From the NCBI GenBank assembly GCA_947623555.1, contig CANQGW010000005.1, positions 1 to 59,928 on the forward strand: a stretch of DNA of 59,928 bases, read 5' to 3'. This DNA is from an uncultured Clostridia bacterium. Its GTDB lineage: Bacteria > Bacillota > Clostridia > TANB77 > CAG-508. Under the pieces are notes generated by a model. That model was not told the DNA's origin. It did no database searches and was given only the letters and a program-made list of their open reading frames with translations. Shown here piece by piece: positions 1 to 59,928 of the stretch. The first letter of the stretch is position 1. The number at the start of each line of letters is the position of its first letter. A program made the translations under genes and the position numbers.

Positions 1-101
1 AAAGTGTTGAAGCAATTGACATTGAAGGATTAGAAAAAAAGATAAAAAAATTGCCTACATTTACTTGACACATACTTTAAAATTTAATGATTACAAATAT
101 G

Positions 102-130
102 TTGATAAAAATAAAAAAATATTATATAAT
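102..130 (+). promoter_or_regulatory. sigma-70-type promoter upstream of tRNA-Arg
   Basis: TTGATA (102-107), 17-nt spacer, TATAAT (125-130), about 19 nt upstream of the tRNA 5' end. Confidence 0.5.
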
Positions 131-148
131 TAATTATGCGTAAAATAT

Positions 149-225
149 GTGTCTGTAGCTCAGTTGGATAGAGCACTCGCCTCCTAAGCGAGGGGTCGCT
201 GGTTCAATTCCAGTCAGGCACACCA
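149..225 (+). tRNA. tRNA-Arg (anticodon CCU)
   Basis: Cloverleaf read by eye: acceptor GTGTCTG/CAGGCAC, D arm GCTCAGTTGGATAGAGC, anticodon stem CTCGC/GCGAG with 7-nt loop CTCCTAA, T loop GGTTCAATTCC, encoded CCA. Confidence 0.9.
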
Positions 226-271
226 TAAAAGGTACATTTACATTGTGCAAAAGTTATATATAAAAAGTCAA

Positions 272-495
272 AAAATTTTCTTTAAGGTTTATACTTAAAG
301 AAAATTTTTATATATTTATAGTAGCAATAAAAGCCTACAATGTCAAGTAAAAATGGCAAAGTTTTATATAAATTTTTTTAAAAATATTTTCAAAAATTCC
401 TCATTTTTTGAAGTTGAAAAAATGCTTGTAATTAAGCGGTGTAGCTTATTACAAACATTTTTGCATTTTCTTTAAGTATAAACTTTAAAGAAAAG
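272..495. promoter_or_regulatory. putative invertible promoter cassette A, promoter currently facing away from the downstream gene
   Basis: Left site 272-308 (15-nt arms AAAATTTTCTTTAAG/CTTAAAGAAAATTTT, spacer GTTTATA). Right site 466-495 has the same arms with reverse-complement spacer TATAAAC. Interior has a minus-strand promoter (TTGACA = 346-341, 17-nt spacer with TGn, TACTAT = 323-318) and a symmetric A-tract/stem/T-tract hairpin at 415-465. Whole cassette is repeated at 1941-2165. Confidence 0.55.
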
Positions 496-512
496 TTGCG
501 AAGGAGGAAAAA

Positions 513-1891
513 ATGTTGAAAAACAAAGGAATAACGCTAATCGCGTTAGTAGTAACCATAGTAGTATTATTAATATTAGCAGGTGTAAGTATAACTGCTG
601 TATTTGGAGAAAATGGAATAATAAATGGAGCCCAAAAGGCAAAAGATAAAACAGATGAATCTATAGAGCAAGAGCAAGAAGATGTAGGAAAACTAGTTAA
701 TCAATTAGAAGAGTTTGAAAGAGAAAGTTTGCCAGATACAGTAAAAGAAGCCATACAAAAAGGAACAATATTTACTGTAAATAAGCAAATAAAAGATGCA
801 ACTGGAAAGACAATGACAGTGCCAAAGGGGTTTAAAGTAAAAGAAGGAGAACTAATAGAAAATGGAGTAGTAATAGCAGACAGCGAAGGAAATGAATTTG
901 TGTGGATACCTTGTACAGTAGATGAATACAAAAAACATGACTATGAAGTAAAAGAGATAGATGATACTTCTAATAAAGCTGATGGAGAAAATAACGATAA
1001 AGGCTGGAACACACGTTCTTATAGAGCATATAATGACTGGAAAGATGATGAAATAGATGAAGCAGCAAATAAGAAAAGTGTACAAAATAATGGAGGCTTT
1101 TATATAGCAAGATATGAAGCAGGAGTACCAAAGGGTGCTAGCTTTTATGTAGATGCTTCAAGTGATAATAAACCATATCAAACAAGTAAAAATGATATAA
1201 GCGGAAATATAAAGCCAGTAAGTAAAAAAGGTGTGCAAGCATGGAATTTAATAAGTCAAATAAATGCTAAAGAAGTATCAGGAAGAATGTATAATGGAGA
1301 TAGTTACGGAGTAAGAAGTCAATTAGTAGATGGAACGGCATGGGATACGGTCGTAACATGGATGTCAAAAGATAGTAATTATAGTGGTATAGAAAAAGAT
1401 AGTACAAAATATGGAAACTATGCAGATAGTACTGGAAATAATCAAATAACAGCAGAGAATTGTTTATTTGCAGAACACTTATATAATTCTACAAGTAAAA
1501 CTTGGTACCTAGGAAAGAATTACCAATATGGATTATTCACATCTGGATATACAGCTTCGTACAAAGTTCCTGAAGGTGAAGGTGCAAACTATAATGGTTA
1601 TGATAGTGATGAAAAATGCACATATAATCATTATGTAGAAATGGCAACAGGAGTAAGTAGCAATACAAAATTAAAAAATATATGATATGGCAGGAAATAT
1701 TTATGAATGGACTACAGAATATGGATATCACGGTAACACATCCAGCAGTAAGAAGTACGCTGTTCTTCGTGGGGGGCGGTTTGAGCAACTTCGGTAATGA
1801 GAGTTCAGTTTCCATCCGCAATGGTATGCATTCGGACTCTGATGTAGGTCATCCTAGCCTCGGTTTCCGTGTTGTACTTTATGTAAAGTAA
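513..1891 (+). pseudogene. prepilin-leader / FGE-sulfatase-domain protein, paralog A, frame-disrupted
   Basis: ORFs 513-1685 and 1682-1891 are collinear with the intact paralog at 2183-3580. The frame breaks at an (AT)4->(AT)3 contraction near 1678-1685, creating in-frame TGA 1683-1685. It breaks again at in-frame CGG 1777-1779. The final frame ends in the shared GFRVVLYVK. Confidence 0.75.
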
Positions 1892-1940
1892 CAACACACT
1901 TTATTATAATAAAAAGAAATAAGTTAGCTGTAAAAAACAA

Positions 1941-2165
1941 AAAACTTTTCTTTAAGGTTTATACTTAAAGAAAAGTTTTATATGTTTATAGTAACAATAA
2001 AAGCCTACAATGTCAAGGGAAAACACCAAAGTTTTATATAATTTTTTTGAAAAATATTTTTAAAAATTCCTCATTTTTTAAACTTTAAAAAATGCTTGTA
2101 ATTAAGCGGTGGGGCTTATTACAAGCATTTTTGCATTTTCTTTAAGTATAAACCTTAAAGAAAAG
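1941..2165. promoter_or_regulatory. putative invertible promoter cassette B, same orientation state as cassette A
   Basis: Left site 1941-1979 (16-nt arms, spacer GTTTATA). Right site 2136-2165 (spacer TATAAAC). Minus-strand TTGACA (2016-2011), 17 nt, TACTAT (1993-1988). Hairpin AAAAATGCTTGTAAT...ATTACAAGCATTTTT at about 2085-2133. Confidence 0.55.
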
Positions 2166-2182
2166 TTGCGAAGGAGGAAAAA

Positions 2183-3580
2183 GTGTTGAAAAACAAAGGA
2201 ATAACGCTAATTGCATTAGTAGTAACCATAGTGGTTTTATTAATATTAGCAGGAGTAAGTATAACAGCAGTGTTTGGAGAAAATGGAATAATAAGCGGAG
2301 CACAAAAGGCAAAAGAAAAAACAGATGAATCTATAAAACAAGAGCAAGAGGATGTAGGAAAACTAGTTAATCAATTAGAAGAGTTTGAAAGAGAAAGTTT
2401 GCCAGATACAGTAAAAGAAGCAATACAAAAAGGAACAATATTTGCTGTAAATAAGCAAATAAAAGATGAAACTGGAAAGACAATGACCGTGCCAAAGGGG
2501 TTTAAAGTAAAAGAAGGCACAACTATAGATGAAGGAGTAGTAATAGCAGATAGCGAAGGAAATGAATTTGTGTGGGTGCCATGTGAAGATGGAGCTTACA
2601 AAAAACATGAATATGAAGTAAAACAGGTGAATGATACCTCTAGTACAGCTGATGGAGAAAATAAGGATAAAGGCTGGAACACAATTTATTATAGAAAATA
2701 TAGTGACTGGAAAGATGATGAAGTAGATGAAACAGAAAATAAGAAAAGTGTACAAAATAATGGAGGCTTTTATATAGCAAGATATGAAGCAGGAGTACCA
2801 AGTAATGCAGACTTTTATGTAGATGAAAGTACATCTGACAAAAGTTATAAAGATGCAAATTCAAAAGATACAACGCAAACAAAAAATGGTGAAAATTTAA
2901 AACCAGTAAGTAAAGCAGGAAATCAATGCTGGAACTTAATAAGTCAAATAAATGCTAAAGAAGTATCAGGAAAAATGTATAGTGGAGATAGTTATGGAGT
3001 AAGAAGTCAATTAGTAGATGGAACAGCGTGGGATACGGTCGTAACATGGATATCAAAAGATAGTAATTATAGTGGTATAGAAAAAAATAGTCTCACACAT
3101 GGAAACTATGCAGATAGTGCTGGAAAAAATCAAATAATAGAAGAGAATTGTTTATTTGCAGAACACTTATATAACTCTACAAGTAAAACTTGGTGCATAG
3201 GAAAGAATTATCAATATGGATTATTCACATCTGGATATACAGCTTCATACAAAGTTCCTGAAGGTGAAGGTGCAAACTATAATGGTTATGATAGTGATGA
3301 AAAATGCACATATGCTCATTATGTAGAAATGGCAACAGGAGTAAGTAATAATACAAAATTAAAAAATATATATGACATGGCAGGAAATATGTACGAGTGG
3401 ACTACAGAATATGGATATCACGGTAGCACGTCTAGCAGTACGAAGTACGCTGTTCGTCGTGGAGGCAGCTTCTGGAGCACTGGTACCAACTGTCCAGTCT
3501 CTTACCGCCTTGGTGACGTTACGGCGACGGTCGCGGGTGTTCCTAGCTTCGGTTTCCGTGTCGTACTTTATGTAAAGTAG
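2183..3580 (+). CDS. prepilin-type N-terminal leader protein with C-terminal FGE-sulfatase (SUMF1-like) domain, paralog B
   Basis: 465-aa ORF with GTG start 7 nt after GGAGGA. N-terminus MLKNKGITLIALVVTIVVLLILAG looks like a type IV pilin-like cleavage/methylation signal plus hydrophobic helix. C-terminus carries FGE-type motifs (YEWT, RRGGSF, GFRVV). Confidence 0.8.
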   Translation: MLKNKGITLIALVVTIVVLLILAGVSITAVFGENGIISGAQKAKEKTDESIKQEQEDVGKLVNQLEEFERESLPDTVKEAIQKGTIFAVNKQIKDETGKTMTVPKGFKVKEGTTIDEGVVIADSEGNEFVWVPCEDGAYKKHEYEVKQVNDTSSTADGENKDKGWNTIYYRKYSDWKDDEVDETENKKSVQNNGGFYIARYEAGVPSNADFYVDESTSDKSYKDANSKDTTQTKNGENLKPVSKAGNQCWNLISQINAKEVSGKMYSGDSYGVRSQLVDGTAWDTVVTWISKDSNYSGIEKNSLTHGNYADSAGKNQIIEENCLFAEHLYNSTSKTWCIGKNYQYGLFTSGYTASYKVPEGEGANYNGYDSDEKCTYAHYVEMATGVSNNTKLKNIYDMAGNMYEWTTEYGYHGSTSSSTKYAVRRGGSFWSTGTNCPVSYRLGDVTATVAGVPSFGFRVVLYVK

Positions 3581-3670
3581 AAATAGGTCACAATATGAAA
3601 GGAAAGACTGGTTATGTAAATAATTTTGTGTATTTCAGTATTTCATTATGTTAACAATTCTGATATTTTT

Positions 3671-3717
3671 AAACTGCCAATATAGCAATAAAATCATATA
3701 TTGGCAGTTTAATTTTA
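3671..3717 (+). terminator. rho-independent terminator
   Basis: 13-bp stem AAACTGCCAATAT/ATATTGGCAGTTT followed by a T-rich tract. Confidence 0.6.
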
Positions 3718-3786
3718 TCTGTTGTCTTCTTAATAAACAATGCATACACTTCTTACACAAAAGAAATTTAGTCAAAATGTTTATAA

Positions 3787-3815
3787 TTGACAAATAAAGC
3801 AATATAGGATAATAT
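3787..3815 (+). promoter_or_regulatory. sigma-70-type promoter for tadA
   Basis: TTGACA (3787-3792), 17-nt spacer, TAATAT (3810-3815). Confidence 0.45.
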
Positions 3816-3855
3816 AGTTATTGCTAAAGCTTAATAAAAAATAATGGGAGTACTA

Positions 3856-4317
3856 ATGAAAGAAAAAGAAAAATTTATGAAAGAAGCAATTAAACAAGCT
3901 CAAAAAGCGTATAACAAACAAGAAATTCCAGTAGGAGCTGTTATTGTTAAAAATAATAAAATTATTGCTAGAGCATATAATAAAAAAGAAGAAACTAAAA
4001 CTGCAACACATCATGCAGAAATATTAGCAATTCAAAAAGCTAGTAAAAAGTTAGGTTCATGGCGCTTAACTGGCTGTGAAATGTATGTTACACTAGAGCC
4101 ATGCAGTATGTGCGCGGGGGCATTAATTCAAGCAAGGATAAAAAAAGTATATATAGGAACAATGGACGAAAAAACAGGTAGTTGTGGTTCTGTTTTAAAT
4201 TTGCTTGAAGACTTTACATTTAATCATAAAGTAGAAATAGAAACAGGAATTATGCAAAAAGAATGTGAAAATATATTAAAAAATTTTTTTAAAGATTTAA
4301 GAAAAAGTAAAAAATAA
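3856..4317 (+). CDS. tadA: tRNA-specific adenosine deaminase
   Basis: CMP/dCMP deaminase zinc motifs HAE and PCSMCAGA. ATG 3856 follows GGGAG; the ORF track start at 3844 is also possible. Confidence 0.9.
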   Translation: MKEKEKFMKEAIKQAQKAYNKQEIPVGAVIVKNNKIIARAYNKKEETKTATHHAEILAIQKASKKLGSWRLTGCEMYVTLEPCSMCAGALIQARIKKVYIGTMDEKTGSCGSVLNLLEDFTFNHKVEIETGIMQKECENILKNFFKDLRKSKK

Positions 4318-4323
4318 TTATAA

Positions 4324-4417
4324 GGAGCGGTATCGAAGTGGTCATAACGAGGTTGACTCGAAATCAATTGGGCGCCTTAAAAGCGCCACGTGGGTTCGAA
4401 TCCCACCCGCTCCGCCA
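4324..4417 (+). tRNA. tRNA-Ser (anticodon CGA)
   Basis: Acceptor GGAGCGG/CCGCTCC, anticodon loop CTCGAAA, long variable arm GGGCGCC...GGCGCC, T loop GGTTCGAATCC, encoded CCA. Confidence 0.85.
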
Positions 4418-4441
4418 TAAATAAGAAGGAGGAAGTTTGTT

Positions 4442-5182
4442 TTGATTACAGAAGAAAAAAAACAAACAATAAAATTAATTGTTGCCGTTGCAATTTTATC
4501 ATTAATACTTATATTAGTTGCTATGTTAATGATAAAATATAACGTAGAAGGCGAAAAGAACATGCCATTTAAATTGTCTAAAATTGTAGTTATTAGTACA
4601 GCAGAAGGGTTAGAAAAGGAAAATAGTAAAACCAAATGGGATTTTGATATATATCAAAATAATGATGTATATTTTTACATAGATTCAAATACAGATGATG
4701 AGAATTTATTAATAAAAAGTGTAAAAATAGATAATATTAATGTAACAAAAGCGCCTCAAAAAGGCACAGTGAAAGCATATATGCCAAATAGCGAAGGAAA
4801 CAGGCTATATTCCATAGAAGACAAGTTTGTAGTAGATGAAAAGCTAGAGTATAAAGGCGCAAGCCAAAGTAGTTATACAAATTTAGAAATTGGTAGCAAA
4901 GGCGGAACAACATGGATCTCTTTTAACAACATGGGAATAGGAAATTATACTTCTGATGATGACACTCAAATAGTACATGATGGCACATGGCTTAAAAAAC
5001 TTAACATTTCAAAAGAAGAAGTAGAATTTTCAGTTTCATTTGATTACACAATAGAAACTACTAAAAATAAATATAAAGCAAATATTACATTAGACTTTCC
5101 AACTGGAGATATTGCAAGTAATGGAAGTGGATATTTAGAAAAAACAGATATGGAAGACATTGTATTTAAAAGAGAAAAGTAA
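4442..5182 (+). CDS. hypothetical N-terminally membrane-anchored protein
   Basis: 246-aa ORF, TTG start 9 nt after AGGAGG, single N-terminal hydrophobic helix, no recognisable motif. Confidence 0.6.
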   Translation: MITEEKKQTIKLIVAVAILSLILILVAMLMIKYNVEGEKNMPFKLSKIVVISTAEGLEKENSKTKWDFDIYQNNDVYFYIDSNTDDENLLIKSVKIDNINVTKAPQKGTVKAYMPNSEGNRLYSIEDKFVVDEKLEYKGASQSSYTNLEIGSKGGTTWISFNNMGIGNYTSDDDTQIVHDGTWLKKLNISKEEVEFSVSFDYTIETTKNKYKANITLDFPTGDIASNGSGYLEKTDMEDIVFKREK

Positions 5183-5190
5183 TATAGTAC

Positions 5191-5219
5191 TTGATAAATT
5201 AAATAAAAAAGTATATAAT
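5191..5219 (+). promoter_or_regulatory. sigma-70-type promoter for SRP RNA
   Basis: TTGATA (5191-5196), 17-nt spacer, TATAAT (5214-5219). Confidence 0.55.
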
Positions 5220-5223
5220 TCAA

Positions 5224-5380
5224 ATGGTATGAGTTTTATAATTTGGCCATTGTATGGAAAGTAAAGCCAGCAGAAGCCTATGAATCTTGTCAGGTCCGGA
5301 AGGAAGCAGCAATAAGTAGTAACTTCTGTGTGGCAATTACTTTCCATAGAGTGGCTAAAAACAAAAAACATCATACCATT
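5224..5380 (+). ncRNA. ffs: signal recognition particle RNA (small type)
   Basis: Conserved domain IV sequence GTCAGGTCCGGAAGGAAGCAGC. Long imperfect hairpin closed by ATGGTATGA (5224-5232)/TCATACCAT (5371-5379). GC-rich island directly upstream of dnaX, the usual Firmicute position. Confidence 0.8.
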
Positions 5381-5404
5381 TTATTAAAGTAAAGAGGTAA
5401 AAAT

Positions 5405-7006
5405 ATGGCATATACAGCTTTATATAGAAAATTTAGACCACTAAAATTTGAAGACATGGTAGGGCAAGAGCATATTACTAAAACAATAAAAAATCAAATA
5501 ATATCAGGAAGAGTAGGTCATGCTTATTTACTAAATGGTGGAAGGGGAACTGGAAAAACCACCACAGCTAAAATATTAGCAAGAGCAGTAAATTGCTTAA
5601 ATCCACAAAACGGTGAACCATGTAATGAATGTGAAATATGCAAAGCAGCACTTTCTGGCTCATTAACAGATATTGTAGAGATGGATGCAGCCTCAAATAA
5701 TAGTGTAGATGACATTAGAGCAATACGTGATGAAGTTAACTTTTTACCAACACTTGCAAAATACAGGGTATATATTATAGATGAGGTGCACATGCTATCA
5801 ACAGGTGCATTTAATGCACTTCTTAAAACATTAGAAGAACCACCGGCACATGTAAAGTTTATTTTGGCAACAACAGAGCCACAAAAATTACCTGCAACTA
5901 TTCTTTCTAGATGCCAAAGGTTTGACTTTAAAAAAATTTCAAACGAAGATATAATAAAAAGGCTAGAATATGTATGCAAAGAAAGTAATATTGAAATTAC
6001 AAATGAAGCTTTAAAACTTATAGCTATTTTGTCTGAAGGCGCAATGAGAGACGCATTAAGTATTTTAGAAAGATGTTTGCAAGAAGGAAACAAAAAAATA
6101 GATGAAGATTTTGTAAAAGATTTAGTAGGAATTCCAAAACTAACATTTATATCTAAAATAATGGAATCCGTAGTAAACAGCAATGTAGAAGATGCATTAA
6201 AAACAATAGAACAAATAGAAAACGAAGGAAAAGATCTTCAAAACCTTTTATGGGAATTAATAAAATATACAAAAGATATATTAGTATATAAAACAAGTAA
6301 TAATCTTCAAATATATAGTGAAGAAGAAAAAAAGCAAATTAGCACTTTGGCAGAAAAAATTTCAAAAGAAAGGTTGCTTGACTTAATTTACACATTTTCT
6401 GAACTAGAAAACGAAATGAAATGGTCGTCTCAAAAAACAGTTTTATTTGAAGTAGCAATAATTAAAATGTGTAGCCCAAAACAAGAAGCCTCAAAACAAG
6501 GGCTAGAGGATATATACACAAGGCTAAATAATATAGAAGAAGAGATAAGGTCTGGTGTAAAAATACAAAAAGATCAAAAACAGCAAAATGAAAAAGTAAA
6601 AAGCGAACCTAAAATAGCTAATATACCAAAACCAAAAGTGGAAAAAGTTACAGATATGCAAATAGAAAAATTAGATTTTTGGCCTAAAATAATACAAAAC
6701 TTAAAAGACCAAAGAAAAATGATGTTAGTAAGTAATTTACTAAATACTGTAGCTACTATGCTTAACGATATGACTGTTGGAATTGTTTTTCAAAATGGTT
6801 TGACACCATTTGTAAAAAGTATTATAGAAAAACCAGAAAATTTTCAAGAGTTAACAAGGTTAATTTCTATAGAATGTGGAAAACAAATGACAATAAAACT
6901 ATTAGACTGCCAAGATGAAATACTTAAAAAGAAAGCAAAAGAAACTCATCCAGAAGAAAAAGTAATTAAAGAATTAGATATTCCTATTAATATAATAGAA
7001 GAGTAA
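5405..7006 (+). CDS. dnaX: DNA polymerase III subunit gamma/tau
   Basis: Walker A GGRGTGKTT, Cys-rich zinc module CNECEIC, clamp-loader AAA+ layout, synteny with ybaB-recR. Confidence 0.95.
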   Translation: MAYTALYRKFRPLKFEDMVGQEHITKTIKNQIISGRVGHAYLLNGGRGTGKTTTAKILARAVNCLNPQNGEPCNECEICKAALSGSLTDIVEMDAASNNSVDDIRAIRDEVNFLPTLAKYRVYIIDEVHMLSTGAFNALLKTLEEPPAHVKFILATTEPQKLPATILSRCQRFDFKKISNEDIIKRLEYVCKESNIEITNEALKLIAILSEGAMRDALSILERCLQEGNKKIDEDFVKDLVGIPKLTFISKIMESVVNSNVEDALKTIEQIENEGKDLQNLLWELIKYTKDILVYKTSNNLQIYSEEEKKQISTLAEKISKERLLDLIYTFSELENEMKWSSQKTVLFEVAIIKMCSPKQEASKQGLEDIYTRLNNIEEEIRSGVKIQKDQKQQNEKVKSEPKIANIPKPKVEKVTDMQIEKLDFWPKIIQNLKDQRKMMLVSNLLNTVATMLNDMTVGIVFQNGLTPFVKSIIEKPENFQELTRLISIECGKQMTIKLLDCQDEILKKKAKETHPEEKVIKELDIPINIIEE

Positions 7007-7026
7007 AATAAAGGAGGATAAAATTT

Positions 7027-7368
7027 ATGTCAAAAAGAGGTTTCCCAGGAATGGGCGGAGGATTTGGAGGAATGAATATAAATCAGCTAATGAAAGAAGC
7101 AAAAAAAATGCAAGCTGACATGGAAAAATCACAAACTGAATTAGCACAAACAGAATTTGATAGCAGTGTTGGTGGAGGAGCTGTTTATGTAAAAGTAACA
7201 GGTGCTAAAGAAGTAAAAGAAATTAAAATAAAAAAAGAAGTAGTAGACCCAGAAGATGTAGAAATGCTACAAGACTTAATATTAAGTTGTGTAAATGAAG
7301 CATTAAGAAAAGTAGATAATGCACAGTCACAAGCATTTGGAAAATACAATATACCAGGCTTAATGTAA
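7027..7368 (+). CDS. ybaB: YbaB/EbfC family nucleoid-associated protein
   Basis: 113 aa, characteristic size and sequence, located between dnaX and recR. Confidence 0.9.
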
Positions 7369-7386
7369 TAAAAAAGGAGCAAAATA

Positions 7387-7986
7387 ATGTCATACTATTC
7401 ACCATCTATTGAAAAATTAATAGAAGCATTTGAAAAATTACCTAGCATAGGAAACAAAACAGCGGCAAGGCTTGCGTTCCATGTGCTAGATGCAAGCGAA
7501 GAAGAAACAAACGAATTTGTTCAAGCTATTTTAGATGCAAAGAAAAACTTAAAATATTGTTCTAAATGTTATAATATTTCAGATACAGACCCATGCCCAA
7601 TTTGTAGTAATCAAAATAGAGATCATACTACTATTTGTGTGGTAGAAGATGTAAGAGATGTTGTAGCCATGGAAAGAACCCATGAGTTTAAAGGAATTTA
7701 CCATGTTTTACATGGAAGTATTTCACCAATGAATGGAGTAGGACCTGATGATATTAAAATAAAAGAACTTCTCTCACATTTAATGGATGGAAGTGTAAAA
7801 GAAATTATTTTAGCAACAAATCCACGTGTAGAAGGTGAAGCTACAGCAATGTATATTTCTAAATTAGTAAAACCATTAGGCGTAAAAGTTACTAGAATAG
7901 CACACGGTATTCCAGTAGGCGGAGATTTAGAATATACTGATGAAGTTACATTAAGTAAAGCATTAGAAGGAAGAAGGGAATTATAA
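7387..7986 (+). CDS. recR: recombination protein RecR
   Basis: Cys4 zinc finger CSKC...CPIC followed by a Toprim domain. Confidence 0.95.
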
Positions 7987-9114
7987 TAAATTCCCTAAAA
8001 CAATTTTACAAATATTTTCTGTAGAATTTGGGCGAGCTAATAATTTAGCACATTCGCTCATTTTTTGTAACTTATTTTCATCATTAAATAATTGTACAAT
8101 AATATTTTCGGTTTCCTCATTTTGTTTAAGCCAAATACCAGCACCGTTTTTTTCTAAAAACAAGGCATTTTCTTCTTCTTGACCGGGAATAGGGTTAATA
8201 ATAAGCATTGGCAAACCAGAGGCTAAACTTTCAGTAGTAGTAAGGCCACCGGGTTTAGTAACAACAGCACTTGATATGCTCATAAGTTCAGGAACTTTAT
8301 CTGTAAAACCAAGAATTATGGCTCTATCTTGAGCTTTGCACTCTATAACTAATTGTTCAAAGCTTTCTTTCATTTTTTCATTTTTTCCACTAATTGCTAC
8401 AATTTGACAATTTGGTAGTTTGTTTAGTAAAACTTTTAAAACTTGTACTGTTTTATCTTTTCCCAAGCCAAATTCTCCTCCACCAAAAAATAAAATAACT
8501 TTTTTGTTAGAATCTAATTTAAAATCTTCGCAAATTTTTTCTCTATCAAAACTCTCGCAAAATCTAGAAGACATAGGAATTCCTGTTACATATATTTTAC
8601 TTGCGCAAACACCATAATTTACAATATCGTTTTTCATATTTTCATTAGAAACAAAGAAAAAATCTGTATTTTCATGCCCAATTAACCATTGCTTATGCAT
8701 AGCAAAATCTGTCATAATAGTAGCAAGTACGCAATTTACTTTACCTTTTTTCTTTAAATAACTTACCATTTGGCTACTAAAAGGATGTGTAGAAATTACT
8801 ATATCAGGATTTTTGTTCTGAAGTAATTTATTTAATTTATTAGAAAATAACTTATTGCTATCTTTGCTAATTCTAGAAAGAACGCCCTTTTCAGAGCCAG
8901 AGTAAACTTTCCCCCATAATTTAGGAGCCTTTTTTGCCATTTCACGATAAGCAGCAGTGGTCATTCTTTCAATTGGCTTATTTACATATTTAATACAGTC
9001 TATCATTTCTACTTCGGCAGAAGGAACATTGCTTTCAAAATATTTTAGTATAGACTTTGCAGCAGATAAATGCCCTCCACCATAAGAAGCATAAAAAATA
9101 ATTATTTTTTTCAT
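7981..9114 (-). CDS. MGDG-synthase/UgtP-family glycolipid glycosyltransferase
   Basis: N-terminal [15 protein letters not shown] motif and GT-B C-terminal half ([10 protein letters not shown]) typical of diacylglycerol glycosyltransferases. Confidence 0.8.
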
Positions 9115-9262
9115 ATATATATCCTTATAAATTTTTTTAGGCTAAAATAACCCAACCCCATTTTAACACACAAAACTAAAAAAGTATATATTAAAAAATT
9201 TATAATTTAAATATTTGTATAATTTAGTAAAAAATGGACAAAATAGAATCATGGAGGGAAAA

Positions 9263-19258: not shown

Positions 19259-20323
19259 ATGAAATTTGTACATATTGCAGATACACATTTTGATGCACCT
19301 TTTACAAAATTAAATGAAAAAGGTGAATTTGGAAAAATTAGAAGATTAGATCAAAGAGAAGTATTTAAAAAAATAATTGAATATATAAAACAAAATGAAA
19401 TAGAATATCTTTTTATTGCAGGTGATTTTTACGAACATACTTATATTAGAAAAAGCACCATTGAATATATAAATAATTTATTTAAAACAATTCCTGAAAC
19501 TAAAATATTTATTACACCGGGAAACCATGACCCATATATTAAAAACTCTATGTATGCAGATTTTAATTGGAGTGAAAATGTAAAAATATTTACATCAAAA
19601 ATAGAAATAATTGAAACCGAAGAGGCAGACTTTTATGGAGTAGGGTTTGATAATTTTTATTCTGTTAATTTAGGTGTAGAAAATATACAAATAAAAAATA
19701 AAAATAAAATAAATATTTTAATTACGCATGGAGATTTAACTGGTAGTGATAAAAACCCTATTTCAAAAAATAAATTAAAACAATTAGGATTTGATTATAT
19801 AGCATTGGGGCATATACACAAGCCAGATTATAATTCAGAGCCTAACCAAAATATAGTTTATTGTGGCTCTACAGTTTCATTAGGATTTGATGAATTGGGA
19901 AAGCATGGATTTATTGTAGGAAATATAGAAAATAAAAAATTACAAATAGAATTTATTCCAGCAGATAATAAAGAATTTATAGAATTAGAATTAAATATTT
20001 CAGATGTAAAAGATTTTGAAGAATTAACAGAAAAAATAAATAATATTTATTTAGAAAAAAATGGTTTATATAAAATAATATTAACAGGAAAAAGAAATTT
20101 TGAAATAGAAATATTAAATTTATATAAATTAATTATACAAAATAATATTATAAAAATAAAAGATGAAACAAGACCAAATTATAATTTAGAAGAAATGAAA
20201 AATAGCTATTCATTAAAAGGACTTTTTATACAAGAAATATTAGAAGAATTAAAAAAAGAAAATTATACACAAGAACAATTAGATAAAATATTAGAAATTG
20301 GACTTTCAGTATTAGAAAAATAA
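19259..20323 (+). CDS. SbcD/YhaO-like metallophosphoesterase DNA exonuclease
   Basis: Calcineurin-like motifs HIADTH, GDF, GNHD, HGD and GHIH. Confidence 0.8.
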   Translation: MKFVHIADTHFDAPFTKLNEKGEFGKIRRLDQREVFKKIIEYIKQNEIEYLFIAGDFYEHTYIRKSTIEYINNLFKTIPETKIFITPGNHDPYIKNSMYADFNWSENVKIFTSKIEIIETEEADFYGVGFDNFYSVNLGVENIQIKNKNKINILITHGDLTGSDKNPISKNKLKQLGFDYIALGHIHKPDYNSEPNQNIVYCGSTVSLGFDELGKHGFIVGNIENKKLQIEFIPADNKEFIELELNISDVKDFEELTEKINNIYLEKNGLYKIILTGKRNFEIEILNLYKLIIQNNIIKIKDETRPNYNLEEMKNSYSLKGLFIQEILEELKKENYTQEQLDKILEIGLSVLEK

Positions 20324-20351
20324 TAATAAATAAAAATAAGGAGAAATTAAT

Positions 20352-22004
20352 TTGGAAATAGAAAATATAAAAATTAATTGTTATGGAGTTTTAAAAAATA
20401 AAGAAATTAATTTAAAAAATAATATTAATATTATTTATGGAAAAAACGAAAGTGGAAAATCAACATTATTAAATTTTATTAAAAATATTTTTTATGGAAT
20501 TTCTAAAAATAAAAATGGAAAAGAAATTTCAGATTATGAAAAATATTTGCCATGGAATGGAGAAGATTTTTCTGGAAAAATAAAATATAAATTAAATAAT
20601 GAAAATAAATTTGAAATTTATCGAGATTTTAATAAAAAAAATCCAAAGATATTTAATGAGAATTTTGAGGAAATTTCAAGTAATTTTAAAATTGACAAAA
20701 AGGATGGCAACCAGTTTTTCTATGAACAAACAGGTGTAAGCGAGCAAATGTATATTTCTACTATTATGAGTGCCCAACAAGAGGTTGTATTAGATAAAAC
20801 ATCACAACACAATTTAGTACAAAAAGTGGCAAACCTTGGGGGAACTGGTGATGACGAGGTGTCATATAAGAAGGTAATAGATAGGTTAAACAAGAGGCAA
20901 GTAGAAGAGGTAGGTAATAAAAGAACCCAAGATAGACCCATCAATTTGTTACAAAACCAAAAAGAACAGCTAGACGTTGTCTTAAAGGATAGGAATTTTG
21001 CTTTTGAAGAGAAACAAAAATTAAATGAAAAAAAACAAGAATTAATAAAAAAATTAGAAGAAGAAAAACAAAAAATTAAATTATTAAAAAATAAAAATCA
21101 ATTATTATATGAAAAACAAATTGAAGAAGAAAAAAATAATTTAAAAAATAAAATAAACAAAGAAAATAAAATAAAAATAAAAAAAATAATATTTTTAATT
21201 ATTTTTATTTTATTAATTATAATAAATATTTTTAATTTTATTTTAATAAAAAATAAAATAATAAATTATGCTATTTTATTTTTAATTCCAATTTATATAA
21301 TATTTTTAATTTTTAATTTAAAAAATAAAAATAAAATAAATATTACACAAAATAATACATCTATAAAAGAAGAAAAAAATGAATTAGAAGAAGTATTAGA
21401 AAAATCAAATCAAAAAATATTAGACTATGAACTTATGTTAAATAAAATACAATATGAAGAAAATTTAATTTCAGAAAAATTAGAAACAATAATTTTAAGT
21501 GAAGAAGAATTAGAAGAAGTAAAAAATAAAATAGCAATTTTAGAAGAAAAAAATAATTGCTTTGAAATTACAAAACAATTATTAGAAAAAGCGTATGAAA
21601 AAATGAAAAATAATATCACTCCAAAATTTACTCAAAATTTATCTACTATTATAAATAATATTTCAAATGGAAAATATAAAACTGTATCAATTAATGAGGA
21701 GCAAGGTTTAATTGTAGAATTAGAAAATGGTGAATACATATCAGCTAATAATTTAAGTATAGGCACTATAGATGCACAGTATTTAGCATTAAGGCTATCA
21801 ATGTTAGATGAAATATCAAAAGAAAAAATGCCAATTATATTAGATGAAACTTTTGCATATTTTGATGACGAAAGATTAAAAAATATATTATTATTTTTAA
21901 AAGAGCAATGCAAAAATCATCAAATTATTTTATTTACATGTACAAAAAGAGAAAAACAAACTTTAGATGATTTAAACATAGAATATAATTTAATAGAATT
22001 ATAA
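20352..22004 (+). CDS. SbcC/YhaN-like AAA ATPase with a central membrane hairpin
   Basis: Walker A GKNESGKST. K/E-rich coiled coil. Two hydrophobic segments (IIFLIIFILLIIINIF, AILFLIPIYIIFLIF). C-terminal Walker B/D-loop ILDETFAYFDDERL. Confidence 0.75.
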   Translation: MEIENIKINCYGVLKNKEINLKNNINIIYGKNESGKSTLLNFIKNIFYGISKNKNGKEISDYEKYLPWNGEDFSGKIKYKLNNENKFEIYRDFNKKNPKIFNENFEEISSNFKIDKKDGNQFFYEQTGVSEQMYISTIMSAQQEVVLDKTSQHNLVQKVANLGGTGDDEVSYKKVIDRLNKRQVEEVGNKRTQDRPINLLQNQKEQLDVVLKDRNFAFEEKQKLNEKKQELIKKLEEEKQKIKLLKNKNQLLYEKQIEEEKNNLKNKINKENKIKIKKIIFLIIFILLIIINIFNFILIKNKIINYAILFLIPIYIIFLIFNLKNKNKINITQNNTSIKEEKNELEEVLEKSNQKILDYELMLNKIQYEENLISEKLETIILSEEELEEVKNKIAILEEKNNCFEITKQLLEKAYEKMKNNITPKFTQNLSTIINNISNGKYKTVSINEEQGLIVELENGEYISANNLSIGTIDAQYLALRLSMLDEISKEKMPIILDETFAYFDDERLKNILLFLKEQCKNHQIILFTCTKREKQTLDDLNIEYNLIEL

Positions 22005-22074
22005 ATACAGCTTGAAAATACTACGATTTTAAGTTATAATAATAAAGTCAAAAATAAATTCAAGGAGATTATAT

Positions 22075-23139
22075 ATGTTTCAAAAATTAGAAGAGGTAGA
22101 AAAGCGATACGAAGAAATTACAAAAAAAATAAGTGACCCAGAAATAATAAGTAGGCAAGAAGAGTGGAAAGCTTTAATGAAGGAACATGCAGACATAGAG
22201 CCAGTTGTATTAAAATACAAAGAATATAAAAAAGTAAATAATGATATAGAAGAAGCAAAAGAAATGCTAAATGACCCAGAAATGAAAGAATTAGCTGAAA
22301 TGGAATTACAAGAAAATAAAGAAAAATTGCCAAAACTAGAAGAAGAAATAAAAATATTATTAATTCCAAAAGACCCAAATGATGACAAAAACGTTATTTG
22401 TGAAATTCGTGGAGGTGCAGGAGGAGAAGAGGCAGCATTATTTGCAGGTACTTTATTTAGAATGTATTCTATGTATGCAGAAAAAAAGCATTGGAAGTTA
22501 GAAATTTTAAATGAAAACGAAACAGGGCTTGGCGGTTACAAAGAAGTTTCGTTTATGATTACTGGAAAAGGTGCATATAGCAGACTTAAATTTGAAAGTG
22601 GAGTACACCGTGTGCAAAGGGTACCAGACACAGAAGCAAGTGGAAGGATACATACCTCAACAGCTACTGTAGTAGTTTTACCAGAAGTAGAGGATGTAGA
22701 AATAGATATAAATCCAGCAGATATAAAAATGGAAGTATTTAGGGCATCAGGGGCAGGAGGACAACATATTAATAAAACATCATCTGCAGTTCGTTTAATA
22801 CATGTTCCAACAGGAATGGTAGCAGAGTGCCAAACAGAAAGATCACAATTTCAAAACAGAGATTATGCTATGAGGCTACTTCGTTCTAAATTATATGAGC
22901 AAGAAAAACAAAAACAAGATGCACAAGTAGCAAATGCTAGAAAAAGCCAAGTAGGTAGTGGAGATAGAAGCGAAAAAATAAGAACATATAACTATCCACA
23001 AGGGCGTATTACAGATCATAGAATAGGGCTATCTATTTATCAAATGGAAAACTTTTTAAATGGTGATTTAGACGAAATGATAGATAGTTTAATAACAGCA
23101 GATACAGCAGAAAAGTTAAAAGGAAATGAAGAAGAATAA
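22075..23139 (+). CDS. prfA: peptide chain release factor 1
   Basis: GGQ motif ([11 protein letters not shown]) and RF1-type codon-recognition region [15 protein letters not shown]. Confidence 0.95.
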
Positions 23140-23185
23140 TAAAAATATGCATTTTTAGAAAAATTTTAAATATATTATAAATAAA

Positions 23186-23217
23186 GAATACAAGACTAAT
23201 AAAGTTCTTGTATTTTT
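23186..23217 (+). terminator. rho-independent terminator after prfA
   Basis: Stem AATACAAGA/TCTTGTATT followed by a T run. Confidence 0.55.
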
Positions 23218-23326
23218 TATTGATTAAAAACACAAAAATGGAAACAATAAAAATTATTGCTACACATAGTAACAGAGTAGACCATATAACCTTATACAAA
23301 AAATTATTTGAAAAGGGGTTTTTATT

Positions 23327-24070
23327 TTGAATGAAATTATCAAAACCACTCTAATAGGACTATTTTTTGGCACATTTGGTACTACAATTGGTGGAATTAT
23401 AGGTGTTAAATTTAATAATCCTTCTAAAAAATTTTTAAGTTTTATTTTAGCTTTTGCTTCAGGACTTATGATCGCAATTGTATGCTTTGATTTATTACCA
23501 GAGGCATTTAAGTTAGCATCAATTCCTAGCATATTTTTAGGAATTTTTCTAGGAATATTAACAATGATACTTTGTGAATTTATAATTGACAAAAAATTTA
23601 ACTCTAAAAGAACATATAATAAAAACTCATTATTAAAAACAGGTATTATTGTTAGCATAGGGCTTGCTTTACATAATTTCCCCGAAGGTTTGGCTATAGG
23701 CTCTGGATTTGAAGCTTCCCTAACACTTGGGCTTTCACTCGCAATTGCTATTTGCTTGCACGATGTTCCAGAAGGAATTAGTATGGCGGTTCCTATGAAA
23801 AATGGAGGAATGAAGGCTAGCAGAGTTATTTTTTATGTTATTTTATCCGGTATTACAACAGGTATAGGCGCATTCTTTGGCTCTTTAATAGGAGGTATAT
23901 CACAAAAAGTAATTGCTATGTGTTTAGGTTATGCAGCAGGTGCTATGATTTACATTGTATCTGGTGAACTTATTCCAGAGTCAAACAAATTGTACCAAGG
24001 TAAAATAACAGCAATAGGTAACATAATAGGCTTATTATTAGGAATTTTAGCAATGACCATTGCCGGATAA
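23327..24070 (+). CDS. zupT: ZIP-family zinc transporter
   Basis: Multi-TM protein with HNFPEGLAIG and HDVPEG motifs; TTG start after AAGGGG. Confidence 0.85.
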   Translation: MNEIIKTTLIGLFFGTFGTTIGGIIGVKFNNPSKKFLSFILAFASGLMIAIVCFDLLPEAFKLASIPSIFLGIFLGILTMILCEFIIDKKFNSKRTYNKNSLLKTGIIVSIGLALHNFPEGLAIGSGFEASLTLGLSLAIAICLHDVPEGISMAVPMKNGGMKASRVIFYVILSGITTGIGAFFGSLIGGISQKVIAMCLGYAAGAMIYIVSGELIPESNKLYQGKITAIGNIIGLLLGILAMTIAG

Positions 24071-24167
24071 AGGCAAAATAATATAGGCAATAAAAAAATA
24101 AAAATATTAATTGTATAAAAAAATCTATTATGATAAAATAGTACATATTGAAATTTGGAGAAGACTA

Positions 24168-24614
24168 ATGAAAATAATGTTTATATGTACTGGTAATACC
24201 TGCCGAAGTGCTATGGCACAGGCAATGCTTGAAAAAATGTTAAAAGAAAAAAATAAATACAATATACAAGTATACTCATGTGGAATATCTGCATATAATG
24301 GAGATTTCCCAACAGAAAATGCAATAGAAACAATGAAAGAATATAAAATAGACTTAACAAATCATAGAGCAACTAACATATTTTCTTCTAATATAGAAGA
24401 AATGGATCTTATTTTATGTGCAACAACATCACATAAAAATATAGTTTTAAGTAATTATGAAAATTTAAAAGATAAAATATTTACTTTAAAAGAATATGTA
24501 GGAATAAAAGATGATCCAAATATAAAAGACCCATGGGGCTATACATTAGAAGTATATGAAGAATGTGCTAGAGAAATTAATAAATGTTTAGAAAAATTAA
24601 TAGAAAAGTTATAA
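24168..24614 (+). CDS. low-molecular-weight protein phosphatase (YwlE-like arginine/tyrosine phosphatase)
   Basis: Active-site loop CTGNTCRS near the N-terminus and a DP motif; ATG 24168 follows GGAG. Confidence 0.85.
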   Translation: MKIMFICTGNTCRSAMAQAMLEKMLKEKNKYNIQVYSCGISAYNGDFPTENAIETMKEYKIDLTNHRATNIFSSNIEEMDLILCATTSHKNIVLSNYENLKDKIFTLKEYVGIKDDPNIKDPWGYTLEVYEECAREINKCLEKLIEKL

Positions 24615-24646
24615 CATATTAAAATTAGAAGGGAACAAAATAAAAA

Positions 24647-26938
24647 ATGAAAGATTTATTAGAAGAACTAAATGATAAACAAAAAGAAGCAGTACTACAA
24701 ACGGAAGGACCATGCCTAGTAATTGCAGGAGCAGGAAGTGGTAAAACAAAGGTCTTAACACATAAAATAGCTTATTTAATATCAGAAAAACATGTAAAAC
24801 CATGGAACATTTTAGCAATTACTTTTACTAATAAAGCAGCAAACGAAATGAAACAAAGGGTAGAAGCAATTGTTGGAAATGTAGCACAAGAAATGTGGAT
24901 GGGTACATTCCACTCTATTTGTGTACGAATATTAAGAAAATATATAGATAGAATTGGATTTGATACATCTTTTTTAATATTTGATACATCTGACCAAAGA
25001 ACAGTTATAAAAGAATGTTTAAAAACTTTAAATATAGACGATAAAATGTTTACAGATAGAAGTGTATTATCAGAAATTAGTAATGCAAAAAATGAAATGC
25101 TAACACCTAAACAATACCAAACTAAATATGCTGGGGAATATAGAAAAGAAAGAATAGGACAAGTATATGAGTTATACCAAAAAAGGCTTAAAGAGAACAA
25201 TGCTATTGATTTTGATGATATTATTAATTACACCATTGAAATTTTAACAAATAATGCAGATGTTTTAGGGTACTATACAGAAAAGTTTGAGTATGTTTTA
25301 GTAGATGAGTATCAAGACACAAATAAAGCACAATTTACATTAGTTTCAATATTAGCTTCACGCTTTGGAAATATTACTGTAGTAGGTGATAATGACCAAG
25401 GAATATATAGCTTTAGAGGAGCAGATATTACTAATATTTTAAATTTTGAAAAAGACTTTCCGGGGACTAAAATTATCAAACTAGAGCAAAATTATCGTTG
25501 CACAGGTAATATTTTAAAAGCTGCAAATGCAGTTATTAAGCATAACGAAAATAAATATGAAAAAAAGCTATGGACCCAAAACGAGCAGGGCAGTATTCCA
25601 TGTTTATATCAGTCAGAAGACGAATATGATGAAGCAAGGTATATTGTAGAGCAAATAGAGCACCTAAAAACAGAAGAATATTTAAAGCCAAAAGATTTTG
25701 TTATTTTATACAGAATGAATGCACAGTCAAGGGCAATAGAAGATATATTAAGAAGGGAAGACATTCCATATAAAGTAGTAGGTGGAGTTAAATTCTATGA
25801 AAGAAAAGAAATAAAAGATGCAATTAGTTATTTAAGGTTAATTCAAAACCCATCAGATAATATATCACTAAAAAGAATTATTAATGAACCAAAGCGTGGT
25901 ATTGGCAAGACTAGTTTAGATAATATATCGCAAATGTCTGATAATTTAGGAATATCCATGTATGAAATAATTAAGCATGCAGACGAATATGGTTTAAATA
26001 GGATAAAAGCAAATAGTGATGAATTTGTTAACATAATTGAAGACTTAAGACTAAAAAAACAAGACTTAAGTATATCAGAATTACTAAAAGAAGTGTTAAA
26101 TAAGTCTGGGTATACAAAAGCATTGGAAAATGAAAACACAGTTGAGGCAGAAAGCAGAATTGAAAACTTGGAAGAGTTTTTAACAGTAGCAATTGAATTT
26201 GAGGAAGAATCTGCTGATAATAGTTTAGAAGAATTTTTAGAAAGTATAACATTATCAAGTGATATTGACGAAATGCAAGATGAGGAAAACAGTGTTACAT
26301 TAATGACTTTACATAGTGCTAAAGGATTAGAGTTTCCAGTAGTATTTTTAGTAGGAATGGAAGAAGGTATATTTCCTGGATATAAATCAATAGGTGAGCC
26401 AAAAGAGCTTGAAGAAGAAAGGCGTTTATTTTATGTAGGAATTACAAGGGCAAAACAATTTTTATATTTAACATGTAGCAAACACAGAACAATTTTTGGC
26501 TCTACAAGCTATAATGCAGTTTCTAGGTTTGTAAAAGAAATACCAGAAGAGCTATTAAATGCTACTATGCAAGATGAGGAAGAAAGCTTTGAAGATACAG
26601 AATACAAATGGGAATACGGTAGACATAATTCTAGCAAAATTAAAACATATACGTTTGACGAACAAGAAAAGGTAAACATAAATAAAAAAGCAATACCAAG
26701 TTTTCAGTTTAGAACAGCAGAAAGTTTTTTAAATTCATTAAATCAAAAAAAGGCGCAAAGCGAGGTAGATATAACGCAATATAAAGAAGGAATGCATATT
26801 TACCACAAAAAATTTGGTGAAGGAACTATTCAAAAAATAGAAGAAGAAGGGGACGATTATAAATTAGACATTGACTTCGATAAGTCAGGACATAAAAGGT
26901 TAATGGCAAAATTTGCTGGACTAGAAGTAATAGATTAA
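24647..26938 (+). CDS. pcrA: ATP-dependent DNA helicase PcrA
   Basis: UvrD/Rep superfamily 1 motifs (AGAGSGKT, DEYQDT, TLHSAKGLEF, VGITRA), 763 aa. Confidence 0.95.
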   Translation: MKDLLEELNDKQKEAVLQTEGPCLVIAGAGSGKTKVLTHKIAYLISEKHVKPWNILAITFTNKAANEMKQRVEAIVGNVAQEMWMGTFHSICVRILRKYIDRIGFDTSFLIFDTSDQRTVIKECLKTLNIDDKMFTDRSVLSEISNAKNEMLTPKQYQTKYAGEYRKERIGQVYELYQKRLKENNAIDFDDIINYTIEILTNNADVLGYYTEKFEYVLVDEYQDTNKAQFTLVSILASRFGNITVVGDNDQGIYSFRGADITNILNFEKDFPGTKIIKLEQNYRCTGNILKAANAVIKHNENKYEKKLWTQNEQGSIPCLYQSEDEYDEARYIVEQIEHLKTEEYLKPKDFVILYRMNAQSRAIEDILRREDIPYKVVGGVKFYERKEIKDAISYLRLIQNPSDNISLKRIINEPKRGIGKTSLDNISQMSDNLGISMYEIIKHADEYGLNRIKANSDEFVNIIEDLRLKKQDLSISELLKEVLNKSGYTKALENENTVEAESRIENLEEFLTVAIEFEEESADNSLEEFLESITLSSDIDEMQDEENSVTLMTLHSAKGLEFPVVFLVGMEEGIFPGYKSIGEPKELEEERRLFYVGITRAKQFLYLTCSKHRTIFGSTSYNAVSRFVKEIPEELLNATMQDEEESFEDTEYKWEYGRHNSSKIKTYTFDEQEKVNINKKAIPSFQFRTAESFLNSLNQKKAQSEVDITQYKEGMHIYHKKFGEGTIQKIEEEGDDYKLDIDFDKSGHKRLMAKFAGLEVID

Positions 26939-26954
26939 AAATAAGTAAAAAGAG

Positions 26955-27009
26955 ATAAACTATTTTTTAAGGTTAATTACCTATAAAAAAATAGTTTATA
27001 TTTTTTTTA
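26955..27009 (+). terminator. rho-independent terminator after pcrA
   Basis: 13-bp stem ATAAACTATTTTT/AAAAATAGTTTAT followed by a T9 run. Confidence 0.6.
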
Positions 27010-27100
27010 CATAAATATTTATATTAAACGTATTTGATGTATAAAAATTTCTAAAAGTGCCATAATAAAAATAGATATTTTTTTGAAAGGGAGGATAAAA

Positions 27101-27289
27101 ATGGCAAACTTAAATCAATTAGAATTACAACATTTAAGGCATTTAATAGGGGCTCATGAAACTGCATACCAAAAACTAAATACTTTTTCATCACAAGCAG
27201 TGGATCCACAAATTAAGCAAATATTTGCAAAATCTGCACAAGATGCACTAAATACTAAACAAAAATTATTATCTTTTTTAAACAACTAA
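27101..27289 (+). CDS. small spore-coat-associated protein (partner of the CotF-like gene)
   Basis: 62-aa ORF; ATG 27101 follows AGGGAGGA; co-oriented and adjacent to the Coat F-like gene. Confidence 0.55.
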   Translation: MANLNQLELQHLRHLIGAHETAYQKLNTFSSQAVDPQIKQIFAKSAQDALNTKQKLLSFLNN

Positions 27290-27309
27290 AATAAAAGGAG
27301 GTTAAAATT

Positions 27310-27555
27310 ATGGACGAAAAAACAATGGTAAACGATATATTAAGTGGAGTTAAATCTGATTTAACAGCTTACCAAACAGCCATTACAGAAGCTGAAAATA
27401 TGCAATTAAGGCAAACATTACAACAAATAAGAAATAATGACGAAAGTTTTCAATATGAGTTATTTAAAGTAGCACAAACAAAAGGTTACTATCAACCTGC
27501 ACAACAAGCAACAGTAACAGAAATACAAACTGTAAAGGACGAATTACAACAATAA
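27310..27555 (+). CDS. Coat F domain spore coat protein
   Basis: 81 aa. The pattern VNDILSGVKSDLTAYQTAITEAENMQLRQTL...ELF is typical of CotF-family proteins. Confidence 0.7.
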   Translation: MDEKTMVNDILSGVKSDLTAYQTAITEAENMQLRQTLQQIRNNDESFQYELFKVAQTKGYYQPAQQATVTEIQTVKDELQQ

Positions 27556-27594
27556 TAAAAACATATTAATACTTATAAACAATAACATTAAAAT

Positions 27595-27630
27595 AAAAAA
27601 CTCTTACAAAAAATAGTAAGAGTTTTTTTT
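27595..27630 (+). terminator. rho-independent terminator
   Basis: Stem AAAAAACTCTTAC/GTAAGAGTTTTTT. Confidence 0.65.
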
Positions 27631-27793
27631 AGTTGCAATTAAAAAAAGTAGCTTTAAAATTAAGCTAACAAAGTTTCATAAGAACAATAATACGTCTTAC
27701 GGAAGAAGGCAAAGCCTAAAAAATAAATTTTAAAAATATCTTGTAATTTTTTAAAAAATAGTATAAAATATTAACATATTAAAAAAGTAAGGA

Positions 27794-28795
27794 GTGTTTA
27801 AAATTAGTACTTTAAAAAAATTCGCTATGTTTTTTAGAACCTCTGTAAAAGTAATTACAATAACAGTAGTTTCTGCTATTCTTATTGTAGGAGCAATTGC
27901 ATTTTTCTATAAGCCAACATATTCAGTTACTTTAAATGGGGAACTAATAGGCTATACTGAAAATAAAAGTGAACTTCAAAACAAAATTAATAAATATATG
28001 GATGGCGAAGCAGAAGAGAAAATAGCATTTAGGCAAATAAGTGCTGTACCTGAATATACGCTTTGCTTATTAAAAAAAGGCATAACTGCAAATGATGATG
28101 AAATATATGAAAAAGTTACACAAAACAGTACACAATATTATAAATATTATGCCATTACAGACGATAGCAAAGAAAAAGTTTACGTATCTAGTTTTGATGA
28201 AGCAGAAAAAGTAGTAAAACAATTAAAGTCTAAAAACAGCGTTAATAAAAATGATATTGGTATAGTAGAAAAATACGATACAGAGCTTAAAAAATTTACA
28301 TCAGTAGAAAAATGCGTTTCTAAACTATATGAGGCTCAACCACAAAAAACTGTTGTATATGCTTCAACAGCTTCATCTGGCTATGTATCAGGCAGTTCAA
28401 GTAAAAAAGTAAACCTTGGTGTAAGCCTAATAAGGCCAATTTCAGGAATTATTATGTCAAGGTTTGGTAGCAGAGAAAGCATACGTAGCACACCACATAG
28501 GGGGTTAGATATTGCAGCACCTTCTGGTACTCCAATAAAAGCAGCTGCAGCAGGAACTGTTGCGTCAGCAGGTTATAGCGGTTCTTATGGTAATATGATA
28601 CTTATTTCACACGGAAATGGGGTACAAACACTTTACGCACACTGCAGTCAACTAAATGTTTCTAAAGGTCAGTCAATAGCACAAGGGCAAGTAATTGGAA
28701 AGGTAGGTTCTACTGGTAATTCTACAGGACCACATTTACATTTAGAAGTAAGAGTTAATGGAGTTTTATATAACCCACAAAATTATGTATACTAA
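27794..28795 (+). CDS. M23-family peptidoglycan metalloendopeptidase
   Basis: N-terminal TM anchor and C-terminal LytM motifs HRGLDIA and GSTGNSTGPHLHLEV. Exact start is uncertain (GTG 27794 overlaps the RBS). Confidence 0.85.
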   Translation: MFKISTLKKFAMFFRTSVKVITITVVSAILIVGAIAFFYKPTYSVTLNGELIGYTENKSELQNKINKYMDGEAEEKIAFRQISAVPEYTLCLLKKGITANDDEIYEKVTQNSTQYYKYYAITDDSKEKVYVSSFDEAEKVVKQLKSKNSVNKNDIGIVEKYDTELKKFTSVEKCVSKLYEAQPQKTVVYASTASSGYVSGSSSKKVNLGVSLIRPISGIIMSRFGSRESIRSTPHRGLDIAAPSGTPIKAAAAGTVASAGYSGSYGNMILISHGNGVQTLYAHCSQLNVSKGQSIAQGQVIGKVGSTGNSTGPHLHLEVRVNGVLYNPQNYVY

Positions 28796-28843
28796 ATCAG
28801 TATACATAATCCAAAATAAATAATAAAAATTATTTACAAAATA

Positions 28844-28874
28844 AAAAGGCATACCATATTTTGGTATGCCTTTT
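28844..28874. terminator. bidirectional terminator between convergent genes
   Basis: Stem AAAAGGCATACCA/TGGTATGCCTTTT with A and T tracts on both sides. Confidence 0.65.
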
Positions 28875-28881
28875 AAATTAG

Positions 28882-29520
28882 CTATTTAGCAAAATGCTCA
28901 AAACCAATTTTTAAAGCATTATGTTTCATAATTAAATATCCACATTCTTTTAACTTACTTGCAAAAATTTTGGAATTAGTAATGCATTTAGCAAATTCAG
29001 TAATACTAGAGTAAAATTTTATTCTAAACCTAGCATCTGTTATAATATGATCTAATATTAAATAATATTTTTCTTTATAACTATATAACAAAATAGAATC
29101 AGCAATATTATTTATACATTCACTCAAATTATTTTTTTGTAAGAACTGCATAAAACCACAAAAATCTTCAAAGCAATTAAACATATATACAATTTGAGTT
29201 GTATTAGTAGAAGGTGTAACAGTTTTTCTTCTAACAACAAATTTTCTTTTAGAGCCCTTTTCAGTTTCTGCATCTGGAAAAACTTTAGTAATAGTAAAAA
29301 CAAAATTAGTATCTGCCATTGCCAAAGCTTCAATTTTTAAATTAAAATTTTCTGGGTCAAAGCCAGTTTGCTTTTTAGCCTCTTCTAACATATCAAGTAA
29401 AATATCTTGTGACTCAATACTATTAGACATAAAAGAATGAAAATCAATATTTTTTTCTGTTAAATCTTCCATTGTCAAAATTATCCTTATTTTATTTTCA
29501 TTTAGTTTTTCAAATTTCAT
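28882..29520 (-). CDS. mecA: adaptor protein MecA
   Basis: MKFEKLNENKIRIILTMEDL... N-terminus typical of MecA; ATG 29520 follows GGAGGG. Confidence 0.85.
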   Translation of the reverse strand: MKFEKLNENKIRIILTMEDLTEKNIDFHSFMSNSIESQDILLDMLEEAKKQTGFDPENFNLKIEALAMADTNFVFTITKVFPDAETEKGSKRKFVVRRKTVTPSTNTTQIVYMFNCFEDFCGFMQFLQKNNLSECINNIADSILLYSYKEKYYLILDHIITDARFRIKFYSSITEFAKCITNSKIFASKLKECGYLIMKHNALKIGFEHFAK

Positions 29521-29696
29521 TAAATGCCCTCCAAAATACATTATCTTTAATAATATTATACTACTGCTTAAATAAAAATGAAACCATCAAATTATGGAAG
29601 TTTTAAATTATAAGCATATTTATAAAGTTTAAATCTATTTATAACACAAATAAAATAAAAAGAAAATACTTTTATAGGAAAAATATAAGAATTATC

Positions 29697-29725
29697 TTGA
29701 AAAAATTACTCTTTGCATATATAAT
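29697..29725 (+). promoter_or_regulatory. sigma-70-type promoter
   Basis: TTGAAA (29697-29702), 17-nt spacer, TATAAT (29720-29725). Confidence 0.45.
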
Positions 29726-29773
29726 ACTAGCTATGAAGAAAAAAGAAAACAAGTTACCAAGGAGGAAAAATAA

Positions 29774-30032
29774 ATGGCATTTAGAGACAAAAGTATATGG
29801 ATATTAATATTGTTTATATTAAGTGGTATTGTAGTAGGAGGCTTGCTTCGGTGAACTCGCAGCACATGTTGATTTCTTATCATGGCTTGCCTATGGGCAA
29901 AACTTTGGTTTAAGTAACCCAGTAGAACTTGATTTAAATGTTATTAAATTAACTTTTGGTCTTGTATTTAAAATTAACATTGCAAGTATAATAGGTATAG
30001 TTTTAGCAATTTTTATTTACAAAAAAGTTTAG
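29774..30032 (+). CDS. DUF4321-family small membrane protein, needs a +1 shift at CGG 29849-29851
   Basis: ATG 29774 after GGAGGA gives MAFRDKSIWILILFILSGIVVGGLL, then CGG-TGA. Skipping C29849 continues GELAAHVDFLSWLAYGQNFGLSNPVELDLNVIKLTFG...IYKKV, a DUF4321-like sequence in its usual place upstream of radC-mreB. Confidence 0.7.
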
Positions 30033-30143
30033 TCACAAATGAATAAAAAAAGAATAGGGGAAAATACTTTATTTAAAGTCTTTAAAACTTTAATTTAATT
30101 CAAAAATTATTTTTGGGGGCACTACATAAAGGAAGGTGTAATT

Positions 30144-30860
30144 ATGTCAATTAAAATGAAGGAGCTCCCAATTTCAGAAAGACCTTATGAAAAATTAGAA
30201 ATGTACGGAGAAGATGCATTATCTGATGCAGAATTACTAGCGATTATCATAAAAAGTGGAACAAAAGAAGAAAGCTCGGTTACGCTAGCTCAAAAAATAC
30301 TTTCACTAGGACAAGAAACAAATTTTAAAAAAAGCAATATAAAATTTTTGCAAGAATTATCTATTGAAGAACTAACTAAAATCAACGGAATTGGCAAAGT
30401 TAAAGCAATACAAATAAAAGCAGTATGTGAACTTGCAAAAAGGATCTCAAGGCCAATAGATATTTCAAAAATAAAAATAAAGACTCCCCAAGATATAGCA
30501 GGCTTATTAATGGACGAACTAAAGCTTGAAAAAAAAGAAATAGTGAAAGTAGTTATATTAAATTCCCAAAATGAAATAATGAAAATACAAACCATTTCTC
30601 TTGGAGGTACACACTCTGCACATGTAGAAATAAAGGATATATTGCATGAAGCAATAAAAAGAAATGCTACAAAAATTATTATAGTACATAATCACCCAAG
30701 TGGAAATGCCACACCAAGCAAACAAGATATAGAATTCACAAAAAATTTAGAAAAAGCATGCGATATACTTGGTATACAACTGTTAGATCATATTGTTATT
30801 GGAGAAAATCAATATGCAAGTATAAAATCATATCTATTAAAAGAAAGGATGAAAGAATAA
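30144..30860 (+). CDS. radC: RadC-family JAB-domain protein
   Basis: HhH region plus JAMM motif HNHPSG; upstream of mreBCD. Confidence 0.9.
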   Translation: MSIKMKELPISERPYEKLEMYGEDALSDAELLAIIIKSGTKEESSVTLAQKILSLGQETNFKKSNIKFLQELSIEELTKINGIGKVKAIQIKAVCELAKRISRPIDISKIKIKTPQDIAGLLMDELKLEKKEIVKVVILNSQNEIMKIQTISLGGTHSAHVEIKDILHEAIKRNATKIIIVHNHPSGNATPSKQDIEFTKNLEKACDILGIQLLDHIVIGENQYASIKSYLLKERMKE

Positions 30861-30861
30861 C

Positions 30862-31890
30862 ATGAACTTATTTGGTTTAAATTCAAAAGATATAGGGGTA
30901 GATTTAGGAACTGCTAATATTATTATTACTTTAAAAGGAAAAGGAATTGTGCTAAACGAACCATCTGTAGTAGCAATTGAAAAAAGCACTCAAACTATTT
31001 TAGCAACTGGAAAAGAAGCAAAAGAAATGCTAGGAAGAACCCCAGAAGATATTTTAGCAATTAGACCAATGCAAGATGGAGTTATAGCCGACTTTACAGC
31101 TACGCAATTAATGCTTAAAAACATGATACAAAAAGTATGCCAACGATATAATGCAGGAAGGCCAAGAGTAGTAGTGGGTGTACCATCAGGAATTACAGAA
31201 GTAGAAGAAAGAGCAGTAGAAGAATCGGTTATGCAGGCAGGTGCAAAAGAGGTATATTTAATAGAAGAACCAATGGCAGCAGCTATAGGGGCTAATTTAG
31301 AAGTATCAGAACCAACAGGAAGCATTATTGTAGACATAGGTGGAGGAACTACTGAAGTAGCCATTATTTCGCTTGGTGGAATTGTAGTAAGCAATTCTTT
31401 AAGAATAGCAGGAGATGAGCTAAACGAAGATATTGTAAATTATGTAAAAAAAGAAATGAATTTAGCCATAGGAGAAACAACAGCAGAACAAATAAAAATA
31501 AAAATAGGATGCGCAAAACCACTTTTAGCAGAAGAAGAAATGGAAATAAGGGGAAGAAACTTAACAACAGGGCTTCCAGAAGTAAAAACAATTAACTCTA
31601 CTCAAGTACAAGAAGCAATGGAAGAATCAATTGAAAAAATTGTAGACTTAATTAAGCAAACACTAGAAAAAACACCACCAGAACTTGCATCAGACATTAT
31701 GGAAAAAGGAATAGTACTAACAGGTGGAGGGGCATTAATTAGAAACTTTGACGAATTATTAGCACAAAGAACTGAAATGCCAGTATATGTTTCAGAAAAT
31801 CCATTAGAATGTGTAGCAAGGGGAGCAGAAAAAACACTAGAAGACCTAGAAAAATTACGTTCAGTTTTAACAAGCTCAAGAAGAAAATAA
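30862..31890 (+). CDS. mreB: rod shape-determining protein MreB
   Basis: Actin-fold phosphate motifs (DLGTANI, DIGGGTTE). Confidence 0.95.
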   Translation: MNLFGLNSKDIGVDLGTANIIITLKGKGIVLNEPSVVAIEKSTQTILATGKEAKEMLGRTPEDILAIRPMQDGVIADFTATQLMLKNMIQKVCQRYNAGRPRVVVGVPSGITEVEERAVEESVMQAGAKEVYLIEEPMAAAIGANLEVSEPTGSIIVDIGGGTTEVAIISLGGIVVSNSLRIAGDELNEDIVNYVKKEMNLAIGETTAEQIKIKIGCAKPLLAEEEMEIRGRNLTTGLPEVKTINSTQVQEAMEESIEKIVDLIKQTLEKTPPELASDIMEKGIVLTGGGALIRNFDELLAQRTEMPVYVSENPLECVARGAEKTLEDLEKLRSVLTSSRRK

Positions 31891-31947
31891 AGGCATAGTT
31901 ATAAATGCCTAAATTAATATGGGTAAGAAATAAGGAGAAAATATCCT

Positions 31948-32775
31948 ATGTATAAAAACAAAAAAACAGGAATTATTGGAATAATAATAACAATTATTAT
32001 TTTAATATTAGTTGTTATTTTATCAAATACAGATATTCAAAAAGTTTCTTATTTGGAAAATGTCTTAAGTAGTATTGTTATGCCCATTCAAAACGGTCTT
32101 ACTTACTTAAAAAATAAAATAGCAGGCAATGACAGCTTTTTTAAAGAGCTAGAAAGTTTAAAATCAGAAAATGAAAGCTTAAAACAAAAAAATAGCGAAT
32201 TAGAGCAGTCATTAAGAGAACTTGAAATTATAAAGTCTGAAAACCAAACATTAAAAGAATATGTAAATTTAAAAGATAAATATCCAGAATATCAGTCAAT
32301 TCCAGCTTATATTATTAATAGGGACATTAATAATTTTACAAAAACAATTATAATAAATGTTGGCGAAAAAGATGGTATTAAACCCAAAATGACTGTAATT
32401 GCAGACCAAGGGTTAGTAGGCTATGTTATTTCAGTAACTGCAAACACTGCAAAAGTACAAACCATAATAGACCCATCAACATCTGTAAGTAGTATCATTA
32501 GTACATCAAGAGAAGGAATTATTGTTAGCGGAACTCTAGAAAGCAATAACCTTTTAAAAGCCACATATATTCCAACAGACGCAACAATACTTGAAAAAGA
32601 CAATATAGAAACCTCTGGACTTGGTGGTATATATCCAAAAGGAATTCATATAGGCATAATAAAGCAAGTAGTTAACACACAAAATAGTATTGATAGATAT
32701 GCCTATGTAGAAACAGCAGTTGACTTTTCAAAATTAGAAACAGTTTTAGTTATTACAAATCAAGTAGAAGAATAA
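31948..32775 (+). CDS. mreC: rod shape-determining protein MreC
   Basis: N-terminal TM segment, coiled coil, beta-barrel C-terminus; lies between mreB and mreD. Confidence 0.9.
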   Translation: MYKNKKTGIIGIIITIIILILVVILSNTDIQKVSYLENVLSSIVMPIQNGLTYLKNKIAGNDSFFKELESLKSENESLKQKNSELEQSLRELEIIKSENQTLKEYVNLKDKYPEYQSIPAYIINRDINNFTKTIIINVGEKDGIKPKMTVIADQGLVGYVISVTANTAKVQTIIDPSTSVSSIISTSREGIIVSGTLESNNLLKATYIPTDATILEKDNIETSGLGGIYPKGIHIGIIKQVVNTQNSIDRYAYVETAVDFSKLETVLVITNQVEE

Positions 32776-32800
32776 ATTTGCTATTATTTTAAGAAAGTAG

Positions 32801-33343
32801 GTGAACCAGTTGAAAAAAATTATTACTGCAATTGGAATTATAATTACATTTTTTATTATATACTTTTTACAGTCAAATTTTTTTACATGGTTTACAATAA
32901 ATGGAGTAATGCCAAATTTATTTGTTATTTTTGTTTTATGGATAGGGCTATTTATTGGTAAAAAAGTAGGCCTTGTATGTGGGATTATATTTGGCATTTA
33001 TATAGATTTCTTAATAGGAAAATCAATTGGAATGTCCGGCGTTATGTTAGGCTTAATAGGGCTTTTAGCAGAATATGTAGATAAAAATTTTTCAAAAGAT
33101 AGCCGTCTTACAATTATGCTAATGATAGCAGTAAGCACTATTATTTATGAAATAGGCATGTATGCATTTCAAGTTATAAGGTGGAGCATTAATATAGAGA
33201 TATTAACCTTTTTAAAAATACTATTAATAGAAAGCCTATTTAACGTTATTCTATCTATAATACTATATCCAATTATTCATAAATTAGGATCATTAGTAGA
33301 AAGGCAATTCAAAACCAAAACTATTTTAACTAGATACTATTAA
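32801..33343 (+). CDS. mreD: rod shape-determining protein MreD
   Basis: 180-aa polytopic membrane protein following mreC. Confidence 0.8.
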   Translation: MNQLKKIITAIGIIITFFIIYFLQSNFFTWFTINGVMPNLFVIFVLWIGLFIGKKVGLVCGIIFGIYIDFLIGKSIGMSGVMLGLIGLLAEYVDKNFSKDSRLTIMLMIAVSTIIYEIGMYAFQVIRWSINIEILTFLKILLIESLFNVILSIILYPIIHKLGSLVERQFKTKTILTRYY

Positions 33344-33371
33344 ATAAAATGAAAAGAGGTGAATTAAAAAG

Positions 33372-35468
33372 TTGAACTCGCAAAAACAAAGCAATGAAAA
33401 ATTACGATACAACATACTAAATACCATAATATATATTATAGGTATTATTTTAATAATTCAGCTTTTTAATTTACAAATTGTACATGGAGAAGAATATAGG
33501 CAAACCTCTAATACTAGGCTTTCCAGAGAAACCACACTAAAAGCCGCAAGAGGAGACATTACAGATAGCTCTGGTAATAAGTTAGTAACAACTAAAATTG
33601 GATTTAGTTTAGAATTATATAAAACTAAAATTGGTAATCAAACATTTAATAAAACAATATTAAACTTAATAGAATTATTAGAAAAAAATAAAGATAAATA
33701 TATAGACAATTTACCAATTACGGTTAACCCATATAACTTTAAATTAGAAAATGAACAATTAGAAAAATGGAAACAAGAAAACGGTATTGATGAAAATGCT
33801 ACAGCACAGCAAGCATTTGAAACATTAAAAGAAAAATATGATATACAAGAACAAAACCCTCAAAAAGCCAGAAAAATTATGGTAGTAAGGTATGAAATAA
33901 CAAGAGATGGGTTTAGCAATATAAAACCAATAACAATATCAAAAGACATAAGTAGCGCAAGTGTAAGCCAAATAAAAGAACAAAGCAGTTATTTTCCGGG
34001 TGCAGCAGTTATTACAGAGCCAATTGTTATTTACCCTTACGGAAATTTAGCATCACACATATTAGGTTATGTTGGAGCAATATCTCAAGAAGAATATCAA
34101 GAAAAAAAAGACACCTATGATATAAATGACTTCATAGGAAAGTCAGGAATACAATATTCATTAGAAGAATATTTAAAAGGACAAGATGGCATAAGGCAAA
34201 TAGATATGTCAGTTGATGGAAGCATTACAGGAGAATATGTTACTCAAGAAGCGGTAAAAGGGGCAGATGTTACATTAACAATTGATGCAAACTTACAAAA
34301 AGCAGTAGAAGATGCCCTAAAAAACAATATAAATAAAATAGCAAAAGGTGAATACGGAAAAAAATATAATGCAAAAGCAGGATCTGCAATTGTAATGAAT
34401 ATAAAAACTGGTGAAGTTTTAGCAATGGCAAGCTACCCAGACTATGAGCCAGAACTATTTGTTAAAGGAATATCAACCGAAAAACTTGCTGAATATAACA
34501 AAAATAAAAATCAATTAAACAGAGCTATTTCAGGAAGCTATTCACCGGGGTCCATATTTAAAATGGTAGTAGCAACAGCCGCATTAGAAACAAATACAAT
34601 AACAACATCTAGCAGAATTTATGACACAGGAGTTTACCCAAGAGGGTATCACCCAGCATGTTGGTACTATACACAATACCATTATGGGCATGGCTCATTA
34701 AACCTATCACAAGCCATACAAAAATCATGTAACTACTTCTTCTATGAATTAGGTTACCGCATGGGAATAGATCCAGTAATTAATTACGCAAAAGCATACG
34801 GATTAGGCTCTAAAACCGGAATTGAACTATCAGGAGAAGAAACAGGAATAGTAGACTTAAAATCATATTGCAAAGAAGTCACAAACCAAGAATGGCAATT
34901 TGGAGATACTTTATCAGCAGTTATAGGGCAAAGCTATAACTTATATACCCCAATTCAAATAGCAAGGTATATTAGTATGATAGCAAATGGTGGAAATAAA
35001 GTAGATGTTACACTAATAAAATCTATTACGTCAGTAGATGGAAAGCAAGTAAACAAACAACAAATAGAAGCAGATGTAAACAAAAAATTAGGAATTGATG
35101 ATACTAGTAATGTAAAAGACTTAAATTTAAAAAAAGGAACTATAGAAGCAATTCAAAAAGGAATGAAAGGCGTTACTAGTGAATATGGAGGAACAGCATA
35201 CTATATATTTTCAGACTTTGGAATGGATATAGCAGGAAAAACAGGTTCAGTAGAAACAAATGTAAAAAACCAAGTTAATGGATGGTTTGCAGGATTTGCA
35301 CCTTATGATGACCCAGAAATTGCAGTAGTAGTTTTAATAGAAGGCGCAGGTTCTGGTGGTAATGTAGCACCTACTGCAAAAGAAATAATGAAAGAATATT
35401 TTGGAATGAATACAAAAAAAGTAACAGAAGATATAACAGCCATTCCAAGCACACAATTAACAAGATAA
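33372..35468 (+). CDS. mrdA: penicillin-binding protein 2 (elongation transpeptidase)
   Basis: N-terminal anchor, PBP dimerisation domain, transpeptidase motifs SPGSIFK and KTGS. Confidence 0.9.
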   Translation: MNSQKQSNEKLRYNILNTIIYIIGIILIIQLFNLQIVHGEEYRQTSNTRLSRETTLKAARGDITDSSGNKLVTTKIGFSLELYKTKIGNQTFNKTILNLIELLEKNKDKYIDNLPITVNPYNFKLENEQLEKWKQENGIDENATAQQAFETLKEKYDIQEQNPQKARKIMVVRYEITRDGFSNIKPITISKDISSASVSQIKEQSSYFPGAAVITEPIVIYPYGNLASHILGYVGAISQEEYQEKKDTYDINDFIGKSGIQYSLEEYLKGQDGIRQIDMSVDGSITGEYVTQEAVKGADVTLTIDANLQKAVEDALKNNINKIAKGEYGKKYNAKAGSAIVMNIKTGEVLAMASYPDYEPELFVKGISTEKLAEYNKNKNQLNRAISGSYSPGSIFKMVVATAALETNTITTSSRIYDTGVYPRGYHPACWYYTQYHYGHGSLNLSQAIQKSCNYFFYELGYRMGIDPVINYAKAYGLGSKTGIELSGEETGIVDLKSYCKEVTNQEWQFGDTLSAVIGQSYNLYTPIQIARYISMIANGGNKVDVTLIKSITSVDGKQVNKQQIEADVNKKLGIDDTSNVKDLNLKKGTIEAIQKGMKGVTSEYGGTAYYIFSDFGMDIAGKTGSVETNVKNQVNGWFAGFAPYDDPEIAVVVLIEGAGSGGNVAPTAKEIMKEYFGMNTKKVTEDITAIPSTQLTR

Positions 35469-35495
35469 AAATAATAAAGAAAGGAAAAGTAAAAA

Positions 35496-36110
35496 ATGAA
35501 AAGTAATATTAGTATACAAACCAAAAAAGACAAAGTAATTATAAAAATAGAAAATGATGTAGAACAAAAGCAAATATTACAAGAATTAAAAAAGAAATTA
35601 ACAGAACTAAAAAAATTGTACAAAGAAGACACTACACCTATTTTTATTACTGGTAAAGTCTTTAAAAACGAAGAAATGGAACAAATACAAGAGGAAATTC
35701 AAAAGGTACTTCCAGTAGACATAAACTTTGACAGCCCTAAAATATTAGGATTACATGGAATTAAAAAAAGTTTTAGTAAAGAAATTGCTACATCTGAAAC
35801 AAAATTCCATAGAGGGTCTTTAAGGTCAGGTCAAAAAATAGAATTTGAAGGAAGCCTAGTAATACTAGGTGATGTAAATGCTGGCGCAGAAGTACTAGCA
35901 GGTGAAAACATAGTAGTGCTTGGTATATTAAGGGGTATGGCACATGCTGGTGCAAAAGGAAACAAAGAGGCAATAATTGCAGCAGCATCAATAGAATCTG
36001 TACAAATTAGAATAGCCAATATTGTAAAGCAAATAGAAAAAGAAGAAATACAAGAAGAAATAAAAACTTGTGCCTATGTTAATGAGGATGAGGAAGTTGT
36101 GCTAGAGTAA
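35496..36110 (+). CDS. minC: septum site-determining protein MinC
   Basis: C-terminal MinC beta-helix signature (LRSGQKIEFEGSLVILGDVNAGAEVLAGENIVVLGILRG). Confidence 0.85.
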   Translation: MKSNISIQTKKDKVIIKIENDVEQKQILQELKKKLTELKKLYKEDTTPIFITGKVFKNEEMEQIQEEIQKVLPVDINFDSPKILGLHGIKKSFSKEIATSETKFHRGSLRSGQKIEFEGSLVILGDVNAGAEVLAGENIVVLGILRGMAHAGAKGNKEAIIAAASIESVQIRIANIVKQIEKEEIQEEIKTCAYVNEDEEVVLE

Positions 36111-36173
36111 ATACCTTTTATGATATTTTTTATAATAAGAAAGCATTATATTATTTTCTTGCTCGCAAAATAT

Positions 36174-36263
36174 AAAAGAATATAAATTGTTTTTTCGGCT
36201 CGCAGCGCCCTCACTAAAGTGAGATTACCCTACTCGCCTGCAAAAACTAATTTATATTCTTTT
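36174..36263. repeat. 90-bp GC-cored palindromic element, copy 1
   Basis: AT-rich terminal inverted arms (AAAAGAATATAAATT.../...AATTTATATTCTTTT) enclose the GC-rich core CGGCTCGCAGCGCCCTCACTAAAGTGAGATTACCCTACTCGCCTGC. The reverse complement recurs at 56818-56907. It is nested in a larger palindrome, 36136-36339. Confidence 0.85.
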
Positions 36264-36339
36264 ATTATAACATAAACAATATTGCCAAACTTTTTGTTTT
36301 CAAAATAAACAATACAAAAATAATATAATGCTTTCTTTT

Positions 36340-36657
36340 TTAACTTAACAATAGTAAAATTAAAGCGGTGAAAAGGTATTGATCTTGCACACCTTCTTGG
36401 TATAAAAAGAAAATAAGAGAAATAATTAAAACATCATCAAAATATAATTTTAAACCAAAAACTTCAAAAAGTGGAGCATCATTATTTGCTTCATTTTTTT
36501 TGTACTTATCTTGCACCTCTACCTTATGTATACTTTTTTCATTATAATTAGAAGGTAAATTAGGTAAATTACCATTAAAAGAATATGAATTATTATAACC
36601 ATAAGAATAGTATTTCCTAAAACGAGGAAAACTAAAAAATGGATAGCCATACATCAT
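36340..36657 (-). CDS. hypothetical protein, Tyr/Asn-rich N-terminus and hydrophobic C-terminus
   Basis: 105-aa ORF overlapping the stop of the upstream ORF by 4 nt (operon-like). Confidence 0.55.
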   Translation of the reverse strand: MMYGYPFFSFPRFRKYYSYGYNNSYSFNGNLPNLPSNYNEKSIHKVEVQDKYKKNEANNDAPLFEVFGLKLYFDDVLIISLIFFLYQEGVQDQYLFTALILLLLS

Positions 36658-37067
36658 TTATCCTTTTTACCCCCTAATGGATTCATTATTTCAAAAGCCT
36701 TTCCCATGCTAAAAAGCTTAATATACTGGTCCACCTTATCCTTTCTAGAAGAATTTAAATACGGCTTTAAAGACCTTAATAAATTAGACCTAGGATCATT
36801 TGCCTGCCTATTTAAATTATCTATAATAGACTTCATTTTAATCATAGTATCCATATCAATATTAAACGCATCTGACTGATTATTAGAATTGTTATCACTA
36901 TTACTTTCACTATGTCCATTCCTAGCTTGGTCAGCGGAATTAGAAGATATATCACCACTATTATTAGAACTTAAATTATTTAAAATACTTTTAATATTAT
37001 CTGGTATTTGATTATTTTTTATCATGTCATTCATTTTTTGCATAATATCTGACATATCTTCACTCAT
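36654..37067 (-). CDS. hypothetical protein
   Basis: 137-aa ORF with an Asn/Ser-rich low-complexity centre. Confidence 0.55.
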   Translation of the reverse strand: MSEDMSDIMQKMNDMIKNNQIPDNIKSILNNLSSNNSGDISSNSADQARNGHSESNSDNNSNNQSDAFNIDMDTMIKMKSIIDNLNRQANDPRSNLLRSLKPYLNSSRKDKVDQYIKLFSMGKAFEIMNPLGGKKDK

Positions 37068-37090
37068 AATATAACCTTCATTCTTTTTTA

Positions 37091-37240
37091 TTAATTTTTC
37101 TTTTTAAACTCATTTATAATTTTTGCCTTATCCTCATTACTCATCATTTGATTTAATTTAGCAATTCCCTGTTGTAATTCTGCTTTATCCATTTTAGAAA
37201 GCATCTCCATAAGCTTTGCCATATCAATATTATTATCCAA
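37091..37240 (-). CDS. possible small hypothetical protein (49 aa)
   Basis: TTG start 7 nt after GGGAGGA; not in the ORF track because it is short; first gene of the three-ORF minus-strand cluster. Confidence 0.35.
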   Translation of the reverse strand: MDNNIDMAKLMEMLSKMDKAELQQGIAKLNQMMSNEDKAKIINEFKKKN

Positions 37241-37620
37241 TAAAAAATCCTCCCTTTTTATATACACTAATCTTTATAAATATATATATTCAAATGATAA
37301 AAAAATGTTACTAAAAATTTAAAAATATATAAAATTAAATTATGTTAACAATAAATACAAAAATTAAAATTTTTGTAAATTGGTAATAAATTTGTAACAA
37401 AAATTTAATATTTGAACCATAAAACGACCTTCCGTAAAATATTTTCCATTTTTCGACAATTTTGGCAATTAACAACTATTGCAAAAAATATATAAAATGC
37501 TAAAATTGTATTATAGGATGTTTATGCCCAGTATTTTCAATAGGTTCACAGCAAACCATATAAAAATTAAGAAAAAACTTAAAAAAATTCACATATTTTG
37601 GAAAATATACTTTAAAACCA

Positions 37621-37649
37621 TTGAAAAATTGGCAAAAATGTCGTATAAT
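37621..37649 (+). promoter_or_regulatory. sigma-70-type promoter for the surface-protein operon
   Basis: TTGAAA (37621-37626), 17-nt spacer, TATAAT (37644-37649), 34 nt upstream of ATG 37683. Confidence 0.5.
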
Positions 37650-37682
37650 AATACTATGAGTTTAATTTTTTAGGAGGTTAAA

Positions 37683-40600
37683 ATGAAAACAAAACAAAGA
37701 ATAATCGCATTATTTACCACTATTTTATTAGTATGCACAAACTTTGCTGGTATAGCAGGTAGTGTAATAGCAGTAGAAATGCCAGAACAAAACAACAAAA
37801 CAAATCACGCAAATGTAACATTTGATAGCTATTTAGAAGGAAACACACATAGCAAAACATATAAAGTAGCAGATCAAGCAAAAATGTATTTAAAGGTAGC
37901 TGTAAAAAATGCAGGATACTTAAAAAATGGTACAGTTAACATATCAAATACTGCTAACTATGAAATAGACACAAGTAACCTAAAAAATGACATGATACAA
38001 AGTGCTACCGAAGGACAAGTAAAATTAAAACAAATAGGTAGTGGAAGTGAAATAGAAATAGCACTACCAATAAAAATAAAAGAGTCAAATCAAGTAGATA
38101 AAGACTTTATTGAAAAAATTTCTGCGGTAACATTTAATGGAACATATATAGATGCAAACGGAAAAGAAGTAGCAATAACAAAAACAATAAATAACCAAAT
38201 TATTTGGGAAGAGCAAACAAGTTTAGAGTTAAGCAGTAAAGTAACAAAATACATCCCATTTAATGAAGGAGAAAATTATGGTGTTTTAGTACAAACTACA
38301 GTAAGTAGTAAAATAAAAGACCATAATTTGCCAGTTTCAAAAACAGAAATACAAATGCAAGTGCCAGAGATGGAAGGAACATTACCAGAGGAAGTAACAG
38401 TAGTAGCAAACCAAACAACAAATACAAACAATGATCAAACAGGAACAGAATTTAGTAAAGAAAATTATGAATACAATAAAGAAGCAAAAACAGTAAGCAT
38501 AAAAGTAGAAAACAAAGAAAATGCAGAAGGAAAAATAGCAAACAACAAAGAAGGAACAGATGAATATTTAGTAAACTTCATATATAAAGGAAAAGAGCTA
38601 TATGATAGCATGAAGGAAAAAACATTTGAAGCAGAATCAAACATACAAGCAAAAGTTATATTAAAAAATACAAATGAAACAGCAGTAGAAGGAACTAATA
38701 AAGTTACATATAAAGAAAAAGAAGAAAAAGGACTTTTAACAGATTTAGAAGTTTCTGCTACAAACAGTGTAAATAAAGGAAATATATATGCAAACTATGA
38801 AAAAGTAGCTCAAAATAAACAAGCAAATTTAGAAACAGAATATGAAACAAAATATGCAGTAAAAGTAAACAATAAAGAATTAAACAATAAAATAGAGTTT
38901 TTAACAGGAACAGAAAGCTATAAAAATGCAAAAGAAGAAGAAACCCAAGTAGGAACAGGAAGCTATATAAAAGAAATAGTAGTACCACAAAATATATTTA
39001 CAAAAATATTAGGGCAAGAAGGAAGCATTACAATAAATAGAGCAGATGGAAGTACAATAGCAACAATAGATGAAAAATCAGTAACAAAAGAAAACAAAGA
39101 AGAAAACAATAAAGAAACTGAAGAAGAAAATAAAGAAGAAGAAACACAAACAAATCCAGACTTAACAATAGAAAACGGAAATTATGTATTAAACATAGCA
39201 GAAAGAAGAGTGCAAGAAGTACAAATAAAAACAAGTAGTCCAGTAGAAGAAGGAACATTAAGCATAACATTAAAAAGAGCATTAAGTCATAATAAAAGCA
39301 TTACATTAAATGAAATGAAAACATTTAAAACATTAAATGTAACAGTAGAAAATGCAATGAACAACAATGTAAAACAAAAAGTAGAACAAGCTATAAACTT
39401 AAAAGAAGTAACAACAAAAGCCCAGTTAAGTATAGAAGCAGGAAAAGAGAACCTATCAACAGCAGTAGTAAATGAAAATGTAGAAATAAGAGCAACATTA
39501 GATATATCTAGCACAGAAAATGCCCTATACAAAAACCCAACATTAAAAATAAAAATGCCAAGTCAAATAAGTAAAGTAGACATCAATAAGAGTAGCTTAT
39601 TAATGGACGGCGGATTAAAAATAAAAGAAATAAAACAAGAAAAAGAAAATGAAAGTATAGTAATAAAAGTAGAATTAACAGGAAGTCAAACCGACTATGT
39701 AGAAAACGCAGACTACAAGGGAGCTATACTACTATTAGATACAAACCTAACAGTAGATACATTAGCAACAAGTGGAAGTAAAGAAATAAAAATGACATAC
39801 ACAAATGAAAATAGTGTATCAGAAAATAAAGAAGGAACAGCAGAAGCAAAAGTAAATATAGTAGCTCCAGTAGGAATAGTATCAGCAAACGGAATATCAA
39901 ACTATTCAAAAAATGAAAAAAATATAATGACAATTTCAGCAAACGAAGTAGAAGCAAACTTACAAACATATAGTGAAAAACAAATAGCAACAGTAAGTGG
40001 AAAAATAATAAACAACTATGGAAATAAAATAACAAATGTACAAGTACTAGGAAGAATACCAAGTAAAGAAAACACGAACACACAAACAGGAGAAAGTTTA
40101 GGTTCTACATTTGATAGTAAATTAAATAGTCCAGTAAAACTAACAGGAATAGACAGTAAAAACTATAAAGTATATTATTCAGATAAAGCAAATGCAACAA
40201 GAGAGTTAAATAATAGTGAAAACGGCTGGAAAGAGCAAGCAACAACAGGATCAAAATCATATTTAATAGTAACAAACAATTATGAAATGGAGCAAGGAGA
40301 AAAGATAGATTTTGAATACAACATAGAAATACCAGCAAACTTAAGCTATAATAACCAAGCATCAGAAATGTATCAAGTATATTATGAGAACGTATCAAAA
40401 GTAGGAACAATAGCAGAAACGAAAACATCACCAATAATAACAACCTCAACAGGAGAAGGACCAGAGCTAAAAGGAGAAATAAGCCAAACAATAGATACAG
40501 TTAGAGAAGGCCAAATAGTAAAAATGAAAGTAAAAGTAAGTAACACTGGTGGAATGGATGCTACTGATGTTAAAGTTACTGTTAAAAAGCCTACAGGTGC

Positions 40601-42737
40601 TAGCCTAGTAGAATATAAGTATCAAGAATTTTCTACTTCTATAGAAGAAAGCGAAACAATAGATATCGGTACATTATTTAAAGGGGAAACCATAGAAAAG
40701 TATTTTTACATCGAAGTAGAACCAGCAGTGGAATCATTAGCAGAATCAATTAACATTAATGCAAGTATTACAGCAAAAGAGCTAGAAAATAAAATACCTG
40801 TAGAATATACATTACAAAATGTGCAAGAAGGAAAATTACGTATTAGAACTATGGTGTTAACTAAAAACGGTAGTGAAGAGGGAGTATATTTATTAGGTCA
40901 AGAATTACAATTCTATATAGTGGTTAAAAACCTAGAATGGGATAGTACAGCGCAAAACGTAAAAGTAAATATACCAATGCCAGATATGTTTACTTATATA
41001 AGCGGAAAAGTAAAAGAAGATGTTATAGATGAAGGAACTTCAGATGGTATTACATATAATCAAAATAACCATAGTATTTCTGTAGATTTAGGAGCATTAA
41101 AAAATACAAAATATATTTATATAAATACTGGTGTAGCAAAACCAGGAAATGTATTTATTACAACAACTGCTACTGCAGAAGGTGTAGATACACATTATTC
41201 TAATGAATTTGAAGTATTAGTAGAACAGCCTCAAATTGAGCTTTCTAATTTAATTACTAATTCTAAATATATAAAAGAAGGCGAAATAGTTACACATGAA
41301 ATAGAAGTACGAAATGTAGGTAGAACAGATGTCCAAAACGTAAAAGTTGGTATTAACCTTCCAGAAGAATTTAATCTTGAAGACATATCTTATACTACAA
41401 ACAATGGTGAAATAATTACTTATACTAAAGGAGAGTTACAAGATGAAAATAAACTTGAAATAGAATTAGGAAATATAAATGTGGGAATAACAAGTTATAT
41501 TACTATTAGGTCTGAAGTTGGAACTATTTCAGAAGGTAATGAAAAAGAGGTAACAACTTATGTAACTGTTAATGTTACTGGTATTGATGAGCAAACAAGT
41601 AACAAAGTAACAAATGTTATAGAGTACAGTCAAGAAGTTCATGATAGAACAGAAGGAAATGAAAACTTGGGAGGAAGTGAAGGTTCTGGAGGAAGCACTA
41701 CTTCAAGAAATATAATATCAGGAACAGCATGGCTAGATGAAAACAAAAATGGTGCAAGAGAAGAGGAAGAACAATTACTTTCAAATGTACAAGTTGCATT
41801 ATTAAATAGTGCAGATAATTCTATTATAAAGGATAGTGACACAGGCGAAGACAAAGTAGTGCTAACTGATGAAAATGGTAAATATGCAATTACAAATGTG
41901 CAAAATGGAAGTTACATAGTAGTATTTGTATACGATTCATCAAACTACGGAGTAACAACTTACCAAGCCAAAGATATAGAAACAGGAGTAAATTCAGATG
42001 CAATAGAAATGAATATAACATTAAATGGAGAAAAAAGGTTAGCAGGAATAACAAACGTAATAAATGTAAATGGAAATAATGTAAGAGATATAGACATAGG
42101 CCTATATAAATTACAAAGATTTGATTTAAGGTTAGAAAAATATGTAAGCAAAATAACCCTAACAACACCAACAATAGGAACGAAGTTATATACAAACAAA
42201 GATAGTAAAATAGAGAAAGTAGAAATATTAAGTCAAAATGTAGGAAAAGCAAGTATGGTAATAGAGTACAAGCTAGTAGTAACCAATGAAGGAGCAGTAG
42301 CAGGATATGCTAAAAAGCTAGTAGACTACTTGCCAAGTTCAGTAAGCTTTAGTACAGACTTAAATAAAGACTGGTACTTATCAGAAAATGGAAATGTATA
42401 TAATGCAAGTTTAGCAAACACATTAATACAACCAGGGGAAAGTAAAGAAGTAACATTAGTATTAAGTAAAAAGATAACAGAAGAAGACATGGGAAATGTA
42501 CTAAACAATAATGCAGAGATATATGAAGCAGATAATGAGCAAGGCTTAAACGATATAGATTCGGTAGCAGGAAACAACGAATCAGAAGAAGATGATATAT
42601 CAAAAGCAGACATAGTAATATCAACAGTAACAGGAACAATAATAAAATACACAGGGTTAGGAATAGGAATAATAGCAATATTAGTAATAGGAATATATGA
42701 AATAAAAAAACATGTAATAAAAATAGAAAGGAGGTAA
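37683..42737 (+). CDS. giant cell-surface protein with DUF11/CARDB-like and SdrD B-like domains
   Basis: 1684 aa, signal peptide. Repeated beta-sandwich signatures (VKVSNTGGMDATDVKVTV, EVRNVGRTDVQNVKVGI). SdrD-B-like segment ISGTAWLDENKNG...TDENGKY. C-terminal hydrophobic helix plus a basic tail. Confidence 0.85.
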   Translation: MKTKQRIIALFTTILLVCTNFAGIAGSVIAVEMPEQNNKTNHANVTFDSYLEGNTHSKTYKVADQAKMYLKVAVKNAGYLKNGTVNISNTANYEIDTSNLKNDMIQSATEGQVKLKQIGSGSEIEIALPIKIKESNQVDKDFIEKISAVTFNGTYIDANGKEVAITKTINNQIIWEEQTSLELSSKVTKYIPFNEGENYGVLVQTTVSSKIKDHNLPVSKTEIQMQVPEMEGTLPEEVTVVANQTTNTNNDQTGTEFSKENYEYNKEAKTVSIKVENKENAEGKIANNKEGTDEYLVNFIYKGKELYDSMKEKTFEAESNIQAKVILKNTNETAVEGTNKVTYKEKEEKGLLTDLEVSATNSVNKGNIYANYEKVAQNKQANLETEYETKYAVKVNNKELNNKIEFLTGTESYKNAKEEETQVGTGSYIKEIVVPQNIFTKILGQEGSITINRADGSTIATIDEKSVTKENKEENNKETEEENKEEETQTNPDLTIENGNYVLNIAERRVQEVQIKTSSPVEEGTLSITLKRALSHNKSITLNEMKTFKTLNVTVENAMNNNVKQKVEQAINLKEVTTKAQLSIEAGKENLSTAVVNENVEIRATLDISSTENALYKNPTLKIKMPSQISKVDINKSSLLMDGGLKIKEIKQEKENESIVIKVELTGSQTDYVENADYKGAILLLDTNLTVDTLATSGSKEIKMTYTNENSVSENKEGTAEAKVNIVAPVGIVSANGISNYSKNEKNIMTISANEVEANLQTYSEKQIATVSGKIINNYGNKITNVQVLGRIPSKENTNTQTGESLGSTFDSKLNSPVKLTGIDSKNYKVYYSDKANATRELNNSENGWKEQATTGSKSYLIVTNNYEMEQGEKIDFEYNIEIPANLSYNNQASEMYQVYYENVSKVGTIAETKTSPIITTSTGEGPELKGEISQTIDTVREGQIVKMKVKVSNTGGMDATDVKVTVKKPTGASLVEYKYQEFSTSIEESETIDIGTLFKGETIEKYFYIEVEPAVESLAESININASITAKELENKIPVEYTLQNVQEGKLRIRTMVLTKNGSEEGVYLLGQELQFYIVVKNLEWDSTAQNVKVNIPMPDMFTYISGKVKEDVIDEGTSDGITYNQNNHSISVDLGALKNTKYIYINTGVAKPGNVFITTTATAEGVDTHYSNEFEVLVEQPQIELSNLITNSKYIKEGEIVTHEIEVRNVGRTDVQNVKVGINLPEEFNLEDISYTTNNGEIITYTKGELQDENKLEIELGNINVGITSYITIRSEVGTISEGNEKEVTTYVTVNVTGIDEQTSNKVTNVIEYSQEVHDRTEGNENLGGSEGSGGSTTSRNIISGTAWLDENKNGAREEEEQLLSNVQVALLNSADNSIIKDSDTGEDKVVLTDENGKYAITNVQNGSYIVVFVYDSSNYGVTTYQAKDIETGVNSDAIEMNITLNGEKRLAGITNVINVNGNNVRDIDIGLYKLQRFDLRLEKYVSKITLTTPTIGTKLYTNKDSKIEKVEILSQNVGKASMVIEYKLVVTNEGAVAGYAKKLVDYLPSSVSFSTDLNKDWYLSENGNVYNASLANTLIQPGESKEVTLVLSKKITEEDMGNVLNNNAEIYEADNEQGLNDIDSVAGNNESEEDDISKADIVISTVTGTIIKYTGLGIGIIAILVIGIYEIKKHVIKIERR

Positions 42738-42742
42738 CACAG

Positions 42743-45700
42743 ATGAAAAAGAAAATAATAATATGGGTAGCAATAGTAATGTTACTAATAGCAGGAATAA
42801 TAGGTATAATAGCATATAAATCAAATAACTTATTAGCAGCAGAACCAGCAACTATTAGTAAAAGTACTACTGTTACTAAAAGTGGGAGTGCATCAACTGC
42901 AGTAAGTACCAGATCATATGGTACACTTCTTGATACAAGTTTTTTTGAGATAACAGGTGTAGGATGGGATGGAATCCCTACATACACGGATGAGGAAACG
43001 GGGATTACCTACACGCTTCACTGCTATCAACATGGAATAAGATTACGTTGGAATAACTATAATACGATGGAATATTCGCATGATGAGATAGTACAAATGA
43101 GAGATAAAATCTTCGAGTTTACTTTACCTGATCAAAGACTTACGTATGATATTTGGAATAGGAATTGGCCCGTAGAAAACGGTGGCTACTGGTGTACGCC
43201 TTATTATGAGAAATCTGGTTCAGGCAGTTTAAGCGATTGTGAAGCATATATATATTCATCTGGTTCAAGTTATGCCGACAAGCAAAATGCTATTTGGAAT
43301 TTGCAAGAGCATTCGACTAGCACTCTTGTTACAGAGGGAAATAAGTATAGTGCTTATAAAAGCAAAGTAAGTAATAATGGTATGAACCCAAATGATGCTA
43401 CTGATGTAAAATCTGTGCAGGTTACTTTAAACAATACAAACACAACAACTTCAGAAGAAACTATAGGACCATTCAAAATTACATACAATGCTGGAAATAA
43501 TATGTTTTCAGGAATAACTAACATAGTGGCAATTGGGTATAACAAAAATGACCAAGTAGTAAAAAATAATATTAGAATTAAAGCTTTTTATTTACAAAGT
43601 GCGCCTAATGTTTATTCTAATAGAATACAACCAAGTTATTTCTCGCCAGATTCATATTTTGTAGATAAAAGTGGGGAGATAAGAAAGTACCCTTCATCTG
43701 GTCAAAACTTTAAAATTGTAATTGATAACCCAAATGTAGGTAAAAGTGAAACTGATCCAAACTGGATAACTACATATGGAATTAAAGTAACATTTAAATA
43801 TATGTTGGCAGATGGTTCTTACGTTTCTTATTCAGGACATCAAGAACGCCTTACACACACCAGATTGGAACAAAGATACAATCCACGTGGTGAAACTACA
43901 TATATAAAATGGCAACTTGTGAGTGAAATATATAATTGCCAAAATCAAGAATCAGTAACAGCAAAAAGAAGTCAATACATGCAAGAGATAACAATTAAAT
44001 TACCACAGCAAGAAACTACTACCGGTAACTTAACAGTACAAAAATTTGTAATAGGAGAGAATGTTGATACAAACAAGGCATTTAATTTTACAGTAACATT
44101 AAGTAATAAAAACATAACTGGAACATACGACGATATGACATTTAAAAATGGTGTAGCAACATTTACTTTAAAACATAAGCAAAAGAAAGTAGCAACTGGC
44201 TTACCAGCAGGAATAACATACACAGTAGTAGAGTCAGAAGCAAATAAAAATGGATATACAACAACATATTCTGGAACAACAGGAACCATAAAAGCAAAAA
44301 CAACTAGTGTGGCGGTAATTACAAATAAAAAGAACATCAAACATTATGGAACTTTATCAGTAAAAAAGGTTGTAACAGGAGAAGCAGGTGATAAAAATAA
44401 AAACTTTAATTTTACAGTAACATTAAGTGATAAAACCATAACTGGAACATACGGAGAAATGAAGTTTACAAATGGTGTAGCAACATTTACATTAAAACAT
44501 GGACAGTCAAAAACAGCAGAAAAACTACCAGAAAAAATAACATACACAGTAGTAGAGAAAGAAGCAAATAAAGATGGATATACAACAACATATTCTGGAA
44601 CAACAGGAACAATATCTGAACAAAAAACTAGTGTAGCAACAGTTACTAACTATAAAGACGTTGACAAAGGTAACTTAACAGTAAAAAAGGTTGTAACAGG
44701 AGAAGCAGGAGAAAAAAATAAAGAATTTAATTTTACAGTAACATTAAGTAATAAAAACATAAATGGAACATACGGAGAAATGACGTTTAAAAATGGTGTA
44801 GCAACATTTGCCTTAAAACATGGACAGTCAAAAACAGCAGAAAAACTACCAGTAGGAATAACATACACAGTAAAAGAAAAAGAGGCAAATAAGGATGGAT
44901 ATAAAACAACATATTCTGGAGAAACAGGAACCATATCAAAACAAAAGACAAGTGTAGCAACAGTTACTAACGATAACGGAGGCGGTGACAAAGGTAACCT
45001 AACAGTACAAAAAGTTGTAACTGGAGAAGCAGGTGATAAAAATAAAAACTTTAATTTTACAGTAACATTAAGTGATAATAAAATAAATGGAAAATATGGA
45101 GACATGACCTTTGTAAATGGTGTAGCAAAATTTCCATTAAAACATGGACAGTCAAAAACAGCAACTGAATTACCAGTAGGAATAACATACAAAGTAGTAG
45201 AAGCAGAGGCAAATAAAGATGGATATAAAACAACATATACTGGAACAACAGGAACAATATCAAAACAAAAAACAAGTGTAGCGGCATTTACTAACGATAA
45301 AACTACTGGCAATGGTAACCTAACAGTACAAAAGGTTGTAATAGGGGATAAAATTGACACAAACAAGGCATTTAATTTTACAGTAACATTAAGTGATAAA
45401 AACATAAATGGAAAGTATGGAGAAATGACCTTTGAAAATGGTGTAGCAAAATTTAGCTTAAAACATGGACAGTCAAAAACAGCAGAAAGACTACCAGCAG
45501 GAATAACATACACAGTAGTAGAAGCAGAAGCAAATACAAATGGATATAAAACAACATATACTGGAGAAACAGGAACCATAAAAGCAAAAACAACTAGTGT
45601 TGCGGTAGTTACAAATAAAAAAGACGACATCAAACATTATGGAGATTTATCAGTACAAAAGGTTGTAACAGGAGAATTAGGAGAAAAAAATAAAAGCTTT

Positions 45701-48700
45701 AACTTTACAGTAACATTAAGTGATAAAAGCATAAATGGAAAGTATGGGGATATGACCTTTAAAAATGGTGTAGCAACATTTACCTTAAAACATAAAGAAT
45801 CGAAAACAGCAGAAAAGCTACCAGAAGGATTAGAGTATACAGTAATAGAAAAAGAGGCAGGACAAGAAGGTTATGAAACAAGTTATACAGGAACAACAGG
45901 AACCATAACGAAAAGCTCTGCATCTGTAGCTACATTTACTAACCATAAAGAAATTAAAACTTATATGGAATTAGGTGGATATGTATGGTTGGACTCTGAA
46001 CAAGGCAAAACCGATCAAAATGATGGTATAAAAGGTAGCGGAGAGAAGGTATTTAAAAATATTAAAGTATCATTATATGATGCTTCAACAAATAAACTAG
46101 CAACATTAGTGCCAGATAAAGTACAGCCATCAGATGATAATATATTCCATAAAGTTAACCCAACATTAACAGATGAAAATGGTTACTATGAATTTTCAGG
46201 ATTAAACCCATTAAAAAGGTATTATGTAGTATTTGAATATAATGGACAAAAATATTTACCTACAGATTATTTAACATATAATGGAACAAAATATTCAAGT
46301 ATACAAGATATGGTAAATAGAGGTTTATATTGGAAGGATGGAGATAGTACAGCACAGTGGAAAGGTACTTCAAAAGCTGGAGAAAATGGGTCTGACAGAA
46401 ATAACTTAAATAATAAATTTTCAGAAATAGGATCATCACCAAAAGGCTATCAAGTTACAAGCTTTGTATCAAGTTCTACAGCATTAAAAAATGCTTTAGC
46501 AAAAGATGGTGGCAAATACTATAACACAGCATATTCAGAAAATGAGCTTATGGGCTTTGTAATGGGAGAAGATGGTGACTATACACAAGGAACAAGGCTA
46601 CTAGATGGATTTAAAGCAATAGATAATGATGGAAATATAGTATCATCAGACACGATTCAAGAAGGCGAAATTAGTAAAGCAATAAGAAATTATGTTAAAA
46701 CTAATAAAAAATATCCAGATAATACAGCTATGGAACAAATATATGCAAAGATAGCAGGAAACAATGTAGAAACTTGGAGAAAGTTACAATATATATATGA
46801 TACAACAATAAAATCATACACAGGAAAGCCAGCCACAACAGTAGCAAAGGAGACCTACCCAGTATATACTAATAAGTTTACAATAAGTAATCAAAAAGAA
46901 ACAGTAACAAATGGAATTATATGTACTAATTGTAATGGAACCGGAAAAGTTAATTGCCCAGGTAACATTACAAAATCTCCATCGTACTATTTGGATAGTT
47001 ATTATTGTCCTCGATGTCAAAAGACATGGAACGGTCCAGGCAATAAGCAGAAGGCTGCAGCTAGGACTTGGTACTGCACGTTATGTCATTTTACAAATGT
47101 GTGTAAAACCTGCCCTAAAGGACATGCTTGGTATAGCCAAGGATCTGATAATGAGCACACTATCCAAAAACCAAAGATTGATTGTCCAACATGTAAAGGA
47201 ACAGGGTATACAGGCTATGCAACTGAAACATATGAACCAATATACCCAGGACAATACTTTATCAACCTAGGTTTATATGAAAGACCAAAAGCAGATGTAT
47301 CAGTTAATAAAGATATATACCGTGTAGCAACAAGAATAAATGGAAAAACAGAGGTATATAACTACGGAAGAAGCAAAGATGATGTTTGGGATCTTCAAGT
47401 AAGAATGAGAGATTATGATAATTACTATGGAGATTACTACAATAGAGATTTATATCAATCAGATATTGACTATAATGCGGCAAGAACGAACAAATCTGGC
47501 AAAAATTTAGAAGTATATGTAACATATAAAATTTCAGTATCAAATAATTCAATAGGAAGAAATGGTGAAGGACTTCTAGTAGAAATACCAGAGATAGTAG
47601 ATTACTATGATAAAGACTTTACATATATGCCAAACTTATCATGGGCAGTAGGAACACCAACTAATGCATCGTACTACAATACAATGAGTAACTTAAAACT
47701 AAATATTTCAGGTGCAAAAGCTGTAAATACTTATAATACTTCTAAATATGGTGCTATTACACATTCAGATTTAACACAAACATACAATGCTGTATACATT
47801 CGTGGATTAGCAGGACAAAAGTTAAAAACAGGAGAAAAAGTATATATATTCTTAACATTTAAAGTAAATACAGATAGTAATGGAAAAGTTATATTAGATA
47901 ATGATGTTAATAGCTTAAAGCAAAATTATGTTGAGATTAATGGATACAAAGCATATTATGCTTCAGGAACTAAATTACCAAATGGTGTAACAATAAATAA
48001 TACTACTACACCAGCAGGATTAGTAGACCAAGACTCAACACCAGGTAACCTAGCAAAACAAGATTTAACAGGAAACAGATATGAGAAGAACTTCGAAGAT
48101 GATACAGATAGAGCAAAAGGCTTAAGAATACAAGTAACAACAGAAGGCGAAAGAGAGATAAATGGTGTCGTATGGGAAGATCAAAGAACAAAAACAATAA
48201 GTAATGCAATAATAGGTGATGGTATAAGACAAAGTGGAGAAATTGGAATACAAGGTGTAAGTGTAGAACTAGTAGAAAAAATGGCTAATGGAAATGAATA
48301 TGTATGGCAAACAGTAACAACAAGAGAAGGCGGATCGTATGCACTTACCGACTTTATACCAGGAGACTATATAGTAAGGTTTAAGTACGGAGATAAGGTA
48401 GATACAGTACAGACATCAACAAATGGAGGAAGCAATAGTGTATCATATAACGGACAAGACTTTAAATCAACAGTATATAATAAAAACTTAAATACAAATG
48501 CTACTTTATCTAACAAACAAGTAAATGGTCAAGAAGCATATAATATTAAAGACGCAGATAATTTAACAAAGAGCGGAATAAATATGTCAGATGCAAAAGA
48601 TTTATGGAAGAGAAGAGAAGAGGTAAATAACTATAGTACAACAAATGTTACAAACCATAAAGCAGAAGTACTAGCATCACCATATAATAATGCTACAAAT

Positions 48701-49789
48701 AACAGCTTGATACAAGAATTAATAACAAATACAAACATGGTAGCAGAAACACCATTAATAGTAGCAGAAGTAGAATATAACCAAACAGAAACAAATGGAA
48801 ATAACCAAGGAAGATACGTTTTCGAATCTTTAGACTTTGGCTTAACAGAAAGACCAAAAGCACAATTAGAATTAAGCAAAAAAGTAACAAATGTAAAAGT
48901 AGTATTAGCAAATGGAAATACCCTATTTGATAGTGGAAAGTCAGTAGACAATTTAGCATGGCTAGAAGGAAAAGCATATAATCTAAATTCAAAGAAGAGT
49001 AACAATAAATATGACGAATACTATAATGAAAGTAAAACAGATAAAACATATAACCGTTACTCATATAGAACAAAAATAGATGATCTAGTAAATGGATTAT
49101 ATGACTCATATCCAAAAGGATCAAACGGATTAATACAAGCAACAATGGATAACGAGTTAATGCATGGAGCAACTATAACAATAAGTTATGGAATAACCAT
49201 AACAAACGTAGGGGAAACCGACTACACAGGACAAGACTTCTATTACAAGGGCGAAGGAGCTTCAGAAAGTAACAAAGTAACTACATCAGCTGATGCTGTA
49301 TTAGATTATGTAGCAAATAACCTACAATATAGGCAAGCAGACAACGAAGGCTGGGAAACAATAAAAGCTGACAAGTTAATAAGTGATAAATTAGTTAATG
49401 ACAGTTTAAAAGACGAACTAAAAACTGTTAACACAATTGTAAAGACAGAAGCATTAAAGAAAAACTTAAAACCAGGAGAAAGTTCACAAAGTACATTAAA
49501 TTTATCACAAACTATGACAGTAGAAAACACAACTGATGACAGAACATACGAAAATATAGCCGAAATAGTACAAACAAGTAATACAGTAGGAAGAAGAATG
49601 GCATATTCAATAGTAGGAAATCAAGACCCAACAAAAGCACCAGCAGAAGTAGATAGTGCAACAGGAGAGCAAGTAATAGTATTACCACCATTTGGAGCTA
49701 TGCAATATGTATACTATGGAATAGGAGTACTAGTAGTAGGAATGTTAATTGCCGGAATTATTTTCATAAAGAAAAAGGTAATTAAATAG
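42743..49789 (+). CDS. giant cell-surface adhesin with CnaB-type repeats, SdrD B-like domains and a Cys-rich insert
   Basis: 2348 aa, starts 5 nt after the previous stop. N-terminal anchor/signal. Possible thioester-domain motifs. Six ~108-aa tandem repeats. Two SdrD-B-like segments (YVWLDSEQ...TDENGYY; VVWEDQR...). C-terminal VLPPFG, a hydrophobic helix, then KKKVIK. Confidence 0.85.
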   Translation: MKKKIIIWVAIVMLLIAGIIGIIAYKSNNLLAAEPATISKSTTVTKSGSASTAVSTRSYGTLLDTSFFEITGVGWDGIPTYTDEETGITYTLHCYQHGIRLRWNNYNTMEYSHDEIVQMRDKIFEFTLPDQRLTYDIWNRNWPVENGGYWCTPYYEKSGSGSLSDCEAYIYSSGSSYADKQNAIWNLQEHSTSTLVTEGNKYSAYKSKVSNNGMNPNDATDVKSVQVTLNNTNTTTSEETIGPFKITYNAGNNMFSGITNIVAIGYNKNDQVVKNNIRIKAFYLQSAPNVYSNRIQPSYFSPDSYFVDKSGEIRKYPSSGQNFKIVIDNPNVGKSETDPNWITTYGIKVTFKYMLADGSYVSYSGHQERLTHTRLEQRYNPRGETTYIKWQLVSEIYNCQNQESVTAKRSQYMQEITIKLPQQETTTGNLTVQKFVIGENVDTNKAFNFTVTLSNKNITGTYDDMTFKNGVATFTLKHKQKKVATGLPAGITYTVVESEANKNGYTTTYSGTTGTIKAKTTSVAVITNKKNIKHYGTLSVKKVVTGEAGDKNKNFNFTVTLSDKTITGTYGEMKFTNGVATFTLKHGQSKTAEKLPEKITYTVVEKEANKDGYTTTYSGTTGTISEQKTSVATVTNYKDVDKGNLTVKKVVTGEAGEKNKEFNFTVTLSNKNINGTYGEMTFKNGVATFALKHGQSKTAEKLPVGITYTVKEKEANKDGYKTTYSGETGTISKQKTSVATVTNDNGGGDKGNLTVQKVVTGEAGDKNKNFNFTVTLSDNKINGKYGDMTFVNGVAKFPLKHGQSKTATELPVGITYKVVEAEANKDGYKTTYTGTTGTISKQKTSVAAFTNDKTTGNGNLTVQKVVIGDKIDTNKAFNFTVTLSDKNINGKYGEMTFENGVAKFSLKHGQSKTAERLPAGITYTVVEAEANTNGYKTTYTGETGTIKAKTTSVAVVTNKKDDIKHYGDLSVQKVVTGELGEKNKSFNFTVTLSDKSINGKYGDMTFKNGVATFTLKHKESKTAEKLPEGLEYTVIEKEAGQEGYETSYTGTTGTITKSSASVATFTNHKEIKTYMELGGYVWLDSEQGKTDQNDGIKGSGEKVFKNIKVSLYDASTNKLATLVPDKVQPSDDNIFHKVNPTLTDENGYYEFSGLNPLKRYYVVFEYNGQKYLPTDYLTYNGTKYSSIQDMVNRGLYWKDGDSTAQWKGTSKAGENGSDRNNLNNKFSEIGSSPKGYQVTSFVSSSTALKNALAKDGGKYYNTAYSENELMGFVMGEDGDYTQGTRLLDGFKAIDNDGNIVSSDTIQEGEISKAIRNYVKTNKKYPDNTAMEQIYAKIAGNNVETWRKLQYIYDTTIKSYTGKPATTVAKETYPVYTNKFTISNQKETVTNGIICTNCNGTGKVNCPGNITKSPSYYLDSYYCPRCQKTWNGPGNKQKAAARTWYCTLCHFTNVCKTCPKGHAWYSQGSDNEHTIQKPKIDCPTCKGTGYTGYATETYEPIYPGQYFINLGLYERPKADVSVNKDIYRVATRINGKTEVYNYGRSKDDVWDLQVRMRDYDNYYGDYYNRDLYQSDIDYNAARTNKSGKNLEVYVTYKISVSNNSIGRNGEGLLVEIPEIVDYYDKDFTYMPNLSWAVGTPTNASYYNTMSNLKLNISGAKAVNTYNTSKYGAITHSDLTQTYNAVYIRGLAGQKLKTGEKVYIFLTFKVNTDSNGKVILDNDVNSLKQNYVEINGYKAYYASGTKLPNGVTINNTTTPAGLVDQDSTPGNLAKQDLTGNRYEKNFEDDTDRAKGLRIQVTTEGEREINGVVWEDQRTKTISNAIIGDGIRQSGEIGIQGVSVELVEKMANGNEYVWQTVTTREGGSYALTDFIPGDYIVRFKYGDKVDTVQTSTNGGSNSVSYNGQDFKSTVYNKNLNTNATLSNKQVNGQEAYNIKDADNLTKSGINMSDAKDLWKRREEVNNYSTTNVTNHKAEVLASPYNNATNNSLIQELITNTNMVAETPLIVAEVEYNQTETNGNNQGRYVFESLDFGLTERPKAQLELSKKVTNVKVVLANGNTLFDSGKSVDNLAWLEGKAYNLNSKKSNNKYDEYYNESKTDKTYNRYSYRTKIDDLVNGLYDSYPKGSNGLIQATMDNELMHGATITISYGITITNVGETDYTGQDFYYKGEGASESNKVTTSADAVLDYVANNLQYRQADNEGWETIKADKLISDKLVNDSLKDELKTVNTIVKTEALKKNLKPGESSQSTLNLSQTMTVENTTDDRTYENIAEIVQTSNTVGRRMAYSIVGNQDPTKAPAEVDSATGEQVIVLPPFGAMQYVYYGIGVLVVGMLIAGIIFIKKKVIK
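44024..45964 (+). repeat. six tandem ~324-nt coding repeats (CnaB/prealbumin-fold type domains)
   Basis: Each unit reads G(N/T/D)L(T/S)V(Q/K)K(V/F)V.G....KN..FNFTVTLS...I.G.YG.M.F.NGVA.F.LKH...K.A..LP.GI.Y.V.E.EA...GY.T.Y.G.TGTI.....SVA..TN. Confidence 0.9.
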
Positions 49790-49822
49790 TTAAAATTTTA
49801 ACTTAAATAATTCCATAAAGTA

Positions 49823-49865
49823 AAACCAGAGAAATATTAATAAATGTTTCTCTGGTTTCTTTTTG
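49823..49865 (+). terminator. rho-independent terminator after the adhesin operon
   Basis: Stem AAACCAGAGAAA/TTTCTCTGGTTT followed by a T run. Confidence 0.7.
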
Positions 49866-50054
49866 ATAAAATCTTGTATTTTAATGCATTTTGCGATAGA
49901 ATATAAAATATAAAAAGTTTTAAAAAGTAAATTAAACACAAAAGATGGCAAAAAAGGAAGAAAACTTTTTTAGTTTGCGTATATAAAATGACAAATATTT
50001 TAAATAACTTGTACTACAATAAATGCAAATTAAAAAAGTAGGGGTGATCTAATA

Positions 50055-59928: not shown

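Follow-up and report, generated by a model that had tools for sequence, protein, structure and literature searches.

The locus described here raises the question of why a promoter enclosed between two inverted, lox-like sites should point away from the gene that follows it, and whether the enclosed segment can be turned round so that the same promoter drives that gene. The window, that is, the whole stretch of DNA analysed (59.9 kb), is a chromosomal contig of ~28% GC from a spore-forming member of Clostridia, with housekeeping and sporulation genes such as dnaX, recR, ddl, prfA, pcrA, mreBCD, spoIIE and sleB. Close to its start lies what is very probably a flip-flop promoter, caught in its OFF position at sequencing, which switches a surface-protein gene on and off in this uncultured gut Clostridia bacterium.

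Sites, promoters and genes of the window

The features of the two switches, their genes and a lone copy are as follows (positions are those of the window):

149-225: tRNA-Arg gene, upstream of the sites of switch A
271-309 (core 276-304), no strand: gene-distal site of switch A, TTTTCTTTAAG + spacer GTTTATA (287-293) + CTTAAAGAAAA
318-346, minus strand: extended -10 promoter of sigma-70 type, switch A; TTGACA (346-341), 17 nt with TG, TACTAT (323-318)
410-470 (core stem ~418-462), no strand: interior hairpin of switch A, with A tract, stem and T tract; putative two-way terminator
466-494, no strand: gene-proximal site of switch A, TTTTCTTTAAG + spacer TATAAAC (477-483) + TTTAAAGAAAA
503-1891, plus strand: gene A, ribosome-binding site GGAGG at 503-507, ATG at 513; paralogue of gene B
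1941-1979 (core 1946-1974), no strand: gene-distal site of switch B, spacer GTTTATA as in switch A
1988-2016, minus strand: promoter of switch B; TTGACA, 17 nt with TG, TACTAT; directed away from gene B (OFF)
2080-2140, no strand: interior hairpin of switch B, homologue of 410-470
2136-2164, no strand: gene-proximal site of switch B, TTTTCTTTAAG TATAAAC CTTAAAGAAAA, matching the pattern without mismatch
2183-3580, plus strand: gene B, 465 aa, intact and full length; presumed target of the switch
58591-58716 (site 58591-58619), plus strand: lone site with spacer TATAAAC, then a ribosome-binding site, ~25 codons of the 5' end of the gene and a stop

The core sites of switch A are 161 bp apart, and each consists of arms of 11-16 bp around a 7-bp centre. 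In the left site the arms form a perfect 16-bp palindrome (271-286 against 294-309), and the right site has a single arm mismatch, T484. An earlier note on this DNA had described inverted arms around an asymmetric 7-bp spacer, GTTTATA on the left and TATAAAC on the right; the sites were found where it had placed them, the right one measuring 29 bp (466-494) and not the 30 bp given there. Apart from such details, the observation of that note is confirmed. The spacer of one site is the exact reverse complement of that of the other, which means that the sites are in inverted orientation and that recombination between them would flip the interior of ~160 bp.

The arm-N7-arm pattern, with up to 3 mismatches allowed, occurs 5 times in the window, against 0.02 occurrences expected. 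The unit formed by the switch and its gene is tandemly duplicated 1670 bp downstream, with ~91% identity and unchanged spacers. The interiors of copies A and B have diverged by ~9%, yet all four sites are intact and their spacers are perfectly matched. The site at 58591-58619 has no partner site, and the segment to which it belongs (58591-58716) is, as read from its sequence, a decayed copy of the switch and gene unit. Because switch A, switch B and the lone site have the same spacer, recombination among them could delete the 1.67-kb unit, invert gene A or invert 58 kb. Related to this, the lone site could recombine over a long range with the sites at 276 and 1946, relative to which it is inverted, and such an event would invert ~58 kb. 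Relative to the sites at 466 and 2136 its orientation is direct, and recombination with these would delete ~56 kb of essential genes.

The near-consensus minus-strand promoter facing away from the gene (OFF), also claimed previously, is located at 346-318, where it reaches a consensus score of 10/12, and copy B has the same promoter at 2016-1988. Assuming that transcription begins, as usual, ~7 nt past the -10 element, the start in switch A is predicted near 311. The remainder of the interior contains the hairpin at 410-470, with an A run at one side and a T run at the other, whose folding energy is -18.5 kcal/mol on the plus strand (z -3.6) and -21.6 kcal/mol on the minus strand (z -6.7). The hairpin reported earlier is therefore real and strong, although it is A/U-rich and was not flagged by a simple terminator scan. 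It is found in the window and in two other lineages and is missing from many related modules, which rules it out as a universal part of the module. The role of terminator and insulator that had been assigned to it is plausible here and in some lineages, where it is strong, but does not extend to the whole family.

The two downstream genes are in different condition. The frame of gene A is broken near 1680: relative to gene B (window 1676-1780), 2 nt are lost in AAAAAATATATAT and 1 nt is then gained in a G run. Gene A is either a pseudogene with slippage at simple repeats or the product of an assembly error, and with this frameshift switch A may control a dead gene. The intact gene B begins with a hydrophobic helix resembling a prepilin signal. 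Nevertheless, the match behind the previous description of a pilin-like gene is below threshold: the N_methyl model gives 16.1 bits against a cut-off of 21.2, the residues after KG are ITLIA, so that Ala takes the place of the usual Glu at +5, and only 1 of 48 homologues matches N_methyl at E <0.001.

The C-terminal part of gene B gives a clearer picture. The score of gene B with the FGE-sulfatase family (PF03781) is 21.4 bits, below the cut-off of 23.3, and 40 of the 48 homologues match this family, the best with an E value of 6e-10. The AlphaFold model (pLDDT 87.5) has as its best PDB matches TaqVP, TvpA and Mtd, which are variable proteins of diversity-generating retroelements (DGR), and then FGE, EgtB and PorK, all with low TM-scores (0.34/0.41 for the best). 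According to this model, the C-terminal part is a lectin-like fold of the FGE-sulfatase type, and the protein appears to resemble the DGR variable proteins. The targets of other switches in related genomes are paralogues that share either the lectin-like domain or the N-terminus.

Within gene B, ~120 nt before the conserved 3' end (3443-3562) have a GC content of 0.55-0.62 and an adenine content of 0.08-0.18, the rest of the gene having ~0.3 and 0.45, respectively. The counterpart of this stretch in gene A (1760-1850) is the sole strongly diverged stretch between both genes. The segment 3443-3562 looks like the adenine-depleted variable region of a diversity-generating retroelement; neither a template repeat nor a reverse transcriptase was found in the window or in the related loci examined.

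Some other observations concern the window as a whole. Several genes of housekeeping type, murF-like, TraG/VirD4-like and spoIIE-like, at 11727-13122, 16784-18788 and 50055-52551, each appear to be split into two ORFs, which suggests assembly indel errors or true gene decay. Two very large ORFs with repeated domains (1684 and 2348 aa) occupy 37683-49789; they have a signal-like N-terminus and a membrane-anchor-like C-terminus and are probably giant surface proteins. The RNA-family scan of positions 1-4500 gave two tRNAs and nothing else.

A family of modules with matched spacers

In sites of the lox/FRT type the arms are recognized by the enzyme, and an overlap of 6-8 bp has to be homologous for strand exchange to take place. 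If the window's sites are of this type, related modules should keep their arms and vary their centres in pairs, and this is the pattern observed. An arm-pattern scan of one genome per species gave 23 loci, nearly all from MAGs of uncultured gut Clostridia (human, chicken, rabbit, roe deer and horse), and a metagenome site scan gave 30 further loci; ~40 homologous modules are present in related gut MAGs and metagenomes. The arm core TCTTTAAG/CTTAAAGA is near-invariant in 28 oriented modules. In the 58 related loci, the 7-bp centres are exactly reverse-complementary in 37 of the 41 adjacent site pairs (100-450 bp apart), the chance of such a match being ~6e-5 (4^-7) per pair, and 22 different centre sequences are represented among adjacent pairs. 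Positions 1, 2 and 7 of the centre are semi-conserved (T, A and A) and the middle is free. Conserved arms around a centre that varies and is nevertheless matched between partners point to the overlap region of a tyrosine recombinase; the core-site architecture that had been proposed from a single locus is thus supported by spacer covariation in the family, and the sites can be considered, with high confidence, recombination sites of an invertible promoter.

Two of the four imperfect pairs are artefacts of the loose pattern, and the other two, in L010 and L046, are genuine and have 2 mismatches each. At L010:6437-6637 the two central bases of the spacer are themselves inverted. At L046:2176-2399 the disagreement is limited to centre positions 1 and 7, hinting that the actual overlap may comprise just the inner 5-6 bases.

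Related genomes with several switches have a separate centre for each of them; for instance, the centres of one Hadza MAG are TTATATA, CTATATA, TTGTATA, TTGCATA and GTACATG. More distant relatives have other arms (TCATTAAG, TCGTTAAG) and follow the same spacer rule. The modules are always at the same position relative to the start of the regulated gene, and the genes come from few related families. Literature searches turned up no account of these sites or of such switches acting on genes for these proteins. On sequence grounds, the switch is a member of a large undescribed family in which each switch has a private 7-base crossover sequence. The window breaks this rule, as switches A and B and the lone site have one spacer, probably in consequence of recent duplication; these two tandem switches and the lone site constitute a natural test case for unwanted cross-recombination.

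Further evidence comes from modules with homologous flanks, in which the interiors are inverted end to end with breakpoints at or inside the sites. There are three such cases, namely a pair of tandem paralogues sharing a contig (L021, 4981 versus 6448), two loci of one MAG (L001 versus L004:2834) and two rabbit-gut MAGs (L003 versus L014). In the second case a locus-specific inner arm, ACGTC, travels with the promoter end of the interior, which places the exchange between the inner and the outer arms and is indirect evidence for the cleavage expected of such sites, which would be staggered at the overlap edges, made by a catalytic tyrosine and resolved through a Holliday junction. A promoter TTGAyw-17-TAwAAT is conserved in 25 modules, and its -10 element ends 19-23 nt from one inner arm core; ~20 of these modules are OFF (promoter away from the gene) and 5 are ON (toward the gene). 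The inversion of interiors between homologous flanks thus means that some loci have the promoter facing the gene and others have it facing away. The layout predicted for the ON state (hairpin, promoter, site, ribosome-binding site and gene) is also found at one locus represented by ten human-gut contigs:

L013, L028, L031, L034, L035, L038, L039, L041, L053, L056: single site, spacer TATGTAC

With its single site and no distal one, this locus is apparently locked ON.

No locus was found in two orientations, and loci present in 2-4 assemblies always agreed in orientation, as is expected of consensus assemblies. There is no contig on record encoding exactly gene B or its three close NCBI-only homologues, and the metagenome scan for the proximal site plus the gene flank gave no match. 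Contig ends are frequent near switches (e.g. L001, L005, L052 and L054); they were discounted as evidence because paralogous repeats could also break assemblies.

The family also bears on what happens to transcription at the sites. Folded as RNA, the sites give -12 to -16 kcal/mol. The terminator scan flagged the left site of copy B (1941-1979) on both strands and left that of copy A unflagged; as minus-strand RNA, the copy A site forms a 16-bp stem followed by the U run UUUUUUGACUUUUU. The distal site read outwards forms a 16-bp hairpin of -13 to -15.6 kcal/mol followed by UUUUUUGACUUUUU or UUUUUUGUUUUUU. Family-wide, the outward 8 bases past the distal site contain on average 4.85 T, against 1.1 T in the gene-ward 8 bases past the proximal site, and the 3' flank of proximal site A is purine-rich without a T run. 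Consequently, the distal site with its T run looks like a terminator of the outward OFF-state transcript, its terminator activity being uncertain because the hairpins are A/U-rich with just 2-3 G-C pairs. The proximal palindrome is shorter in ON modules (8.6 versus 12.1 bp), which fits read-through when the switch is ON.

The recombinase, the proposed mechanism and other readings

No recombinase was found among the ORFs of at least 110 aa in the window, and no serine recombinase either. Nevertheless, in several related lineages a tyrosine recombinase is encoded directly beside the modules, in agreement with the type of enzyme proposed in the earlier note. The switch-adjacent protein has 313 aa, the domains Phage_int_SAM_3 and Phage_integrase (PF00589), and the usual catalytic motifs (RxGE, HxLRH and the Y in RYVH). 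Its positions are:

L058: recombinase, ends 17 bp before the distal site
L060/L061/L062: recombinase, ends 57 bp before the distal site
L012 (1649-2555): recombinase, ends ~190 bp before the distal site
L024 (341-1282): recombinase, ~1.4 kb upstream of the switch
L048 (12120-13165): recombinase, at 91 bp from a single site whose arms are identical

In the protein collection, the family to which these proteins belong comprises more than 7000 members, for which the sole source name seen is 'site-specific integrase'. The L024 recombinase remains below the cut-offs (in brackets) of the NCBIfam models for tyrosine-type DNA invertases, with 38.4 bits for NF007370 (221) and 21.7 for NF007371 (222), and of the Xer models, with 109 bits for XerA (220), 75 for XerC (335), 70 for XerD (330) and 41 for XerS (267); the recombinase is also below the cut-offs of integron-type models. 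The closest solved structure is Tn1549 Int (6emy), with an E value of 4e-18.

Two of these loci have peculiarities of their own. The L012 recombinase, from a chicken-gut MAG, is frameshifted at about codon 231, giving a product of 244 aa (P0129). This shortened form is recorded in 6 contigs with 49 member sequences, and because of this recurrence the frameshift may be real. L048 is a metagenome contig of higher GC, in which the lone site TTTTCTTTAAG TAACTTC CTTAAAGAAAA lies without a partner beside the recombinase; it could be the attachment site of an integrative element, hinting at the origin of the system.

Taken together, it is likely that 271-494 and its duplicate 1941-2164 are an invertible promoter cassette responsible for phase variation of the downstream surface-protein gene, flipping at this locus being deduced from the relatives; that the window copy still flips in its organism can be stated with moderate confidence. 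In the proposed mechanism, each end would be a complete tyrosine-recombinase core site, with strand exchange within the 7-bp asymmetric overlap. In the OFF state the promoter next to the distal site would fire outwards, and its RNA would start just before the site, meet the 16-bp hairpin and U run of the latter and stop after ~50 nt. With this arrangement the product of the OFF promoter should be limited to a short terminated RNA. Between upstream transcription, from tRNA-Arg or gene A, and the gene there would also be the interior hairpin and the distal site. After inversion (ON) the promoter would lie ~13 bp from the gene-proximal site with the interior hairpin upstream of it as an insulator, and, since the proximal site is followed by purines and not by U, transcription should read into the ribosome-binding site and the gene.

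The enzyme would be a tyrosine recombinase of ~313 aa, presumably encoded elsewhere in the genome and acting in trans. In related genomes one recombinase would serve several switches, and the private overlap of each switch should prevent recombination between different switches, which would give the spacers an insulating role. A wider picture can be offered tentatively, with chances somewhat short of even: one recombinase reads the shared arms, private overlaps insulate the switches genome-wide, the distal site doubles as the OFF terminator, and the C-terminal patch of the lectin-fold targets may be hypermutated by a DGR. If this were true, many switches could flip independently without scrambling the chromosome, and the lectin-fold gene would carry two layers of variation.

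Among the other readings, the one with the best claim is that of a fossil: a switch that was once invertible and is now frozen OFF through loss or inactivation of its recombinase, with genes that are silent or decaying. The frameshift of gene A, the remnant copy at 58591-58716 and the absence of a recombinase from the window are in keeping with it, as are the frameshifted adjacent recombinase of one related species, whose shortened form recurs in 6 contigs, and the single-site locked-ON locus of another species. On the other hand, the four sites of A and B have stayed intact with perfectly matched spacers despite the ~9% divergence of their interiors, gene B is intact and full length, and the frameshifts may be assembly errors, to judge from the other split genes of the window. 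A frozen switch is, on this evidence, unlikely.

The remaining readings do without inversion or without a tyrosine recombinase. The palindromes could be operators for a dimeric regulator, simple intrinsic terminators bracketing a divergent promoter, or both; every site is indeed palindromic and its arms are conserved, a T run follows the left site, whose counterpart in copy B (1941-1979) was flagged as terminator-like, and the sites fold as RNA with -12 to -16 kcal/mol. However, this would leave without explanation the covariation of paired centres that vary between loci, the interiors inverted between homologous flanks and the tyrosine recombinase beside the sites in several lineages, and it is very improbable. 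Even less credit can be given to a miniature mobile element with terminal inverted repeats and an outward promoter, copied by transposition and not inverted: the module is present many times per genome, its copies resembling one another in interior layout and all ending in inverted terminal repeats, but target-site duplications are not visible at the flanks, the copies are at a constant position relative to the start of genes from few related families, and the repeat centre changes in both ends together, which transposition does not predict. Inversion by a serine invertase of the Hin/Gin or Mpi type is just as hard to sustain. Such enzymes also use palindromic sites and control promoter switches, and L061 has large serine recombinase genes ~4 kb from its switch; nevertheless, the overlap at which serine invertases exchange strands is the central 2 bp of sites of even length, whereas here an odd 7-bp centre covaries over its whole length, the gene recurrently found beside the sites is a tyrosine recombinase, and the window contains no serine recombinase. 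These three readings were rejected on spacer covariation and recombinase adjacency, and promoter inversion by a tyrosine recombinase is the reading retained in the following comparison.

Comparison with known switching systems

Promoter inversion is a known means by which gut bacteria vary their surface and, to our knowledge, detailed studies of it are confined to Bacteroides, E. coli with its relatives and C. difficile. The present modules extend it to abundant uncultured low-GC gut Clostridia of humans, chickens, rabbits and ruminants, and point to a recombinase family with thousands of members. Private spacers would be a natural answer to the problem of one recombinase serving many sites without deletions or large inversions. 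Besides, a compact recombinase with dozens of naturally orthogonal sites has potential for the design of genetic circuits.

In the fimS switch of E. coli, a short invertible segment carries the promoter of a surface structure, and the tyrosine recombinases FimB and FimE are encoded beside the switch. These recombinases have ~200 aa, and the fim switch, whose 9-bp repeats are flanked by dissimilar half-sites, depends on IHF and Lrp. The modules described here are like fimS and related UPEC switches in having an invertible promoter of a surface gene and, in the relatives of the window, a recombinase beside the switch. They differ in the enzyme, since the L024 recombinase gives just 38 bits with the fim-type invertase model, whose cut-off is 221, and we know of no multi-locus family with private spacers to which the fim switch belongs.

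The sites themselves are closer in design to those of Cre/loxP and FLP/FRT, whose arms measure 13 bp and whose spacer measures 8 bp, and which function in the maintenance of plasmids or phages. In lox and FRT sites the spacer sets the orientation and must match that of the partner, and sites with different spacers (lox511, lox2272) do not cross-react. Inverted arms around an asymmetric spacer are common to both, and the spacer covariation found here is the natural counterpart of heterospecific lox sites. In contrast, the present arms are of ~8-11 bp, the spacer is of 7 bp, the sites belong to chromosomal gene switches, and kinship with Cre is at superfamily level only.

Xer recombinases act on dif sites, which have two arms and a centre of 6-8 bp. 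Together with the Tn1549/Tn916-type integrases they are the closest relatives of the recombinase in sequence, yet it stays below the family cut-offs of 220-335 bits. Unlike the Tn1549/Tn916-type integrases, it lacks an arm-binding domain of the transposon-integrase type, and its function here would be the inversion of promoter cassettes and not integration or dimer resolution as in Tn1549 and Xer.

The promoter cassettes of the Mpi regulon in Bacteroides fragilis are mostly OFF at any time. In that organism one master recombinase, Mpi, flips many scattered promoter cassettes of surface structures; it is a serine recombinase, and its sites have a common repeat (PMC5903667). The modules of gut Clostridia differ in both respects, with private crossover sequences instead of one common repeat and a recombinase of the tyrosine type.

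The RecV switches of C. difficile (cwpV, flgB, cmrRST and others) depend on a trans-acting tyrosine recombinase that serves several short invertible elements, and they share with the present modules the occurrence in Clostridia, the control of surface or motility genes and, if the modules flip as proposed, the ON/OFF heterogeneity, a resemblance that is functional only (PMC5903667). The inverted repeats of C. difficile vary in sequence from site to site, and other recombinases are suspected (PMC5903667). The family to which the window belongs has, in contrast, near-invariant palindromic arms in which only the 7-bp centre differs, and it would work by a plain promoter flip. The departures from the fimS, RecV and Mpi switches are therefore the complete lox-like ends, the shared arms with a private overlap, and a distal site that seems to double as a terminator.

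Follow-up and report, generated by a model that had tools for sequence, protein, structure and literature searches.

The cassette locus and its surroundings

The window, by which we mean the whole 59.9-kb stretch of DNA analysed here, is an ordinary chromosomal stretch of low GC content (about 29%) from a spore-forming, Clostridia-type organism. The genes identified in it include tRNA-Arg, tadA, dnaX, ybaB, recR, ypeB, ddl, prfA, pcrA, mreBCD, a PBP, minC, spoIIE, and tatD. Two paralogous genes, A and B, which are 87% identical, are each preceded by a short cassette bounded by inverted 29-bp sites, and a solitary third site is found in the same window (Table 1). A Pfam scan of 39 of the larger ORFs of the window (two of them under 110 aa) and a tblastn search with the recombinase of a related locus, L044, detected no recombinase of any type within the 59.9 kb. 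Likewise, neither a DGR template repeat (TR) nor a reverse transcriptase (RT) was found in the window by template-repeat search and Pfam.

Table 1. Positions of the cassettes, their parts, and the associated genes in the window.
Feature	Position	Strand	Description
Cassette A, also OFF	276-494		Sites 276-304 and 466-494 (one mismatch); minus-strand promoter 346-318; hairpin 418-462
Gene A, putatively switched	513-1891	+	Frameshift near 1683, giving ORFs 513-1685 and 1682-1891
Cassette B, putative invertible promoter element, 219 bp	1946-2164		161-bp interior between 29-bp sites
Distal recombination site (putative), cassette B	1946-1974		TTTTCTTTAAG (11-bp arm), spacer GTTTATA (7 bp), CTTAAAGAAAA (11-bp arm)
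Sigma-70-type promoter, predicted	1988-2016	-	-35 TTGACA 2016-2011; 17-nt spacer with TG; -10 TACTAT 1993-1988
Hairpin	2088-2132		19 bp, one bulge, flanked by an A-run and a T-run
Gene-proximal recombination site (putative), cassette B	2136-2164		TTTTCTTTAAG, spacer TATAAAC, CTTAAAGAAAA
Leader of gene B	2165-2182	+	RBS AAGGAGG (2171-2177), before the GTG start of gene B
Gene B, putatively switched, 465 aa	2183-3580	+	GTG start; pilin-like N-terminal hydrophobic helix and C-type-lectin/FGE-sulfatase-fold domain
Solitary third site	58591-58715	+	Site 58591-58619 with spacer TATAAAC, then RBS and first ~21 codons of the same gene family

Organization of cassette B

The two sites of cassette B lie 190 bp apart and are exact reverse complements of each other (29/29). 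Each is built from palindromic 11-bp arms with an asymmetric, non-palindromic 7-bp spacer between them. The initial annotation had given the left site arms of 16 nt and the two sites opposite spacers, and both descriptions hold: together with its flanks the palindrome of the distal site reaches 16-nt arms (1941-1979), and GTTTATA and TATAAAC are exact reverse complements. On the minus strand, the distal site forms a 16-bp hairpin followed by UUGUUUUUU. With two or fewer mismatches allowed, the site pattern occurs five times in the 59.9-kb window, compared with 0.00 occurrences expected from 100 shuffles. The observation made at cassette B is confirmed as real and non-random.

The predicted promoter points leftward, away from gene B, and the end of its -10 element is 13 nt from the inner arm. 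It differs from the corresponding promoter of cassette A at a single position in 29, as anticipated from the conservation ascribed to 2016-1988 at the outset. Judged from sequence evidence only, the plus strand of cassette B contains no promoter comparable to the minus-strand TTGACA-17(TG)-TACTAT. Promoter-like matches are common in this AT-rich window (22 found, 19.9 expected by chance), and a single match is not above chance; the match in cassette B is meaningful because its position is fixed across the cassette family. In most related cassettes, the -10 of the best sigma-70-like match ends 11-15 nt from an inner arm.

Between the promoter and the proximal site is a hairpin with a folding energy of -22.3 kcal/mol on the plus strand (z -5.4) and -20.5 kcal/mol on the minus strand (z -7.2). 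T-runs follow the stem on both strands, and the structure is terminator-like either way. It had been described as a perfect stem at 2085-2133; the hairpin is indeed present, at 2088-2132, but its stem contains one bulged U and falls just short of perfect. An Rfam search of the cassettes gave no family match.

Cassette A and the third site

Cassettes A and B are identical at 219 of 237 positions (92%). The sites, promoter, hairpin, and RBS together account for 5 mismatches in 150 positions, compared with 13 in 87 elsewhere (Fisher p = 0.0018), which bears out the earlier proposal that the functional parts are kept while the remaining sequence drifts. Site positions are conserved at 57 of 58, the rest of the interior differs at 15%, and the leader of gene B is identical to its cassette A counterpart at 18/18 positions. 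The same spacer, GTTTATA/TATAAAC, is common to cassettes A and B and to the site at 58591. In a related cassette, L155, the proximal site is identical at 29/29 positions, though the L155 gene is only 83% identical in nucleotides. A 40-aa ORF inside cassette A (353-475) was considered as a gene and rejected, as its ATG is absent in cassette B.

The third-site region (58591-58715) matches 2136-2230 at 90 of 95 positions. The site at 58591-58619 has neither an interior nor a partner site, and the region is a decayed, promoterless cassette remnant.

Cassettes A, B, and L155 are all in the OFF orientation. This, together with the frameshift in gene A, weakens a live-switch reading of the array, which could be decaying.

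The putatively switched genes

Protein B has a pilin-like N-terminus (KGITLIALVVTIVVLLILAG), although its match to PF07963 is weak and below threshold and the usual Glu5 is missing. Its C-terminus gives a weak FGE-sulfatase match and ends in ...GFRVV.... More than 5,000 homologues of protein B were found. The AlphaFold model (mean pLDDT 87.6) combines a globular domain with two helices, one at the N-terminus and a long second one. Its best PDB matches are the DGR variable proteins TaqVP (5vf4), TvpA (2y3c), and Mtd (1yu1), followed by FGE-fold enzymes, at TM-scores of only 0.3-0.4 that indicate similarity at the fold level only. The product of gene B would presumably be located at the cell surface and could act as an adhesin.

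Genes A and B each end in ~120 nt of distinct composition, with a GC content of 0.5-0.6 and an A content of 0.08-0.2, compared with 0.3 and 0.45, respectively, in the gene body. The same 3′-end composition is seen in homologues at about 30 loci, and the 3′ end of gene B, at about 3450-3570, resembles a DGR variable region. At one related locus (L018), the end of the homologous gene is followed by an Avd-like ORF, a YMDD reverse transcriptase, and two template repeats, and the differences between template and variable region are all at template adenines. At another (L007), one template is accompanied by two variable regions. Judged by these arrangements, the homologues in L018 and L007 are true DGR targets. 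DGR activity on genes A and B themselves should be regarded as a lead, not a finding.

A family of sites with covarying spacers

Public genomes and metagenomes were scanned for TTTTCTTTAAG-N7-CTTAAAGAAAA, yielding 52 loci. Nearly all belong to uncultured gut Clostridia or ‘Bacilli’ MAGs from humans (Hadza and others), rabbits, chickens, and roe deer. Sites in these relatives were paired by their arms alone, at separations of 120-350 bp. Of the 45 candidate pairs so defined, 40 have perfectly reverse-complementary 7-bp spacers, which comprise 24 different sequences. Of the five pairs that do not match, three are false pairings that overlap true ones. Because a perfect spacer match is expected by chance at about 6e-5 per pair, the agreement between partners amounts to covariation: the arms are conserved, and the spacer varies from cassette to cassette yet must match its partner. 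A core-free search returned 18 pairs, all of the form AAG-N7-CTT, and none in shuffled DNA. The family can be searched for as TC-N3-AAG-N7-CTT-N3-GA with reverse-complementary partner spacers.

Tyrosine recombinases such as lambda Int, Cre, Flp, and XerCD require homology between the overlap regions of the two partner sites. Spacer covariation of this kind is the signature of a tyrosine-recombinase overlap region. Core sites of the lox/FRT/dif type consist of two inverted arms around an asymmetric overlap of 6-8 bp; the window sites have the same anatomy, with an overlap of 7 bp, and the partner overlaps are identical in both cassette A and cassette B.

Where relatives carry at least two cassettes, neighbouring cassettes nearly always differ in spacer. 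Three different spacers are found in L044, three in L042/L092, five in L025/L022/L040, and three in each of the USFC and CAKPRG MAGs, and one pair of neighbouring cassettes, in CAKPHD, has a spacer in common. This difference between neighbours suggests selection against cross-talk, as with engineered heterospecific lox sites. The spacer common to the window cassettes probably reflects duplication. In principle, cassettes A and B and the site at 58591 should be mutually compatible: recombination of 466 with 1946 would invert gene A, recombination between 276 and 1946 would remove gene A along with its cassette, and an inversion of about 56 kb would follow from recombination of 58591 with either 1946 or 276. 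Shufflon-like exchange between cassettes, which the initial annotation had raised, is therefore possible at this locus given the shared spacer of A, B, and 58591, but no sign of it was seen, and the spacers of neighbouring cassettes in relatives nearly always differ, an argument that recombination across cassettes is as a rule avoided.

The hairpin is restricted to the window cassettes and L155, where it was recognized by sequence alignment, with an analogous one in L038. Most relatives lack it, and it is a lineage-specific accessory rather than part of the core mechanism of the family.

Both orientations are found among relatives

In several cassettes the partner sites differ in their outer arm bases, which makes the orientation of the interior readable. 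The tandem paralogous cassettes L042_4977 and L042_6444, on one contig, align in the same direction in their gene-side flanks (85%) and in opposite directions in their interiors (84%). In L042_4977, both arms of the distal site are of the CGTTAAG type and both arms of the proximal site are of the CTTTAAG type; L042_6444 instead combines a CGTTAAG-type with a CTTTAAG-type arm at either site, the inner half-sites being exactly exchanged relative to L042_4977. Such an exchange of inner arms places the crossover inside the spacer, as predicted. Similarly, L022 and L025_2830, from one MAG, have flanks that are 98% identical and interiors that are inverted (87%), and the inner arm with a distinctive ACGT stays at the promoter end in both. 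L024 (ON) and L035 (OFF) provide a third case of opposite orientation. All of these comparisons are between paralogous or orthologous cassettes, not between two samplings of one locus.

In the ON cassettes, a sigma-70-like promoter of the form TTGATA-17-TATAAT (L022, L026, L029) or TTGATT-17-TATTAT (L024) precedes the proximal site by 13-14 nt. In the OFF cassettes, including A and B of the window, the same promoter geometry faces the distal site at an equal distance and points away from the gene. Automated orientation calls among the family cassettes gave 30 OFF and 7 ON, with 27 not called either way. Consensus assemblies thus usually show OFF as the majority state, which is what one would expect if just one or a few members of the family were expressed simultaneously.

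The window itself is one consensus contig, and its source species is absent from the genome and metagenome collections searched. Protein B is known only from this contig. Exact-protein look-ups for the window proteins and close NCBI relatives returned no match, a metagenome scan for the proximal junction of the window returned none, and no locus with the window spacer was present among the public genome contigs searched.

A tyrosine recombinase adjoins the sites in relatives

In L044, which carries a homologue of protein B (63% identical), a 313-aa tyrosine recombinase is encoded two genes upstream of a three-cassette array. It consists of Phage_int_SAM_3 and Phage_integrase domains and retains the TGxRxGE, HxLRHT, and catalytic Tyr motifs. 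Homologues adjoin the sites in L033, L060, and L065, and the recombinase gene of L092 is next to three cassettes. A genome-wide scan was carried out with an alignment of the recombinase, and the best 80 loci were kept; at least one cassette lies within 3 kb in 21 of these best 80, compared with none in 489 kb of shuffled DNA. In relatives the cassette usually starts within 10 bp to about 120 bp of the 3′ end of the recombinase gene. MAGs that have the sites and also the recombinase include CANQJH, CAKPHD, CAMZHI, and CAJFJM, and in CAMZHI a single contig carries the recombinase followed by cassette-gene units in series.

The arms vary with the recombinase lineage (CTTTAAG, CATTAAG/CGTTAAG, TATTAAG, CTCAAAG), and AAG-N7-CTT is kept throughout. 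The L044-type recombinase scores under every NCBIfam cutoff, and among solved structures Tn1549 Int and XerA are closest to it. Lachnospiraceae homologues, at about 40% identity, mostly have no AAG-N7-CTT pairs nearby. Presumably, the window cassettes are served by a copy of the recombinase encoded elsewhere in the genome.

Proposed mechanism and alternative explanations

Cassette B has the form expected of an inverton, namely a short segment between inverted repeats with an internal, predicted promoter that would be able to drive the gene in one orientation only. The initial annotation saw it as a second copy of the cassette A architecture, also OFF and ahead of paralog B, and this view gains support from the covariation of the spacers, from the two orientations in relatives, and from the recombinase adjoining the sites in relatives. 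We consider it probable, at roughly 0.8, that cassette B is a lox-like tyrosine-recombinase promoter inverton that is OFF in the assembly. We also infer that the element still inverts in the genome it comes from, and here lies the main uncertainty.

In the proposed mechanism, a tyrosine recombinase encoded elsewhere would bind both 29-bp sites through their 11-bp inverted arms and exchange strands inside the 7-bp spacers, so that the 161-bp interior flips. In the OFF state, the sole good promoter would face away from gene B. Its transcript would probably be very short, ending at the distal-site hairpin and U-run before paralog A, while the two-way hairpin at 2088-2132, just upstream of gene B, could block read-through from gene A. 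In the ON state, TTGACA-17-TACTAT would precede the proximal site by 13 nt, and transcription, predicted to begin about 6-7 nt ahead of that site, would cross both it and the RBS to enter gene B, with the hairpin now upstream of the promoter, where it could serve as an insulator. As a result, one member of a variable, pilin-like, lectin-fold surface-protein family would phase-vary between ON and OFF.

A locus of this kind could instead be a fossil switch, that is, a true inverton by descent whose recombinase has been lost or inactivated, leaving the element locked OFF and the gene pair decaying. The window has several features that such a history would produce, including the absence of a recombinase gene, the frameshift in gene A, the decayed remnant at 58591, and the OFF orientation of all copies of the lineage. 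Decay is nevertheless hard to reconcile with the two perfect sites of cassette B and with the retention of 57 of 58 site positions between A and B against a 15% difference in the other interior sequence. The promoter and RBS are also intact, and gene B is a full-length ORF with a confidently modelled product (mean pLDDT 87.6). Relatives, too, are mostly OFF in consensus assemblies (30 OFF, 7 ON), and that orientation is no mark of a dead element. On balance, a fossil switch seems unlikely.

Two further readings dispense with inversion. The palindromes might be operators for a dimeric transcription factor, or plain terminator hairpins, placed around a fixed divergent promoter with no rearrangement. 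Each site is a palindrome able to bind a dimer, and the sites do form hairpins flanked on one side by a U-run. This arrangement would, however, leave unexplained the reverse complementarity of partner spacers in 40 of 45 pairs, with spacers that differ between loci, as well as the occurrence of both interior orientations with swapped inner arms; moreover, a promoter fixed in this direction, with its back to the one neighbouring gene, would have nothing to drive. We regard it as highly improbable. Hardly credible at all is the proposal of a MITE-like transposable element with 29-bp terminal inverted repeats inserted upstream of genes. Cassette B is short and AT-rich, has terminal inverted repeats, and is one of several copies, but its flanks (...caaaaaac and gttgcgaa...) show no target-site duplications, and the cassettes always lie at a fixed distance upstream of the RBS of a surface-protein gene. 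Copying of one element would not yield conserved arms with cassette-specific spacers, and there are only 5 sites in the 60 kb, all tied to one gene family.

Assignment to other classes of DNA switch was considered and rejected. A serine invertase system of the Hin/Gin/Mpi type, with sites of even length and a central 2-bp crossover, does not fit a 29-bp site that is centred on a single base and in which the whole 7-bp spacer covaries, and the enzyme associated with the sites in relatives is a tyrosine recombinase. An Rci-type shufflon, in which sites within or between alternative coding segments let inversion alter the C-terminus of the protein, is at odds with the position of all sites, which are intergenic and just upstream of the RBS. 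A cwpV-type terminator switch would combine a fixed upstream promoter with a terminator formed in one orientation alone, whereas the hairpin here is terminator-like on both strands, and hence in either orientation, and the promoter is inside the element.

Comparison with known systems

The sites of the promoter inverton proposed for cassette B are built like lox, FRT, or dif sites. In Cre/loxP and Flp/FRT, inverted arms flank a short, asymmetric, directional spacer that must match that of the partner, and sites with different spacers do not cross-react. Both lox and FRT sites are 13-8-13. The sites described here have the same arm-spacer-arm anatomy; unlike lox and FRT, they are 11-7-11, and their recombinase is only distantly related. 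By analogy, spacer differences may insulate the cassettes of the window family from one another.

It is tempting, if somewhat speculative, to extend this analogy to the family as a whole. One tyrosine recombinase family might run independent arrays of switches, in which the arms recruit the enzyme and cassette-specific spacers provide a ‘heterospecific lox’ code that prevents cross-recombination, and the switches might gate pilin-like lectin-fold genes with DGR-hypermutated binding tips. If this is true, two systems of variation would act on one surface-protein family, one determining which gene is ON and the other which binding variant is made, and these organisms may stack phase variation on targeted hypermutation. 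The window locus, with its one shared spacer, would then be a natural case for inversion or deletion between cassettes. Cassette-specific spacers also suggest how many switches could be assigned to one enzyme without scrambling of the chromosome, and they could serve as orthogonal recombination sites.

With regard to the switched genes, protein B is like the DGR variable proteins TaqVP, TvpA, and Mtd in its modelled C-type-lectin/FGE fold and its ...GFRVV... C-terminus. It is unlike them in its pilin-like N-terminus, and the TM-scores are only 0.3-0.4.

The E. coli fimS switch of type 1 fimbriae is a ~300-bp invertible promoter element with the tyrosine recombinase genes (FimB/FimE) directly upstream and a pilus-type product. 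It has 9-bp inverted repeats, needs IHF and Lrp, and is the single switch of its operon. The order of recombinase, inverton, and gene in relatives of the window is like that of fimS. The relatives differ from fimS in having arrays of switches with 29-bp lox-like sites. In C. difficile cwpV, control is exerted by the formation of a terminator downstream of a fixed promoter. Here, by contrast, the promoter lies inside the element, and a symmetric hairpin alone cannot tell ON from OFF.

The RecV-dependent switches of C. difficile (cwpV/Cdi1, flagellar Cdi4, cmr Cdi6) come from the same class, Clostridia, and are similar in that a tyrosine recombinase, often encoded at a distance, acts on several short invertible segments before surface or signalling genes (PMC5903667). 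Unlike the sites described here, whose conserved arms are common to all, the inverted repeats of C. difficile are mostly unrelated to one another (PMC5903667). In the hCom2 community, inverton group 139 of Clostridia has been linked to an adjacent tyrosine ‘invertase group 35’, and reads show flipping (PMC11892184). Like the cassettes described here, these invertons of gut Clostridia are short (~200-250 bp), and a tyrosine recombinase is encoded no more than 5 kb away (PMC11892184); the likeness to the window family is one of description.

In the mpl (P35) lipoprotein family of Mycoplasma penetrans (Horino et al. 2003, via PMC2268961), every gene has an invertible promoter of its own. The likeness to the window extends to many paralogous surface-protein genes, often in tandem, each with its own small invertible promoter, to ON/OFF states of individual genes that are thought to be independent, and to tyrosine recombinases encoded near some mpl clusters (PMC2268961). 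The organism, sites, and proteins are unrelated: the family described here has full 11-7-11 palindromic core sites with cassette-specific spacers and, in place of lipoproteins, pilin-like lectin-fold proteins.

A literature search of incomplete coverage found no description of the site motif, of the recombinase subfamily, or of the pairing of an inverton with a DGR-type pilin-like gene, and a search for the site sequence itself returned irrelevant matches only. Large in-silico inverton catalogues may already list members of the family. Well-understood invertible promoters come mostly from Bacteroides, E. coli, and C. difficile, and the site definition and candidate recombinase given here define a large switch family in low-GC gut Clostridia of humans, rabbits, chickens, and ruminants. 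Very probably, then, cassette B is in function a classical promoter inverton, and the family to which it belongs is a new one in uncultured gut Clostridia, of a kind already known from the systems above.

3′ ends of the switched genes

The 3′ ends of both genes adjoining the cassettes look, in their sequence composition, like the variable regions of diversity-generating retroelements (DGRs). The final ~120 nt of gene A (1760-1880) and of gene B (3450-3570) have a GC content of 0.5–0.6 and an adenine content of 0.08–0.2, whereas the overall GC content of these genes is 0.3. In related uncultured gut Clostridia, a complete DGR adjoins the homologous genes (L018, 60-2163; L007, 1597-5567), with an Avd-like ORF, a YMDD reverse transcriptase, and template repeats that differ at adenines only. 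No template repeat or reverse transcriptase was found in the window.

A third site and split genes

Near the window end, a solitary recombination site (see table) is followed by a ribosome-binding site (RBS), and the first ~21 codons of the switched-gene family, beyond which the sequence is unrelated. At a distance of 7 nt upstream, 11 nt (ATGTAAAGTAA) match the end of the paralog gene. The region looks like a decayed cassette that has lost its interior, possibly when the stretch between the directly repeated 11-bp arms was deleted. Pairing of this site with the site at 276 or 1946 could produce an inversion of ~56 kb.

Other features of the window
Feature	Position	Remark
Mur ligase gene	11727-12416 + 12523-13122	two ORFs
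TraG/VirD4-type coupling protein ORF	17295-18788	
Two very large neighbouring ORFs	37683-49789	1684 aa, 2348 aa; DUF11, SdrD_B, DUF7601/DUF5979 repeats
spoIIE	50055-50819 + 50803-52551	two ORFs
Third recombination site + RBS + gene start	58591-58715	site itself identical to that at 2136-2164

Gene A (513-1891) is split by a frameshift at 1675-1690, within an (AT)n run, where paralog A reads ...aaaaatatatgatatgg... and paralog B reads ...aaaaatatatatgacatgg.... Gene A is either a pseudogene, the carrier of a slippage-type second switch, or the product of an assembly error. Taken together with the split Mur ligase and spoIIE genes, it suggests sequencing frameshifts in the contig or gene decay. 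The products of the two very large tabulated ORFs are probably giant surface adhesins.

Related cassettes and their gene context

A cassette 92–93% identical to those of the window is found on a 1886-bp contig from a different sample (L155; ENA ERZ27249647). Its proximal site is identical at 29/29 positions, and the downstream gene is only 83% identical. At its 1-30 end the contig terminates exactly within the distal site; assemblies are expected to break in this way where an element is repeated or invertible.

Members of the same inverton family at L025 (474/7128), L040 (5798), and L029 (6314) also control genes of another class, whose N-termini (for example MKKIKISQNMMLLLLMVVATIVMGIGYASIE...) do not resemble those of pilins, which shows that the switch is not restricted to one protein family.

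In several relatives (L042/L092, CAMZHI010000002.1; L044; L076; L087; L093), a tyrosine recombinase gene is followed by tandem cassette-gene units, in which the spacer is particular to each cassette. In the OFF state, the promoter in the first cassette is directed into the 3′ end of the preceding recombinase gene. The state of the switch might therefore exert feedback on expression of the recombinase in these relatives, as in the orientational control of fimE.
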